Assembly: GCA_028339975.1 (NCBI GenBank)
Contig: JAOLDG010000001.1
Location: 72,740-136,739, forward strand
Length of the DNA stretch: 64,000 bases
Reading direction: 5' to 3'
DNA from: Hyphomicrobiales bacterium
Lineage (GTDB): Bacteria; Pseudomonadota; Alphaproteobacteria; MED-G09
Below are positions 1 to 64,000 of this stretch, piece after piece (positions within the stretch are counted from its first letter, which is position 1; every line of letters begins with the position of its first letter). The notes under the pieces are model-generated. The model searched no databases and was not told the origin of the DNA. It saw only the letters and a list, made by a program, of their open reading frames with translations. The translations under genes were made by a program, and so were the position numbers.

Positions 1-1056
1 TATTTTCATTTCTTCGTTAATTGTTGTGGCCCTTACATCTAAGGCCCCTCTAAAGATATAAGGAAATCCCAGTACGTTATTTACCTGGTTCGCATAATCT
101 GACCTACCTGTTGCCATTATGCAATCAGGTCTAACTTCCTTTGCAACTCTTGGATCAATTTCTGGATCCGGATTAGCCATCGCAAAAATAATCGGATTTT
201 TATTCATAGTCTTTACCATCTCAGGTGTTAGAGCTCCTTTTACTGACAGACCAAGAAAAATATCAGAGCCCTTTACCGCGTCAGCTAGATTCCTGTCTTC
301 AGTTTCAACTGCATGAGCAGATTTCCACTGATTCATATTACCTTCACGGCCAATATAAATTGGACCTTTTGAGTCACACAATATCGCATTATCGTGAGGT
401 AATCCCATTGCCTTTAATAGCTCAAGACAAGCGATCCCAGCCGCCCCAGCTCCGTTGACAACCACCTTTATGTCTTTGATATTTTTTCCAGTTAAATCTA
501 AAGCATTTATTATACCAGCGGTAGTGATTATAGCAGTTCCATGCTGGTCATCATGAAAAACTGGTATATTTAACTTTTCTCTTAATTTACTCTCAATAAT
601 AAAGCAATCAGGGGCACTTATATCTTCCAGATTTATTCCCCCAAAGGATGGCTCAAGGCTAGCTATTATATCTGTTATTTTATTCGGATCTGTTTCGTTA
701 ATTTCTATGTCTATAGAATCAACATCAGCAAACCTTTTAAACAAGACAGCCTTCCCCTCCATAACTGGCTTAGAGGCCAAAGGACCAAGATCGCCAAGAC
801 CCAAAATAGCTGAACCATTTGAAATTACAGCGACAAGATTACCTTTTGCCGTATAGTCATACACGCTATCTGGATTTTCTGAAATAGCCAAAACAGGTGC
901 AGCAACACCTGGAGAGTAAGCCAGGGCTAAATCTCTTTGAGTAGCCATAGGCTTCGTTGCATTAATTTCAATTTTCCCAGGCCTTCCTTCGGAGTGAAAT
1001 TTTAATGCCTCTTTCTCATCATAACTTGTTTCTGTAGTACTCTTTGTGTCTTTCAA
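1..1056 (-). CDS. maeB: NAD(P)-dependent malic enzyme, N-terminal portion (gene runs off the left edge; 5' end near TTG ~1056)
   Basis: Not in ORF track because no stop lies in the window. The minus-strand translation reads ...EALKFHSEGRPGKIEINATKP...VFHDDQHGTAIIT...VVVNGAGAAGIA...FPYIFRGALDVRATTINEEMKI, the malic-enzyme signature blocks. Confidence 0.8.
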   Translation of the reverse strand, partial: MKDTKSTTETSYDEKEALKFHSEGRPGKIEINATKPMATQRDLALAYSPGVAAPVLAISENPDSVYDYTAKGNLVAVISNGSAILGLGDLGPLASKPVMEGKAVLFKRFADVDSIDIEINETDPNKITDIIASLEPSFGGINLEDISAPDCFIIESKLREKLNIPVFHDDQHGTAIITTAGIINALDLTGKNIKDIKVVVNGAGAAGIACLELLKAMGLPHDNAILCDSKGPIYIGREGNMNQWKSAHAVETEDRNLADAVKGSDIFLGLSVKGALTPEMVKTMNKNPIIFAMANPDPEIDPRVAKEVRPDCIMATGRSDYANQVNNVLGFPYIFRGALDVRATTINEEMKI

Positions 1057-1327
1057 TTTCTTTCTCTTTTTAAATAAAATGTTTTTAAATTAGGTTATTT
1101 GTAATAATTTATATGTTGGGAAAAACTATATAATTGTTCTAACCTCGTCAAGCTATTTATAATATAATAATAAAATTAAATAAATATACAAATTATTATT
1201 ACTCTAATAATAAACTATTAGTAATATATTAACAAAAAAACAATTTAAATATTATTTTTTGAGTTATTGATGTAATTAATATTTAAATATACTTGGTCTT
1301 CTTGTTATTCGGGTATAGGTAAAAATA

Positions 1328-4033
1328 ATGGTTAAGCCTAATAAATTACTAGAGGAATGCAATTTTGATTTTGGAAGTATCTTCACTCAGGAAGAGATAT
1401 ATTCAAAAAATATAAATAAAACCTTAAAAGACTACACAAGACAAGAGCTTGAAAGAGCTCATAAGTTATCTCAAAACAGAATTGAGGATGGCATATACAA
1501 AGGAAGCGAAAGTGCAAAACAGATTGCCCTTCTCCATGACCATCTTATCAGCGAATATTTAAATTTTTTAAGTAAATATATTCATCCGTTAAATAATCCA
1601 ACTGAGGCGGAAAAGATTTCTGTTCTGGCTACGGGTGGCTATGGCCGAGGCTTATTAGCCCCAGGATCAGATATAGATTTGCTCTTTCTTTTGCCTTATA
1701 AAAAAACTGCTTGGGCTGAAGGGGCTATTGAAAATACGTTATATTTTTTATGGGATATTGGCTTAAAGGTTGGTCAAGCAACAAGAACTATTCCTGAGTG
1801 TCTTTCCCTTTCATCATCCGATCAAACTATTGCGACATCATTACTCGATGCGAGACATTTGTGGGGCAATGACGCATTAAGTGATGAATTTTATATATCA
1901 TTTAGAGAAAAAATAAAAAAAATGTCTTCTTTCGAATTTATACAAGCCAAGCTTGATGAGAGAGAAGATAGGCAAAACAGGGCTGGCCAATCAAGATACC
2001 TGGTAGAGCCAAATATTAAAAATGGTAAGGGTGGGTTAAGGGACCTTGAGATGTTAAGCTGGATGACAAATTTCTGCTATGGCTGTTCTAGACCTGAGGA
2101 TATGCTTACGAGGGGCATACTCACAAAGGCTGAAGCAAAGACCTTCTTGAAATGTGAAAATTTTCTATGGCACGTGAGATGTCAGCTTCACTATATTGCA
2201 AATAGGTCTGAGGAAGTAATTAACTTTAATGACCAAAAAGAAATGGCCTCTAAGCTTGGCTATGAAGATCGAAAAGGACTAATGAGTGTAGAGAGGTTTA
2301 TGCGCCATTATTTTCTTATTGCTAAAGAGGTCGGAGATTTAACAAGATCTATATGCTCTATTTTAGAGGAGAGACAAAAAAAATCTGTTCCGGTTATTTC
2401 CAGGGCTATTTCTTATATCTATGCAAAAAAACTAGATGGCTTCACTGTAACGAGTGGAAGAATTAATGTACCAAATGATGGGTTTTTCAAAGAACACCCT
2501 TTAAATATTTTAAAGCTTTTTAATTTATCTTCCGAGCAAGGTCTTTTTATTCATCCAAATGCAATTAAGGTTCTAAGGCAATCAATTGGTCTTGTTAATA
2601 AGGCACTAAGAGAGGACAAGGAGGCCAATAATCTCTTTTTAAAAATTTTATTAAGTAAAAAAAATGCAGAATCTACATTAAGGGCAATGAATGAAACTGG
2701 AGTTCTAGGGCGTTTTATTCTGGATTTTGGTAAAATTGTAGGATTGATGCAATTTAATATGTATCATCATTTCACGGCAGACGAGCATTTGCTGAGAGCT
2801 ATTGGGGAGCTTAATAAGTTATTTTACTCAATCCGATCAAATGTTCCCGAACTAATAAGGGATCTTATTGGCCAAGGCTTGAATAAAAAAATACTTACAA
2901 TAGCATTATTTTTTCATGATATTGCAAAGGGCCGTGATGAAGATCACTCCGAGGTCGGTGCCTTAATTGTAAATAGATTCTCTAAGAGATTTAGCTTAAC
3001 TGATTATGAGGTTGAAACAATTTCATGGCTCGTAAGAGAGCACCTAGTTATGAGTGATTTTTCTCAAACAAGGGATATAATGGACCAAAAGACTATAAAA
3101 GACTTTTCCTCTATTGTGCAAACTCCAGAAAGACTAAAGCTTTTATTAATTTTAACAATTGCCGATATAACTGCTGTTGGCCCAGATGTTTGGAGCGCAT
3201 ATAAGGGCCAGCTTCTCGAGCAGCTATACAAGGAAACCTATACGTACTTAGCAGGAGATATTTTAGGTAACGATAGGGAGGCTAGGGTAAAAGGAAGAAT
3301 AGAAAAACTATTTTCTGAAACTACAATAGATAAAGATAATTTATTTAAGCAATGGATAAAAAATCACAACGATCAGTACTGGCTCGGATTAAATAATGAG
3401 ACAATCCTTCGTCACACCCTGATGTATGTAAATGATTTTAGAAAAAAATCTATCATAGCTATTCACAATGAAGAAGGAATGGATACAACAGAAGTTTCAA
3501 TAATGTCAAAAGATAGCCCAGGCTTATTTGCCAAGCTGACTGCTGCTTTTTCCTCTATGGATATTAACATTGTTAATGCAAAAATATTTACAAATAAAAA
3601 AGGTATTGCTGTAGATGTTATTTGGATCCAGGATATTAATAATCAGCCAATAAAAGAAAAAATGCGTCTTGATAGGATCAAAGATAATATTATAAGTTTT
3701 GTAGATGGAAAAAAAATAATTGAGGATATACCTATAAGTGGGTTTAATGACAAAAGGATTGATGCATTTAGTGTTCCTGTCTCAATAAAAATTATGAATA
3801 ATATTTCTTCGGACTATACAGTGATAGAGGTTAGCGGAAAGGACAGACCAAGAATTCTTCATGATCTTGCGCACATGTTAAATAAAATGGAATTAAATTT
3901 ATTTCGAGCTCAAGTTGCAACATTTGGGGAAAGAGTTGTCGATGTCTTTTATGTATTAGATTCACGCAACAAAAGAATTGAACACTACCAATCCAAAAAA
4001 TCTATTATCAATAAGCTTTCAAAGATTTTTTAA
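1328..4033 (+). CDS. glnD: [protein-PII] uridylyltransferase/uridylyl-removing enzyme
   Basis: 901 aa. Nucleotidyltransferase motif GGYGRGLLAPGSDIDLLFL, HD domain (HHFTADEH), C-terminal ACT-like repeats. Confidence 0.9.
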   Translation: MVKPNKLLEECNFDFGSIFTQEEIYSKNINKTLKDYTRQELERAHKLSQNRIEDGIYKGSESAKQIALLHDHLISEYLNFLSKYIHPLNNPTEAEKISVLATGGYGRGLLAPGSDIDLLFLLPYKKTAWAEGAIENTLYFLWDIGLKVGQATRTIPECLSLSSSDQTIATSLLDARHLWGNDALSDEFYISFREKIKKMSSFEFIQAKLDEREDRQNRAGQSRYLVEPNIKNGKGGLRDLEMLSWMTNFCYGCSRPEDMLTRGILTKAEAKTFLKCENFLWHVRCQLHYIANRSEEVINFNDQKEMASKLGYEDRKGLMSVERFMRHYFLIAKEVGDLTRSICSILEERQKKSVPVISRAISYIYAKKLDGFTVTSGRINVPNDGFFKEHPLNILKLFNLSSEQGLFIHPNAIKVLRQSIGLVNKALREDKEANNLFLKILLSKKNAESTLRAMNETGVLGRFILDFGKIVGLMQFNMYHHFTADEHLLRAIGELNKLFYSIRSNVPELIRDLIGQGLNKKILTIALFFHDIAKGRDEDHSEVGALIVNRFSKRFSLTDYEVETISWLVREHLVMSDFSQTRDIMDQKTIKDFSSIVQTPERLKLLLILTIADITAVGPDVWSAYKGQLLEQLYKETYTYLAGDILGNDREARVKGRIEKLFSETTIDKDNLFKQWIKNHNDQYWLGLNNETILRHTLMYVNDFRKKSIIAIHNEEGMDTTEVSIMSKDSPGLFAKLTAAFSSMDINIVNAKIFTNKKGIAVDVIWIQDINNQPIKEKMRLDRIKDNIISFVDGKKIIEDIPISGFNDKRIDAFSVPVSIKIMNNISSDYTVIEVSGKDRPRILHDLAHMLNKMELNLFRAQVATFGERVVDVFYVLDSRNKRIEHYQSKKSIINKLSKIF

Positions 4034-4035
4034 TC

Positions 4036-5583
4036 ATGAAGAAAAAAATAAAAAAAAATTCCTTTTTTCGCTCAGCTTTTATTGTTAGTGGTTTAACTTT
4101 AGTTAGTAGATTTACTGGTCTTTTCAGAGATATCTTAATCAGTAATGTACTTGGTATTAGTTTTGTTGCAGATGCTTTTTTTATGGCACTGCGGCTACCA
4201 AATGTTTTTAGAAGAATTACAGCGGAAGGTGCATTCTCTTCAGCATTTATTCCAATATTTCTTAAATTTTTTTCTGGCAGTAAACACAAGGCGATAACTT
4301 TTGCCCAAGAAGTTCTTTATTTTCTAATTATTTCAATTACAGCAATAACATGCTTGCTTCAGGTTCTAATGCCTCTAGTTATGTATTTAATGGCATATGG
4401 TTTTAGCGATGATCCAATAAAATTTAACCTCACAATAATATATGCTCAGATTACTGCCCCTTATATTCTATTTATTTCATTGTCATCCTTAGGCGTAGGG
4501 ATACTCAACTCTCTGGGGAAATATTCTCTTACTTCCCTTTCGCCTATTATTTTAAATATTTTCTTAATAGTAGCTTTGTTATTACCCATTAAAGATATTA
4601 TTCTAACAGGATACATATTAGCTTTTGCTGTAACAATTTCAGGTATTTTTCAATTTGCACTAATTATTTTTGCATTAAAAAGGTCGGGTTATTCTTTAAA
4701 ATTAAAGAAACCTAAAAATTACAATAAAATAAATAAATTTTTAGATCGAGCCAAACCTCAGATTGGTAATGGCTTTGCCTTACAGGTTAATATCCTTATA
4801 TCAGGACTTATAGCATCTTTTGAACAGGGAGGAATTTCAACTCTTTATTATGCTGAACGGTTATATCAATTGCCTTTAGCACTCTTTGGCCTTTCAATAG
4901 GTACTGTATTATTACCAACTCTTAGTTCCCTAGATCCCAAAAAAGATTTGGAGGAAATAAATATTGTTATAAAAAAATCATTAAGGTTTGCTTTAATTAT
5001 GAGTATTCCATCAGCAATAGGACTTTCTATGGTTTCAATTCCATTGATTGAGGCAATATATCAACATGGACTATTTAATTCCCTGAATACTTTAATTGTA
5101 TCCAAAACTTTAATCGCATTTTCTTTTGGTTTGCCAGCATTTGTATTAATAAAAATATACCTCCCAATTTTCTATTCTTTAGGCGACACAAAAAGTCCAT
5201 TTAGGTATAGCTTGGTGTCTATTATTATTAATATGGCCTTAGCTTTACTTTTATTTCCCAAATACGGCGTTATTGGGCTGGCTATTTCAACTTCATTATC
5301 GTCATGGGTCAATCTCTTTTTGTTGATCAATAAATTGAAAGACTCAACGATATCGATCTTTTTAATGAAGCTTGATATTGACCTTTTAAAGATTATTATA
5401 GCCTCCTTTCTTATGTCACTTATAATATACTTTTGTTCAATTCTAGTGATAAATCTTAGCAGTATTTTATTTCTGTCCATTCTGATTTTAACTGGCGTAA
5501 TAAGTTATTTTTTAATTCTATTTTTGTTAGGTGTATTAAGCAAAAATGATATACCTAGTATTATTAGAAATATAATTTTTTAA
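4036..5583 (+). CDS. murJ: lipid II flippase MurJ (MviN)
   Basis: 515 aa polytopic membrane protein with a MurJ-like N-terminus (FFRSAFIVSGLTL.SR..GLFRD). Starts 2 nt after the glnD stop. Confidence 0.9.
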   Translation: MKKKIKKNSFFRSAFIVSGLTLVSRFTGLFRDILISNVLGISFVADAFFMALRLPNVFRRITAEGAFSSAFIPIFLKFFSGSKHKAITFAQEVLYFLIISITAITCLLQVLMPLVMYLMAYGFSDDPIKFNLTIIYAQITAPYILFISLSSLGVGILNSLGKYSLTSLSPIILNIFLIVALLLPIKDIILTGYILAFAVTISGIFQFALIIFALKRSGYSLKLKKPKNYNKINKFLDRAKPQIGNGFALQVNILISGLIASFEQGGISTLYYAERLYQLPLALFGLSIGTVLLPTLSSLDPKKDLEEINIVIKKSLRFALIMSIPSAIGLSMVSIPLIEAIYQHGLFNSLNTLIVSKTLIAFSFGLPAFVLIKIYLPIFYSLGDTKSPFRYSLVSIIINMALALLLFPKYGVIGLAISTSLSSWVNLFLLINKLKDSTISIFLMKLDIDLLKIIIASFLMSLIIYFCSILVINLSSILFLSILILTGVISYFLILFLLGVLSKNDIPSIIRNIIF

Positions 5584-5592
5584 GGAAATAGT

Positions 5593-6612
5593 TTGACCTC
5601 TAATAACAAAAAGAAAGTTTTTTCAGGTGTGCAGCCAACTGGTGCACTTCATCTTGGCAATTATCTTGGTGCAATAAAAAACTTTGTTAGTTTGCAAACA
5701 GATTACGATTCTTTGTATTGTATTGTAGACCTTCACGCTATTACAGTTTGGCAAAACCCCAAAGAATTGAAGGATAATATTCTCGAGGTTGCTTCTGCAT
5801 ATTTAGCTTGTGGAATTGACCCAAAAAATTCAACAATATTTGTTCAATCCTCCGTGCCACAGCATGCAGAGCTTGCTTGGATCTTTAACTGTATCTCGAG
5901 GATAGGATGGCTGAATAGAATGACTCAGTTTAAAGAAAAGGCTGGTAAAAATAAAGAAAATGTCTCTTCCGGCCTATACACATATCCAAATTTGATGGCT
6001 GCTGATATTTTACTTTATCAGGCAGACTTAGTCCCAGTTGGCGACGATCAAAAACAACACCTTGAGCTGACAAGGGATATTGCTCAAAAATTTAATAATG
6101 ACTATTCTGATTTTGGAGGGGATAATTTTTTTTCAATTCCAGAGCCATTAATTCTTTCTGGGTCCGCAAGAATTATGTCTTTGAGAGATGGTTCAAAAAA
6201 GATGTCAAAATCTGACTCATCTTCAATGACTAGGATTGAGCTTAAGGATGATAATGACTTAATTGTAAAAAAAATATCTAAAGCTAAAACAGACCCTTTG
6301 CCAATGCCAGGTTCATTAAAGGAATTAGATAGTCGTCCTGAAGTTAGAAATTTATTAAATATATTTTCATCACTCAGGGAAGAGACTGTCTCAGAAATAA
6401 TTAATGAATTTAATGGAAAACAATTTTCTGATTTTAAAAAGAATCTATCTGATCTTCTTATTAGTAAATTAGAGCCAATAAGACTTGAGCTATTAAAGAT
6501 TGAGGCTGATAAAAGTTATATTAGAGATGTTCTTTCTAATGGATCTTATAAAGCTATTGAGAAGTCGGAAAAAACTATTAAAGAAATAAAAAATATTATT
6601 GGATTAGGATAA
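5593..6612 (+). CDS. trpS: tryptophan--tRNA ligase
   Basis: HIGH-type motif (GVQPTGALHLGNYLGA) and KMSKS. TTG start with SD aaggaaa. Confidence 0.95.
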   Translation: MTSNNKKKVFSGVQPTGALHLGNYLGAIKNFVSLQTDYDSLYCIVDLHAITVWQNPKELKDNILEVASAYLACGIDPKNSTIFVQSSVPQHAELAWIFNCISRIGWLNRMTQFKEKAGKNKENVSSGLYTYPNLMAADILLYQADLVPVGDDQKQHLELTRDIAQKFNNDYSDFGGDNFFSIPEPLILSGSARIMSLRDGSKKMSKSDSSSMTRIELKDDNDLIVKKISKAKTDPLPMPGSLKELDSRPEVRNLLNIFSSLREETVSEIINEFNGKQFSDFKKNLSDLLISKLEPIRLELLKIEADKSYIRDVLSNGSYKAIEKSEKTIKEIKNIIGLG

Positions 6613-6632
6613 TTTCATAAAAAGGTGAAAAT

Positions 6633-7097
6633 GTGAAAGAAGTTTTTTTAGCAGTGTTTGATGGAACAGAAGAATGCAAATCCGCTGTTAGATATGCATC
6701 CAGAAGGGCCAAATTGAATAATGCCAGTCTTTTAATCGTTGCAACCGTTGATACAGAAGAATTCAATTATTGGCTAAGCGTTAATAATAAGATGATTGAT
6801 AATGTAGAAAAAGAGTCCAAAGATATGCTTAATGATCTATCCAAGGAAATTCATTCTTATTCAGATGTTGAATGCGATTATATCGTTGAGCATGGATCAA
6901 AATTAGATGTTGTTAAAAGACTTATTGAAAATGACAAATCAATATCTTTAATGATTCTTGCCTCCAATACAAAAGATAAAAATCCAGGTATTTTAGTTGA
7001 AACAATATCTGGTGCTGGATACGCTATACCTGTTGTAGTTTTGCCTGGTAACTTAAATGATGATAGTATCGATAAACTTGCAGGATATGTAAGTTAA
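6633..7097 (+). CDS. universal stress protein (UspA-fold) family, putative
   Basis: 154 aa. The N-terminal 'VFLAVFDGTEECKSAVRYA' and C-terminal 'PVVVLPG' match the Usp alpha/beta fold pattern. GTG start. Assignment by pattern only. Confidence 0.45.
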   Translation: MKEVFLAVFDGTEECKSAVRYASRRAKLNNASLLIVATVDTEEFNYWLSVNNKMIDNVEKESKDMLNDLSKEIHSYSDVECDYIVEHGSKLDVVKRLIENDKSISLMILASNTKDKNPGILVETISGAGYAIPVVVLPGNLNDDSIDKLAGYVS

Positions 7098-7111
7098 CTA
7101 TAGGAGAGAAA

Positions 7112-7657
7112 ATGTTTATACAGACTGAAGAGACACCCAACCCCTCTACAATGAAATTTATTCCTGGAAAAGATGTAATGGGCAATAGCGGAAAAACTAT
7201 TTATTTCAAAGATTCTGCCGAAGCCAAAAACTCACCACTTGCTATATTGTTGTTTGATATAGAAGGTGTATCGGGTGTATTTCTTGGATCTGATTTTTTA
7301 ACAATAACAATTGAGAACAAAGAATGGAAGAATATAAAGCCTTCTATTTTAGGAGTGATTATGAACCACTTTGTTGCAGAAAATCCAATCTTTGTTGACG
7401 ATGACTCTCAATCTGAAGCATCTGAAAAATTAGATGATATATCACAAAAAATTAAAGATATAATCTCTACTCATGTTAGACCAGCAGTTGCTCAAGATGG
7501 AGGCGATATTGTTTTTGAAAGTTACAGAGATGGAATAGTTTATGTAACTATGAAGGGCTCTTGTGATGGATGCCCATCTTCAGCAATGACTTTAAAAAAT
7601 GGTGTAGAAAATCTTTTAAAACACTATATTCCTGAGGTACAAGGTGTCAGCATCTGA
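7112..7657 (+). CDS. NifU/Nfu-type Fe-S cluster scaffold protein
   Basis: Nfu N-terminal domain plus NifU C-terminal domain with GSCDGCPSS (CxxC). SD aggaga. Confidence 0.8.
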   Translation: MFIQTEETPNPSTMKFIPGKDVMGNSGKTIYFKDSAEAKNSPLAILLFDIEGVSGVFLGSDFLTITIENKEWKNIKPSILGVIMNHFVAENPIFVDDDSQSEASEKLDDISQKIKDIISTHVRPAVAQDGGDIVFESYRDGIVYVTMKGSCDGCPSSAMTLKNGVENLLKHYIPEVQGVSI

Positions 7658-8234
7658 AGAAGAAACAAAACAAACAATCTTTTATAATGCAAGGACATAT
7701 AGCGATTGGCAAGCCAAGGATATTCCTAACACTATTTTAAAAAATTTATATGATCTTATGAAATGGGGCCCTACTAGTGCAAATTGTTCGCCTGCAAGAT
7801 TAATTTTCATTAAGTCCCCGAAGGCTAAGGCGAGACTAAAACCTTTTATAATTGAATCTAATCTAAAAAAAACTATGAGCGCTCCAGTAACTGCGATAAT
7901 TGCTTTTGATATTGATTTTTATAAATACTTGCCAAAGCTATTCCCTCACGACCTTGATGCACAAAACTGGTTCAATTATTCTAAGGATGTTGCCGAGACT
8001 AATGCCTTCAGAAATAGCTCAATCCAAGGAGGGTACTTTATAATTGCATCTAGGATGCTTGGGCTAGACTGCGGTCCAATGTCCGGCTTTGACCAGACTG
8101 GCGTTGATAAAGAATTCTTTCCAAATTCAAATATTAAGTCTAATTTTCTTTGCAACATTGGTTATGGTGACTCAAAAAATCTTTTTAAACGTTCACCAAG
8201 ATTTGACTTTGATGAAATATGTGAGATTTTATAA
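7644..8234 (+). CDS. NAD(P)H nitroreductase family, RutE/YdjA-like (putative malonic semialdehyde reductase)
   Basis: Conserved N-terminal block ARTYSDW...LYDLMKWGPTSANCSPARLIF...APVTAII typical of the RutE-type nitroreductase fold. GTG start overlapping the upstream stop. Confidence 0.7.
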   Translation: MSASEEETKQTIFYNARTYSDWQAKDIPNTILKNLYDLMKWGPTSANCSPARLIFIKSPKAKARLKPFIIESNLKKTMSAPVTAIIAFDIDFYKYLPKLFPHDLDAQNWFNYSKDVAETNAFRNSSIQGGYFIIASRMLGLDCGPMSGFDQTGVDKEFFPNSNIKSNFLCNIGYGDSKNLFKRSPRFDFDEICEIL

Positions 8235-8237
8235 TTA

Positions 8238-8915
8238 ATGAAATTCCTTTGCTTGGATACAACTTTAAATAATTGTTCTATTCATATTATTTCTTCACAA
8301 AAAGAACTCCTTATCTTAAGCGATAAGAATCAACCCCCTTCTGATATAATTCCACGATTAGTTAGCGATGCCTTGCTTGATCTTAAACTTACATCCACTG
8401 ATATTGATGGTATTGTTGTGGCGACTGGACCAGGAAACTTTACAAGCCTAAGAGTTGGCATTTCTTTTGGCGTTGGATTAGCGAAGGCTATTGCAGTACC
8501 AATATATGGTGTTTCCTCTTTAGAGGGATTGGTATTAAGCCATGAAAAAAGTTTGAAAAAAAATCAAAAATTTCTTGTTTCTATAAAGGCCCGTGGCGAA
8601 GATTATTTTTTCCAATTATTTGATAATAATTCAATAGCATTTTCGAAACCCATTAAAGCCAATATTAATAAAGCAAAAGAACTATACTCTGATCAAGACC
8701 TGTTTTTTTTAGGATCTGGCTCCAGGGATGTAGCAATAAATTTTAATCAAAAAGAAAAAATTATATGTAATGAAGACGATATTAATTTTTTCGAAGTTTA
8801 TAAAAATATAAAAGAAAACTTATTAAATTATAAAGATAATGTTTGGCCCTTATACTTGGCTGATCCCGTTGCGGAGAAAAAAGATCCATTATGGTTTGCA
8901 AAAAAGAAGAACTAA
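8238..8915 (+). CDS. tsaB: tRNA t6A37 biosynthesis protein TsaB (YeaZ)
   Basis: MKFLCLDTT..., GPGNFTSLRVGISFGVGLA (ASKHA fold, inactive Kae1 paralogue). Followed by rimI as in most bacteria. Confidence 0.8.
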   Translation: MKFLCLDTTLNNCSIHIISSQKELLILSDKNQPPSDIIPRLVSDALLDLKLTSTDIDGIVVATGPGNFTSLRVGISFGVGLAKAIAVPIYGVSSLEGLVLSHEKSLKKNQKFLVSIKARGEDYFFQLFDNNSIAFSKPIKANINKAKELYSDQDLFFLGSGSRDVAINFNQKEKIICNEDDINFFEVYKNIKENLLNYKDNVWPLYLADPVAEKKDPLWFAKKKN

Positions 8916-9355
8916 AATTAACAACTTTAGGCCTAAATAATATTTACCTAGTTCAAAAACTTCAAAAGAGATGCGATGATAGAGTGTGGAAAAAAGAGTC
9001 ATTAATTCACCTTCTTAAAAAAGGAAGCGGCTTCGGATTTGTATTGTCTGAGGGATTCACTGGAATTGGATATATTCTAGCTAGATCATTACAATCTGAG
9101 CTTGAAATATTATCTTTTGGAGTGCTTTCTAGTTATAGAAGAATGGGCTTTGGCTCGATTTTATTCAAAGAAATAGAAAAATTTATTATTATTAATAAAA
9201 AGTCAAAACTTATTTTGGAGGTTAATAGTCACAACAATAAGGCAAAAAACTTCTATAAATCAATGGGTTTAGACGAGATCAAGGTTTTAAGTAGATATTA
9301 TAAAACAGATAATGGACAGGAAGATGGATTGATGATGTCAAAATTTTATTTTTGA
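8891..9355 (+). CDS. rimI: ribosomal-protein-alanine N-acetyltransferase (GNAT)
   Basis: GNAT motifs (RRMGFGSILF..., acetyl-CoA binding pattern). Conserved tsaB-rimI coupling. The start may be a downstream codon. Confidence 0.7.
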   Translation: MVCKKEELKLTTLGLNNIYLVQKLQKRCDDRVWKKESLIHLLKKGSGFGFVLSEGFTGIGYILARSLQSELEILSFGVLSSYRRMGFGSILFKEIEKFIIINKKSKLILEVNSHNNKAKNFYKSMGLDEIKVLSRYYKTDNGQEDGLMMSKFYF

Positions 9356-9392
9356 TGATTACAATAAAAATTATTCTTGCTAAGATGAAAAA

Positions 9393-9815
9393 ATGACAAT
9401 TGAACAACTTTGTGAAGAAAAATCGATGAGGATGACTGACCAAAGAAGAGTCATTGCTAAAATCCTCGATAGCGCAGATGACCATCCCGATGTAGAGGAG
9501 CTGCACAACAGAGCATGTCTGATTGATAAAAATATCTCAGTTGCAACTGTTTACAGAACAGTGAGGCTTTTTGAAGAAGCCGGCATTCTTGTTAGGCATG
9601 AATTCAAAGATGGTAGATCGCGATATGAAAATGTAGATGGTAGCGATCACCACGATCATTTAATTGATATTGAAAATGGTGAAATTATTGAATTTATGAA
9701 TGAAGAAATTGAAGCTATCCAAAAAAAGATTGCAGACACTCTTGGGTACGAACTGATCGACCATCGGCTAGAGCTTTATGGAAGACCAAAAGCGACAAAA
9801 AAGAATTCAAAATAA
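9393..9815 (+). CDS. fur: ferric uptake regulator family transcriptional regulator
   Basis: DQRRVIAKIL, ATVYRTVRLFEEAGIL (wHTH), HHDHLIDIENGEIIEF (metal site S2). Position between rimI and miaB is conserved in Alphaproteobacteria. Confidence 0.8.
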   Translation: MTIEQLCEEKSMRMTDQRRVIAKILDSADDHPDVEELHNRACLIDKNISVATVYRTVRLFEEAGILVRHEFKDGRSRYENVDGSDHHDHLIDIENGEIIEFMNEEIEAIQKKIADTLGYELIDHRLELYGRPKATKKNSK

Positions 9816-11168
9816 ATGCAAATTAATAATGATAAGAAAAAATCTCTTTTTATAAAGAGCTATGGATGTCAGATGAATGAATATGACTCCGAGCGAATGG
9901 CTGAAATTCTTGAGCCACTTAATTATTTTCCAGTTAGCGAACCAGGTAAGGCTGATCTAATAATATTGAATACATGTCACATTAGGGAGAAAGCAGCAGA
10001 AAAAATATATTCTGAGCTTGGGCGTATAAAAAAAATTAATCTTTCAAGTAAAAGAGATACAAAAATAGCTGTCGCAGGATGCGTTGGTCAGGCGCAGGGC
10101 CAGGAAATAATTAATAGAGCACCAATGGTGGATTTAGTGTTTGGTCCCCTTACCTACCATCAACTTCCAGAAATGTTGGAAAGTATTAAAACTGAAAAAG
10201 GCCTTCCAAAAAAGAGACTGGTGAATATTGATGTTCCAGATGTCGATAAATTTGATGAGCTAAAGGAGCCGCGGAAGTCATTAAAATCAATAAGTTCTTT
10301 ATTGTCCATTCAGGAGGGCTGTGACAAATTTTGTTCTTTTTGTGTTGTTCCTTATACAAGGGGCGTTGAAATATCGAGGCCAGCAAATCAAATTATGAAA
10401 GAGGCAATTGAGCTAATAGAGAGCGGCGCTAAAGAATTAATTCTATTAGGGCAAAATGTTAATGCTTGGTCAGGTAAAGGACTCGATGAATCTAGTTGGA
10501 CTTTCCCAAGGCTAATAAGAGAGTTATCTCAATTAAGTATAGAGAGAATTAGATATATAACTAGTCACCCCAGAGATATGACGGATGAACTAATGCGATC
10601 CCACAAAGATATTCAAAAACTTCAACCATATCTTCACCTCCCTGTTCAATCTGGTTCGGATAGAGTTCTAAAAGAAATGAACAGAGGATATACGTTTGCC
10701 GACTATATGAAGATTATTGATAAAACTAGAGAATATAGACCTGATATTGCTGTTTCTGGAGATTTTATAGTTGGATTTCCAGGAGAAACAGATAAAGATT
10801 TTCAAGATACCTTAAGAATTGTTGAGGAAGTAAAATATGCGCATGCATATAGTTTTAAGTATTCATCAAGACCTGGAACGCCCGCTTCAATGATGGAAAA
10901 TCATATAGAAGAGGATGTCAAAAGTGAGCGACTTAAAATTTTACAAGACTTAATAAAACAACAGACCAGAGATTTTAATAAATCTTTTGAAGGAAAGGAG
11001 ATTGACGTCCTAATTGACAAACCTGGTAATGGAGAGGATAGACTATCTGGACGATCCGCTTACTTACAAACGGTTCATATGGATGGTAAGGCTTCTATGA
11101 TTGGGCAGATCATAAAAGCAAAAGTTAGCAAGTCCAGGGATAATAGTCTGGAATGCGTTATTTCATAA
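9816..11168 (+). CDS. miaB: tRNA-2-methylthio-N6-dimethylallyladenosine synthase
   Basis: UPF0004 N-terminal domain (YIKSYGCQMNEYDSE), radical-SAM CDKFCSFCVVP, C-terminal TRAM domain. Confidence 0.95.
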   Translation: MQINNDKKKSLFIKSYGCQMNEYDSERMAEILEPLNYFPVSEPGKADLIILNTCHIREKAAEKIYSELGRIKKINLSSKRDTKIAVAGCVGQAQGQEIINRAPMVDLVFGPLTYHQLPEMLESIKTEKGLPKKRLVNIDVPDVDKFDELKEPRKSLKSISSLLSIQEGCDKFCSFCVVPYTRGVEISRPANQIMKEAIELIESGAKELILLGQNVNAWSGKGLDESSWTFPRLIRELSQLSIERIRYITSHPRDMTDELMRSHKDIQKLQPYLHLPVQSGSDRVLKEMNRGYTFADYMKIIDKTREYRPDIAVSGDFIVGFPGETDKDFQDTLRIVEEVKYAHAYSFKYSSRPGTPASMMENHIEEDVKSERLKILQDLIKQQTRDFNKSFEGKEIDVLIDKPGNGEDRLSGRSAYLQTVHMDGKASMIGQIIKAKVSKSRDNSLECVIS

Positions 11169-11177
11169 AGAGCTATA

Positions 11178-12152
11178 ATGAAGACAAATAAAAATCAGTT
11201 AAAAGAAATAAGTAAAGTCATTGAGCTCGAAGATAACTCTTGTTTAGTTGATTTATATGGCGAGCATGACGAAAATTTAATTAAGTTAGAAAATAATTTT
11301 GGTATTCATATTTCCTACCGAGGGAATATACTCGAGTTTAGGGGTAAAAATGATCCCTGCCTCGCTGCTAGTAAATTAGTTCTGCAGATTTATAAAAGAT
11401 TGCTAGAGGGTGAAAAGATAAACACAGAAATATTTGATAATTTCTCTAAAAAAAACGATCCCTATAATCCTGGAAAGCCAAACACCGTCTTAATTAAAAC
11501 AAAAAGAAAAAATATTTTTTCAAGATCCCTTAACCAATCTAAGTTTGTTGAATTAATAAAATCAAAAGATTTAGTTTTTGGTGTTGGCCCAGCTGGAACT
11601 GGTAAAACGTACCTTGCTGTTGCATGTGCCATGGAGGCTTTACTTAAAAAAGATATCAATAAAATAATTTTATCTCGACCAGCGGTTGAAGCAGGTGAAA
11701 GATTGGGATTTCTTCCAGGAGATTTAAAAGAAAAAATTGACCCCTACCTTCGGCCGCTTTATGACGCAATGAATGATCTATTACCTGAAAAAACTCTAGA
11801 AAAGTACATTGAAAATAATACTATAGAAATCGCTCCCTTAGCATTTATGAGGGGACGAACATTAGAAAATGCATTTATTATATTAGATGAAGCCCAAAAT
11901 ACTTCTTCAATGCAGATGAAAATGTTTTTAACAAGGCTAGGCAAAAATTCTCGAATGGTTGTTGTTGGTGACTCAACTCAAATCGATCTTCCAAGAGGTG
12001 AGAAATCTGGATTGAATGAGATACTTGAAATAATGCCAAAAACCAAGGATATCGGATTGGTCCATTTTAAAAATAAAGATATAACAAGACATAGTCTTGT
12101 AACAAAAATAGTAAAAGCTTATGAAAATAAAAAGAAAGAGATTAAAAAATAG
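11178..12152 (+). CDS. ybeZ: PhoH-like ATPase (YbeZ)
   Basis: Walker A GPAGTGKTYLAV. Conserved phoH-ybeY-corC order. Confidence 0.9.
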   Translation: MKTNKNQLKEISKVIELEDNSCLVDLYGEHDENLIKLENNFGIHISYRGNILEFRGKNDPCLAASKLVLQIYKRLLEGEKINTEIFDNFSKKNDPYNPGKPNTVLIKTKRKNIFSRSLNQSKFVELIKSKDLVFGVGPAGTGKTYLAVACAMEALLKKDINKIILSRPAVEAGERLGFLPGDLKEKIDPYLRPLYDAMNDLLPEKTLEKYIENNTIEIAPLAFMRGRTLENAFIILDEAQNTSSMQMKMFLTRLGKNSRMVVVGDSTQIDLPRGEKSGLNEILEIMPKTKDIGLVHFKNKDITRHSLVTKIVKAYENKKKEIKK

Positions 12153-12622
12153 TGTCAAATATTTTAATTGATATTTCAGCCAGTGATGAATGGAATAAGA
12201 AAGAAATTTCTTTAGTAAGGAAAATTTTATTATTTTCTTTTAAGTCCCTCTCAAATAAAAAATTAACGGAAATAAGTGTTAGGCTAACAGGAGATGAAGA
12301 AATTCAAATGTTAAACAAACAATTTAGAGATAAAAATTCTCCTACAAACGTTCTATCATTTTGTTCGCTGAATAACTCTAGTCATCCTGATGCTTCAGAT
12401 ATTCTTGGTGATATCGTAATTTCAAAAGATACCGTCTTAAGAGAGGCTAATGAATCAAGTAAAAATTTTGAACAACATTTATCTCATCTTGGAATTCACG
12501 GTTTATTACATTTACTTGGCTATTCTCATGATAAAGAAAAAGAGGCTTTAATTATGGAGGGTATTGAGGTCGAGATTTTAAATGACCTAGGAATACCAAA
12601 TCCATATGAGGTTAAAAAATGA
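12152..12622 (+). CDS. ybeY: endoribonuclease YbeY (rRNA maturation)
   Basis: HGLLHLLGYSHD (H-x3-H-x5-H zinc motif). GTG start overlapping the phoH stop. Confidence 0.9.
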   Translation: MSNILIDISASDEWNKKEISLVRKILLFSFKSLSNKKLTEISVRLTGDEEIQMLNKQFRDKNSPTNVLSFCSLNNSSHPDASDILGDIVISKDTVLREANESSKNFEQHLSHLGIHGLLHLLGYSHDKEKEALIMEGIEVEILNDLGIPNPYEVKK

Positions 12623-13482
12623 AAGAAGGATTAAAAAAAATAATTAATAAAATAAGGTCTATGTCAGAAAATATTTTAAATTTTTTAGTAAAAAAAGAGT
12701 CTAGCTCCTTAAGAACAATTCTAGAAGACCATGCTGATAATAAAAGGGAATTTAGCATATCAGAAAAAAATATGCTTACCAACATTATTGGGTTCGGAGA
12801 ATCTCGCGTAGAGGATTCTATGGTCCCTAGGGCCGATATTATAGCCGTTGATGTGAATATTTCCGCTCAAGAAGTAATCAAGCTATTCTCTGAATGCAAT
12901 CACTCTAGAATTGCATTATATCGTTCAACCCTAGATGATCCGGTTGGAATGCTTCATATTAAAGATTTTGTTAGGGCACTATCTGAAGTAGATATAGATG
13001 ATATAATCATAGAAAAGTTAGTTAAGGATATTATATTTGTACCTCCATCAATGAAATCTCGAGAGCTTCTATTAAAAATGCAGGTATCACGAATTCATAT
13101 GGCCCTTGTTATTGATGAATATGGTGGAACAGATGGCTTGCTTACAATTGAAAATCTTATTGAGGAAATTGTAGGGGAAATAGAAGACGAGCATTCTGAT
13201 AGTAGTTTAAAAAAAATAAATATATATGAAAATTTTCTAGATGTTCCTGCGCGAACAAAAATTGAAGAAGTTGAAGAGATTTTAGGCTTCTCTCTGCTTG
13301 AAGAAGAGGTTGATGAAGAAATTGAAACTATAGGCGGTTTAGTTTTTCTTTTAGCTGGAAGAATTCCCCAAAGGGGAGAATTAATCACTCACCCAAAAGG
13401 TTTTGAAATAGAAATAAGGGAAGTCGATCAAAGAAAAATTATAAATGTCAGGCTTAGAATAAATTCTATAAGAAATCCCTAG
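12619..13482 (+). CDS. corC: CBS-pair / CorC_HlyC transporter-associated domain protein (CorC/TlyC family)
   Basis: Two CBS motifs followed by a CorC_HlyC domain. ATGA overlap with ybeY. Confidence 0.85.
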   Translation: MKEGLKKIINKIRSMSENILNFLVKKESSSLRTILEDHADNKREFSISEKNMLTNIIGFGESRVEDSMVPRADIIAVDVNISAQEVIKLFSECNHSRIALYRSTLDDPVGMLHIKDFVRALSEVDIDDIIIEKLVKDIIFVPPSMKSRELLLKMQVSRIHMALVIDEYGGTDGLLTIENLIEEIVGEIEDEHSDSSLKKINIYENFLDVPARTKIEEVEEILGFSLLEEEVDEEIETIGGLVFLLAGRIPQRGELITHPKGFEIEIREVDQRKIINVRLRINSIRNP

Positions 13483-13497
13483 TAAGGATGAATTAAA

Positions 13498-15024
13498 ATG
13501 AAATCAAAGACCATAATGTTTCTTTTTTTCGGCGTGATTGTTTTTTCTTCAGGTTCTTTATCTGTTCTCTCTCAATCCCCATGGAATATAATTTTAATTC
13601 TTTTATTAACATTTCCAATTTTTTTTTATGTTCTAAATTATGTTGTTTCTCAAGAATCTTTTTTCAATAGACTATTAAATATTTCACTTTTTGGGAGTAT
13701 ATTTTTATATGGATATTTCTTTTTCGGACTTTCATGGGTTAGCTCTGCCTTTAACTATAGGGCCGAGTTAGAAGGTCTAAAGTCATTAAGTATTTTTGGG
13801 CTTCCTTTCTTATTAACCCTTGTTTCACTTCCGGGATGGTTATTTACAGCATTTTTCTGGGGGCCAGGCTTACAGAAATATATTGCAGTAGCCTTGGGAA
13901 TAGTGGCTGGTGAATATATTAGAGGTGCTCTTTTTACAGGATTTCCATGGATATTATTTGGTCATTCATTATCATTTGATGATAGAGCAATGCAAATAAT
14001 ATCAGCTATTGGGGCCCAAGGGGCCAGCTTTCTTATCGTCCTCTTTGCTCTAACTCCCGCCCTACTTTTAAGAAAAAAAACTTTTATTTATGGATTAATG
14101 TCTGGGATGATAATGCCATGCCTTATAGCCTATGGATTTTTAAAGATTCCTGATGAGTTAAATTTTTCTAAAAAGGATTTTTTATTAGTCCAACCAAATA
14201 TCTCTCAAGATGTAAAAATGAATGATAATAGTTTTTCTTCTTCAGTCGATAGGTTTATTACCTTGTCATCAGGTTATCCTAATGTTGATCTTATAATTTG
14301 GCCTGAAAGTGCCCTACCAATATTGTTAGAAGATAGCGATAAAACAAGGAAGGACATCATGGATTCTATAGACGGTGATTCAAAGTTACTAGCTGGATCT
14401 ATTAGAGTTGACCAGAATGGCTCCTACACAAATTCTGCATTATTAATAGATGATAATAGTAATATTAACTTAACATATGATAAGATTCATTTAGTTCCGT
14501 TTGGAGAATATTTACCTTTCTCAAATTTTATAAATAATTTTAAATTTCTAGAAATTATATCATCTGACAATGGTTTTAAAAAAGGTCAGTCTCCAGAGTT
14601 TATCAAAACACCAATTGGCCTTGCTCGATTATTAATCTGTTATGAAATAATATTTTCTAAAGAAATAATACTATCAAGTGAAAGGCCCGATGTGTTAATT
14701 AATATAACAAATGATGCATGGTTTGATAATTTTTCCGGCCCATATCAACATTTTGACAATGCAAGATTTCGTGCCATAGAGTATGGTTTACCTGTTTTAA
14801 GGTCTGCAAATACTGGAATTTCTGGTGTTATTGGGCCCTATGGAAGAGTTTTAGAGAAAATTAATCTTGGGGGCGCTGGGGTTATTTATTCTTTCTTACC
14901 TCAAAAAATAGAAAAAACTTTTTTTTCTAAATTTGGCGACTTCACATTATTAATTTTATTTATATTATGCATTTTGAGCTTTAGAAAAAATTTAATGAGA
15001 GAATATTTTTATGGGAAAAAATAA
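13498..15024 (+). CDS. lnt: apolipoprotein N-acyltransferase
   Basis: Multi-TM N-terminus followed by a CN-hydrolase domain (…WPES… / …LICYE… catalytic pattern). Confidence 0.85.
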
Positions 15025-16186
15025 AGATTTTTTATTCACCTCTGAATCAGTTTCGGAAGGCCATCCAGATAAAGTTTGCGATCGGATTTCTGATAGTATC
15101 CTTGACCTTTATATTGCATCTGATCCTGAGGCCAGAGTTGCCGTTGAAACATTAGTAACAACAGATTTAGTTGTTGTTGCTGGAGAAATTCGATCGGCAG
15201 CTAATATTACTAAAGATACTATTGAAGAGACTATAAGGAATTCTGTTAAAGAAATTGGTTATGAGCAAGATGGATTTCATTGGGAAACTTTAAAAACTCA
15301 AATTCTTTTGCATGAGCAGTCTGAAGATATTGCCCTTGGAGTGGACTCAATTGGCAATGAGAAAGAAGAGGGTGCCGGGGATCAAGGAATAATGTTTGGA
15401 TTTGCTTGTAATGAAACACCTGAGTTTATGCCTGCCCCAATACTTTATTCTCATAAAATCTTAAAATCGTTAGCTCACAAAAGACATACTGGGCTTATAG
15501 AAGGTATACTTCCAGATTCCAAATCTCAAGTTACACTTAAATATGAAGGAGGAAAGCCTAAGTATATTGACTCTATTGTTGTTTCCTCGCAACACACTGA
15601 GGATTGTTCTCAAGAAAGGATTCAGGAGATTGTTAAGGATATAATAAATGAAGTTATGCCTCAAGAATGGTTAACAAATGACACATCATATATTGTTAAC
15701 CCAACTGGAAAATTTGTAATAGGTGGACCGGTTGGGGATACTGGATTGACTGGTAGAAAAATCATAGTTGATACATACGGTGGATCTGCTCCCCATGGTG
15801 GTGGTGCTTTTTCTGGAAAAGATCCCACAAAAGTAGATCGCTCCGCAGCATATGTATCTCGATATCTTGCAAAAAATATTGTTGCCGCAGGAATCTCCGA
15901 CCGTTGTACAATTCAGCTTTCTTATGCAATTGGCATTTCAGAACCTTTATCTGTTTATGCAGATCTTCATGGAAATGGAAAAGTTTTAGAAAAAGATTTA
16001 GTAAAAGTTTTAAGAAATTTAGTTGATTTAACCCCTAGAGGTATAAGAGAGACGCTAGGCTTAAATAAACCAATTTTTTCTCAAACCTCTTCATATGGCC
16101 ATTTTGGAAGAGAGCCAAGTGCTGATGGAGGTTTTAGTTGGGAAAAATTAGATTTAGCTGAATCTATCTCTGATGCCCTCAAGTAA
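15011..16186 (+). CDS. metK: S-adenosylmethionine synthase
   Basis: [28 protein letters not shown] motifs. Overlaps the lnt 3' end by 14 nt. Confidence 0.95.
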
Positions 16187-16847
16187 AATACAGAAAAATG
16201 TTATAACTGTACGCGGTCGAGAAAGGTCTCTTACTATTAAGCAAAAAAACCTATTCTCTAATTTAGACAAGTATAAGCTAGATTTTTCATTACTTAAAAA
16301 AGATAAGAAATATAAAGGCAGTAAGCTGTTTTTCGAAATTGGGTTTGGGTCAGGTGATATTATTTATAGGCAGGCCAAGCTTAACCCAAACGATTTATTT
16401 ATAGGAGTAGAATATTACCGAAAGGGGATTACTCAGCTAATAGAAAAAATTGAAAATAATAATATAGAAAATATAAAAATTTTACACGGTGACGCTCGTA
16501 AAATTTTAATGAATATACCAGATGGTATTTTTGAGGAGATATGGTTATTTTTTCCAGACCCTTGGCCCAAAAATAGACATGAGAAAAGAAGATTTATTCA
16601 ATTAGATATGATTGATACACTGGCTAGCAAGATTAAAAAGGATGGTAAACTTTTAATCTCTTCCGACGACAAAAATTATATTGGATGGACGCTAAGCTTA
16701 CTGCTTATGAAAAATTGTTTTAATTGGCTTGCCTTAGGCCCTAGCGATTGGAGGTTGCCTAATAATGACTATTTTGGTTCACGTTATGAAAAAAAAGGAA
16801 TTAAAAGTGACAGGGAGCCATACTTTCTTAAATTTCAAAAAATTTAA
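16173..16847 (+). CDS. trmB: tRNA (guanine46-N7)-methyltransferase
   Basis: SAM-binding [15 protein letters not shown] motif. Overlaps the metK 3' end. Confidence 0.85.
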
Positions 16848-16938
16848 TAGTTTGGTCTGACTAATTAATAATCTTGAAATTAATCTTTAATTGAGCTAAA
16901 AGATAAAGATATTTCGAATTTGTTGATTAAAATACGAA

Positions 16939-16976
16939 GTGGGCAGGCTAGACCTTTCCCGCTTTTTTTATTTTTT
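16939..16976 (+). terminator. possible intrinsic terminator / leader attenuator between trmB and rimP
   Basis: Imperfect stem GTGGGCAGG / CCTTTCCCGC (1 mismatch, 2 G-U pairs), 6-nt loop, then T7-A-T6. It lies only about 12 nt before the rimP start. Confidence 0.3.
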
Positions 16977-16988
16977 GGATGCTAAATA

Positions 16989-17507
16989 TTGGAAGAAAAA
17001 AAGAACATAAACTATTTTGAACATCTCGTTGCCCCTGGTAAGGCTAGTGATTTTTTTTCTATATTTGAGTCAGTTATTAATAAGACGCCCTATAGTCTTG
17101 TTAGATTGAAAATTAGTGGAAGTGATGAGCTTCAAATTCAAATAATGGCTGAAAAAAAGGATAAATCTATGGTAATTGAGGATTGTAAAAAACTAAGCAC
17201 AATGCTTATAGACTTTATTGAAGATCCCAAATCAAGCATTGAAAATTATATTTTAGAGGTCTCTTCTCCAGGAATAGATAGGCCATTAACAAGCAAAGAA
17301 GATTTTTCTTATTGGGCTGGTAGTAATATTATGATGAAGCTAAAGAAGCCAATTAATTCTTTGAAAAAATATGAAGGAACGCTTAAAGGTTTCTTTAATG
17401 AAAAAATTGAAATAGATATTTCTGGTGGCCATGAGGAAAATTTACTTATAGAGCCTGAAACTATAAAAAGTATAAATGTTGTTTGGTCTCCAGAGACGTC
17501 CCAATAA
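16989..17507 (+). CDS. rimP: ribosome maturation factor RimP
   Basis: 172 aa, TTG start. Conserved position immediately upstream of nusA-infB. RimP-like N-terminal block (LEVSSPGIDRPL). Confidence 0.75.
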   Translation: MEEKKNINYFEHLVAPGKASDFFSIFESVINKTPYSLVRLKISGSDELQIQIMAEKKDKSMVIEDCKKLSTMLIDFIEDPKSSIENYILEVSSPGIDRPLTSKEDFSYWAGSNIMMKLKKPINSLKKYEGTLKGFFNEKIEIDISGGHEENLLIEPETIKSINVVWSPETSQ

Positions 17508-17540
17508 ATTTAATTGTAAATTACTAGTGAAGAGGAAAAA

Positions 17541-19181
17541 ATGTCAACAAAAGGAATTAGCGCAAATAGACTTGAATTACTTCAAATTGCAGATGCCGTT
17601 GCAAGAGAGAAATCCATTGATAAAGCAATTGTAATATCTGCTATGGAAGAGGCGATTCAAAAAGCTGCAGCATCCAGGTATGGAATTGAAAATAATATTA
17701 AAGCTGCGATTGATACTGAAACTGGCTCCATAACATTAATGAGATTGCTTGATATTGTTGATAAAGTTGAAGATTTTTCAACTCAAATTAATATTGAAGA
17801 TGCTAAATTAAAAAATCCTGAAGCATCGATAGGTGGTGACCCAATCGAGGAAGAACTTCCTCCAATTGATTTTGGTAGAGTGGCTGCTCAAAGTGCTAAG
17901 CAGGTAATTTTTCAAAAAGTACGTGAAGCTGAGAGAGAAAGGCATTTTGAGGAGTTTAAAGATCGAGTTGGAGAGATAATAAGTGGTGTTATTAAGCGTG
18001 TTGAGTACGGAACTGTAATAGTTGATTTAGGCAGGGCAGAAGCGGTAATTCGCAAAGATGCTCTTTTACCAAGAGAAGTTTACAAGCCGGGTGATCGAGT
18101 AAGAGCTTATATTATGGAAGTAAAGAGAGAAATAAGAGGCCCACAAATATTTTTATCAAGAACTCATTCAGACTTTATGGCTAATTTATTTGCTCAAGAG
18201 GTTCCAGAGATTTATGATGGTATTATCGAAATCATTGGAGTTGCCAGGGATCCAGGTAGCAGAGCAAAGATAGCAGTTTTATCAAAAGATTCTTCTATTG
18301 ACCCTGTTGGTGCATGTGTTGGTATGAGGGGAAGCAGAGTTCAAGCTGTTGTTAATGAACTACAAGGAGAGAAGATAGATATTTTATCATGGACAGATGA
18401 TATTGCATCTTTTGTTGTTAAAGCGCTTCAGCCAGCAGAAGTTCAAAAAGTTGTTCTTTATGAGAGTGAACAAAGACTAGAAGTAGTTGTTCCTGAAGAA
18501 CAATTATCTTTAGCAATTGGTAGAAGAGGTCAAAATGTGAGGCTAGCCTCCACTTTGTGTGGCTGGGATATTGATATCCTAACAGAAGACCAAGAATCAG
18601 AAAGAAGACAAAAGGAATTCCTAGAAAGGACAAATTTATTTATGGAAGCCCTTGATGTTGATGAATTGCTTTCACAACTTTTAGTTACTGAAGGATTTAA
18701 TGATATAAATGAACTTGCACTTGTTGATCTTAAAGAAATTTCTAATATCGCAGGCTTTGATGAAGATACTGCAGAGGAGATCCAAGCGAGGGCTGCTGAT
18801 TTCTTGAATAAAGAAAATAAAGAACTTGAAGAAAAATGTAAGTCTCTGGGCATAGCCGAGGATCTATTGGGAGTTGAAGAGCTATCTTTAAAAATGATAG
18901 TTTCTTTGGGCGAAAATGATGTAAAAAATTTAGAGGATTTTGCTTATTGCTCTTCTGATGATTTACTTGGATGGGATGAAGTAATAGATGGCGAAAAAAA
19001 ACGAGAGAAAGGAATTCTCGAAGATCATGATATTGATATATCTCAAGCTAACGAATTAATTATGTCAGCGAGAATTAAACTAGGAATAATTCCAGAGGAG
19101 TCTCAAGACACAGAAGCGCATGATGATGATTCTGTAGATAATGATAGTGAGACAAATAATCCATTAGATGCTATCGATTAA
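17541..19181 (+). CDS. nusA: transcription termination/antitermination factor NusA
   Basis: N-terminal domain, S1, two KH domains (GSRVQAV...), acidic C-terminal repeats. Confidence 0.95.
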   Translation: MSTKGISANRLELLQIADAVAREKSIDKAIVISAMEEAIQKAAASRYGIENNIKAAIDTETGSITLMRLLDIVDKVEDFSTQINIEDAKLKNPEASIGGDPIEEELPPIDFGRVAAQSAKQVIFQKVREAERERHFEEFKDRVGEIISGVIKRVEYGTVIVDLGRAEAVIRKDALLPREVYKPGDRVRAYIMEVKREIRGPQIFLSRTHSDFMANLFAQEVPEIYDGIIEIIGVARDPGSRAKIAVLSKDSSIDPVGACVGMRGSRVQAVVNELQGEKIDILSWTDDIASFVVKALQPAEVQKVVLYESEQRLEVVVPEEQLSLAIGRRGQNVRLASTLCGWDIDILTEDQESERRQKEFLERTNLFMEALDVDELLSQLLVTEGFNDINELALVDLKEISNIAGFDEDTAEEIQARAADFLNKENKELEEKCKSLGIAEDLLGVEELSLKMIVSLGENDVKNLEDFAYCSSDDLLGWDEVIDGEKKREKGILEDHDIDISQANELIMSARIKLGIIPEESQDTEAHDDDSVDNDSETNNPLDAID

Positions 19182-19244
19182 GAATTGTTTAAAGGTAAAA
19201 AATTACTTTAACTATTTTAATGGAATAAAATTAAAGATAAAAAT

Positions 19245-21671
19245 ATGACAGAAAAAACATCAAAGGGTAATAAAGAAAGAACTCTGACCTTAAAGCCAGG
19301 AGTTCCATCAACCTCTAACTCTAAAGGCTCAAGATCTACATCTAGAGTTTCAACAGTTGTTGTTGAATCAAGGCGAGGAAAAGTATCTCAAACCAGAAAA
19401 CCCTTAGCCCCAAGGGTTAAAGTTAGAGGAGCCCCTGTGGCGCCAAATGTTTTTCGATCTAAAGATCAGGGGGATGAAGATTCATCATCAGTTAGAAATT
19501 TAACTGACAATGAGAGAGATGCTCGCGAGAGAGCACTAGAGAATGCAAAAATTAGAAATGAATCTGAGGAAGTAGTAAAAAAAGAAAGAGTTGCTAAAAA
19601 AGCAAAATCTTCTAATTCAGATTCTGTTGACCCAGCAAATATACCTGCAAAAAAAGATCCGGAAAGACTAAAAGAAAAAACAAAATCTATAAAATCTGAT
19701 TCATCCTCTAGTCCAAAAAAGAAAGAAACAAAGAAAACTGAAAAAAATGAAAAATCTGATAGATACAGTAAGGACAATCAAAAAAGAAGGGCCGGTAAAC
19801 TCTCTATTTCTCAGGCACTTAATGAAGAAGAAAGACAGCGTTCATTAGCATCGATAAAAAGAAGACAAGAAAAGGCCAGAAAAAAAGCTACATCAGCAGA
19901 TTTACCTAAAGAAAAGATTTCTAGAAATGTAATCATTCCAGAGGTTATAACGGTTCAAGAACTTTCAAATAGAATGGCTGAAAGAGGTATTGACGTTATA
20001 AAATCATTAATGAATCAGGGCATGATGGTAAAGATCAATGATACCTTAGATTCTGATACTGCTCAACTTATAGCTGAAGATTTTGGGCACAGTGTTACAA
20101 GGGTTTCTGAATCTGATATTGAGGAAGGAATTACATCCATTGAGGATCGAGAAGAAGATAAAAAACCAAGGCCTCCTGTTGTAACTGTTATGGGGCATGT
20201 AGATCACGGAAAAACAACACTTCTGGATGCAATCCGAGAGTCAAATGATGTAGCAGGTGAAGCCGGCGGCATTACACAGCATATTGGAGCTTATCAAACG
20301 AAAGTAAAGGATGATAAAAAAATAACATTTATTGATACGCCTGGGCATGCTGCTTTTACCTCAATGAGGGCAAGGGGAGCAAAAGTTACCGATATTGTTA
20401 TTCTAGTTGTTGCTGCTGATGATGGTGTTATGCCTCAAACAATAGAGGCTATAAACCATGCCAAGGAAGCAAATGCTCCAATTATTGTAGCTATAAATAA
20501 GATGGATAAGCCCGGTGCAAACCCAACAAATGCTAGAAATGCATTACTTCAACACGAAATAGTTGTTGAGGAGCTTGGCGGAGAAATTCAATCTGTAGAA
20601 CTTTCTGCAATAACAAAAGATGGAATTAATGATCTTATTGATGCAATTATCTTGCAAGCTGAGCTTTTAGATTTAAAGGCTAATCCGAATAGGCCTGCAG
20701 AAGGGTTTGTAATTGAGGCTAAGCTCGATAAAAACAGAGGACCAGCTGTTACCTCAATAGTTCAAAGGGGCACATTAAAAATTGGTGATATATTGGTAGT
20801 GGGCGAGCATTCAGGTAAAGTCCGTTCCTTAGTCAATGATCAGGGTGAAACAATAAAAGAGTGTTTTCCAGGTGAACCAGTTGAAATTCTCGGGTTGAGT
20901 CAAACACCTGCGGCCGGTGATATCTTGTCTGTTGTCGAGAGTGATGCAAGGGCTAGAGAGATATCAGAATATAGAAAAAGAAAATCTAAATCAAAAACTC
21001 CAAACTTATCTCAAGTTAACTTAGAGCAATTATTTTCTAAATCTAACCAAACACAAAAAAAAGAAATTTTAGTTATCGTTAAGTCTGATGTTCAAGGTTC
21101 TTCGGAGGCTATAAAAGAAGGGCTTCTAAGTCTTGGCAATGAAGAGGTCTCATGCAGGATGATTCATGTTGGGGCAGGAGCAATTTCTGAAAGTGATATA
21201 ACCTTAGCAGAGGCATCAAATGCCATCGTTCTTGGTTTTAATGTGAGAGCAAATAATCAAGCAAAAGCATTGGCGGAAAAATCTGGGATCACTGTTCTTT
21301 ATCATTCAATAATTTATGACCTATTGGATGATATTAAAGACTTACTTGAAGGAAAACTTGATCCAGAACTCCGTTCAACTATTACTGGAGTTGCTGAGGT
21401 TCTAGAGGTATTTAAAAACTCAAAAATTGGGAATATTGCAGGCTGCAATGTAGTTGATGGGACAATCATTAAAGGATTACATGGAAAGCTTTTAAGGGAT
21501 GATATAGTTATTTACGATGGATTGTTATCCACCCTAAGAAGGTTTAAAGATGAAGCAAAAGAAGTTAAGGCTGGACAAGAATGCGGCCTTTCTTTTGATA
21601 ATAATCAAGATATTAAGCCTGGTGACAAAATTGAATGTTACAAAATTGATGAAATAAAAAGAACTATTTAG
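19245..21671 (+). CDS. infB: translation initiation factor IF-2
   Basis: Low-complexity Lys/Ser-rich N-terminus, G-domain [21 protein letters not shown]. Confidence 0.95.
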
Positions 21672-21689
21672 GAAGCAGAGGCTCATATT

Positions 21690-22088
21690 TTGAATAACTT
21701 TTCTTTAGATTTTCCCCGAGACAAGGCATCGCAAAGACAAATGAAGGTTCAAGAAATTTTGAGGGCTGCCCTGGTTGAGATTTTACAGAGGGGTCTTACT
21801 AAAGAACCTATTCTTGAAAATTCAATGATTACAATAACTTATGTCGATGTTTCTCCTGATTTAAAACATGCAAAGTTTATTTTCTTACCCTTCGATGAAA
21901 CAAAAAAAGACGAATTTGTTAAAGGTTTTAATAGAGCTAACAAAAAAATAAGAAAAGAAATTTCTCAAAGAGTTCAATTAAAATATACGCCAAGCTTAAG
22001 TTTTGTCTTTGATGACACTATTAAAGAAATTCGCAAGCTAGATGATTTATTTTTATCAAATAAAGTACGTGAAGACTTAAAGAGATAA
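21690..22088 (+). CDS. rbfA: ribosome-binding factor A
   Basis: SQRQMKVQEILRAALVEIL matches the RbfA N-terminal helix. TTG start. Position after infB. Confidence 0.85.
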   Translation: MNNFSLDFPRDKASQRQMKVQEILRAALVEILQRGLTKEPILENSMITITYVDVSPDLKHAKFIFLPFDETKKDEFVKGFNRANKKIRKEISQRVQLKYTPSLSFVFDDTIKEIRKLDDLFLSNKVREDLKR

Positions 22089-22093
22089 TTTTA

Positions 22094-23020
22094 TTGGCAA
22101 AAAGAACTTACTCACAACACCCCGGTTGGATCATTTTAGATAAACCAGTGGGCATATCATCTGCAAAGGCCGTACACGTTGTTAAAAAATTTTTTAATGT
22201 CAAAAAGGCCGGACATGCTGGCACATTAGATCCATTGGCATCAGGAGTTCTTCCAATTGCCCTGGATGATGCCACCAAAACAATTCCATACTTAGTCGAT
22301 ACGAAAAAAAAATATAAATTTACTATTGCTTGGGGTGAAAAGACAGAAACAGACGATTCTGAGGGAAAAGTTTTAGAAACAAGCGATGTACGCCCAAATT
22401 ATGATGATATAGAAAATACCCTCAAATCATTTTTAGGTAATATCATTCAGACTCCTCCTAGATATTCAGCAATTAAAATAAATGGTAAAAGAGCATATTC
22501 CCTTGCAAGAGAAAATATAGAATTTGAAGTACCGGAAAGATCAGTAGAGGTTTTTAGTCTAAGGTTACTAAAGAAATTAAATAAAAATTTTGCAGACCTT
22601 GAAGTATTTTGTGGAAAAGGGACCTATGTTAGGTCTTTAGCTAGGGATATTGCTGAAAAACTAGGTACTTTTGGTCATATAAAAGCACTTGAAAGGCTTG
22701 AAGTTGGCCCTTTTGAACTTAAAAATGCTTTTCCTCTAGAAACTTTTAGCAATTTAGTGCATAGTCCGCCCGCGGGAAGCGTGGGTAAACAATTTCTTCT
22801 TCCTCTAGATAGTGTGCTGGACGACATCCCGGCTTTGGCTGTCTCAGAAAAAGAAGCGAAAATGTTTTGCCACGGTCAGGCGGTATTTAAAGAGATATCA
22901 AGTGATTTAATTCCCCAAGGTAGCAATGTTCTAATTAAGTATGGAATAAAATCTATTGGCATTGCAGTTTTTCTTGAATCAAAACTTAAACCAAAAAAAG
23001 TTTTTTCAAGTATAATTTGA
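22094..23020 (+). CDS. truB: tRNA pseudouridine(55) synthase
   Basis: HAGTLDPLASGVLPI catalytic Asp motif, PUA-like C-terminus. Confidence 0.9.
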   Translation: MAKRTYSQHPGWIILDKPVGISSAKAVHVVKKFFNVKKAGHAGTLDPLASGVLPIALDDATKTIPYLVDTKKKYKFTIAWGEKTETDDSEGKVLETSDVRPNYDDIENTLKSFLGNIIQTPPRYSAIKINGKRAYSLARENIEFEVPERSVEVFSLRLLKKLNKNFADLEVFCGKGTYVRSLARDIAEKLGTFGHIKALERLEVGPFELKNAFPLETFSNLVHSPPAGSVGKQFLLPLDSVLDDIPALAVSEKEAKMFCHGQAVFKEISSDLIPQGSNVLIKYGIKSIGIAVFLESKLKPKKVFSSII

Positions 23021-23032
23021 TAAAAGGAGTAA

Positions 23033-23305
23033 ATGATGTCGATTGAAGCAGAACGTAAAAAAGAAGTAATTTCTGAATATGCATTAAAAGACGGAGATAC
23101 TGGTTCGCCAGAAATCCAAGTAGCAATTTTGACAGAGAGAATAGTTAATCTCACTGAACACTTTAAATCACATAAAAAAGATAATCACTCAAGGCAAGGC
23201 CTTCTTAAGATGGTAAACCTGAGAAGAAAGCTCTTAGATTATGTAAAATCTAAAGATCAAAAACGTTATGAAGACCTCATTAAAAGACTTGGTCTTAGAA
23301 GGTAA
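23033..23305 (+). CDS. rpsO: 30S ribosomal protein S15
   Basis: 90 aa. [17 protein letters not shown]...[19 protein letters not shown] are S15 signature residues. Confidence 0.95.
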
Positions 23306-23377
23306 ATTAAAACGTTATTACAAATTTATAAACAAGAATATTTTTTAAAAAAATATACGAGATAGGTAAAACATAAA

Positions 23378-25609
23378 ATGTTTAAAATAGAAAACGAAGT
23401 ATTAGAATGGGGTGGGAAAACCCTTACAATTGAAACTGGACGTGTAGCCAGACAGGCACATGGTTCAGTAATAGCAACATATGGCGGAACCTCCGTCCTC
23501 GCAACTGTTGTGGCGGATCATCATCCAAAACCCGGCTTAGATTTTTTTCCTTTAACTGTTAATTATCAAGAAAAAGCTTATGCGGCTGGTAAAATCCCTG
23601 GTGGGTTTTTTAAACGAGAAGGGCGACCAACTGAAAAAGAAACGCTGGTATCAAGGTTAATAGATAGGCCAATAAGACCATTATTCGCAAAGGGATTTCA
23701 AAATGAAACTCAAGTAATAGCAACTGTTGTTAGTTATGATGGTCAAAATGATGCTGATATAGTCGCTCTAGTGGCTGTTTCTGCTGCATTAACCCTATCA
23801 GGCGTTCCTTTTATGGGACCTATAGCAGCTGCGAGAGTAGGCTATATTGATGGACAATATGTTCTTAACCCAACAAAAGATGAATTGGATGACGAAGAAA
23901 ATGAGTGTCAACTAGATCTTGTGGTTGCGGGTACAGATACAGCTGTTCTAATGGTAGAGTCTGAGGCGCAAGAACTATCTGAGGAAATTATGCTAGGAGC
24001 AGTCAGCTTTGGTCAGGAATCTTTTAAGCCTGTAATTGAGGCAATTATTAGTCTTGCAGAAAAAGCTGCCAAAGAACCAAGAGAGTTAGAGAATATTGAC
24101 CTTTCTGATCTTCAGAAAAAAGTAAATAAATCAGTTAAAGATAAATTAGTACAAGCTTATAAAGAAAGTGATAAGCAGCTTAGGTCAAATAAAATTTCTG
24201 AAATAAAAAATGAACTTTTATCAGATTATTCAGATAATGAGGATTCAGAAGTTTCAGAATCTGATGTTAAGAGTGTATTTAAAAATGTTGAAAAAGATAT
24301 TGTTAGAGGAAGTATATTAGATACTGGAATGAGAATTGATGGAAGGGATCTAAAGACTGTCCGTCCAGTTCAATCAGATGTAAGTATTCTTCCCTTAACT
24401 CACGGCTCTGCATTATTTACCCGTGGCGAGACTCAAGCTCTTGTTGTAACAACCTTAGGGACTGGCCTTGATGAGAAATTTGTTGATGGGTTAGATGAAA
24501 CATATAAAGAAAAATTTATGCTTCATTATAACTTTCCGCCATACTCTGTTGGTGAAACTGGTAGAACTGGATTCACTTCAAGAAGAGAAGTTGGTCATGG
24601 GAAGTTAGCATGGCGTTCACTTCAGGCTGTACTACCTGAGTATGATGATTTCCCTTATACTATAAGACTTGTATCAGAAATTACTGAATCAAATGGATCA
24701 TCTTCTATGGCCACAGTTTGCGGTTCTTCACTTGCCTTAATGGATGCGGGGGTTCCTCTTAAAAGACCTGTAGCTGGTATTGCTATGGGCTTAATTAAAG
24801 AAGGTGATCGTGTTGCAGTACTTTCAGATATATTAGGCGATGAAGATCATTTGGGCGACATGGATTTTAAAGTAGCCGGAACTTCAGAAGGTATTACATC
24901 GCTCCAGATGGATATCAAAATAACAGGCATAACAAAAGAAATTATGGATACTGCTCTTACACAAGCCAAGGACGGAAGAATTCATATCTTAGCTGAAATG
25001 GCTAAAGCTATTGAAACAGGGCGAGATACTGTTAACTCAACCGCTCCTAGGATTGAAACAGTACAAGTTCCTGTAGATAAAATAAGGGATATTATAGGAT
25101 CAGGCGGAAAAGTTATTAGAGAAATAGTTGAGGAAAGTGGCGCAAAAGTTGATATTAATGACGACGGAATAGTAAAAGTAGCCTCAAATGATACCGACTC
25201 TCTGAATAAAGCTTTGGAGCTTATTAATTCAATTGTCGCTGAACCTGAGGCGGGTGAAATTTATGAAGGCAAGGTAGTTAAAATAATGGACTTCGGCGCT
25301 TTTGTTAATTTCTTTGGAAAAAAAGATGGCTTAGTCCATATTTCTCAACTTGCTAATGAAAGAGTTAATAATGTAACTGATGTTGTTAGCGAGGGCGATA
25401 TAGTTAAAGTAAAACTAGTTGGATTTGATAATCGAGGTAAGGTTAAGCTTTCAATGAAAGATGTTGACCAAAAAACTGGTGAAGAAATAGTTTCAGAAAA
25501 ATCTAGCGACAATAAAGGTGATGAATCTAAACCTAAAGAAGAATCTAAGCCTAAGAAAGAAAGAAAACCTAGAAAGAAAAAGAAAGACGAAGAAACACCT
25601 GAAGAATAA
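23378..25609 (+). CDS. pnp: polyribonucleotide nucleotidyltransferase (PNPase)
   Basis: Two RNase PH domains, KH and S1 domains, plus a roughly 35-aa Lys/Glu-rich C-terminal extension. Confidence 0.95.
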
Positions 25610-25631
25610 TCTTAGTTTCTAGTTTTATGCA

Positions 25632-26450
25632 TTAGTCAGGCTTGGGCATTCCAATTATATTATAGCCCAAGTCTACATAATGTATTTCACCCGTCACCCC
25701 TTTTGAAAGATCTGAAAGAAGATATAACCCTGCAGATCCGACATTTTCTAATGACAGCTTTCCTTTTAAGGGAGAGTATTTTTCTGCGTAGTTAAAAATT
25801 TCTCTAGCTCCGCCAACTCCTGCACCTGAGAGTGTACGCATTGGCCCTGCTGAAATCGCATTAACCCGTATTCCGCTTTTGCCATAATCTACCGCAAGAT
25901 ATCTCACCGATGCTTCAAGGGCAGCCTTAGCAACGCCCATTACATTATAGTTTGGCATAACTTTCGATGATCCACCAAAGCTAAGTGTTATTATTGATGC
26001 TCCTTCACTCATATATGGTTCAGCAATTTTACTAACCTCTGTTAATGAAAAACATGAAATTTCTAGTGTTTTTAAAAAATTTTCTTTAGAGGTATCGATA
26101 TATCGTCCGCTTAATTCACTTCTATCTGAGTAGGCAATACCGTGAACTATAAAATCAATTTCTCCCCAATCCTTTGAAAGAATCGAGAATATATTTTCAA
26201 TTTGTTTTTTATTTGTAACATCACAATCAAATAAAAGTTTTGATCCTAAGGATTTTGCCAAAGGTTCAACCCTTTTCTTGAAAGCCTCACCCTGATATGT
26301 AAATGCTAGATCAGCTCCATGATCGTGGAGCATCGATGCTATACCCCAGGCCAGTGAATGATCATTGGCGACGCCCATAATCAATCCCTTTTTATTTTTC
26401 ATTAAAGGGCCCGAAAGCGTAAGCAAATTATCAGTATTATTATTCACCAT
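25632..26450 (-). CDS. fabI: enoyl-[acyl-carrier-protein] reductase (NADH)
   Basis: GKKGLIMGVANDHSLAWGIA (FabI Rossmann), Y-x6-K catalytic pattern. Confidence 0.9.
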   Translation of the reverse strand: MVNNNTDNLLTLSGPLMKNKKGLIMGVANDHSLAWGIASMLHDHGADLAFTYQGEAFKKRVEPLAKSLGSKLLFDCDVTNKKQIENIFSILSKDWGEIDFIVHGIAYSDRSELSGRYIDTSKENFLKTLEISCFSLTEVSKIAEPYMSEGASIITLSFGGSSKVMPNYNVMGVAKAALEASVRYLAVDYGKSGIRVNAISAGPMRTLSGAGVGGAREIFNYAEKYSPLKGKLSLENVGSAGLYLLSDLSKGVTGEIHYVDLGYNIIGMPKPD

Positions 26451-26455
26451 ATTAC

Positions 26456-27685
26456 CTATAGATCTGGATGCTTAAAAGTTAGTGATGCATTAGTTCCGCC
26501 AAATCCAAAACTATTAGAAAGGACGCATCCTAAGTCAATATTATCTAATTTATTTCTTACTATTGGTATATTCTCAAAAAGAGGATCAATATTCTTTATA
26601 TTGGCTGATTCGCAAATAAATCTATTTTCCATCATTAGTAAGCTGTATATGGCCTCCTGAACTCCTGCTGCTCCAAGGCTATGCCCAGTAAGAGATTTTG
26701 TGGCGCTAAGGAGCGGTATTTTGGAACCAAAAGTTTCTTGTATTGCCTCTATTTCCTTAGAATCACCGACAGGAGTTGATGTTGCATGAGGGTTTATATA
26801 ATCAATATTATAAGGTATATCTTTCATTGCCATTTTCATGCATCGTGACGCTCCTTCACCAGACGGCTGAACCATGTCGTGTCCATCAGATGTTGCTCCA
26901 TATCCGACTAATTCTGCATAAATTTTTGCCCCTCGCGCCTTAGCTCTTTCCATTTCTTCCAGAACTAAAACACCTGCACCACCTGAAATCACAAATCCAT
27001 CTCTATCCCTATCATAAGCTCTACTAGAGGACTGAGGGTTTTCATTATACTTTGAAGACATCGCTCCCATCGCATCAAATAAAACAGATAATGCCCAGTT
27101 AAGCTCTTCACCACCACCTGCAAACATTACATCTTGTTTTCCATACTGGATTGTTTCAAATGCATTTCCTATGCAATGTGAAGAAGTTGCGCAAGCTGAT
27201 GATATTGAATAATTAATTCCCTTTATTCCAAATGGTGTAGCAAGCGTTGCTGAATTTGTTGAAGACATAGCCTTTGGAACTGCAAAAGGACCAACTCTCT
27301 TGGGGCCTTTGTTTCGAGTTATATCTGCTGCTTCAATTAAGGCCTTTGTTGATGGACCACCTGACCCCATAATTAATCCGGTTTTCTCATTGATTACATC
27401 GCTCGACTCAAGTCCAGAATCATCTATTGCTTGCTGCATGGCAATATAGTTCCACGCTGCTCCATGTCCCATAAACCTTCTTACTTTTTTTTCAAGATAT
27501 TCTTCGGGGTCTAGTGTTGGTTTTCCAAAAACTTGGCTTCTGAAACCAAGCTCCTTATATTCATCTGAAAAAGAAATACCAGATTTGCCATTCTTAAGGC
27601 TCTCTAAAACCTCTTCTTTATTATTGCCAATGCACGAAACTATTCCCATGCCGGTTACTACAACTTGCCTCATATTTCTACTCAC
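26456..27685 (-). CDS. fabB: 3-oxoacyl-ACP synthase I
   Basis: [13 protein letters not shown], active-site C (SSACATS), H..H. Sits in a fabA-fabB pair. Confidence 0.9.
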
Positions 27686-27689
27686 ATAG

Positions 27690-28190
27690 TTACTTAAATA
27701 AACCTACTCTTAAATCTTCAGCTTTATAAATTTCATTCCCATCTGCTATTAACATTCCATTTCCAATACCTAAAATAAGCTTACTTGTTAAAACTCTTTT
27801 TAGTGTAATTTTATATTCTAATTTTTTTACTGTAGGTAAAACCATGCCCGAGAATTTAACGTTTCCAACTGATAGGGCTCTTCCTTTTCCCTCAAGCCCA
27901 AGCCAACCAAGGTAGAATCCTAATAACTGCCACATAGCATCCAATCCTAAACAACCTGGCATAACTGGATCATTTACAAAATGACAGTCAAAAAACCAAA
28001 GTTTTGGATTTATATCTAATTCAGCCCTTACAATACCTTTATCAAAGTCACCTCCACTTTCGTCAATGTTAGTTATTCTATCAAACATTAACATTGGGGG
28101 CATTGGGAGTTGTGGGTTACCGGCACCAAACATATTTCCCTTTGCGCACTCAATAAGATCTTCGAAAGTATAGTTATTTTTTTGATTCAT
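27690..28190 (-). CDS. fabA: 3-hydroxydecanoyl-ACP dehydratase/isomerase
   Basis: Hot-dog fold [24 protein letters not shown] (FabA active-site His/Asp region). Confidence 0.9.
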
Positions 28191-28193
28191 TTT

Positions 28194-28243
28194 TTATCCC
28201 TTAAAAACTTCTAACATAGATGATTATTTCTGGTAAGGGATAA
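28194..28243. promoter_or_regulatory. perfect 9-bp inverted repeat TTATCCCTT-N32-AAGGGATAA in the fabA/irr divergent region
   Basis: Read directly from the sequence. The left arm lies 3 nt upstream of the fabA start codon and includes its SD (aaggga). Confidence 0.4.
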
Positions 28244-28299
28244 CTATTTTTTTCTTCTTTTGATTGATTATAAACTATATAATCTATATTACTAAAAAA

Positions 28300-28692
28300 A
28301 TGAGTGATTTTAAAGATATACTAAGAAGTCATAATCTTAGACCAACACAACAAAGGGTGAATCTAGGAAAATTACTTTTTGGAAAATTAGATCGTCATAT
28401 AACTGCGGAAATTTTAAAACAAGAATCTGATTATGAAAACCTTAAAGTCTCCAAAGCTACAGTTTATAATGTTTTAAATGATTTTTACGGTGCTGGCCTT
28501 CTTGCAAAAGTCAATATTGATGATGATAAAACTTGGTATGATACAAATGTTCAACATCATTATCATATTTTTTTAGAAAACAAATCAGAGTTAGTGGATA
28601 TTGACCCTAAAAAAATTGATATTAAAATTCCAAAGGAATTAACCAAAGGAACTATTAAAAAAGTTGATCTTGTCGTAAAAATTTCTGAATAA
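28300..28692 (+). CDS. irr: iron response regulator Irr (Fur family)
   Basis: RPTQQRVNLGKLLFGKLDRHITAEIL...KATVYNVLNDFYGAGLL...DTNVQHHYHIFLEN...VDID is close to rhizobial Irr, including the His-cluster position. Divergent from fabA as in Rhizobiales. I chose the ATG at 28300 rather than the track's upstream TTG. Confidence 0.75.
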   Translation: MSDFKDILRSHNLRPTQQRVNLGKLLFGKLDRHITAEILKQESDYENLKVSKATVYNVLNDFYGAGLLAKVNIDDDKTWYDTNVQHHYHIFLENKSELVDIDPKKIDIKIPKELTKGTIKKVDLVVKISE

Positions 28693-28723
28693 ATAGATTT
28701 ATTAATCTTTTCCGGCTTGCCCT

Positions 28724-29263
28724 TTATTCCACTCCCCATAAATTATTTTTTTCAATATACCCGTTAAGGCTGTATGAATTTCTAAAGAAATATTTTTCTT
28801 TTTTTATGTCTAATCCAACCTCACAAAGATCATTTGAGCAGCTTATTAATTTTACTATTACTCCTTTATGGACATAAGCAATTGGATTTTTATTTTTATC
28901 CTTTATTGAAAGAGGCTTATGATTTTTTAATACCTTTTCAGCTTCACTAATATTATCACTGATTAATGCAGTTCTTATTTTTGAAAATTGACTTGAGTTA
29001 ATCCAACCTTTCTGATTCTTAGGAAGGATCACTTCTTTCCAGTCTCCTTTTGTCCTCATTAATTTAACTGGCAGACCCTTTTTTTTATAAACCCACATTA
29101 CTTTATTATCTTTAGAGGGCCCAGTTCTTAAGTAAGTTTTACTGTACTTTAGTGACCCCCATATACTTTCACTATCTTCTGCTAATACAGGTAAATTAAA
29201 TATTAAAGATAACGAGAATATTATTGAAATAATTATAGATTTACACATTATTATTTTTTCCAT
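28724..29263 (-). CDS. secreted protein with tandem bacterial SH3-like (SH3b) domains
   Basis: N-terminal signal peptide (IIISIIFSLSLIFNLPVLA/ED). SH3b pattern LRTGPSKDNKVMWVYKKKGLPVKLMRTKGDWKEVILPKNQKGWINSSQF and a second SH3-like half. Confidence 0.55.
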   Translation of the reverse strand: MEKIIMCKSIIISIIFSLSLIFNLPVLAEDSESIWGSLKYSKTYLRTGPSKDNKVMWVYKKKGLPVKLMRTKGDWKEVILPKNQKGWINSSQFSKIRTALISDNISEAEKVLKNHKPLSIKDKNKNPIAYVHKGVIVKLISCSNDLCEVGLDIKKEKYFFRNSYSLNGYIEKNNLWGVE

Positions 29264-30011
29264 TTAGAATATTATTTGGATCCCAATTAACTTTCATTAA
29301 CTTCATTTTGTAACTCAATCCATCAAAAATAAGTAATTTTCCTATCAGATTTTCTTTTTCTCCTATGATCTGTTTTATTACTTCTGTGGCTTGAATTGAT
29401 CCTATTATTCCCGCAACAGATCCTAGTACTCCATGATAATCACAGTTCTCTTCACTATTGCTGATAATTTTAAGACATCGATAGGAAGGATTTGGTATTC
29501 CATTTTTGTCTCTTTCAAATGATTTATATGTCGATACTTGACCAAAAAATCCTGATATTGAAGCGGAAATAAGTATTTTCTGACTTTTAAAACATGCGTC
29601 ATTTATTATAAGTCTACTAGAATGGTTATCTGTACAATCAACAATGAAATCATAATCTTTTATTAATTTTTCAGCATTCAATATGGTTATTCTATTTCTA
29701 TATGAGGCCACATTTATATCTGGATTGATTCCTCTTATGAATTTTTTCGCCCTTGTTGCCTTATATGAGCCAATATCTTTCATTGAAAATATTGTTTGTC
29801 TATGAAGATTGGAGATATCAACTCTATCATTATCAATTAAGCCAATTTTTCCTACCCCAGAACTAGATATATATTGTAAAACAGGTGAACCTAATCCTCC
29901 CAACCCAATAATTAAAACCTTTGCTTTACCAAGGAGCTCTTGTCCTTGCCCGCCAATTTGTTTGAGGACTAAATGTCTAGAATATCTTTCAAAGGAATCA
30001 TCTTTTGTCAT
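29241..30011 (-). CDS. MoeB/ThiF/HesA-family E1-like adenylyltransferase
   Basis: YSRHLVLKQIGGQGQELLGKAKVLIIGLGGLGSPVLQYISSSGVGKIGLIDNDRVDISNLHRQ, DCTDN, YRCL are near-identical in pattern to E. coli MoeB. The C-terminal CxxC pair is absent. Confidence 0.75.
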   Translation of the reverse strand: MTKDDSFERYSRHLVLKQIGGQGQELLGKAKVLIIGLGGLGSPVLQYISSSGVGKIGLIDNDRVDISNLHRQTIFSMKDIGSYKATRAKKFIRGINPDINVASYRNRITILNAEKLIKDYDFIVDCTDNHSSRLIINDACFKSQKILISASISGFFGQVSTYKSFERDKNGIPNPSYRCLKIISNSEENCDYHGVLGSVAGIIGSIQATEVIKQIIGEKENLIGKLLIFDGLSYKMKLMKVNWDPNNILNGKNNNV

Positions 30012-30468
30012 CTTCTGCTCTTATTCCAGTAGAACCAAAACCACCAGAGCCTCTTTCAGTTTTATCTAGATTTTCTGTTTTTACTAAATTAAATTGAAAA
30101 ACTGGTGCGATTACCATTTGCGCTATCCTCATACCCCTTTCAACCTCAAAATTTATTTTACTATGATTAATGAGCATTGCAGAGATTTCACCCCTATAGT
30201 CACTATCAATTGTACCGGGCGAATTTAAGATTGTAATACCATTCTTGGCGGCAAGTCCTGATCTTGGCCTTATTTGAGCCTCAAAACCAAAGGGAAGGGC
30301 AATAGCAATACCAGTTGGTATCATTTCTGCTTTTCCAGGAGGGATGATTATATTTTTTGTTTCATCTATTGCGGCCAATAAATCTAGTCCTGCAGCACCT
30401 GATGACTCATATTTAGGCAAGGGAAGCCCCTGACCATTTTCAAGAACTTTTAGTAATAAATCCTTCAT
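29998..30468 (-). CDS. dut: dUTP diphosphatase
   Basis: AAGLDL, RSGLAAKNGI, GTIDSDYRGE motifs. Confidence 0.9.
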   Translation of the reverse strand: MKDLLLKVLENGQGLPLPKYESSGAAGLDLLAAIDETKNIIIPPGKAEMIPTGIAIALPFGFEAQIRPRSGLAAKNGITILNSPGTIDSDYRGEISAMLINHSKINFEVERGMRIAQMVIAPVFQFNLVKTENLDKTERGSGGFGSTGIRAEDDKR

Positions 30469-31664
30469 GCCGCGTTATCAAAAAATTCTATAATTTTAAT
30501 ACAAAGGTTTTCTGCGACATTTTTTTTACTAATTAAGCCCCAGCTTTCATCAGAGACATCATTTAAGAATGAAACCTCATTCATATCACTATTAAAAACA
30601 CTTTTATTTTTTTGTATATGGTTATTTGCAATCATCCAATCACAAGATTTATCAAGCATCTTCTTTCTTGCTGACTCCATTAAATTTTCAGTTTCAAGAG
30701 TAAATCCAACTATTAGCTTTGGCCTATTAATGTTTGTTTCACTTATTGTTCTTAATATATCTGGGTTTTGTGAGAATGATAAATTCAAATCACCATCATT
30801 AAACGACTTTTTTATTTTATTTTGAAAATTTTTTGTAGGTTTCCAATCTGAAACTGCTGCAGCAAAAATAGCAATATCAGCTGGTATAGAATTTTTACAA
30901 GCATTAAGCATTTCTTCTGCTGTATTAACTTCCGTTACTCTGACATTATCTGGGTAAGGAATATTTACAGGACCTGTTATTAAGTGTGTATCTGCTCCCA
31001 ACTTACTCAACCTTTCCGCAATGGCATGCCCTTGTTTGCCAGAGGATTTGTTGGAGATAAACCTTACTGGATCAATAGGCTCTATAGTTGGTCCTGAAGT
31101 AACAAGTGCTTTTTTCCCTTTTAAAGGTCCTGGCTTTAAAAGGAATTCAATTTCTTTATAGATATCTTCAACTTTTGACATTTTACCGGATCCAACTTCT
31201 CCACAGGCCATTTCGCCTTCATCCGGTCCAACAAAAATATGACCATATTTTTTTAATTTTTCAATATTATTTTTTGTTGAAGGATTGTTCCACATTTTTA
31301 CATTCATGGATGGTGCGATTAAGAGAGGCTTATTGTTCGCTAATAAAATAGAGGTAGCAAGGCTGTCTGAAATACCATAAGACATTTTAGCTAATATATT
31401 TGCAGTAGCCGGCGCGAGAACAACTAAATCAGCATTTCTAGATAGTTTTATATGACCTATATTTGTTTCACTTTCTAAATCAAAGAGATCTGTATAAACT
31501 TTGTTTTGTGACAAAGCGCCAAATGATAAGGGCTGTACAAATTGAGTTGCACTTTTGGTTAATACACAAGTTACATCATCACCCCTTCTTTTAATTTCTC
31601 TAATAAGGTCCAATGATCTGTAGGCCGCTATTCCGCCACTAACAATAAGTAGAATTTTTTTCAT
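30465..31664 (-). CDS. coaBC: bifunctional phosphopantothenoylcysteine decarboxylase / phosphopantothenate-cysteine ligase
   Basis: N-terminal flavoprotein (ILLIVSGGIAAYRS), C-terminal DFP/CoaB domain. Confidence 0.9.
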   Translation of the reverse strand: MKKILLIVSGGIAAYRSLDLIREIKRRGDDVTCVLTKSATQFVQPLSFGALSQNKVYTDLFDLESETNIGHIKLSRNADLVVLAPATANILAKMSYGISDSLATSILLANNKPLLIAPSMNVKMWNNPSTKNNIEKLKKYGHIFVGPDEGEMACGEVGSGKMSKVEDIYKEIEFLLKPGPLKGKKALVTSGPTIEPIDPVRFISNKSSGKQGHAIAERLSKLGADTHLITGPVNIPYPDNVRVTEVNTAEEMLNACKNSIPADIAIFAAAVSDWKPTKNFQNKIKKSFNDGDLNLSFSQNPDILRTISETNINRPKLIVGFTLETENLMESARKKMLDKSCDWMIANNHIQKNKSVFNSDMNEVSFLNDVSDESWGLISKKNVAENLCIKIIEFFDNAA

Positions 31665-31736
31665 AATGATGCTTTAGCTTAAAATATTAAAAAAGGCTAT
31701 AAATTTATATAAGTTAAATCTTTTAAAAAATATAAT

Positions 31737-33326
31737 TTATTTATTTATCAATAGGATAGAAACAATTAATATTAACAATAACAGTATGAGGGGTCTCAAT
31801 AAATTTGACTGTAAATTTTCTCTTTCTGTTATCAACATTAAGGTTTTTTTATCAATTTTTAGACCATCATCGCCAAATGCTTTTTTGATCTTATTAAAAT
31901 CTTTTTTTGTTTTTTCTAGATCGTTTATTATTGAATTAAAAATTTCTCTAGCATTTGAATTAATAGATTCTTTGTTAAATGAAATTTTAGAAGGATCAAA
32001 ACTTTTTATATTTGATAAATTATCCAATATTGGTTCCGAAAGGCTCCAAATATTTAAATCAGGGTTGAATTCTCTTGCCACACCCTCCGTAACAACCATT
32101 GTTTTTTGTAGAAGTAGAAGTTGCGGCTGAGTTCTCATTTCAAATTGACCTGTTACTTCGAGTAATTGAGATAAAAGGTGGCCCATCGATATACTTTTAG
32201 AATCTTGGCCTTGAATGGGTTCGCCAATTGCCCTTAAGGCCTGAGCAAATTTATCGCGATCTTGGTTCTCAGGAATATATCCTGCTTCAAAATGTATATC
32301 TGAAATTTTTTTATAATCTTTTTTTACAAATCCACTTAATATTTCTAATAAATATCTTCTGCTATCAATATTGAGTCTCCCCATTATTCCAAAATCAACT
32401 GGAATAATAGTTGCATCATTTTTCACGAAAAGATTTCCTTGGTGCATATCCGCATGGAAAAACCCATCACGTATTGCTAGAATGAGAAAAGTTTTCATAA
32501 TATTTTCACCAACAGAATTAAAGTTAATATTTTTTTTCTTAATCTTTATAAGGTCCTTTGATGAATGAGAATTTACCCATTGAGTTGTAAGAATATTCTT
32601 TGATGTCAAATCCCAGAATATTTTAGGAATTTCAATAAAGTCATCATTCTTTGTGTTATCAATTATCTCTGATTGTGCGGCAGCCTCTAACCTCAGATCA
32701 ACTTCCATTGATAGGCTTTCTTCTAGGGTTTTGACTACCTCTAGAACTCTAAGCCTTCTGGCTTCAGAAGAAAATTTTTCTAAAATTTTTGCCGCCAAAT
32801 AGAAATCATTTAAATCTTTTTTAATTTTACCTTCAATATTTGGCCGTAATATTTTAACTGCAACAGTCTGTGACTTCCCATCTGATTTAATGATAGCCTT
32901 GTGCACTTGGGCAATTGATGCTGCCGCAATTGGCTCATCAATTTTTTTAAATTTCTTTTTATAGTCTTCTCCAAAAGATTCAATAAAGGCTTGCTCAACA
33001 TGTTTTTTATCAAAAGGAGGCAAACTATCTTGTAACCCCCTTAAGTGAATAGAAAGTTTATTGCCAATAATATCAGGCCTTGTTGACAGAAATTGGCCCA
33101 TTTTAATCCATGTTGGACCAAGTTTTTGGAGTGATTCAGAGAGATCACTTTTTTTATTTGAAGGAATAACTTTAAGGAAAATCTTGATTGGAGCAGGTAG
33201 CGACCTAATAAGATTCTCGGGAATTAAATCCTTTTCTCTTGATAAAACTAGAAAGCCTCGGGTGAGACGCAGTATCTTGAATATTCCAAACAAATCAAAT
33301 TTTCTCCGCTCGATAAATGCAAACAA
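31737..33326 (-). CDS. ubiB: ubiquinone biosynthesis protein UbiB (ABC1 atypical kinase)
   Basis: ABC1 domain (IAAASIAQVHKA...VAVKILRP), ADMHQGNLF catalytic loop, C-terminal TM. Confidence 0.85.
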   Translation of the reverse strand: MFAFIERRKFDLFGIFKILRLTRGFLVLSREKDLIPENLIRSLPAPIKIFLKVIPSNKKSDLSESLQKLGPTWIKMGQFLSTRPDIIGNKLSIHLRGLQDSLPPFDKKHVEQAFIESFGEDYKKKFKKIDEPIAAASIAQVHKAIIKSDGKSQTVAVKILRPNIEGKIKKDLNDFYLAAKILEKFSSEARRLRVLEVVKTLEESLSMEVDLRLEAAAQSEIIDNTKNDDFIEIPKIFWDLTSKNILTTQWVNSHSSKDLIKIKKKNINFNSVGENIMKTFLILAIRDGFFHADMHQGNLFVKNDATIIPVDFGIMGRLNIDSRRYLLEILSGFVKKDYKKISDIHFEAGYIPENQDRDKFAQALRAIGEPIQGQDSKSISMGHLLSQLLEVTGQFEMRTQPQLLLLQKTMVVTEGVAREFNPDLNIWSLSEPILDNLSNIKSFDPSKISFNKESINSNAREIFNSIINDLEKTKKDFNKIKKAFGDDGLKIDKKTLMLITERENLQSNLLRPLILLLLILIVSILLINK

Positions 33327-34041
33327 TATTACCAGTTAGCTGCCGAATAGTGGTATTTTTAAATCCTGCACTAATGATGATATCGCTAAACTCCTCAGGA
33401 CTAGGGAATGTTCTTATACTATCAACTAGATATTTATAGGGCTGTTCTTCTCCAACTATCAGCTTACCAAATTTTGGTATCAACCCATAGGACCATGCAT
33501 CATATAGGTTTCTAAGTATAATATCTTTAGGTAAAGAGAATTCCATACACATAAATATCCCGCCGGGTTTGAGAATGCGAAAGCATTCTTTAAGACATTC
33601 GGCTCGGTTACTTACATTTCTAATACCAAATGATATAGTTAAAATATCAGCATAATTATCTGTTAAAGCAATAGATTCGCCTTCAGAACAAATAAAGTTA
33701 CACTTTTTGGATAGATTATTGTTTATTGATATTTTTTTTCCTTCACGCAACATTTCTTGATTGATATCAACAATATTAACAAAATTATTTTTAGGAAATT
33801 TTTTTAAGAATCTAAAACCTATATCTCCAGTTCCGCCAGCTAAATCTACAAGGCTAATATTCTGTTCTTTAGGGGCATTAATGCTATTTATAAATATCTT
33901 CTTCCATAGGCGCTGCATACCAAGAGACATAATATCATTCATAAAGTCATACTTATTAGCTACTTTATTGAAAACATCTCTTACTCGTGACGAGTGATCC
34001 TTGTCATCTATTTTTTCGTATCCAAAATTACTTTCTGTCAT
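33295..34041 (-). CDS. ubiE: ubiquinone/menaquinone biosynthesis C-methyltransferase
   Basis: VRDVFNKVANKYDFMNDIMSLGMQRLWK, SAM motif VDLAGGTGD. I chose the start at the MTESNF Met rather than the track's upstream TTG. Confidence 0.85.
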   Translation of the reverse strand: MTESNFGYEKIDDKDHSSRVRDVFNKVANKYDFMNDIMSLGMQRLWKKIFINSINAPKEQNISLVDLAGGTGDIGFRFLKKFPKNNFVNIVDINQEMLREGKKISINNNLSKKCNFICSEGESIALTDNYADILTISFGIRNVSNRAECLKECFRILKPGGIFMCMEFSLPKDIILRNLYDAWSYGLIPKFGKLIVGEEQPYKYLVDSIRTFPSPEEFSDIIISAGFKNTTIRQLTGNIVCIYRAEKI

Positions 34042-34112
34042 TGCAATATAAACCTTAGTGAGCGAACATAGCCTCAAGTTACTAATATTACCACCTAGGA
34101 GTTAAGATTTAA

Positions 34113-34964
34113 ATGCCCGAATTGCCAGAAGTAGAAACTGTAAAAAAAGGCCTGGAAGATTTTATAATTAATCAGACTATAAAAAAAATCTATTTATCTG
34201 GTTTACCTCTAAGATTTCCCCTTCCAAATAATTTTAAGACATTAGTTTTGGGAAAGGAAATACTATCAGTGGGAAGACGAGCAAAATATCTTTTATTTTA
34301 TTTATCTGGGAATATTTCTATTATATCGCACCTTGGAATGTCTGGAAGTTACAGAGTCTTAAGTTCAACCGAGTCTCAAGATTACATTCCTGAAAAACAT
34401 GATCATGTCATTTTTGAATTCAAGGACTTTAAAGTTGTTTACAATGATCCAAGAAGATTTGGTTATATTTTTATAACAGATAAAGATCCACAGGATCACA
34501 AGCTTATTAAGCCACTTGGGCCTGAGCCGATGAGTAATAGCTTTAACGAAAATACTCTAGCAGAAGCATTTTACAGAAAAGATAGGCCAGTAAAGAATGC
34601 CCTACTTGATCAATCTATATTATCAGGCCTTGGAAATATTTACGTTTGTGAGGCCCTTTTTAGATCAAACATAAATCCAAAGAAAAAAATCAAACAATTA
34701 GTTTATTCGGATGGATCGCCTAAAAATTCACTTATTATTTTAAAAAATAAAATAAATGAGATTATAGAAGAGGCAATTGCTCTAGGTGGATCTTCTCTGA
34801 AAGATTTTTCAAATGCTGAAGGAAAAATGGGTTACTTTCAGAATACTTTTACTGTTTACGGAAGAGAGGGCGAGAGCTGTATATCAGAAGAATGCAATGC
34901 AAATATAATAAGAATTATTCAATCTGGTCGATCTACTTTTTACTGCCCTAACTGTCAAAAATAA
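34113..34964 (+). CDS. mutM: formamidopyrimidine-DNA glycosylase
   Basis: MPELPEVE N-terminus, H2TH, C-terminal zinc finger (C-x4-C...CPNC). SD taggag. Confidence 0.95.
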   Translation: MPELPEVETVKKGLEDFIINQTIKKIYLSGLPLRFPLPNNFKTLVLGKEILSVGRRAKYLLFYLSGNISIISHLGMSGSYRVLSSTESQDYIPEKHDHVIFEFKDFKVVYNDPRRFGYIFITDKDPQDHKLIKPLGPEPMSNSFNENTLAEAFYRKDRPVKNALLDQSILSGLGNIYVCEALFRSNINPKKKIKQLVYSDGSPKNSLIILKNKINEIIEEAIALGGSSLKDFSNAEGKMGYFQNTFTVYGREGESCISEECNANIIRIIQSGRSTFYCPNCQK

Positions 34965-35052
34965 GATTATACTAGTATATTATTTCATTGAATTTTTGTT
35001 ATGAAATAGACTATATGATAATAATCATAATAAAGAATATTGAGGAAAAAAT

Positions 35053-35829
35053 ATGTCAGATAAAAATGTAATCATTGAAAAAGAAGCTGGAATTATAACA
35101 GTTGCACTCAATCGACCGGATGCACTTAATGCACTTAACGACGCTTTAATGGATGAATTATTAGAGGCTGTTGATAATTATGAAAAAGATGAAACCTTAA
35201 GGTGCATGATTTTAACAGGATCAGAAAAAGCTTTTGCTGCTGGAGCAGATATTAAACAAATGCAACCAAAATCATATATGGATGTCTATAAAGAGGACTT
35301 TATAACAAGAAATTGGGAACGAGTTGCTAGTTGTAGAAAGCCTATTATTGCAGCAGTTTCAGGGTATGCGCTTGGTGGTGGATGTGAATTAGCAATGATG
35401 TGTGATTTTATTTTAGCCTCAGAGAGCGCTAAATTTGGACAACCAGAAATAAACTTAGGTGTGAGCCCGGGGGCAGGAGGAAGTCAGAGGTTAACTAGAT
35501 TTATTGGAAAATCTAAATCAATGGATATGTGCTTAACAGGAAGAATGATGGATGCAGATGAAGCAGAGAGAAGTGGACTTGTAAGCAGAGTATTTCCTTC
35601 TGATGGCTTTCTTGAGAATGTAAAGAAAGTTGCAGTTGATGTATCTGAGAAATCGATGGTAGCTACAATGATGACAAAAGAGATGGTTAATCGTTCATAT
35701 GAGACAACTTTATCTGAGGGAATAAGATTTGAAAGACGATTATTTCATTCAATGTTTGCTACAGAAGATAAAAAGGAAGGAATGTCTGCATTTATTGATA
35801 AGAGAAAAGCTAAATTTAAGGATAAGTAA
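35053..35829 (+). CDS. enoyl-CoA hydratase/isomerase (crotonase) family
   Basis: AFAAGADIKQM oxyanion-hole region, GGGCELAMMCD. Confidence 0.8.
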   Translation: MSDKNVIIEKEAGIITVALNRPDALNALNDALMDELLEAVDNYEKDETLRCMILTGSEKAFAAGADIKQMQPKSYMDVYKEDFITRNWERVASCRKPIIAAVSGYALGGGCELAMMCDFILASESAKFGQPEINLGVSPGAGGSQRLTRFIGKSKSMDMCLTGRMMDADEAERSGLVSRVFPSDGFLENVKKVAVDVSEKSMVATMMTKEMVNRSYETTLSEGIRFERRLFHSMFATEDKKEGMSAFIDKRKAKFKDK

Positions 35830-35852
35830 TTTTAACTTAAATATAGTAAAGC

Positions 35853-35881
35853 TTGACGAACCAAGACTATACAAATATAAC
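35853..35881 (+). promoter_or_regulatory. putative sigma70 promoter of rpsT (TTGACG-N17-TATAAC)
   Basis: Near-consensus -35/-10 with 17-nt spacer. The -10 ends about 35 nt upstream of the rpsT ATG. Confidence 0.35.
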
Positions 35882-35915
35882 GCCCTTTCTAGTAAATTTT
35901 TATGAGGTTAACTAA

Positions 35916-36179
35916 ATGGCAAATCTATCATCATCAAAAAAGATGGTTAGAAAAATTGCAACACGAACTGCAAGAAATAAGTCTCACGTTACTAATATGA
36001 GAACTTATATTAAAAAAATTGAAGAAGCTATTGCCTCAGGGAATGCAGAAGAAGCAAAATCTGCTCTAAAAGAAGCTCAGCCTAAGATAATGAGTGTTGC
36101 CCAAAAAGGTATTTTTCATAAAAATACAGCCTCAAGAAAAATATCTCGCCTTGCAAAAAAGGTTAAGAATATTTCCTAA
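35916..36179 (+). CDS. rpsT: 30S ribosomal protein S20
   Basis: 87 aa, basic. [12 protein letters not shown]...RNKS pattern of S20. Confidence 0.9.
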
Positions 36180-36403
36180 ATAATAATTTTTCTTTCTTGT
36201 TAAGGAAAAATAATAACTTTTTTTCAAAATTGTAATTTATGCTATTGCATCATAATTGATTCACCTCTAACGTGATTTTAAAATATTTTCTTTTTTCTTA
36301 GAAATTATCTTAGAAGTGGAGCCTGTTAATTTTTTTGATAGTCCATATTACGCATCTATTTTTTTATTAGGTGCAGCATTAAAATTTATATAAGGCGGTC
36401 TCA

Positions 36404-37813
36404 GTGGACGAAAAGATTTCTAAAAATGTTGATATAAAGGAAAAATGGGATCGTACCCTATCTGTTCTAAGGGCTGAGCTTGGTGAAGCAACATTTAGAA
36501 GTTGGTTTAGGCACATTGAGTTTGGTGAATTAGCTGATGAAGATCTCATCCTTTATGTGCCTACTAAATTTATGAAGGATTGGATCCATACACATTATTC
36601 GGACAGAATATTATCCATTCTAAAAAATAACTCTGCTCCAATTAAAAATATCATTATTGATCTAAAAAGTTTCAAAAAATCATCAGATTCCTCTGAGCAT
36701 ACATCTGCCAAGTCTACTTCATCATCAAATTCTGTGGAATTAAAAATTGAAGAAAAAGGGGATCATAATACTATGCTAGGAGCCCCCCTAGATCCAAATC
36801 TTTCCTTCGACAATTTTATTGTTGGCGCATCAAATGAGCTTGCTTATGCCGCCGCTAAACGAATAGCAGAAGCTGATAAAGTCTCTTTTAATCCTTTGTT
36901 TTTATACGGTGGTGTAGGGCTAGGAAAAACTCATCTTATGCATGCAATAGCACTAGAAATCAAAAAGAACTGGCCGGAAAGAAAAGTATTATACTTATCT
37001 GCTGAAAAATTTATGTATCAATTCATTCGCGCCTTAAGATTTAAAGATACCATGTCCTTTAAGCAACAATTTCGATCAGTAGATGTTCTCATGGTGGATG
37101 ATATTCAGTTTATTGCTGGTAAAGATTCTACTCAAGAAGAATTCTTTCACACCTTTAATACACTAATAGATCACAATCATCAGGTCGTGATTTCTGCAGA
37201 TAGATCTCCAGTTGACCTTGATGGTATTGAGGAGAGAATTCGATCAAGGCTAGGTATGGGCTTAGTAACGGATATTCATGCATCAGATTATGAACTCCGC
37301 CTAGGTATTCTTCAGTCAAAAGCAGAGGCGCATTTTGAAGAAAATCCTGATCTCATTATCAACGATAATATGCTCGAATTCCTTGCGCAAAGAATTGACT
37401 CAAATATTAGAGTTTTAGAGGGGGCCTTAAACAGAGTTATAGCTTATTCTTCATTTGTAGGTCGTCCTATAACAATTGATATGGCTCAAGAGGTCTTAAA
37501 AGATTTAATTCGAGCCTCACAAAGAAGGGTCACTATCGATGATATTCAAAGAAAAGTTGCTGATTATTATAATTTAAGACTGTCAGATCTTTTGTCCGCA
37601 AGACGATCAAGAACAATTGCCCGTCCTAGACAAGTGGCAATGTATTTATCTAAAATTTTAACTACAAGATCTTTACCAGAGATAGGAAGAAAATTTGGAG
37701 GAAGAGACCATACAACAGTAATCCATGCTGTTAAAAGAATAGAGGGTCTTAAGGATAATGATATAGCCATCCAAGAAGAAGTGGATGTGCTAACAAGATC
37801 TCTCGAAAGTTAA
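36404..37813 (+). CDS. dnaA: chromosomal replication initiator DnaA
   Basis: AAA+ GGVGLGKTHL, box VII, C-terminal DNA-binding domain (TTRSLPEIGRKFGGRDHTTVIHA). GTG start. Confidence 0.95.
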   Translation: MDEKISKNVDIKEKWDRTLSVLRAELGEATFRSWFRHIEFGELADEDLILYVPTKFMKDWIHTHYSDRILSILKNNSAPIKNIIIDLKSFKKSSDSSEHTSAKSTSSSNSVELKIEEKGDHNTMLGAPLDPNLSFDNFIVGASNELAYAAAKRIAEADKVSFNPLFLYGGVGLGKTHLMHAIALEIKKNWPERKVLYLSAEKFMYQFIRALRFKDTMSFKQQFRSVDVLMVDDIQFIAGKDSTQEEFFHTFNTLIDHNHQVVISADRSPVDLDGIEERIRSRLGMGLVTDIHASDYELRLGILQSKAEAHFEENPDLIINDNMLEFLAQRIDSNIRVLEGALNRVIAYSSFVGRPITIDMAQEVLKDLIRASQRRVTIDDIQRKVADYYNLRLSDLLSARRSRTIARPRQVAMYLSKILTTRSLPEIGRKFGGRDHTTVIHAVKRIEGLKDNDIAIQEEVDVLTRSLES

Positions 37814-37933
37814 TTCCTGAAGTGATTTTTATCAAATTTCTGTTATAATAATTCAATGATTCGTTTATTTTATATCTGTTAATTTATAAGTTAGTTAACT
37901 TAAATAATTTTCAGGTTAATAGGAGTGATATTT

Positions 37934-39037
37934 ATGAAGATATCAATTGATAGAGGTGTTCTTCTTAAGGCTCTTAACCATGTTCAGAGTGTTGTCGAAA
38001 GAAGAAATACGATTCCAATTTTATCTAATGTTAAAATTGCTGCTAGTGAAAAAAATATATCCCTAATAGCAACAGATTTAGACTTGGAGATAATTGAGAA
38101 AGTTGAAGCTAATGTATCACAAGTTGGTTCAACCACGGTATCAGCACATATTCTTTATGATATTGTTAGAAAAATACCAGAAGGTTCATTGATTGAAATT
38201 GAACAAAACCATGACAATCAAATGGAGTTGAAATCTGGACTATCAAACTTTGATTTACCATGCCTTCCTGATGAAGATTTCCCGGAAATGTCATCCGGAG
38301 AAATGTCATGTAATTTTAATATGAATTCAAAAGACCTTACTAGACTAATTGATAAAACAAGATTTGCAATTTCTACAGAAGAAACGCGCTACTATCTTAA
38401 TGGTATTTTTCTTCACTCCATCAATAATGAGCTTCGATCAGTTGCAACGGATGGGCATAGGTTGGCATGTATAAAGGCTGAATTACCTTCTGGTGCCGAA
38501 GAAATGCCTAGTATTATTATTCCAAGGAAGACAGTTGGTGAAATTAGAAAACTTTTAGAAGACTGTGCGGATGATTTAGTTATAAAGGTTTCCGATACTA
38601 AAATTCAATTTATTTTAAAAGATGTACAGTTAACTTCAAAGTTAATAGACGGAACTTTTCCCGACTATGAGAGAGTTATTCCTAAAAATAACGATAAAGA
38701 ACTTTCTATTGAGACGAAGATTTTCTCATCCTCAATTGATAGGGTGGCAACAATATCATCAGATAAGTCGAAAGCTGTAAAATTTTTATTAAAAGATGGG
38801 GCCTTAACACTAACTGTTATTAATCCTGATGCAGGAACCGCAGTTGAAAAAACCCCTGTAAACTATGATTATGAGGAGTTAGAAATTGGCTTTAATGCAA
38901 GATATCTTTTGGATATAGCAAGTCAAATAGACGGACAAGATATGCTTTTTGCTCTTGAAGGTTCAGGATCCCCAGCTTTGATTAAGGACTCTGATGATGC
39001 TCAAGCAACCTACGTTCTTATGCCAATGAGGGTTTGA
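37934..39037 (+). CDS. dnaN: DNA polymerase III beta sliding clamp
   Basis: MKISIDRGVLLKAL... three-domain clamp. I chose the ATG at 37934 (SD aggag at 37921-25) over the track's GTG at 37925. Confidence 0.9.
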   Translation: MKISIDRGVLLKALNHVQSVVERRNTIPILSNVKIAASEKNISLIATDLDLEIIEKVEANVSQVGSTTVSAHILYDIVRKIPEGSLIEIEQNHDNQMELKSGLSNFDLPCLPDEDFPEMSSGEMSCNFNMNSKDLTRLIDKTRFAISTEETRYYLNGIFLHSINNELRSVATDGHRLACIKAELPSGAEEMPSIIIPRKTVGEIRKLLEDCADDLVIKVSDTKIQFILKDVQLTSKLIDGTFPDYERVIPKNNDKELSIETKIFSSSIDRVATISSDKSKAVKFLLKDGALTLTVINPDAGTAVEKTPVNYDYEELEIGFNARYLLDIASQIDGQDMLFALEGSGSPALIKDSDDAQATYVLMPMRV

Positions 39038-39057
39038 TTTCAAATGGATTGTCTTAA

Positions 39058-40218
39058 GTGAATCAACATAATCCCAATAATCTCGAAGAGTTTAAATATA
39101 ACTTTAATAGAATACATTCTTTAAAACTAAAGAATTTTAGGTCTTACAATGACTTAAAATGCTCATTCAATGGAGGGCCTGTTGTTTTATTGGGATCTAA
39201 TGGATCTGGCAAAACAAATATATTAGAAGCATTATCTCTTTTATCTCCGGGTCGCGGTCTAAGGAATGCCTCTTTTGATCAATTTCGCAATATTAAGGGG
39301 CCAAACGAGTGGGGAATAATTGCTGAGATATCATCTGAAGACCAGCTTATAAAAATATCAACAGGTGTTTCTGCTGGTCGTTTAAGGGGAAGAGATGTGA
39401 AGATGAATGACAAGAAGGTAACAGGTTCTATCGCCCTACCCTCCGTTTTATCTTTGTCCTGGGTAACACCCTCTATGGATCAGATTTTTATAGAATCTCC
39501 ATCATCAAGAAGAAAGTTTTTAGATAGAATGTGTTCTTCCTTTAATAAAAAACATATTGATTCAATTAAGAATTATGAAAAGCTTATGAAAGAACGCAAC
39601 AAGCTTTTACAGGATATTTCTTTTGATAAAACTTGGCTAGAAACAATAGAATCGAGAATGGTTACTGAGGGTATTCTCATTGGGCTAACACGTATTGAGA
39701 TTCTTAAAGGTTTAAACCTAAGGCTGGAGAAAGATCAAAACCCTGTTTGGCCCCGAGCATTTTTAAAGATTCAGGGAATAATAGAAGAAGAGCTTGCCTA
39801 CAATAAAATAGATGAAGTTAGAGAGCATTATATAAAAACTTTATTTGATAATCGAAGAAAGGATTCTATTTCCGGAAGAACTTTAGAGGGTATTCACCGA
39901 AGTGACCTTCTTGTTAGTGAAAGAAATAAAGGCGTGTTGGCTAGCCAATGTTCTACAGGTGAACAAAAAGGCCTTTTACTTGGCCTTATATTGACTCATT
40001 TAGATTTAGTTGCAGAAAAATCAAATCAATATCCAATTTTACTTCTTGATGAAGTAGTTGCTCATCTTGATCAATTAAGAAGATCATCTCTTTTTGATCA
40101 AATAATTAACACAAAAGCCCAAGTTTTTATGACTGGTACAGACGCTAACTTATTTTCAGCTATTGAGGGTGCAGCTCAATTTTTTTCAGTTGGCATGGGA
40201 CGATTAAAAGAAATTTAA
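39058..40218 (+). CDS. recF: DNA replication and repair protein RecF
   Basis: Walker A GSNGSGKTN, signature/Walker B LLLDEV. GTG start. Confidence 0.9.
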   Translation: MNQHNPNNLEEFKYNFNRIHSLKLKNFRSYNDLKCSFNGGPVVLLGSNGSGKTNILEALSLLSPGRGLRNASFDQFRNIKGPNEWGIIAEISSEDQLIKISTGVSAGRLRGRDVKMNDKKVTGSIALPSVLSLSWVTPSMDQIFIESPSSRRKFLDRMCSSFNKKHIDSIKNYEKLMKERNKLLQDISFDKTWLETIESRMVTEGILIGLTRIEILKGLNLRLEKDQNPVWPRAFLKIQGIIEEELAYNKIDEVREHYIKTLFDNRRKDSISGRTLEGIHRSDLLVSERNKGVLASQCSTGEQKGLLLGLILTHLDLVAEKSNQYPILLLDEVVAHLDQLRRSSLFDQIINTKAQVFMTGTDANLFSAIEGAAQFFSVGMGRLKEI

Positions 40219-42693
<2,475 letters not shown>

Positions 42694-42706
42694 TTTTTTT
42701 ATTAAA

Positions 42707-43309
42707 TTATCCGTTTATAATATTTTTTATCTTTTCAACTATAAGAGCCGATTGAATTTTTGGTGGAAAATAGTCTACAAATTCTCCATTCGCATTTGCT
42801 AAAAAAATTATATCAAGATGATTTACGGTATATTCTTCTTCTCCTTCAAGCACTTCTTTTTCGTAATAAACACCCCAGTCCTGAGCAACTTTATCAATTT
42901 CAGCCTTTGTCCCGGTTAGACCAATAATATCGCTATGGAATGCATTTACATAATTCAAAATTATATTGGGTGTATCTCTTTCAGGGTCTACAGTTATGAA
43001 AATAGAGTTAACTTTTTTTGAGTCTTCACCTAGCTTATCAATTATATCTGCCATTTTAATTAACGTTGTTGGACATACATCTGGACAATAGGTAAAACCA
43101 AAATAAATTAACATTAATTTTTCGGAAGACGCTGAATCAAATATTTTATTATTTTGGTTATTTAAAACAAAGTGACCACCGGGAAGTGAATCTTGGTTCT
43201 CAATTTGTTGAACAAGATTATTTTGATAATAATCTTTGTTAATAAAGAAATATATCGAAACAATTATGAAAATTAGGATTAAGTTTAAAAGTAAAATTTT
43301 TCTAATCAT
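42707..43309 (-). CDS. SCO1/SenC copper chaperone for cytochrome oxidase assembly
   Basis: N-terminal TM anchor, thioredoxin fold with CPDVCP (CxxxC) and a downstream conserved His. Confidence 0.8.
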   Translation of the reverse strand: MIRKILLLNLILIFIIVSIYFFINKDYYQNNLVQQIENQDSLPGGHFVLNNQNNKIFDSASSEKLMLIYFGFTYCPDVCPTTLIKMADIIDKLGEDSKKVNSIFITVDPERDTPNIILNYVNAFHSDIIGLTGTKAEIDKVAQDWGVYYEKEVLEGEEEYTVNHLDIIFLANANGEFVDYFPPKIQSALIVEKIKNIING

Positions 43310-43371
43310 GATATCCTTGTATATTATTTATTAAAGTCTTGCTATGATTTTTCTATAAGGAAATATTAATA

Positions 43372-43965
43372 ATGTCTGATATATCAAAAAGTCTTTTTTT
43401 AGAAAAAGTAATTTTTTTATTTTTTATTTTATTATGCCTAACCTCATATTCTTTAGCTCAATCCAAGAGTAATAGTCCGTTTAAAGAAGGCCTTGTGGTA
43501 TCTGCTGTTAAATCTGGAACAATGGAAGACTTGATATATTCAATTCAAGTAGGAAATTCTTCTAGCGAATTAGATTTTGATGAGGTCCCTGCATTATTGC
43601 TTGCCGTGGAAAGGGGAAGGCTGGATATGACAGTTTTTCTTTTGAATAAAGGTGCTCGAGTTAATCAAAGGGACAGCCAGAAGAGAACTGCCCTTTCAAT
43701 TGCCGCTCGTAAGAATAACGTTAGTATAGTTAATGAATTGATAAAATTTGGAGCTAAACCTGATAGGTATGGAGCAAATAAGGAAACTCCATTAATAATT
43801 GCAACGCGCTTTGGTAACTATGAATCTGTTGCAGCTCTTCTTAAAGGAGGGGCTTATCCAGATGACACTGATCTTACTGGAAGAACAGCCCTTCAGTGGT
43901 CTAAAATAAAGCATTTTAAAAGAATTGAGCAAGCACTTAAGGAATACGGAGCATATGACAACTAA
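43372..43965 (+). CDS. secreted ankyrin-repeat protein
   Basis: Signal peptide (VIFLFFILLCLTSYSLA/QS) followed by 4 ANK repeats (PALLLAVERGRLDMTVFLLNKGARVN..., TALSIAARKNNVSIVNELIKFGAKPD..., TPLIIATRFGNYESVAALLKGGAYPD..., TALQWS...). Confidence 0.75.
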   Translation: MSDISKSLFLEKVIFLFFILLCLTSYSLAQSKSNSPFKEGLVVSAVKSGTMEDLIYSIQVGNSSSELDFDEVPALLLAVERGRLDMTVFLLNKGARVNQRDSQKRTALSIAARKNNVSIVNELIKFGAKPDRYGANKETPLIIATRFGNYESVAALLKGGAYPDDTDLTGRTALQWSKIKHFKRIEQALKEYGAYDN

Positions 43966-43970
43966 TAAAG

Positions 43971-44852
43971 TTAGAAAATAATCATTCCATCAATTATAAT
44001 TAATATTAATAAAAGGCCTAATTGAATAAATGATGCAAAAAAGTTTTTCATTGCTGCTTCTTTTGTTTTATTAATGGCCAATAATAAACTAGTCCAAATA
44101 AAATATCCTCCACCAAAAATTACACCACCTAGATAAAGTAGTCCCATATTATAAGCTGCAGGTAGAAGAGATACAAAAACAAGTATAACAGTATGAAATA
44201 AAATTATATAAGTTGTTATCGAATGATTAATGATGTTTGGAAGCATTGGTATTTTTGCTTTTTTATAATCATCCCCAATTGCCATTGCAAGACTCCAAAA
44301 ATGAGGTGGTGTCCATAAAAATAGGATAACAGATAAAATTATAGCTTCAGGAGCTAAAGAAGGACTAACTGCTGCAGAACCTGCTAGTGTAGCAAAACTT
44401 CCAGCTAAACCTCCAATTACAATATTCCAAATACTTCTTCTTTTTAGCCAAACTGTATAAATGCCTCCATAAAAAAAAGCTCCAAGAAAATTATAGAAAG
44501 CAGAGAATGGATTTAGTATAAAATACGACAATATTAAACCACTGAAAATTATTAAGGCAAATATAATAAGCCAAATTGGATTCGGATTTAGCCTTCCTGT
44601 GACAAAAGGTCGCTCAGATGTTCTTGGCATCAGAGCATCAATATCTCTTTCAAAGTACTGATTAAATGCACTAGCACCAGCTGATGCTAGAAATGTAGAT
44701 AATGATAATATGAATATTTCAAACCAATTTAGCGAATTATTTGGCATAATAAAAACGCCAGAAATAGCACATAATGTTATAGTTAGGCTTATTCTAACCT
44801 TAAAAAGATTTATTAGTAATTTAAAAAAAGGAAACATAAAATAATTACTCAA
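43971..44852 (-). CDS. ctaB: protoheme IX farnesyltransferase (heme O synthase)
   Basis: UbiA-family polytopic protein with NQYFERDIDALMPRTSERP motif. Confidence 0.9.
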   Translation of the reverse strand: MSNYFMFPFFKLLINLFKVRISLTITLCAISGVFIMPNNSLNWFEIFILSLSTFLASAGASAFNQYFERDIDALMPRTSERPFVTGRLNPNPIWLIIFALIIFSGLILSYFILNPFSAFYNFLGAFFYGGIYTVWLKRRSIWNIVIGGLAGSFATLAGSAAVSPSLAPEAIILSVILFLWTPPHFWSLAMAIGDDYKKAKIPMLPNIINHSITTYIILFHTVILVFVSLLPAAYNMGLLYLGGVIFGGGYFIWTSLLLAINKTKEAAMKNFFASFIQLGLLLILIIIDGMIIF

Positions 44853-45038
44853 ATATTAATATTAACTAAACTGCCCTAAACGAAAGTTTATTAAAAGACT
44901 TATAATTTTCAATTAAATATTTTTAATTTGGAATCTATAAAATTATTCGAAAATTTAACTTTAGTGTGACAAATTGCATCTTGAGTATTTCTTGACTTTA
45001 TCGGGACAATAAGTAATTTGAGAACCAAGAAATTTCGC

Positions 45039-45064
45039 GACTTAAAGAATCATTTTTTTAAGTC
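45039..45064. promoter_or_regulatory. perfect 8-bp inverted repeat GACTTAAA-N10-TTTAAGTC 15 nt upstream of coxB
   Basis: Read directly from the sequence, in the 226-bp divergent ctaB/coxB spacer. Confidence 0.3.
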
Positions 45065-45078
45065 AAAGCATACTCAAA

Positions 45079-45927
45079 ATGAGGATTTTTATGGTACCTT
45101 TTATTCTTATAGTTTTGATCATTGGGTCAGTACTTTTTCATATTTTTACTCCTTGGTATTCAACCCCAATTGCTTCGAATTGGTCTAACATTGACAGCAC
45201 AATCGAGTTAACTTTTTGGATGACTGGTGCTGTGTATGTTGCTGTGCTTGGCTTTATGACATACTGTGTTATTCGCTTTAAAAATAAAGAGGGTCAAAAA
45301 GCTGCTTATGAACCTGAAAGTAAAAAAGCTGAAGTTATTCTTACTGTCTTAACAACAATTGGTGTTGCTGGTTTATTGGCCCCCGGCTTAATTGTTTGGG
45401 ATGATTATGTCTCTCCACCTGAAGATGCAATGCCAATTGAGGCGATGGGTCAGCAATGGTATTGGAGTTTTCGTCTTCCTGGAAAAGATGGCATTTTAGG
45501 CACAACTGATGCAAGGAATATTAATGCTGATAATCCGTTTGGAATGAATAAAAATGATCCGAACGGCCAAGATGACATCTTAATTGAAGGTGATGACTTG
45601 CATTTAGAACATGAGAAGCCTGTTAAATTTTTATTAAGATCAATAGATGTTTTACACAATTTTTATGTTCCTCAATTTAGAGCCAAAATGGATTTAGTAC
45701 CAGGTATGGTAACTTTTTATTGGATTAGGCCAACTGTTGCTGGAAATTACGAGATTTTGTGTGCTGAGTTATGTGGTGTAGGCCATCATGCGATGCGTGG
45801 TTATGTTCAAGTCGATAATGCTGATGACTATCAAACATGGCTGAATGATCAATCAACATTTAAAGCATTACAAGAACAAGCAAGGCTAGAAGATAAAAAA
45901 GAATTAGCCTTTAACAAAAGTAAATAA
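45079..45927 (+). CDS. coxB: cytochrome c oxidase subunit II (CuA; no fused cytochrome c domain)
   Basis: Two N-terminal TM helices, cupredoxin domain with CuA ligands H...CAELCGVGHHAM. Confidence 0.85.
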   Translation: MRIFMVPFILIVLIIGSVLFHIFTPWYSTPIASNWSNIDSTIELTFWMTGAVYVAVLGFMTYCVIRFKNKEGQKAAYEPESKKAEVILTVLTTIGVAGLLAPGLIVWDDYVSPPEDAMPIEAMGQQWYWSFRLPGKDGILGTTDARNINADNPFGMNKNDPNGQDDILIEGDDLHLEHEKPVKFLLRSIDVLHNFYVPQFRAKMDLVPGMVTFYWIRPTVAGNYEILCAELCGVGHHAMRGYVQVDNADDYQTWLNDQSTFKALQEQARLEDKKELAFNKSK

Positions 45928-45947
45928 TTAGGAAGAGGTCTTTAACT

Positions 45948-47726
45948 ATGTCAGAATCTATAATACCGGAAAGTGAATTAGAGGAAGTTGAACTTTACCA
46001 TGCAAAAAGCTGGTGGACAGAAAAGGTTTTCACCCAAGATGCAAAATTAATTGCAATTCAATATGGGTTAACAGCCTTTGCTATTGGCTTTGTTGCTCTT
46101 GTCTTGTCTTGGTTTATGAGAATTCAAATTGCCTTTCCTGAGCTGTCTATTATTAGTGAAGGAACTTACTACCAGTTCATTACAATGCATGGGATGATTA
46201 TGGTTGTATATCTTCTTACTGCCTTATTCTTAGGAGCATTCGGTAACTATATGATACCACTTATGGTCGGGGCAAGGGATATGGTATTTCCATATTTAAA
46301 TATGGTGAGTTATTGGACTTATTTAGTTGCTGTTTTAGTTTTATTTGTTAGCTTCTTTACTCCCGGAGGGCCAACAGGAGCCGGATGGACACTTTATCCT
46401 CCACAAGCGATTCTAGGCGGGACTCCTGGTCAAGAGAGTGGAATTATTCTTATGCTAGTCTCACTTTGCATATTCATTGTTGGCTTTACAATGGGCGGTC
46501 TAAATTATGTTATTACTATACTTCAAGCGCGAACAAGAGGAATGACTCTTATGAGAATGCCTTTAACAGTATGGGGTATTTTTACAGCAACAGTATTAGC
46601 GCTCTTTGCTTTTCCAGCTCTTTTCGTAAGCGCTGTTATGATGCTATTTGATAAAATCTTATTAACAAGCTTTTTTATGCCTGCGCTAGTTGAGTTTGGA
46701 GAAAATTTAACCTATGGCGGAGGTAGCCCTATTTTATTCCAACATCTTTTTTGGTTTTTTGGTCACCCTGAGGTTTACATTGTTGCTCTGCCAGCCTTTG
46801 GAATAGTGTCTGACTTAATTTCGATTCACGCCCGTAAAAATATTTTTGGTTTTAGGATGATGGTTTGGGCTATTGTTGGTATTGGTGCACTTAGCTTTAT
46901 TGTTTGGGCTCATCATATGTATGTAAGTGGTATGAACCCATACTTTGGTTTCTTTTTCGCTACAACAACGCTTATTATTGCTGTTCCTACGGCATTGAAA
47001 GTTTATAATTGGATCTTAACTCTATGGAAAGGTAATATAAATTTAACAATCCCAATGCTATTTTGTCTTGGCTTTATCGTTACATTTTTAAATGGCGGTC
47101 TAACTGGACTTTTTCTTGGTAACGTCATTGTCGATGTTCCTCTCTCCGATACATACTTTGTAGTGGCCCACTTTCATATGGTTATGGGTATTGCTCCAGT
47201 CTTAGTAATATTAGGCGCCATATACCATTGGTTTCCTCTTATTACAGGTAAAATGCTTCATGAGGGTATGGGACGGTTCCATTTTTGGGTAACTTTTGTT
47301 GGTTCATACTTAATCTATTTCCCAATGCACTATTTAGGTTTTATTGGCGTTCCAAGACGATATTATGAGATGGGACAAACTGAAGCTCTCTACACATCAT
47401 CAGCAGCTGACCTTAATGTTTTTATTACTCTAGCGGCTCTCGCCGTTGGATTTGCTCAGCTTGTTTTTATCTTTAATGTTTTTTGGAGTGCTAAGAGAGG
47501 TATTATTGCAGAAAAGAATCCTTGGAATGCAACTTCTTTGGAGTGGCAAACTCCGGAGCAACCTCCTATTCATGGTAACTTTGGCAAAGAACTTCCAGTG
47601 GTCTATCGTTGGGCTTACGACTACAGTGTTCCAGGCGCTGAGGATGATTATATTCCCCAAGATGTTCCTAATGAAGATGTTAAATTAGCTGACGGTTATT
47701 CAGAGCTAGGAGTAGAAAAAACTTGA
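45948..47726 (+). CDS. coxA: cytochrome c oxidase subunit I
   Basis: 12+ TM, heme/CuB ligands (WFFGHPEVYI, HHMY...), 592 aa. Confidence 0.95.
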   Translation: MSESIIPESELEEVELYHAKSWWTEKVFTQDAKLIAIQYGLTAFAIGFVALVLSWFMRIQIAFPELSIISEGTYYQFITMHGMIMVVYLLTALFLGAFGNYMIPLMVGARDMVFPYLNMVSYWTYLVAVLVLFVSFFTPGGPTGAGWTLYPPQAILGGTPGQESGIILMLVSLCIFIVGFTMGGLNYVITILQARTRGMTLMRMPLTVWGIFTATVLALFAFPALFVSAVMMLFDKILLTSFFMPALVEFGENLTYGGGSPILFQHLFWFFGHPEVYIVALPAFGIVSDLISIHARKNIFGFRMMVWAIVGIGALSFIVWAHHMYVSGMNPYFGFFFATTTLIIAVPTALKVYNWILTLWKGNINLTIPMLFCLGFIVTFLNGGLTGLFLGNVIVDVPLSDTYFVVAHFHMVMGIAPVLVILGAIYHWFPLITGKMLHEGMGRFHFWVTFVGSYLIYFPMHYLGFIGVPRRYYEMGQTEALYTSSAADLNVFITLAALAVGFAQLVFIFNVFWSAKRGIIAEKNPWNATSLEWQTPEQPPIHGNFGKELPVVYRWAYDYSVPGAEDDYIPQDVPNEDVKLADGYSELGVEKT

Positions 47727-48343
47727 GTATATTTAGCACATTATCACAAAAGCCTTGGATGGCAGATCAAGCGGCGATCGATAATAATCATATCGGTCAA
47801 GCAGTATCAATGCCCCTTCCAAGAGTTGCACTATATGTCTTGATGGCTGTAATTGGTGTTTTGTTTTCATTGTTTTCAGTAGCCTATATAGGCAGAATGG
47901 CTTATGGCGATTGGCGAACTTTACCAGAACCCACATTACTTTGGTTGAATACAGCTATAATTATGTTAAGTAGTATTTCCTTTCACCAGGCTACTAAAAA
48001 TGCAAAAGAAAACCAAATTAAAAGGTCTCGCGAATATCTTTTACTTTCTGGTGTCTTAACTTTTGGTTTTATTGTGGGACAGCTTTTTGTTTGGCGTGAA
48101 TTAGTTTCTTTTGGTTATTTTGCTTCAACTAATCCATCTTATGCCTTCTTTTATTTGTTAACGGCCTTGCACATACTTCATTTAGCCGGTGGTCTAATTG
48201 CTTGGACAGTCGTAACCATTAAAAGTTTTATTCCACAAAAGGAAACTTCCGATTTCGCTCTTAAGGTTAATCTTTGTGCAGTTTATTGGCACTTTTTATT
48301 AATTGTATGGGCACTTTTATTTACTATGCTTTTGTTAACATAA
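47723..48343 (+). CDS. cytochrome c oxidase subunit III-like protein (short, 5-TM paralogue)
   Basis: FFYLLTALHILHLAGGLI...VYWHFLLIVW resembles the C-terminal helices of COX3. TTG start overlapping the coxA stop. Confidence 0.6.
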   Translation: MSIFSTLSQKPWMADQAAIDNNHIGQAVSMPLPRVALYVLMAVIGVLFSLFSVAYIGRMAYGDWRTLPEPTLLWLNTAIIMLSSISFHQATKNAKENQIKRSREYLLLSGVLTFGFIVGQLFVWRELVSFGYFASTNPSYAFFYLLTALHILHLAGGLIAWTVVTIKSFIPQKETSDFALKVNLCAVYWHFLLIVWALLFTMLLLT

Positions 48344-48367
48344 ATTCGATTTTTAATAGGATGTAAT

Positions 48368-49075
48368 TTGATGAGTACTACTTCAAAAATACCGCTTAAG
48401 GATGGCGTAGAAGGTTTTGTTTCTGATTGGTCTTCTGATCAAAGGGCTTTTAAGGGAGTACCTTGGGGCAAAGCCATGATGTGGATATTTCTTTTAAGTG
48501 ATACCTTTATTTTTAGTATCTTTTTGATTTCCTATATGACCGCAAGATGGTCGACAGTAGAGCCCTGGCCTAATACTAGTGAGGTGTTTTCACTTACAGT
48601 TAATGGTGTAAGCGTTCCCCTTCTCTTAATTGCCATTATGACATTTATTTTAATTACTAGCAGTGGAACAATGGCTATGGCTGTTAGAAGTGGCTATCAA
48701 AAGAAAAGAAAGCAGGCGGGAGCGCTATTGCTCTTAACTGCTATCTTAGGGATGTCCTTCGTTGGAATGCAAATGTTTGAGTGGAGTAAGCTAATATCTG
48801 AAGGTATCCGTCCTTGGGAAAATCCATTTGGAGCAAGACAATTTGGTTCTGTCTTTTTTATGGTAACGGGTTTCCATGGTGTTCATGTTTCTGTTGGTGT
48901 ATTATTTTTATTTCTTACATCTAGAAAAGTTTTCCGCGGTGATTACGATACGGGGCGCAGAGGATTTTTTACATGGCAAAAAGGACGCTATGAGATTATA
49001 GAAACACTTGGTTTATATTGGCATTTTGTTGATCTAGTTTGGGTCTTCATTTTTGCTTTTTTCTATCTTTGGTGA
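48368..49075 (+). CDS. coxC: cytochrome c oxidase subunit III
   Basis: Canonical COX3 blocks: MFEWSKL, FFMVTGFHGVHVSVG, YWHFVDLVWVFIF. Confidence 0.8.
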   Translation: MMSTTSKIPLKDGVEGFVSDWSSDQRAFKGVPWGKAMMWIFLLSDTFIFSIFLISYMTARWSTVEPWPNTSEVFSLTVNGVSVPLLLIAIMTFILITSSGTMAMAVRSGYQKKRKQAGALLLLTAILGMSFVGMQMFEWSKLISEGIRPWENPFGARQFGSVFFMVTGFHGVHVSVGVLFLFLTSRKVFRGDYDTGRRGFFTWQKGRYEIIETLGLYWHFVDLVWVFIFAFFYLW

Positions 49076-49083
49076 GGTAAATA

Positions 49084-49500
49084 ATGGCACAAGAAGAACA
49101 AGAAGGACAAGAACATCCTATTAGCACATACCTATGGGTATGGTTATTGCTGTTTGTATTGAGCGCATGTTCTTATTATGTTGATTATGCTGGGTTTCAA
49201 GGTTTTACACGTTGGAGCTTAGTACTCCTATTTATGTTTTTAAAAGCTTATTTTATCTGTGCAGTCTTTATGCATATGGTTTGGGAAAGAATGGCTTTGG
49301 TTTTAGCCTTATTTATTCCAACCTTTGCAATTATAGTTTTTGTAGGAATTATGGGCTTTGAATCTGATTATACACAGTTGGGACGTAAAGTATTTTTTGA
49401 TACAGGCAAGCCACCAACAGTTTATGCGGTCCCACATAGTGAGGCTCACAATGATACTCATTCGGATGGCGATGCTCATTCTGATGAGGATGAGCATTAG
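49084..49500 (+). CDS. small 3-TM oxidase subunit (prokaryotic CoxIV/CtaF-like) with His/Asp-rich C-terminal tail
   Basis: Three predicted TM helices with a FMHMVWER block like bacterial subunit IV. Tail HSEAHNDTHSDGDAHSDEDEH. Confidence 0.5.
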   Translation: MAQEEQEGQEHPISTYLWVWLLLFVLSACSYYVDYAGFQGFTRWSLVLLFMFLKAYFICAVFMHMVWERMALVLALFIPTFAIIVFVGIMGFESDYTQLGRKVFFDTGKPPTVYAVPHSEAHNDTHSDGDAHSDEDEH

Positions 49501-49514
49501 ATTAAGTTATAAAT

Positions 49515-50048
49515 ATGTATAAAACACTCTTAATTGCTGTAATAATTTTACTAGCCCCTCTTTCGTTGCAGGCTAAAAATACTAAGTTTATGGACGAAAT
49601 TAATAGGCTTGCTAGTGAAGGGTATGTTGATGCTCAATATAACTTAGCGCGAATATACTCTAATGGTGAATCTGTTGATCAAGATTTAGAGTTAGCGGCT
49701 TATTGGTTTCTTCAGGCTGCAGAAAAAGGTAATAGAGATGCACAGCATCAGCTTGCGAGAATGTTTGAAAAAGGATTTGGTTTAGAAATGGATCTCAAAG
49801 AGGCATTTAACTGGTATAAGCTATCTGCTGAACAGGGTAGTATAGAATCCCAATACAGTCTCGGGTTAGCTTATAGATTTGGTATTGGTGTTGATCAAAA
49901 TTTTACCCAATCTTTGAGATGGTATAAGTTATCTGCCTCAAAAGGACATAGCGGGTCTCAATATAATCTTAATCTTCTATACGAGGAAGGACTGGCAACA
50001 AGAAAAGATATTTCTGATGCAATTAAATGGTATAGGTGTGGAAGATAA
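49515..50048 (+). CDS. secreted Sel1-like repeat (TPR-like) protein
   Basis: Signal peptide (LLIAVIILLAPLSLQA), then about 4 Sel1 repeats (AQYNLARIY..G.GV.QD...A..W...AA..G...AQ..L). Confidence 0.75.
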   Translation: MYKTLLIAVIILLAPLSLQAKNTKFMDEINRLASEGYVDAQYNLARIYSNGESVDQDLELAAYWFLQAAEKGNRDAQHQLARMFEKGFGLEMDLKEAFNWYKLSAEQGSIESQYSLGLAYRFGIGVDQNFTQSLRWYKLSASKGHSGSQYNLNLLYEEGLATRKDISDAIKWYRCGR

Positions 50049-50225
50049 ATAATGAGATCTTTAATTTTAATTATATTCGTTTTTATTTTAACAATTATTT
50101 TTACTTTATTTTATTTTAATAGTCCCTTCATCTAGTCACACTTAGTCCTATTGTTGGGTTAGAAAAACTCCAATCCAGAAAAGTAAGCCTGTAATTATCA
50201 AAATAATAGAAAATTTCATTTTAAT

Positions 50226-50302
<77 letters not shown>

Positions 50303-50315
50303 TTTTTCCTCTAAT

Positions 50316-50756
50316 TTAGTTATCATCTTCGATTGGTACTGACGCAATTACGTCAGAGACATCATCTTCTAAAAAATCATCGTCATCATCTTCATCATCT
50401 TCATTTAGCTCATCAATCCCTTCATCGTCAAATTCAGTTAAATCATCATCAGCATCATTTTCAACAATTTCATCATCTGAAGAATTCTCGAGATCAGGAA
50501 TACTTTCTTCGTCGATTTCTGGAATTACTGTATCTGAGTTTTCTTCAGTATTATCATCTTTATCTTCGGTTTCATCATTCGGATTAATTTCATTTTTTTC
50601 AATAAGTTCTATTTTATCTTTTTCGGGATCTTTTAAAACAGCTTCATTTAAAATTTCACCAGTATAAGGACTCACTATCGGATCCTTATTTAAGTCATAG
50701 AATATTTTACCTGTCGAAGGACAAACTCTTTTTTTACCTAAATCTTTTTTACTCAT
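50316..50756 (-). CDS. FYDLN_acid family protein (TIGR02300-like): conserved N-terminal FYDLN motif with poly-acidic tail
   Basis: N-terminus RVCPSTGKIFYDLNKDPIVSPYTG, then about 100 aa that are more than 50% Asp/Glu. This family is typically found in Alphaproteobacteria. Confidence 0.6.
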   Translation of the reverse strand: MSKKDLGKKRVCPSTGKIFYDLNKDPIVSPYTGEILNEAVLKDPEKDKIELIEKNEINPNDETEDKDDNTEENSDTVIPEIDEESIPDLENSSDDEIVENDADDDLTEFDDEGIDELNEDDEDDDDDFLEDDVSDVIASVPIEDDN

Positions 50757-50843
50757 TTTTATTCCTATTAATTATTATCTCATTTCTCCATTGCCACGAA
50801 GAAACAATAGTGTCAAAACCAAAAAAAGTTTTTTTCTACCAAT

Positions 50844-52235
50844 ATGTCTGCTAAACCTTTAATAATCATGAATCAAGATTTAAAAAATATCAAATTAAAT
50901 AATAACGTTATGGCTGAATTAAGCCAAGGTTTACATGGAGAAATTTATGCTCCTGGCGATAAATCCATTTCCCATCGGTGCGTAATTTTATCATCTATTG
51001 CACTTGGAGAGAGTAGAATAAATGGATTGCTTGAGAGTACGGACGTAGTTTGTACAATTGAGGCAATGCGTTCGCTAGGCTGTGATATTAGTTTAAAAGA
51101 AAATACATGTATTATTAACGGAATAGGTATTGGCAGTCTTATGGAGCCTATTGCCCCTTTGGATTTTGGAAACTCAGGAACTGCTGCAAGGTTGATCATG
51201 GGATTAGTTTCCACTCATCCTATTAAGTCTATATTCACGGGTGATGAGTCTTTATCAAAAAGACCTATGAAAAGGGTTGTAGATCCTTTAATCGAATTTG
51301 GAGCAGAATTTACTCTAAATAAATCAGAATTTTTTCCTATAATTGTTAATGGAAGTAAATTGCCTATTCCTATATCTTATATTACATTAATTCCATCAGC
51401 TCAGGTTAAATCAGCAATTCTTCTTGCAGGACTAAATACGCCGGGTATTACATCAGTGATAGAAAAACAAAAAACTAGAGACCATACTGAAAGACTTTTA
51501 AAAATTTACGGATATGATGTTGCGATAGAAGAAAATAAAGAGAATACGAAGATAAGTATCGTTGGCCAACAGATTCTAGAGGCCGTTAATATAAATATTC
51601 CAGGTGATCCATCTTCAGCTGGCTATCCTATTGTCGCGGGCTTGATATGCAAAGATTCCAACCTAACTGTAAAAAATATTTTAGTGAATCCTACTAGAGA
51701 TGGATTATATAAATCACTAATTGAAATGGGGGCTAAAATAGATTTGTTGAATAAGCGCTCAGAAGCAGGTGAAGAAGTTTTTGATATTTCTGTAAGATCT
51801 AGTAATTTAAGAGGAATTGAAGTGCCTGCATCACGAGCTCCTAGCATGATAGATGATTTTCCTATTCTAGCTGTCGCGGCGTCTGTAGCAGATGGTATAT
51901 CAATTTTTCGAGGACTTTCTGAATTAAAAGTTAAGGAGAGCGATAGGTTGCTCGGTATAAAGCATTTCCTTGAAGTAAATGGTGTTGATGTTTCAATATC
52001 TAACGATGATTTGATTATTAAAGGAAGTCCGGGCGGAATAAGTGGCGGCGGTAGTGTTAATACTAATCTTGATCATAGAATGGCAATGTCTTCACTTGTA
52101 TTAGGCTTGGTTTCTAATAGTCCTGTTTTAATTGACGATTCAGATACTATAAATACTAGTTTTCCGGGATTTATTAATTTAATGGTTAAACTGGGGGCTA
52201 AATTAAAAATAATAGACTTGAGTAAACAAAGATGA
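50844..52235 (+). CDS. aroA: 3-phosphoshikimate 1-carboxyvinyltransferase (EPSP synthase)
   Basis: GDKSISHR, LGNSGTAARL, ...DHRMAMS motifs. The true start may be a downstream Met. Confidence 0.9.
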   Translation: MSAKPLIIMNQDLKNIKLNNNVMAELSQGLHGEIYAPGDKSISHRCVILSSIALGESRINGLLESTDVVCTIEAMRSLGCDISLKENTCIINGIGIGSLMEPIAPLDFGNSGTAARLIMGLVSTHPIKSIFTGDESLSKRPMKRVVDPLIEFGAEFTLNKSEFFPIIVNGSKLPIPISYITLIPSAQVKSAILLAGLNTPGITSVIEKQKTRDHTERLLKIYGYDVAIEENKENTKISIVGQQILEAVNINIPGDPSSAGYPIVAGLICKDSNLTVKNILVNPTRDGLYKSLIEMGAKIDLLNKRSEAGEEVFDISVRSSNLRGIEVPASRAPSMIDDFPILAVAASVADGISIFRGLSELKVKESDRLLGIKHFLEVNGVDVSISNDDLIIKGSPGGISGGGSVNTNLDHRMAMSSLVLGLVSNSPVLIDDSDTINTSFPGFINLMVKLGAKLKIIDLSKQR

Positions 52236-52873
52236 CTTTTATTGTTGCTATTGATGGGTTGGCAGGTTCAGGAAAGGGAGTATTAGCCAAGGGTATTTCT
52301 AATAGATTTAATTTTTCATATTTTGATACCGGTATCTTATACAGAGGCCTTGCATACCTTTCACTTAAGAAGCATGGCGAAAACTTTACTGAGGATAATG
52401 TCATAAATATTGCAAAATCTTATAATATCGATGAAATTGACCAGCAGAAAATTCGTTCTTCAGTTGTAAGTAAATATGCATCAGTAATAGGCTCTATTCC
52501 TGAGGTAAGAGAAATTTTAACAAAAATTCAAAGACAATTTAAGGAAAAATCAACCAACGATAACGGAATTGTTGTTGATGGAAGGGATATTGGGACCGTT
52601 ATTTTTCCAAATGCAGACGTAAAATTTTTTATTTCTGCATCTATTGATGAACGGGCTAAAAGAAGACTAAATGACTTTTCTCAAAGGAATGAAAAAATTT
52701 CTTACAATCAGGTGATAAAACAATTGCAAAAAAGGGATCAACGAGATAAGGAAAGAAGCGTTGCACCTTTAGTTGCAGCAAAAGACGCTCATCTTATTGA
52801 TACTACAAAGATTAATAAAGAAGAGACATTAGAGATAGCTTCATCTTTAATCATCCAAAAGCTAGATGGTTAG
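52232..52873 (+). CDS. cmk: cytidylate kinase
   Basis: P-loop IAIDGLAGSGKG. ATGA overlap with aroA. Conserved aroA-cmk-rpsA order. Confidence 0.9.
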   Translation: MTFIVAIDGLAGSGKGVLAKGISNRFNFSYFDTGILYRGLAYLSLKKHGENFTEDNVINIAKSYNIDEIDQQKIRSSVVSKYASVIGSIPEVREILTKIQRQFKEKSTNDNGIVVDGRDIGTVIFPNADVKFFISASIDERAKRRLNDFSQRNEKISYNQVIKQLQKRDQRDKERSVAPLVAAKDAHLIDTTKINKEETLEIASSLIIQKLDG

Positions 52874-52906
52874 GTTGAAAAATTAATAAGTAAGGGAGAA
52901 TATTTT

Positions 52907-54637
52907 TTGTCAAATTTAATTGATTCAGTTCCAGAAGGTTCCTTAGAAGAATTTTCAAAACTTCTTGAAGCAAGCTTTATAGAAAATGCATGTGAAGAAG
53001 GTCAAGTTATTCAAGGTACAGTTGTTGGGGTAGAATCTGATACAATAATTGTTGATGTAGGTATGAAAACAGAAGGAAGAATTCCTTCTGAGGAATTTTG
53101 TTCTTCAGGGAAAGACCATGATTTAGTAATCGGTGATACGGTCGATGTTTATCTAGAAAGAATTGAGAATGCTTTAGGCGATGCAGTATTATCTAGAGAA
53201 AAAGCTAGGCGTGAAGAAATATGGATAAACCTCTTAGTTTCTCAAAAAGAAAATAAGATAGTTGAAGGTGTTATTAATGGTAAAGTTAAAGGTGGCTTTA
53301 CCGTAGACTTAGATGGTGCCCAAGCCTTTCTTCCAGGAAGTCAGGTTGACGTCCGTCCAATAAGAGACATGAGGCCCTTAATGTATACGACTCAAACTTT
53401 TCATATTTTAAAGATGGATCGTCGAAGGGGAAATATAGTCGTATCAAGAAAATCTGTGCTTTCAGAATCTTTATCTATTAATAAATCAGATTTAATGGAA
53501 AAACTAAAAGAAGGCGAAATTGTTGAAGGTATTGTTAAGAATATTACTGACTACGGTGCTTTCGTAGACCTTGGTGGGATAGATGGATTATTGCATGTAA
53601 CTGATATTTCTTGGAAAAGGATTAGTAGTCCAGAAGAGATTATTAGTATTGGTGAAACAATAAAAGTCCTCATTACTAAAGTATCAGCAGAGAATATGCG
53701 TATATCATTAGGAATGAAACAGCTCCAAAATGACCCTTGGGTTGAGGCTCAGGCAAAGTATACTGTTGGAGAGCGTTATAAAGGAAGAGTAACTAATATA
53801 GCAGACTATGGCGCATTTGTTGAACTTGAGGGTGGTATTGAAGGGCTTGTACATGTTTCCGAGATGAGCTGGGTTTCTAAAATACAAAATCCTAATAAAT
53901 ATGTTACTCAAAATCAAGAAGTTGAAGTACAGGTTCTAGAAATTGATATTGAGAAAAAGCGTTTGTCTTTAGGTCTTAAGCAGACTCTGGACAATCCTTG
54001 GGAAAGTTTTGCACAAAACAATCCAATTGGAACAAAACTAAAAGGTAAGATTCAAAATATTACTGATTTCGGATTATTTGTTCAAGTCAGTGATGAGCTG
54101 GACGGTTTAGTTCATATGTCCGATGTTGATTGGAGAAAAAGTGGTCCTGAGGCAATAAAGGATTTTGAAGTGGGACAAGAAATTGATGCAATCATAATTG
54201 ATATTGAGCCTATTAAAGAAAGAATATCATTAGGCATTAAGCAGCTTGATGGCGACCCAATGGATTCCATTGATAACATCAAGAAAGGAACAGTAGTTAC
54301 TTGTACTGTTGTACAGACACAAGCTGGCGGCATAGATGTTGAGATTGGTGATAAAATTCCTGCCTTTATTAGAAGGTCTGATCTTTCAAAAGATAAATCT
54401 GAACAAAATCCAGAGCGATTTGAGGTTGGAAGAAAAGTAGATGCTAAGGTTACAAGCTATGATGCTAAATCAAGAAAAATTTCATTATCAATAAAAGCCT
54501 TAGAGATTTCTGATGAAAAGCAAGCAATTCAGCAATATGGATCAAAAGATTCTGGAGCTTCTCTAGGTGATATTCTGGGAGAGGCATTAGATAAGAGTTC
54601 TTCTTCAGAAGATGAGGATGCCAAGAATAATGATTAA
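52907..54637 (+). CDS. rpsA: 30S ribosomal protein S1
   Basis: Six S1 repeats (G.V...TDFGAFV...G..GL.H.S). TTG start with SD aagggag. Confidence 0.95.
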
Positions 54638-54914
54638 ATCCTCTTTAATTAAAAAACTTTTAAAAAATAACCCTCATCTAGTTCAGAAAGATGTGGAAAG
54701 CATTGTTAATATTGTTCTTGATAATATTTCTAATGCCCTATCAGAAAAAGGTAGAGCTGAAATAAGAGGTTTTGGAACTTTTTCTGTAAGACATAGAAAT
54801 GCTAGAAATGGAAGAAATCCTAGAACGGGTGATAATGTAGTTGTTCCTGCAAAAAATGTTCCAATGTTTAAGCCTGGAAAAAGCATAAGGGATAGACTTA
54901 ATTATAAATCCTAG
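54630..54914 (+). CDS. ihfB: integration host factor subunit beta
   Basis: [47 protein letters not shown], the DNA-binding arm of IHF-beta. Start chosen at [10 protein letters not shown]. Follows rpsA as in E. coli. Confidence 0.8.
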
Positions 54915-54958
54915 TTCATTCATATGGTTGAAATTTTCAATCAACTATGGAGTAAAAA

Positions 54959-55663
54959 ATGAATAAGGCTTTTTCAAATCCGATTATACTTGCTGTTGAC
55001 ACTTCATCCATAGAAGAAGCAGAAAAACTAGTATTGAATTTGAGAGATTATATTGGTGGAATTAAGATTGGGATGGAGTTTTTTAACTCTTATGGCCCCG
55101 CTGGTATACGTAGTATTGAAAAATTTGGTGTTCCAATATTTTTGGACTTAAAATTACATGATATTCCGGCCACCGTTTACAAGACTGTAAGTACACTTTT
55201 AAAACTTAATCCTGCAATTATTAATGTCCATGCATCTGGCGGGAAAGAAATGATGCTTGAGGCATCTAGGGCGCTCAAGGATAGCAATAATAAAGATACT
55301 AAACTTATTGCCGTTACGATTCTTACAAGCCTAGATAATGACGACCTTAAGGATATCGGGTTTTCAGACACTAGTGATGCCTTAGTTCTTCAACTAGCTC
55401 AATTAGCAAAAGATTCTGGTCTTGATGGAATAGTTTGCTCAGCAAAAGAAATATCCTTGATTAGAGAAAAGATAGGTAATAATTTTTTATTAGTAGTGCC
55501 AGGAATAAGACCTGAAAGAAATAATCATAATGATCAAAAAAGGACTATGACTCCAAAGGAAGCCTTGTTAGAGGGTGCAGATTTATTAGTCATTGGACGA
55601 CCAATAACTCAATCAGAAGATCAAATTGCTTCTGCAAAAAAGATTCTTGATCAAATAGAATGA
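54959..55663 (+). CDS. pyrF: orotidine 5'-phosphate decarboxylase
   Basis: ILAVDT..., DLKLHDIP, ...LVIGRPIT motifs. Confidence 0.9.
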   Translation: MNKAFSNPIILAVDTSSIEEAEKLVLNLRDYIGGIKIGMEFFNSYGPAGIRSIEKFGVPIFLDLKLHDIPATVYKTVSTLLKLNPAIINVHASGGKEMMLEASRALKDSNNKDTKLIAVTILTSLDNDDLKDIGFSDTSDALVLQLAQLAKDSGLDGIVCSAKEISLIREKIGNNFLLVVPGIRPERNNHNDQKRTMTPKEALLEGADLLVIGRPITQSEDQIASAKKILDQIE

Positions 55664-56313
55664 CTTATAAAATAAAAATATGTGGATTATCTTCTTTAGC
55701 GCAAATAGATATGGCTGTTAGGTCAGGTGCCGATATGGCAGGCTTTATATTTGCAGATCCTAGCCCAAGAAAAATTGAACCTTCTGAGGCGAAAGAGTTA
55801 TCATTTTCTGATGCTGCAAAAGATATTGATAGAGTTGCTGTATTTGTTAATCCAATTAATGATTTTTTAGAAGAAGCTATTGACTCTATTGATGCAAATT
55901 TTGTCCAACTCCATGGGGATGAAACAGTAACCAGATGCTTAGATATTAAAGCCCTAACAGGCTTACCGATTATAAAATCAATGGGCATATCAAATATAAT
56001 GGATATTAAGAATGCACAACAATATAATAGTTGTGTAGATTATCTTTTATTTGATGCTAAGCCAGATACTAATAATGGTGGTCAAAGAGGAGGATTAAAT
56101 AAAGTGTTTGATTGGTCTATATTAAATGATTGGGATGGACCAGATTATTTTCTTTCAGGTGGTTTAAATATTAATAATGTAAGAAAGGCGGTTCAAATGA
56201 CGAAAGCTAAAGTTATTGATGTTTCTTCTGGTGTAGAAACTGAGCCGGGAATAAAGAATAATAAGATGATAAAAGATTTTGTGGAAACCACAAGATCAGC
56301 ATATGGAAAGTAA
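55660..56313 (+). CDS. trpF: N-(5'-phosphoribosyl)anthranilate isomerase
   Basis: KICGL... TIM-barrel. ATGA overlap with pyrF. Followed by trpB-trpA. Confidence 0.85.
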
Positions 56314-56314
56314 A

Positions 56315-57520
56315 ATGAATAAAAATACGTATAAAGAAGGTCCGGATTCTTCAGGAAATTTTGGTAATTTTGGAGGCCGCTATGTTGCGGAGACACTTAT
56401 GCCATTAATTCTTGACTTAGAAGAAGCTTATGAAAAAGCAAAAATTGATCCAATTTTTATCGAGGAACGTAATAATTTTGCAAGAGACTATATTGGAAGA
56501 GAGAGTCCTTTATATTTTGCCGAAAGGCTAACTGAATATGCTGGTGGAGCAAAAATTTACTTTAAGCGCGATGAGTTAAATCATACCGGAAGTCACAAAA
56601 TAAATAATTGTTTAGGTCAAATACTTTTGGCAAAAAGAATGGGCAAGACTAGAATTATTGCCGAAACTGGAGCAGGGCAACATGGGGTGGCTGTTGCAAC
56701 CGTTTGTGCAAGATTTGGATTACCTTGCGTTATTTATATGGGTGCAACTGACATAGAGCGGCAAAAGCCAAATGTCTTTAAAATTAAGCTACTGGGCGGG
56801 GAAGTCGTTCCTGTAACGTCAGGTAGTGGCACTTTGAAAGATGCTATGAATGAAGCACTTCGAGATTGGGTTTCTAACGTCGAAGATACTTTTTACCTCA
56901 TAGGTACTGCAGCAGGACCTCACCCCTACCCATCTATGGTAAGAGACTTTCAGTCTGTTATAGGTGAAGAAACAAAAAAACAGATGAATGAGAAAGAAGG
57001 TAAAAATCCCGATATTTTAGTTGCTTGCATTGGAGGTGGTTCTAATGCTTTAGGGTTGTTCTATCCTTTTTTGGATGACGATGTTGAGATGTATGGAGTT
57101 GAGGCAGCTGGAAAAGGTCTCGATACTAATGAACATGCGGCTTCTTTGGCAAAAGGTTCTCCAGGTGTTTTACACGGTAATAAAACATACTTGCTGCAGA
57201 ATAGTGATGGGCAAATTACAGAAGGGCACTCAATTTCAGCTGGATTAGATTATCCTGGTATTGGACCTGAACATTCATGGCTGAAGGATGAGAATAGAGT
57301 TAAATATGAATCAGCAACTGATGTAGAGGCATTAGAGGCATTTCAAATATGTTCAAAGTATGAAGGAATAATTCCTGCTTTAGAGCCATCACATGCACTG
57401 TCCTTTGTCTTGAAGTTAGCAAAAAAGTTACCAAAAGAAACGATTATTGTTATGAATATGTGCGGTCGAGGTGATAAAGATGTTTTTGCAGTTGCTGAAA
57501 TTTTAGGAATTGAAATTTGA
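56315..57520 (+). CDS. trpB: tryptophan synthase beta chain
   Basis: [19 protein letters not shown]-Lys [15 protein letters not shown]. Start set at the ATG right after the trpF stop. The track's upstream ATG at 56279 overlaps trpF. Confidence 0.95.
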
Positions 57521-58335
57521 TGTCATCGCGTATTAAAAAAACTTTTAAAGAACTAAATCTTAAAGGAAAATCTGCTTTTATTCCATATATTACTGCTGGT
57601 GATCCAGATATTGATCTTTCTCAAAAGATATTAGATTCACTTCCTAAGGGTGGTGCCGATATTATAGAAATTGGTATGCCATTTTCTGATCCAATGGCTG
57701 ATGGACCGGCTATTCAGAAATCATCATTGAGAGCTTTGGATAACGGTCAAGATATGAATAAAACTCTCTCTATGGTTGAAAAATTTCGCACCCACGATGA
57801 TAGTACTCCAATAGTTTTGATGGGGTATTATAATCCTATACTTCAATTTGGTATTAAAAAGTTTTTATCTAAATGCAGTTCCATAGGAATCGATGGTTTG
57901 ATTGTTGTAGATCTTCCTATTGAGCACGATCAAGAGTTATCAAAGCCAGCAAAGCAAGCCGGAATAGATTTTATTAATTTTATTACACCTACAACAAGCT
58001 CAGAGCGATTAAAGAATATTATAGAGGTTAGTTCTGGTTTCCTTTATTATGTTTCAATAGCAGGAATAACTGGGACAAAAGCTCCTGATATTTCTGAGTT
58101 AGAAGTAATGGTTAATAAAATTAAAGGATATACAGATATTCCCATTGCTGTTGGATTTGGAATTAAAGACTCCAATCAAGTCAAAAATATTTCAAAATTT
58201 TCAGATGCCGTTGTGGTTGGTTCAGCTATAGTTAATAAGATTAACGACCTAAAGAAAAAAAATCTAACGGACGATGACTTGGTAGACTATATTATAAATT
58301 TTTTATTAGATTTATCTGATGGTTTAAACATTTAG
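57517..58335 (+). CDS. trpA: tryptophan synthase alpha chain
   Basis: [30 protein letters not shown].. motifs. ATGA overlap with trpB. Confidence 0.9.
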
Positions 58336-58344
58336 GAGTTTTAT

Positions 58345-59211
58345 TTGAGTTGGTTAAAAAATATTGTTCCACCTGGATTAAAAAATATCTTCAAGAAAAG
58401 GGATATACCAGATAACCTTTGGTTGAAATGTACTTCTTGTGACTCAATGATTTTTCACAAAGATGCCGAGGAAAGTTTTTTTGTTTGTCCAGAGTGTGAT
58501 TTCCATTTAAAGGTTTCTGCAGAGATAAGATTTGAGCAGTTATTTGATAAAGGATCAATCAAGTATATTGACTGTCCAGATGTTCCAAAGGATCCCTTAA
58601 AATTTAAAGATCAAAAAAGATATATCGATCGATTAAAGGAAACACGTTCTAAGACAAAGAAGAAGGATTCAATAATTATAGGATCAGGTCTTATAAATAT
58701 GAAACAAGTAGTCATGGCCGTCCATGACTTTTCTTTTATGGGCGGATCGCTTGGAATGGCAGCCGGTGAGAGTATAATATTGGCAATTGAAGAAGCCCTA
58801 AGTCTAAAATGTCCTTTTATTTTATGTGCATCATCTGGCGGTGCAAGAATGCAGGAAGGCATTTTATCATTAATGCAAATGCCACGAACAACCGCAATGC
58901 TTCAATCTCTTCGCGAGGAAAAGTTACCTTATATAGTTTTGCTAACAAATCCGACTACTGGAGGTGTTACCGCGTCATATGCCATGTTAGGTGATATACA
59001 TATTGCAGAGCCCAAGGCTTTAATTGGTTTTGCTGGACCAAGGGTTATAGAAAATACTATTAATGAAAATCTACCTGAGGGTTTTCAAAAGTCTGAGTAC
59101 CTTTTAGATCATGGGATGATAGATATGGTTGTTCACAGAAAAGATCTTAAGGATATGCTATCCAATATAATTAGCATATTGTTTAATAAAGAAGAAAAAT
59201 TTCAATCCTGA
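58345..59211 (+). CDS. accD: acetyl-CoA carboxylase carboxyltransferase beta subunit
   Basis: N-terminal C4 zinc ribbon CTSCDSMIFH...CPECDFH, CT domain. TTG start with SD aggag. Confidence 0.9.
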   Translation: MSWLKNIVPPGLKNIFKKRDIPDNLWLKCTSCDSMIFHKDAEESFFVCPECDFHLKVSAEIRFEQLFDKGSIKYIDCPDVPKDPLKFKDQKRYIDRLKETRSKTKKKDSIIIGSGLINMKQVVMAVHDFSFMGGSLGMAAGESIILAIEEALSLKCPFILCASSGGARMQEGILSLMQMPRTTAMLQSLREEKLPYIVLLTNPTTGGVTASYAMLGDIHIAEPKALIGFAGPRVIENTINENLPEGFQKSEYLLDHGMIDMVVHRKDLKDMLSNIISILFNKEEKFQS

Positions 59212-60497
59212 TGCCTAATGATTCAAGTAAAGATAAATTTTTTTACGATCAATTTCTAAAAAATCCAGATAAAAGCTTATTAAGGATATATGATATTCTT
59301 TTAAAGCTAGGGAGTCCTCAGAAGAGTCTTACCAATGTTATTCATATAGCAGGAACAAATGGTAAGGGGTCAACACTTGCATTCCTTCAGTCATGTTTAA
59401 TTAAAAGCGGCTATTCTGTGAATGCCTTTATATCTCCTCATTTAAAGTTACTAAATGAAAGAATTGTTATTAATAATAACACTGTCAATGACGAGACTCT
59501 AGAGGCAATTATAAAAGAGTGCATGAAAACCCTTGATAATGAAAAAATATCATTCTTTGAATTTATTACCGCATGCGCTTATAAATTATTTGCAAAAAAC
59601 TTAAGCGATTGGCATTTAATTGAGGTTGGTATGGGCGGTAGCCATGATGCCACGAATACGCTTCCTGACAAGGAGCTCTCTATCATTACACCTATCTCCC
59701 TTGACCATGAGAATTTTTTGGGGAATACGCTTAAGAAAATCGCAAAGGAAAAGCTAGGAATTATTAATCAAGGGTCGCAAGTAATCTTTGGACCTCAGGA
59801 TAATTGTTTAAAAGACATCATATTAGAACATCTCTCCTTAACAAATTCTAAAGGCTTTTTTTATAAGGATGACTGGGATATCAAAAAAATTAATAACTTA
59901 ATAGTTTATGAGGATAGTGATAGTAGGCTTGAAATTAATTCAATTGGTCTAAATGGAGATCACCAAATAAAAAATGCAGGCCTGTCCATTGCTAGCCTAA
60001 AGTGTCTCGAGCGAGACGGTAAGATTAATATAAGTGATGAGCAAATGAAGCAGGGTCTAAAGGAAGTTTATTGGCCAGGTAGATTTTCGATGTTGTCTGG
60101 AAAACTCACTAATATAGTTAATAATAGTTGTGATATTTGGGTTGATGGATGCCATAATCCAGCAGGGTCAAAGGTGATTGCAAGAGAAATCTTAAGTATG
60201 AACAAAACTGATGGGAAAGAAGTGGTTATAGTGTTAGGTCTCTTAAAAAAAAAGAATATAGAAAATTTCATTCAAAATTTTTTAGATGTTTCAAAAGAAA
60301 TAATAGTTGTTCCAATCAAAGATAGACAGTCCATTGATGAGAGTGAAGTTAAAATTATTACTAAAAAGATGAACTATAGCACTTCAAGCAAAGGTTCGAT
60401 TACGCAAGCATTGAGCTCTCTTAAAGGAAGAGAAAATTTGAGAATATTAATATGCGGCTCACTTTATTTAGCTGCAGAGGCCATTTCTTTAGATTAA
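59211..60497 (+). CDS. folC: bifunctional folylpolyglutamate synthase / dihydrofolate synthase
   Basis: Mur-ligase P-loop IHIAGTNGKGST. 1-nt overlap with accD. accD-folC linkage as in E. coli. Confidence 0.85.
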   Translation: MPNDSSKDKFFYDQFLKNPDKSLLRIYDILLKLGSPQKSLTNVIHIAGTNGKGSTLAFLQSCLIKSGYSVNAFISPHLKLLNERIVINNNTVNDETLEAIIKECMKTLDNEKISFFEFITACAYKLFAKNLSDWHLIEVGMGGSHDATNTLPDKELSIITPISLDHENFLGNTLKKIAKEKLGIINQGSQVIFGPQDNCLKDIILEHLSLTNSKGFFYKDDWDIKKINNLIVYEDSDSRLEINSIGLNGDHQIKNAGLSIASLKCLERDGKINISDEQMKQGLKEVYWPGRFSMLSGKLTNIVNNSCDIWVDGCHNPAGSKVIAREILSMNKTDGKEVVIVLGLLKKKNIENFIQNFLDVSKEIIVVPIKDRQSIDESEVKIITKKMNYSTSSKGSITQALSSLKGRENLRILICGSLYLAAEAISLD

Positions 60498-60838
60498 CTA
60501 TTTTCCTCTATCCAATCCTTAATTTCATTTCTAGGAAGGGCGCCTACTTTTGTATCCTTTAATTCACCATTTGAAAATAACATAAGGGTCGGTATACTCC
60601 TAACACCGTAATTTGTTGGAGTCCTTGGATTCTCATCAATATTTACCTTTGCGATAGTTATATTAATTTGATCATCAGAAGCCAATTCTTCAAGTATAGG
60701 ACCAACTTGCTTGCATGGCCCACACCACTCAGCCCAAAAATCAACCAAACAAAGGCCTTTATTATCTAAGATAGTTTTTTGAAATTCTTCATCAGTTACA
60801 TTAATTAAACTCATATTATCTCCAAGAATCAGTTTCAA
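60494..60838 (-). CDS. trxA: thioredoxin
   Basis: VDFWAEWCGPCK active site, 114 aa. Confidence 0.9.
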   Translation of the reverse strand: MKLILGDNMSLINVTDEEFQKTILDNKGLCLVDFWAEWCGPCKQVGPILEELASDDQINITIAKVNIDENPRTPTNYGVRSIPTLMLFSNGELKDTKVGALPRNEIKDWIEENS

Positions 60839-60883
60839 TTAAGCTAGGAAAGAGAGGGCAATGATGCAAGTGTTATCTCAAAA

Positions 60884-62221
60884 TTATAATTCTTGCTTTA
60901 AGCTTAACAAATATTCTCTATAGCCCTCAAAAATTTCAAGACTACCGTTATTTTCTAGAGAAGAAATTGCCTCTATCGCCTTCGAAACAGTAACCCAGGG
61001 TACCTTATGATCATTATTCATCCAACGAGATTTTATAAATTCTATTATAATTTTATATGGTTGGTCGTCTAAAGTTTCAGGCGCATTATCAAATATAATT
61101 CTTTGAGCAACTCTTTTTGACTTTTGATCTTTAAACTTAACTTGTATTTTTTCATCCCAGCTAACTGATTTATGAAAAGAATCCCAGGCTGCTTTATCTT
61201 GGCTTGATGGAAAACCAAAATAATCTTCTTCGAGATATTTAATTTCTTTTTTTGGCCAAATCTTTGGCCCAGGTAAATATTGATTAATATAGTTTTTAAT
61301 TTCCTGAATCTCTGAATCCTTTGGTAAGTTATATTCTAATGTTATATCAAACCATTCAGGGTTAAAGATGACTCCGGGTGTCTTTAAGTAGGAAGCATGA
61401 AGCCAATCAGGAAGCTTCTTCCCATTGTTTTTACCGTGGTTTATAATTTTTTCTTTGTCTTTATCGGAAAATCCACCAGATTTTTCATACTTAATTATAT
61501 CAATAGAAAAGTAGTTATCTCTATCTCTTTCATAAATTGGAAGCATCGGACTTATCTGCTGTGACGGATAATAATAACGAGCCCAAATCGAATAATTACT
61601 AAATAAATCTTGCCTAGCAAATTTACTAAACATTCTACTCCTATACTCCCATAATTCTGGTACTTCCTTCTTAATTTTATTAAGTAATCTTGACGTTGCC
61701 CTAACATCACCGTCTGCTTGGTGCCAAATTATAGAATCATCTTTTGAAAAATTTTCATTAAAAACATCTGATAACTTATGACTAAATTTACCGTCTTCTT
61801 TTTTTGGTATTGATAATGATTCTGGAAAAAGTTTTGCTGCTAATGAGATAAAAGGAAGAGCATCACAAACTACTTTGTCTTTATATAAATAAGGGAAGTG
61901 GCCACAGGCAAAAAGTGCTTCAGTAAGAACTCCAGTATCATATTGAGAATTATAAGCCCATAAAATGTCATAATCTAATAATATTTCTAATATTTCTGGA
62001 AGCTTTTCATAAAGTGAGGGCCCTTCTTTTAGTTTTTTCCAATTCATATTTGTTGCAGCTAAAGCATAAGGACTTGGGAGTTCATAATAAGGGATTCGAA
62101 AATTTTTTATCTCTAGTCTTTCCTCATTATCATTATCTATTATTGCTATTTGATGGGGATAGCGAAATCCATTGTTAATTCCGTTTGTTTCCCAATCAAA
62201 AATACCATCAGTTTCAATCAT
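60884..62221 (-). CDS. sbcB: exodeoxyribonuclease I (SbcB/ExoI)-like DEDDh 3'-5' exonuclease with extra C-terminal domains
   Basis: Exo I FDWETNG...YPHQIAIIDND, Exo II AYNSQYDTGV, Exo III HQADGDVRATSRLL...ELWEY parallel E. coli ExoI blocks (HDYETFG...RPAQFAAIRTD / GYNNVRFDDEV / HDAMADVYATIAM...RLFDY). 445 aa vs 475 aa for ExoI. The C-terminal roughly 250 aa has no recognisable motif. Confidence 0.6.
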   Translation of the reverse strand: MIETDGIFDWETNGINNGFRYPHQIAIIDNDNEERLEIKNFRIPYYELPSPYALAATNMNWKKLKEGPSLYEKLPEILEILLDYDILWAYNSQYDTGVLTEALFACGHFPYLYKDKVVCDALPFISLAAKLFPESLSIPKKEDGKFSHKLSDVFNENFSKDDSIIWHQADGDVRATSRLLNKIKKEVPELWEYRSRMFSKFARQDLFSNYSIWARYYYPSQQISPMLPIYERDRDNYFSIDIIKYEKSGGFSDKDKEKIINHGKNNGKKLPDWLHASYLKTPGVIFNPEWFDITLEYNLPKDSEIQEIKNYINQYLPGPKIWPKKEIKYLEEDYFGFPSSQDKAAWDSFHKSVSWDEKIQVKFKDQKSKRVAQRIIFDNAPETLDDQPYKIIIEFIKSRWMNNDHKVPWVTVSKAIEAISSLENNGSLEIFEGYREYLLSLKQEL

Positions 62222-62697
62222 TTTATAACCTGCTGTTCTAATTCCCTTATTCTATCTTCCCATCCCCGAATATTTTCAATACTAGCAGTTCTAGAATTAT
62301 TCAAAATTTTTATTTTTATTTCTAAAATATTATAGTTTAATTTATTTTTTATTTTATCAGGCCATTCTATTAATACGGCTCCATTATATAGAATATCTTC
62401 TATTCCAAGAGCATCTATTTCATTTGAATTTTCTATTCTGTATAAATCTGCATGGCCCATATTGAAATCCTTGCATGAATATACCTGCACTAAAGTAAAA
62501 GTTGGTGAGGGTATTTCAATATCTTTATATTGACTTACTAGAAGATTTTTTATGATTGAGCGAGCTAGTGTTGTTTTTCCAGAACCCATTTCACCTGATA
62601 AATATATGATATCCCCTATCTCTATTAAATTGGATATGTTTATACCAAACTGATTTGTTGCCCTTTGTGATGGTAGATCTAAAATAATTTCTGACAT
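62218..62697 (-). CDS. tsaE: tRNA t6A37 biosynthesis ATPase TsaE (YjeE)
   Basis: P-loop GEMGSGKTT, about 160 aa. ATGA-type overlap with the downstream gene. Confidence 0.8.
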   Translation of the reverse strand: MSEIILDLPSQRATNQFGINISNLIEIGDIIYLSGEMGSGKTTLARSIIKNLLVSQYKDIEIPSPTFTLVQVYSCKDFNMGHADLYRIENSNEIDALGIEDILYNGAVLIEWPDKIKNKLNYNILEIKIKILNNSRTASIENIRGWEDRIRELEQQVIK

Positions 62698-62770
62698 TTT
62701 TTATAATAACATTTATAAATAAAATATATTAAAATAATATTTCAATTATAACCTTTTTAAAGATTTTAAA

Positions 62771-63997
62771 ATGAATGAAAAAAATATAGTAATTATTGGA
62801 GGAGGCCAGGCATCCTCCCAGGTAGCAACTTCTCTTAGGCAGAAAAACTGTAAAGGCGATATCACTATCGTGTCATCTGAGGCATATCTTCCCTATCAAA
62901 GACCGCCTCTATCAAAAAAATACCTTTCTGGTGAATTAGAATCTGAAAGACTCTACCTAAAGCCAGAAAAATTTTATCAAGATCAAAATATTAAACTAAT
63001 GCTTAACTCTTATGTCGAAGAAATCGATAGAAAAAACTCTAAGCTTATTTTCTCGAAGCTTGAAGATGGTGAGGGTACAATTGATTATGATAAATTAGTT
63101 ATTGCAACTGGGACGTCACCCAGACTTATTCCACTCAACAATCCTAACTTGAAAGGTGTTCATTATCTAAGATCAATTGATGATGTGGAAGGAATTAAAA
63201 AATCATTAATTAATGCGAAGAATATGGTAATTATCGGCGGTGGGTATATAGGCCTGGAAGTAGCAGCTGTTGCAAAGAAGTTAGGCTTAAATGTTACTGT
63301 TATTGAAATGGCAAGCCGAATACTTGAAAGAGTAACTAGTCCTGTTATTTCATCATTTTATCATTCCTATCATGAGTTACAGGGCGTGAATATACTGACT
63401 AGCACTTCTGTTGATGGGATTAATGGTAAGGAGAAGGTCTCTTCAGTTGAAACCTCTATAGGCTCTATTGATGCTGATATTGTTGTTGTTGGGATTGGAG
63501 TTTTACCTTGTCAGGAGCTAGCTGAAAAGAGTGGCGTCCAGACAAATAATGGAATTGTAGTAAATGAATTTTGTGTTTCATCGGATAAAAATATACTTTC
63601 TGCTGGTGATTGTACGCTTCATCCTAGTCCATTTTATAAAAAAGACATAAGATTAGAATCTGTTCACAATGCTATTGAACAAGGAAAAACAGTCGCCTCT
63701 TCAATAATGGGGGAATTTATTTCCTACAACCAAATACCATGGTTTTGGTCTGATCAGTATGATCTAAAGTTTCAAATTGCAGGTCTCAATAGCGGCTACG
63801 ATGAATACATCATCCGAGGCAAACCTGAGGATAGCTCTTTTTCTGTTTTTTATTTTAAAGATGGGTTGATGATATCCTCTGATTGCATTAACTCAGCTCC
63901 AGAGCATATGATGTCTCGAAGATTTATCTTTAATAAAACAGAAATCGACCTTGAAAAGCTTCAAGATAAAAACATTTCAATGAAAGAAGTTATTTAG
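62771..63997 (+). CDS. FAD-dependent pyridine nucleotide-disulfide oxidoreductase, ferredoxin/rubredoxin-reductase-like
   Basis: N-terminal FAD Rossmann IVIIGGGQASSQ, ...YQRPPLSK..., second NAD Rossmann MVIIGGGYIGLE, C-terminal reductase domain. Confidence 0.7.
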   Translation: MNEKNIVIIGGGQASSQVATSLRQKNCKGDITIVSSEAYLPYQRPPLSKKYLSGELESERLYLKPEKFYQDQNIKLMLNSYVEEIDRKNSKLIFSKLEDGEGTIDYDKLVIATGTSPRLIPLNNPNLKGVHYLRSIDDVEGIKKSLINAKNMVIIGGGYIGLEVAAVAKKLGLNVTVIEMASRILERVTSPVISSFYHSYHELQGVNILTSTSVDGINGKEKVSSVETSIGSIDADIVVVGIGVLPCQELAEKSGVQTNNGIVVNEFCVSSDKNILSAGDCTLHPSPFYKKDIRLESVHNAIEQGKTVASSIMGEFISYNQIPWFWSDQYDLKFQIAGLNSGYDEYIIRGKPEDSSFSVFYFKDGLMISSDCINSAPEHMMSRRFIFNKTEIDLEKLQDKNISMKEVI

Positions 63998-64000
63998 TTT

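Follow-up and report, generated by a model that had tools for sequence, protein, structure and literature searches.

What does a small exported ankyrin-repeat protein do beside a copper chaperone and a cytochrome oxidase? The question is raised by a gene from the marine PS1 clade/OCS116 cluster (Parvibaculales), found between the genes for a SCO1 copper chaperone and heme O synthase in a 64,000-nt stretch of DNA that we call the window. Sco/SenC proteins are a meeting point of copper delivery to oxidases and redox signalling via RegB/PrrB, which raises the question of how the two are physically connected in the periplasm. A first-pass annotation of the window read the gene as part of an oxidase biogenesis cluster. 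By analogy with the ankyrin protein AnkB of Pseudomonas, it proposed a chaperone for heme or copper insertion, with a horizontally acquired eukaryote-like gene as the alternative.

Gene neighbourhood

The ankyrin gene and its neighbours in the window are:

42707..43309, minus strand: SCO1/SenC copper chaperone with an N-terminal membrane anchor (PF02630, 5.4e-44; CPDVC and the conserved His (VNH))
43310..43371, no strand: divergent SCO1/senC-ankyrin spacer of 62 nt, from the gene coordinates
43372..43965, plus strand: ankyrin-repeat ORF of 197 aa, ATG to TAA (Pfam Ank families, 1e-9 to 8e-20)
43971..44852, minus strand: heme O synthase, ctaB/cyoE (TIGR01473, 2.8e-80, above the cut-off)
45079..49500, plus strand: heme-copper cytochrome c oxidase operon (coxB, coxA, two COX3-like genes and COX4_pro, from Pfam and NCBIfam)

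The translation of coxB carries a complete CuA motif, CAELCGVGHHAM, and a Sel1-repeat gene (49515..50048) lies beyond COX4_pro. Among the window ORFs scanned, none encodes PCuAC, Cox11 or CtaA. No catalase gene was found among these ORFs or in any related locus.

The ankyrin gene diverges from SCO1 and converges with ctaB, the two stop codons being 5 nt apart. It thus forms a separate transcription unit and shares an operon with neither neighbour. The placement between SCO1 and heme O synthase, as first annotated, is correct for the window but does not amount to an operon relation. AAGGA lies 11–15 nt 5' of the ankyrin ATG. A promoter scan of the 62-nt spacer found no sigma-70 consensus, and a scan between the ankyrin gene and ctaB found no terminator. 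Promoter-like sites are fewer than in shuffled sequence, so the promoter scan is uninformative in the AT-rich DNA of the window.

This layout bears on the idea that the protein is an oxidase biogenesis factor which, like AnkB and its Campylobacter counterpart Cj1386, would chaperone heme (O or A) or copper into subunit I or II. The position between SCO1 and ctaB, beside the operon of a CuA-type oxidase, favours such a role. The convergent orientation argues against it, as the gene is not cotranscribed with ctaB.

Fold and export

The 197-aa product is a bona fide member of the ankyrin-repeat superfamily (PF00023/PF12796). It matches Ank_2 (7.7e-20; 71.7 bits against a curated cut-off of 27.3), Ank (3e-18; 65.3 bits against 21.1), Ank_4 (5e-14), Ank_3 (2e-12) and Ank_5 (1e-9). 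All of these matches exceed the curated cut-offs, which puts the ankyrin identity far beyond chance. A sequence search of the PDB matches hundreds of ankyrin chains, all of them generic or designed domains.

An AlphaFold2 model built with 14 family sequences as input has a mean pLDDT of 86, with the repeats mostly above 90. In the model, an isolated helix at residues 2–30 and a disordered linker at about 27–40 precede the repeats. The features within the ORF are:

43372..43458, plus strand: predicted Sec-type signal peptide, residues 1–29 (hydrophobic core and SLA/QS site)
43474..43962, plus strand: five ankyrin repeats, residues 35–197 (AlphaFold model, exact 33-residue period)
43795..43899, plus strand: conserved family-specific surface patch, residues 142–176 (I142, R146, T166, D167, T169, R171 and W176)

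The repeats span residues 35–67, 68–100, 101–133, 134–166 and 167–197 in the model and comprise an N-cap, three internal repeats and a C-cap. Their helix pairs lie at 41–59, 74–92, 107–125, 140–158 and 173–191. A Foldseek search of the PDB with the model found nothing beyond generic or designed ankyrin domains. Five-repeat DARPins superpose with an rmsd of 1.3–1.5 A over about 152 columns.

The n-region of the signal peptide (residues 1–12) has two Lys and a net charge of 0 in the window protein. The hydrophobic core that follows, VIFLFFILLCLT, covers residues 13–24 (12 residues, mean Kyte-Doolittle 3.2). The likely cleavage site is S-L-A/Q at positions 27–30, as judged from the sequence pattern. 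A comparable core followed by small-x-A/Q is present in 22 of 26 orthologues, and the N-terminus of the window protein has no lipobox. Export is predicted, with good support from this conserved layout; it would place the repeats in the periplasm, and the signal is probably cleaved after Ala29. Alternatively, it may remain as an uncleaved signal anchor, with the repeats still facing the periplasm. The original description of a Sec signal followed by four ankyrin repeats was thus right about the signal layout and the fold, but the model has five repeats.

Origin and distribution

Ankyrin repeats are most abundant in eukaryotes, and the best curated NCBIfam matches of the protein include Legionella effectors, as a recently acquired eukaryote-like gene might show. 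These matches are weak: MzaA scores 50.2 bits and the Legionella protein AnkH 49.4, all about 50 bits or less against cut-offs of 450–1400. The matches to MzaA and to Legionella/Coxiella Dot/Icm effectors reflect only the shared repeat. No curated NCBIfam model exists for the family itself.

The gene has a GC content of 0.357 and a GC3 of 0.242, equal to those of gyrB, recF, coxB and other neighbours in a window with a GC of 0.34. Comparison with orthologues in related genomes gives dN of 0.14–0.39 with dS saturated at about 2, and a dN/dS of roughly 0.06–0.23. The typical composition and a dN/dS well below 1 indicate a native gene under purifying selection. Orthologues sit at the same position in all close relatives and across the whole bacterial order, and the protein starts with a Sec signal peptide and lacks the architecture of an effector. 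Recent horizontal acquisition of a eukaryote-like gene is refuted by the test that the first-pass annotation had set, absence from this position in close relatives or atypical composition, and we regard it as extremely improbable.

We found 65 close homologues. A scan of species-representative genomes matched MAGs and SAGs whose labels are Rhodobiaceae, PS1 clade or OCS116 and, at a greater distance, the cultured isolate IMCC14465, which places the window in the marine PS1 clade/OCS116 cluster. A profile search added members in Parvibaculales-labelled MAGs and in Parvibaculum. Orthologues thus occur throughout Parvibaculales, in loci with a GC of 32–65%. All family members are 180–216 aa long and have an N-terminal hydrophobic segment and the motif (T/S)D(L/R)TGRTAL, usually followed by xW. 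Matches past this Parvibaculales family are longer, generic ankyrin proteins.

Gene order in Parvibaculales

We mapped 55 loci by tblastn with the window proteins and with RegB, RegA and an AurF-like protein from related loci, and inspected the gene calls. An opposite-strand SCO1/SenC gene lies upstream of the ankyrin gene in 44 of the 45 family loci that have upstream DNA, and the distance is below 500 nt in 43 of these 44. The pair is kept over ankyrin identities of about 32–86% and over the full range of locus GC. Three generic ankyrin genes from outside the family, used as controls (L042–L044), have no SCO1 nearby (0/3). The far side of SCO1 holds at least four kinds of neighbour: gyrB; a class A PBP gene; leuA or a toxin-antitoxin (RelE/HTH) pair; and a beta-lactamase-family gene. 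In L033/P0069, SCO1 and the ankyrin gene are kept apart by two Sel1-repeat genes. Since the genes on both flanks vary, the senC-ankyrin pair survives rearrangement.

Conservation of gene order within a single order can partly reflect inheritance rather than selection. The protein might then be a clade-specific periplasmic ankyrin unrelated to respiration, acting in the envelope or in host or particle interaction, with the senC adjacency being frozen synteny near the replication origin. In many members the locus does lie inside the conserved dnaA-dnaN-recF-gyrB block, and a class A PBP gene often lies next to it. The most divergent member, L055, has neither SenC nor RegBA near the orthologue, and its ankyrin gene directly follows a class A PBP gene. 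However, the Parvibaculum-like loci and L054 lie outside the origin block with other flanks, and there senC, the divergent ankyrin gene and regBA are still together. We consider frozen synteny quite unlikely as the explanation. A DSBA-family neighbour in L055 was examined as a possible thioredoxin-fold periplasmic partner and rejected, as it lacks both a signal peptide and a CxxC motif.

On the 3' side of the ankyrin gene, we found at least seven arrangements: ctaB; an AurF-like gene; an amidase gene plus an AurF-like gene; regB; an MBL-fold gene then regB; mmcB then inverted regA-regB; and bioB. By lineage, with ankyrin identity to the window protein, the 3' side is:

(a) window-like low-GC PS1, 76–86%: ctaB directly, then the cox operon
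(b) sister PS1 subclade, 52–63%: a 376-aa AurF-like diiron gene, sometimes with an amidase gene, then ctaB-cox
(c) IMCC14465-like and several Parvibaculales MAGs, about 32–39%: histidine kinase, then response regulator
(d) Parvibaculum-like, 38%: MBL-fold gene, RegB-RegA and, farther on, an AurF-like gene
(e) L054, 36%: mmcB, then inverted RegA-RegB; wholly different flanks
(f) L033, 42%: bioB

In the sister subclade (b), unrelated genes spanning 1.2–2.6 kb separate the ankyrin gene from ctaB. In Parvibaculales outside both low-GC PS1 subclades, no ctaB or cox gene lies within 8–10 kb of the ankyrin gene. Since the ctaB adjacency is confined to low-GC PS1, heme O synthase is no conserved partner, and the position seen in the window is a recent accident. 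The SCO1-side placement is ancient and stable, but the ctaB-side placement is derived and incidental. The oxidase operon is context and lies outside the conserved ankyrin module. Co-occurrence of an ankyrin gene beside ctaB/SCO1 in relatives, which the first-pass annotation had suggested checking, therefore holds for SCO1 but extends to directly adjacent ctaB only in the window subclade. The proposed link to the oxidase cluster as such is not supported: the associations point to respiratory copper and redox machinery, but the ctaB/cox link is specific to a lineage.

The recurrent genes on this side are regB and regA. The kinase of L039 is RegB/PrrB/ActS (NF033792, 1e-163) and is followed by RegA/PrrA/ActR (NF033791, 3e-93); kinases and regulators of the other loci were assigned by tblastn against these two L039 proteins. 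Except for the low-GC PS1 subclades, L033 and L055, every lineage has RegBA no more than 2 kb from the ankyrin gene. In six loci (L004, L008, L039, L049, L051 and L052), regB starts 1–4 nt after the ankyrin stop codon. Published work on group-1 RegBA species describes the cotranscription of senC with regA and/or regB as invariable (PMC9147068). Given this published linkage and the RegB and RegA genes of the related loci, the SCO1 gene beside the ankyrin gene corresponds to SenC of the published locus. What is conserved as a unit is senC<->ank(-x)-regB-regA, in other words the known senC-regBA locus in a variant form that also includes a gene for an exported ankyrin protein.

The window gene descends from a member of this locus, which is incomplete in the window: neither regB nor regA is present in the 64 kb. 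The AurF-like gene of the Parvibaculum-like loci (d) is 67% identical to that of subclade (b). From this shared gene we infer a history of losses. It suggests that low-GC PS1 lineages lost regBA and the neighbouring genes between the ankyrin gene and aurF, and that the window subclade then lost aurF too, leaving the ankyrin gene abutting ctaB.

Conserved residues

We compared 26 orthologues with 26–80% identity to the window protein. The columns conserved in at least 85% of them are mostly ankyrin framework; the exceptions are I142, R146, T166, T169, R171 and W176. These residues belong to the surface patch listed above, with the motif GAYPDDTDLTGRTALxW; each listed patch residue is invariant or conserved in at least 85% of the orthologues. 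Within repeats 4 and 5, R146 stands at repeat position 13, T166 at 33, T169 at 3 and R171 at 5. These are among the canonical target-binding positions of ankyrin repeats, which are randomised in DARPins. The patch may thus be the signature of a protein-binding module with a single partner kept across the order. It is unchanged in lineages without regBA at the locus.

The mature window protein contains no Cys, and the 26 orthologues share no conserved His or Met column. Copper ligation by the ankyrin protein is therefore very unlikely. One Tyr is family-wide, Y162, but it becomes Asp in Parvibaculum-like members, which leaves no conserved candidate heme ligand. Searches with Pfam and NCBIfam found no similarity to the PCuAC, Cox11, Surf1 or Sco families. 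A copper or heme ligand role was rejected as the primary reading, since no candidate ligand is conserved.

These residues also bear on the chaperone for heme or copper introduced above. Its precedent is the requirement of AnkB and Cj1386 for catalase activity, as reported in PMC7567364. In addition to the missing ligands and the lack of similarity to known assembly factors, no catalase gene is adjacent, and the ctaB/cox adjacency on which the proposal drew is found only in low-GC PS1 and is interrupted in the sister subclade. The heme chaperone role drawn from AnkB finds no specific support, as the recurrent partners are only SenC and RegB/RegA, and carriage of copper by the protein itself is unlikely. 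We regard the proposal as a whole as improbable.

Candidate partners

The gene order suggests two candidate partners, SenC and RegB. By analogy with the Sel1-repeat protein ExoR, which acts on ExoS, and with CpxP, which acts on CpxA, the ankyrin protein could be a periplasmic accessory regulator of RegB/PrrB. The adjacency to SenC would then be nothing but the known senC-regBA linkage, and the window gene would be a relic, or its product would target a RegB whose gene has moved elsewhere. The spacing of 1–4 nt between the ankyrin stop and the regB start implies co-translation from one operon in the six loci, and RegBA stays close outside the exceptional lineages even where it is inverted (L054). 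This start/stop coupling is with regB and not with senC, and a RegB partner would explain it no less well.

Against a RegB regulator, the gene, its signal peptide and its patch are under purifying selection in about 30 loci without regBA, in the two PS1 subclades. In the window, as noted, regB and regA are missing altogether. None of the 120 nearest RegA homologues listed shows the amino-acid composition of a low-GC genome, though this is a weak indication, since RegA is highly conserved and thousands of sequences compete. RegB exposes only short periplasmic loops, which also counts against such a regulator. On balance, we consider it rather unlikely that the protein acts on RegB alone.

Our preferred reading, held tentatively but as a serious possibility, is that the protein is a periplasmic adaptor that binds SenC/Sco1 or a complex of SenC with its client; both the partner and the adaptor role are what the gene order and the patch suggest. 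The protein would be a small five-repeat ankyrin, soluble or membrane-tethered in the periplasm, and an ancient, vertically inherited part of the senC/regB-regA locus. It would be exported by the Sec pathway, with probable cleavage after Ala29. The concave face of repeats 4–5 (R146, T166, T169, R171 and W176) would then bind a periplasmic protein, most likely the thioredoxin-fold domain of membrane-anchored SenC/Sco1 or a SenC-client complex. Once bound, the adaptor would position or stabilise SenC during copper and thiol handling for a CuA-containing oxidase, and would itself carry neither metal nor heme. In lineages that retain RegB, the adaptor may in addition link the kinase to SenC or to the oxidase. 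In the streamlined low-GC lineage, regB-regA would have gone from the locus and ctaB-cox come alongside, while the SenC-ankyrin pair and the patch were retained.

The two partners can also be combined. The ankyrin protein may be a periplasmic coupling subunit that relays the copper or thiol state of SenC, or the state of the oxidase, to RegB, and a dedicated SenC adaptor for assembly of the CuA oxidase where RegBA was lost. We judge this combination unlikely. If it were true, it would offer, for at least one order, a specific protein through which the oxidase/PrrC signal could reach PrrB, a route that has long been discussed. On either account, SenC adaptor or coupling subunit, an exported protein-binding module between senC and regB, found order-wide, is a testable candidate for the connection between copper and redox signalling.

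Relation to known systems

The closest known arrangement is the senC-regA/regB locus (prrB-prrC-prrA) of Rhodobacter and other group-1 alphaproteobacteria, in which, as in Parvibaculales, a Sco1-family gene is linked to the RegB/RegA genes. The layout differs in that Parvibaculales senC occupies one strand by itself, and the first gene of the opposite ank-regB-regA unit encodes the exported ankyrin protein. The window differs further, with ctaB-cox in the place of the missing regB and regA. A full-text literature search found no report of ankyrin repeats connected in this way to SenC, RegB, Sco1 or Parvibaculum. The senC-ankyrin association is robust, apparently unreported and confined to one order; its known part is the senC-regBA locus, and the mechanism is what we infer.

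Sco proteins act by transient periplasmic contacts with PCuAC/PccA, CoxB and the cbb3 oxidase; of these, PCuAC/PccA is soluble in the periplasm and cooperates with membrane-anchored Sco in delivering copper to the oxidase (PMC7558416). The cluster in the window has no PCuAC gene. PCuAC folds as a beta-barrel and carries an H(M)x10Mx21HxM copper site. As an alpha-solenoid without conserved metal ligands, the ankyrin protein cannot take over the chemistry of PCuAC.

The small bacterial ankyrin proteins that are accessory to a redox metalloprotein resemble the window protein in logic only. According to PMC7567364, the ankyrin proteins of P. aeruginosa (AnkB) and C. jejuni (Cj1386) are required for catalase activity, probably via heme binding; AnkB is described there as periplasmic, and katB-ankB, Cj1386 and Leptospira ank-katE each adjoin a gene for a redox metalloenzyme. 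These ankyrin genes are cotranscribed with a catalase gene and linked to heme, whereas the window gene has no adjacent catalase and its constant partner is a copper/thiol chaperone. A tblastn search of plasmids for a catalase-linked ankyrin comparator returned only generic ankyrin genes (one in Ideonella beside a PQQ dehydrogenase, a 529-aa Thermus protein and one in Ralstonia). The locus described here would be a second context, after catalase-linked AnkB/Cj1386, for exported bacterial ankyrin scaffolds that work with metalloprotein machinery.

In structure, five-repeat DARPins and ANKRA2 have the same fold as the ankyrin protein (TM 0.72–0.76, rmsd 1.3–1.7 A, about 150 residues). They share 25–32% identity with it and are cytosolic or artificial, whereas the window protein has a signal peptide and the motif of the patch. 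The conserved non-framework residues of the family fall where DARPins bind their targets.

For annotation, the locus shows that membership in an oxidase cluster, as seen in the window, can be a by-product of genome streamlining rather than an operon relation. The order in which the pair occurs includes abundant marine PS1/OCS116 plankton as well as the cultivable IMCC14465 and Parvibaculum.

Oxidase operon

The genes that come after coxA in the window are listed below.

47723-48343, +, COX3-like gene 1, 206 aa, after coxA and overlapping it by 4 nt
48368-49075, +, COX3-like gene 2, 235 aa, directly after COX3-like gene 1 and before COX4_pro
49084-49500, +, COX4_pro, 138 aa, with its C-terminal ~25 residues forming a His/Asp/Glu-rich tail, PHSEAHNDTHSDGDAHSDEDEH
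49515-50048, +, Sel1-repeat protein gene, 177 aa (PF08238, 2e-35)

Only 14 nt downstream of COX4_pro, the Sel1-repeat gene begins on that strand too; its product has an N-terminal segment resembling a signal peptide (MYKTLLIAVIILLAPLSLQA|K). A Sel1-repeat gene lies at the 3' end of the cox operon in every PS1 locus of subclade a (window-like, low GC) and of its sister subclade b, at 44–81% identity. The Sel1-repeat protein would fit the description of an exported repeat protein encoded truly within the oxidase operon better than the ankyrin protein does. Its NCBIfam similarity to ExoR, MotX and MerG is weak.

The two COX3-like proteins share only 22% identity, and cox11, ctaA, surf1 and PCuAC genes are absent from the window cox cluster. 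The order of the subunit genes resembles that of alternative coxMNOP-type oxidases. COX4_pro is 138 aa in the window versus 129 aa for orthologues in related loci; the composition of its tail suggests that the tail binds metal or is acidic.

Surroundings of the ankyrin gene

The convergent ankyrin and ctaB stop codons (43963-43973) are separated by only 5 nt, and the scan for terminator-like hairpins had no hit in this gap; the two transcripts would therefore overlap at their 3' ends. In PS1 subclade b the ankyrin gene is separated from ctaB by a gene that has no counterpart in the window.

L020-L031, L038, L040 (e.g. L025, 10593-11723, -); L046 (14198-15322); all loci from related genomes: AurF-like diiron protein gene, 375-376 aa (PF11583, 6e-7, slightly under the cut-off)

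In Parvibaculum-like loci, a gene 67% identical to that of subclade b lies a few kb downstream of regBA.

Sel1- and ankyrin-repeat genes are recurrent around senC, because in L033 (Alphaproteobacteria MAG STY4_bin_10, 45% GC) two inserted Sel1-repeat genes (438 and 218 aa; 4321-6301) separate SCO1 from the ankyrin orthologue. L033 Sel1 is 38% identical to the window Sel1 protein, a value for which the repeat consensus alone may account.

Upstream, the locus is flanked by a gene block kept in most Parvibaculales loci.

35916-42693, +, rpsT-dnaA-dnaN-recF-gyrB, immediately upstream of the SCO1-ankyrin locus

Cumulative GC skew climbs steadily across this block; its gene content and the skew place the locus beside what is presumably the region of the replication origin.

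A plasmid-borne ankyrin gene

694199-694867 of Ideonella dechloratans plasmid NZ_CP088082.1 (L056): ankyrin protein gene, 222 aa

This protein is 32% identical to the window ankyrin protein across 94% of its length. Its gene is divergent from genes for a PQQ-dependent methanol/ethanol-family dehydrogenase and a c-type cytochrome, and may be a further candidate ankyrin gene adjoining periplasmic redox enzymes.

Follow-up and report, generated by a model that had tools for sequence, protein, structure and literature searches.

A recurrent His-rich tail on the small fifth subunit of a coxMNOPQ-type oxidase, a candidate metal-binding arm in marine alphaproteobacteria

What a small membrane subunit of a respiratory oxidase would do with a tail of regularly spaced histidines, and on which side of the membrane it would do so, is the question raised by this locus. 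The subunit is encoded by the fifth gene of an oxidase operon in the window, by which we mean the whole 64-kb stretch of DNA that was analyzed. The host DNA is AT-rich (34% GC in the window), and the host is an uncultured marine alphaproteobacterium related to Rhodobiaceae/Hyphomicrobiales MAGs.

The operon and its fifth subunit

The subunit gene closes a tight plus-strand operon in the order CoxII, CoxI, COX3-like, COX3-like and COX4_pro subunit. The genes of the operon and of its surroundings, with the evidence used for each assignment, are the following:

42707..43309, minus strand: SCO1/SenC copper chaperone gene, upstream of the operon (Pfam PF02630, E=5.4e-44; syntenic in marine relatives)
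43971..44852, minus strand: UbiA-family prenyltransferase (Pfam UbiA, E=3.4e-51; synteny)
45079..45927, plus strand: CoxII (CoxM-type), with CuA motif CAELCGVGHHAM and no heme c site (Pfam COX2, TIGR02866, motif)
45948..47726, plus strand: CoxI (CoxN-type), 592 aa (Pfam COX1, E=3.8e-133)
47723..48343, plus strand: first COX3-like subunit (CoxO-type), 206 aa (Pfam COX3)
48368..49075, plus strand: second COX3-like subunit (CoxP-type), 235 aa (Pfam COX3)
49084..49500, plus strand: small fifth oxidase subunit (COX4_pro, "CoxQ"-type subunit IV), 138 aa (ORF list, Pfam PF03626)
49515..50048, plus strand: Sel1-repeat protein with a signal-peptide-like N-terminus, 15 nt after the subunit stop (Pfam Sel1)

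The ORF of the small subunit starts with ATG, ends with TAG and is preceded by a ribosome-binding site (GAGG, 7-8 nt upstream); it begins 8 nt past the stop of the second COX3-like gene. Its product matches the Pfam model PF03626 (COX4_pro) with 45.2 bits (E=1.3e-11), against a gathering score of 28.9 bits that served as the cut-off, and residues 17-87 correspond to profile positions 1-71 of 72. The initial annotation had called the protein a CoxIV-like small subunit, and this name stands, given the match above the cut-off and the location inside an oxidase operon, near SCO1 and a presumed heme O synthase. Of the features that define COX4_pro, those accessible to sequence analysis and modelling are all found here, i.e., the profile score, three helices within about 100-140 aa and a position directly after a subunit III gene. 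By sequence, the subunit is thereby assigned both to COX4_pro and to the coxMNOPQ cluster type (see below). It lies outside the caa3_sub_IV subfamily, as the 138-aa protein scores only 19.6 bits with the NCBIfam model TIGR02229, below the curated cut-off of 37.25.

Regarding the remaining genes, the UbiA-family prenyltransferase is presumably the heme O synthase, since its gene adjoins the oxidase genes. An ankyrin-repeat protein is also encoded upstream, alongside the SCO1 and UbiA-family genes. Downstream, the Sel1-repeat gene is probably co-transcribed with the oxidase operon, judging from the sequence between them; no terminator was found between this gene and the COX4_pro gene, the promoter/terminator scan being otherwise uninformative. 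Among the 80 loci compared, the Sel1-repeat gene is syntenic only in the marine clade (L001-L006 and L008). CoxI scores 651.8 bits with TIGR02891, slightly below the cut-off of this model (670.75), and its translation contains GHPEVY, HHMY and AHFH, which we take to be CuB/heme motifs. In the CoxII of the window, a motif search for CXXCH gave no hit.

The same II-I-III-III-IV cassette is present in all of the 80 species-representative genomes encoding a relative of the subunit. Its carriers include Bradyrhizobium, Mesorhizobium, Microvirga, Cupriavidus and Polaromonas, as well as many gammaproteobacterial MAGs. This type of cluster has been named coxMNOP or coxMNOPQ (PMC5492768; bioRxiv 10.1101/2024.02.26.582058). 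Read from its genes, the operon is best explained as encoding a CuA-containing aa3-type cytochrome c oxidase of the coxMNOPQ type.

The CoxQ proteins of Bradyrhizobium, Mesorhizobium, Cupriavidus necator, Polaromonas and Pseudomonas pseudoalcaligenes KF707 belong to the same Pfam family and occupy the same fifth position. Over the three helices, the CoxQ proteins of coxMNOPQ clusters are 50-65% identical to the window subunit, with H11, P12, D34, R43, W44, K54, H64, E68 and R101 in common. The difference lies at the C-terminus, where the CoxQ proteins of cultured soil bacteria end 14-20 residues past the equivalent of E93 and have no His tail, whereas the window subunit is about 25 residues longer and carries five His. 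The two systems also differ in subunit II, since CoxM of KF707 contains two heme c domains (PMC5492768) and the CoxII of the window none. A more distant comparison is provided by CyoD of E. coli, likewise a three-helix small subunit whose gene follows that of subunit III and which matches the same Pfam model. CyoD also ends in a His, following Met residues (NYNMMMH); however, it forms part of a quinol oxidase that lacks CuA, and only about 10 residues follow its helix 3.

An AlphaFold2 model of the subunit alone, calculated with a 38-sequence alignment as input, contains three helices followed by a C-terminal coil. The three helices that had been proposed to precede the tail were thus recovered, at residues 13-36, 41-64 and 69-106:

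49120..49191, plus strand: helix 1, residues 13-36, with the invariant H11-P12 just before it (AlphaFold2, alignment A1)
49204..49275, plus strand: helix 2, residues 41-64, with invariant R43-W44, K54 and F62-M63-H64 (AlphaFold2, alignment A1)
49288..49401, plus strand: helix 3, residues 69-106, a transmembrane part plus the conserved juxtamembrane extension E93-x2-Y96-x4-R101-x2-FF (AlphaFold2, alignment A1)
49402..49434, plus strand: linker, residues 107-117 (TGKPPTVYAVP), up to the first tail His (coil in AlphaFold2; kept within the marine clade)

Helix 3 runs ~14 residues past the bilayer, and this segment is conserved and strongly constrained (dN/dS 0.036). Overall, H11, P12, Y16, W20, D34, R43, W44, K54, F62-M63-H64, E68, P79 and R101 are invariant in alignment A1, and the aligned sequences point to a conservation that is unusual for a "subunit IV."

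The tail in close relatives and in the wider family

Two features make up the C-terminal end of the protein:

49435..49497, plus strand: His/Asp/Glu-rich tail, residues 118-138, HSEAHNDTHSDGDAHSDEDEH (sequence, codon conservation, pLDDT about 50)
49453..49498, plus strand: 18-nt tandem duplication encoding THSDGD/AHSDED (TRF: period 18, 2.2 copies)

The tail had been described as about 21 residues with five His among Asp/Glu, and this count is exact: residues 118-138 comprise five His (118, 122, 126, 132 and 138) and eight Asp/Glu, with no Lys/Arg. His accounts for 24% of the residues, Met and Cys are absent and the net charge is about -8. What had appeared as an (A/T)HSD repeat can be traced to the 18-nt tandem duplication detected by TRF. 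Relative to the 129-aa relatives (see below), the duplication adds six residues and one His, the 138-aa tail being the 129-aa tail plus one such unit. In the AlphaFold2 model, the tail has no secondary structure and pLDDT drops from 58 to 48; it is therefore best described as a predicted disordered segment.

At the His frequency of the window itself (1.65%), the chance of finding at least five His in 21 residues is P = 2e-5 per position, i.e., about 0.4 such stretches are expected over the whole window, and for this reason the composition of the tail is only suggestive. Four His within 21 residues are reached by only one other real protein of the window, a Fur-family regulator, in which they belong to the usual HHDH metal site. 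Among the sequence evidence, conservation is decisive: relatives retain the His of the tail and differ in its remaining residues.

The identical 138-aa protein is present on 12 public contigs, and its nearest relatives, at 97-100% identity, share its tail. At about 85% identity, a large clade encodes a protein of 129 aa with the C-terminal end PHSKEHSKDHSGDEAH or variants of it; hundreds of contigs of marine and Tara Oceans origin, the longest of 1.49 Mb, carry these 129-aa variants and are labelled as Rhodobiaceae or Hyphomicrobiales MAGs. More distant marine relatives carry other His-rich tails (e.g., PHDAHKAEHHDDSHSAGEAH and PHGAHQPDGHEENHNGEDH). The pattern under selection in the 129-aa clade is P-H-x3-H-x3-H-x5-H-COOH, to which the 138-aa version adds a further -x5-H, and the residues between the His vary freely between Ser, Lys, Glu, Asp, Gly, Asn, Val and Thr. 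Since these intervening residues are free to vary, acidity is not what selection maintains; the tails of the 129-aa relatives contain 2-3 Lys.

Selection statistics were obtained by the Nei-Gojobori method from 20 distinct DNA sequences of the 129-aa clade, with the following results for these 20 variants:

Core, 113 codons: dN/dS 0.04
Tail non-His positions, 12 codons: dN/dS 0.55
Tail His positions, 4 codons: pN 0.009, with CAT and CAC both used

Alignment with relatives had been proposed as a check on the tail, and it came out in its favor, the tail being kept in the close relatives and its His residues being, by their codons, under purifying selection.

For the wider family, 80 species-representative homologues were classed by their C-terminal end, with "no tail" defined as ending at most 21 residues after the E93 equivalent:

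No tail: 55/80 homologues
Short tail: 22/80 homologues
Long extension: 3/80 homologues, with a C-terminal LysM domain (see below)

That bacterial subunit IV proteins are normally without such a tail is thus correct for about 70% of the family (55/80) and has to be corrected for the 25/80 with a C-terminal extension, 19 of which are His-terminated. In the short tails, His is the exact last residue in 19 of the 22 and falls within the last three residues in two more, with typical endings such as ...EHH, ...PPPSH, ...KPH, ...NHHH and ...EHHHASGH. The first tail His is located 22-29 residues past the E93 equivalent (mostly 23-27; H118 is at position 26), and His makes up 28% of the distal residues across the 22 short tails. 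When placed on a neighbor-joining CoxI tree, the tail-bearing lineages form about nine groups scattered among tail-less ones. Even if only nine independent lineages are counted, His-terminal ends are found far beyond chance (P about 4e-11). By these comparisons, the tail of the window is the most elaborate form of a recurrent family feature. At the same time, the tail would be dispensable for the core function of the enzyme, because 55 of the 80 species do without any tail.

A profile search of 1.84 billion cluster representatives gave 964 matches, most of which were fragments or frameshifted chimeras at 50% clustering and thus unfit for tail statistics. A sister subfamily with a Cys/His/Met tail came to light in this search. 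Its tail reads RCPx5NPHCxPMxH, and its members are encoded in a four-gene operon (COX2-COX1-COX3-COX4_pro) that adjoins a HiPIP gene. By sequence, this tail offers a ligand set typical of copper sites.

Two observations concern the large subunits. In CoxII, the CuA His ligand is followed immediately by an extra His (GHHxM) in 5 of the about 9 tail-bearing lineages and in 3-4 tail-less ones; the association of this extra His with the tail is weak and phylogenetically confounded, and we regard it only as a lead. The idea of the tail as a stand-in for a lost Mg/Mn-site His of CoxI was rejected, as PLSDT, with a Ser where canonical enzymes have His, is present in nearly all loci, tailed or tail-less. 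In the literature covered, which lay outside subscription journals, no description was found of an oxidase subunit IV with a His-rich or His-terminated tail.

Membrane side of the tail

The LysM domain is a peptidoglycan-binding module, normally at work outside the cytoplasmic membrane. In three Methylocella-like homologues (L009, L013 and L058), such a domain (Pfam E=3e-9 to 1e-7) is found at the C-terminal end, to which it is joined by a linker rich in Ala, Pro, Ser and Lys, and since LysM is fused to this end in the three proteins, the C-terminus is likely to be periplasmic. The family relationship leads to the same side: the match to the Pfam model runs collinearly with the CyoD/QoxD/CtaF family, of which CyoD is known from fusion studies and bo3 structures to be N-in/C-out. 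It had been considered that the tail might sit on the cytoplasmic face and be irrelevant to copper; the LysM fusions and the kinship with CyoD both point to the periplasm instead, and from these sequence relationships we hold an N-in/C-out orientation to be highly probable.

The positive-inside rule is not followed by the subunit, with Lys/Arg at about 1.7 on the presumed inner side versus about 2.4 on the presumed outer side. Much of the outer count comes from the invariant R43 and R101, which are perhaps engaged in subunit contacts. Structural comparison yielded neither a topology nor a position of the C-terminus relative to the CuA domain, given that neither a sequence search of the PDB nor a profile search with alignment A1 retrieved a solved homologue, CyoD and QoxD included. 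When the AlphaFold2 model was compared with the PDB by Foldseek, nothing matched at E below 3, and hhalign of alignment A1 against E. coli CyoD was insignificant (probability 0.3%). One further sequence, P0141, resembles a CoxQ-cytochrome c fusion, but it is perhaps a chimeric contig and was left out as evidence for an outward C-terminus.

Candidate roles of the tail

By analogy with known copper-binding tails, the reading we prefer, with a probability of roughly 0.4, is that of a flexible periplasmic arm that captures Cu(II) or retains copper and so serves the metallation of the oxidase. After its three helices, the chain would exit the membrane on the periplasmic side and continue as a short conserved helix, a linker and a disordered arm of about 21 residues. 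The imidazoles are retained by selection and the residues between them drift, the likeliest reason being that the His chelate a divalent metal ion in the periplasm; a metal-chelating arm is suggested because regularly spaced imidazoles are selected in an otherwise drifting, disordered peptide. As to the metal, a composition of His plus Asp/Glu, with no Met/Cys, would fit Cu(II), Zn(II) and Ni(II) equally well. Cu(II) would be favored on two counts: the copper enzyme to which the arm is attached receives its metal on that side, and the SCO1 gene is a neighbor. The arm would then capture, hold or hand over copper near the oxidase, as the His/Met-rich PCuAC tails do. Counting the linker, we infer that the disordered stretch of 32 residues (107-138) could extend to as much as about 100 Å and reach any point of the outer face of the complex.

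The closest parallels in mechanism are found in PCuAC proteins. In PcuC of B. diazoefficiens, Cu(II) binds preferentially to a flexible tail of 23 residues, which is also the sole site donating copper to CoxB (PMC6669012), and the C-terminal tail of AccA from N. gonorrhoeae binds Cu(II), yet is dispensable in vivo (PMC13006917). Like the tail of the window, these tails have about 20 residues and are disordered, poorly conserved and enriched in His; they are periplasmic. They differ in that they contain Met and belong to a soluble cupredoxin-like chaperone with a Cu(I) site of its own, whereas the tail of the window has no Met and is part of a membrane subunit of the target enzyme. The PCuAC motif HXnMX21/22HXM was found nowhere in the 64-kb window, and the resemblance, itself drawn by analogy, would be one of mechanism and not of homology. 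The His-rich loop of ZnuA and the proteins SilE/PcoE, likened to the tail by description only, are also disordered and periplasmic, with His alternating with acidic residues. ZnuA serves zinc import and SilE/PcoE serve silver/copper resistance, neither being a respiratory enzyme.

A more specific version of the copper-arm reading seems doubtful as a whole. It holds that the tail is a built-in periplasmic metallochaperone or intersubunit metal site, which would capture Cu(II) and either pass it to Sco1/CuA or retain it near the enzyme. In streamlined, copper-starved marine bacteria the tail would partly replace the tails of soluble chaperones, and the multi-His form would be an affinity or capacity upgrade that arose by tandem duplication.

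Given that the composition does not single out one metal, the tail could instead be a generic periplasmic sponge or buffer that binds Zn(II), Ni(II) or any divalent cation with no specificity for copper, although we consider this rather unlikely. Such a sponge may collect trace metals from oligotrophic seawater or shield the outer face of the oxidase from inhibitory cations such as Zn2+. It would be in line with a tail of His and Asp/Glu that lacks Met/Cys, similar to the His/Asp-rich loop of ZnuA, with the restriction of selection to the His and with the many tail-bearing lineages that are marine or aquatic MAGs. However, the acidic residues are not conserved and Lys is found at several tail positions in the 129-aa relatives. 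In addition, what carries the tail is one specific copper enzyme and not a transporter, and the sister subfamily has a Cys/His/Met set of the copper type.

The position of the His, rather than their number, is at the center of a structural alternative, which we likewise judge improbable. Here, one positionally conserved His (H118 in the window, the C-terminal residue in most other lineages) would dock at a fixed periplasmic site, e.g., an intersubunit metal or hydrogen-bond site, and the extra His of the marine clade would be an elaboration. The near-constant distance of the first His from the membrane exit (mostly 23-27 residues) in about nine lineages with otherwise unrelated linkers argues for such docking, as does the fact that 19 of the 22 tails stop exactly at a His. 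A possible partner would be the extra His of CoxII (GHHxM), present in 5 of about 9 tail-bearing lineages and also in 3-4 tail-less ones, but this correlation is weak and confounded by phylogeny. Moreover, the tail is unstructured in AlphaFold2, where the subunit was modelled alone, and docking leaves unexplained the four or five evenly spaced, conserved His of the marine clade.

The three remaining explanations are far less probable. That the tail is a slippage-prone, functionless appendix, i.e., a neutral low-complexity expansion, would agree with the origin of part of it in an 18-nt tandem duplication, with the nearly free non-His positions (dN/dS 0.55) and with the tail-less state of most family members. 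We nevertheless regard it as very unlikely, considering that the His codons are nearly invariant as protein yet change synonymously (pN 0.009) and that many lineages have tails ending in His (P about 4e-11 on nine lineages); saturated synonymous sites also argue against very recent ancestry as the source of the His conservation. It is equally hard to credit an electrostatic lure, in which the acidic tail (net charge about -8) would concentrate basic cytochrome c for a CoxII that has no fused heme c domain and no CXXCH, as acidity is not conserved (2-3 Lys in the tails of relatives), selection acts on His and not on charge, and many His-tailed homologues have a long CoxII with room for a fused cytochrome c domain, with a Cytochrom_C Pfam match in L168. 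Finally, proton antennae made of His/carboxylate clusters are known from the inner face of oxidases, and with Lys/Arg slightly more numerous on the tail-bearing side, an inverted subunit could place such a cluster by subunit III to feed the D-channel entrance, but the C-terminal LysM fusions in three homologues, the collinear Pfam match to the N-in/C-out CyoD-type family and the lack of conserved carboxylates leave this cytoplasmic antenna with very little credibility.

What is understood of how bacterial oxidases acquire their copper comes mainly from soluble or anchored chaperones such as Sco, PCuAC and Cox11. If the copper-arm reading is true, a metal-binding arm within the enzyme itself would be a new element in the copper-insertion pathway. 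If the tail is merely a nonspecific sponge or a structural tether, it would be a small point of annotation in an oxidase family that has received little study. As far as the sequences indicate, the His-rich tail is a variation on a known subunit family, and one that is plausible rather than startling. About a quarter of coxMNOPQ-type oxidases carry such a tail, which is found in expanded form in an abundant marine clade with streamlined genomes, and it may have a bearing on how oligotrophic marine bacteria respire at very low copper.

Metal-site residues of the CoxI and CoxII subunits

In CoxI (window 45948-47726), the motif VDVPLSDTYFVVAHFH was found, and nearly all related loci are identical at this position. 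The Ser-Asp pair (PLSDT) is present across the whole coxMNOPQ family, in members with a tail-bearing subunit IV and in those with a tail-less one, whereas canonical aa3 oxidases have His-Asp (LHDTY) at the corresponding position, the ligands of the Mg/Mn site. Because Ser-Asp replaces the canonical His-Asp, the sequences suggest that the Mg/Mn site is altered or absent in oxidases of the coxMNOPQ type. In CoxII (window 45079-45927), the CuA His ligand is immediately followed by one additional His (CAELCGVGHHAM). The GHHxM form of CoxII is commoner in lineages where the subunit IV tail is His-terminated, and it also occurs in some tail-less lineages.

Genes around the oxidase operon and other His-dense or acidic proteins

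The following genes of the window were considered:
9393-9815, + strand, metal regulator of the Fur family (140 aa), carrying a DHHDH site
43372-43965, + strand, ankyrin-repeat protein with a hydrophobic N-terminus
49515-50048, + strand, Sel1-repeat protein with a signal-peptide-like N-terminus
50316-50756, - strand, FYDLN_acid family protein, its C-terminal half extremely acidic (Asp/Glu-rich)

The Sel1-repeat gene starts 15 nt after the stop of the subunit IV gene, with no terminator found between the two, and its synteny is confined to the marine clade (L001-L006 and L008). The encoded protein resembles generic Sel1 proteins; COA7, an assembly factor of the mitochondrial oxidase, was matched only weakly (E=1.8e-5). 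The ankyrin-repeat gene, flanked by SCO1 and UbiA-family genes, occupies the same position in the marine relatives (77-78% identity in L001-L006, 58% in L008); a putatively exported ankyrin protein in an oxidase-assembly neighbourhood is unusual.

Besides subunit IV, the Fur-family regulator is the sole other real protein within the window with a His-dense stretch. A His-rich ORF at 50333-50587 (+) was rejected as spurious, being an antisense frame of the FYDLN_acid gene.

Other C-termini of subunit IV and of CyoD

Further C-termini of note are encoded at the following loci:
L007 1718-2047, E. coli cyoD
L168 7001-7378, sister-subfamily subunit IV (protein P0144; P0260 is a further member)
L009 8001-8777, L013 8001-8738 and L058 103-909, Methylocella-like subunit IV-LysM fusions

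The C-terminus of E. coli CyoD (…NYNMMMH) is likewise metal-ligand-like; the bo3 oxidase, however, has no CuA. The subunit IV tail of the sister subfamily conserves the Cys/His/Met motif RCPx5NPHCxPMxH, and its operon comprises four genes (COX2 with cytochrome c, COX1, one COX3 and COX4_pro), adjoined by a HiPIP gene. In the Methylocella-like homologues, the C-terminus of subunit IV continues through a linker of ~100 residues into a LysM domain. LysM is a peptidoglycan-binding domain, and such a fusion would make the cell wall an anchor for a respiratory oxidase.
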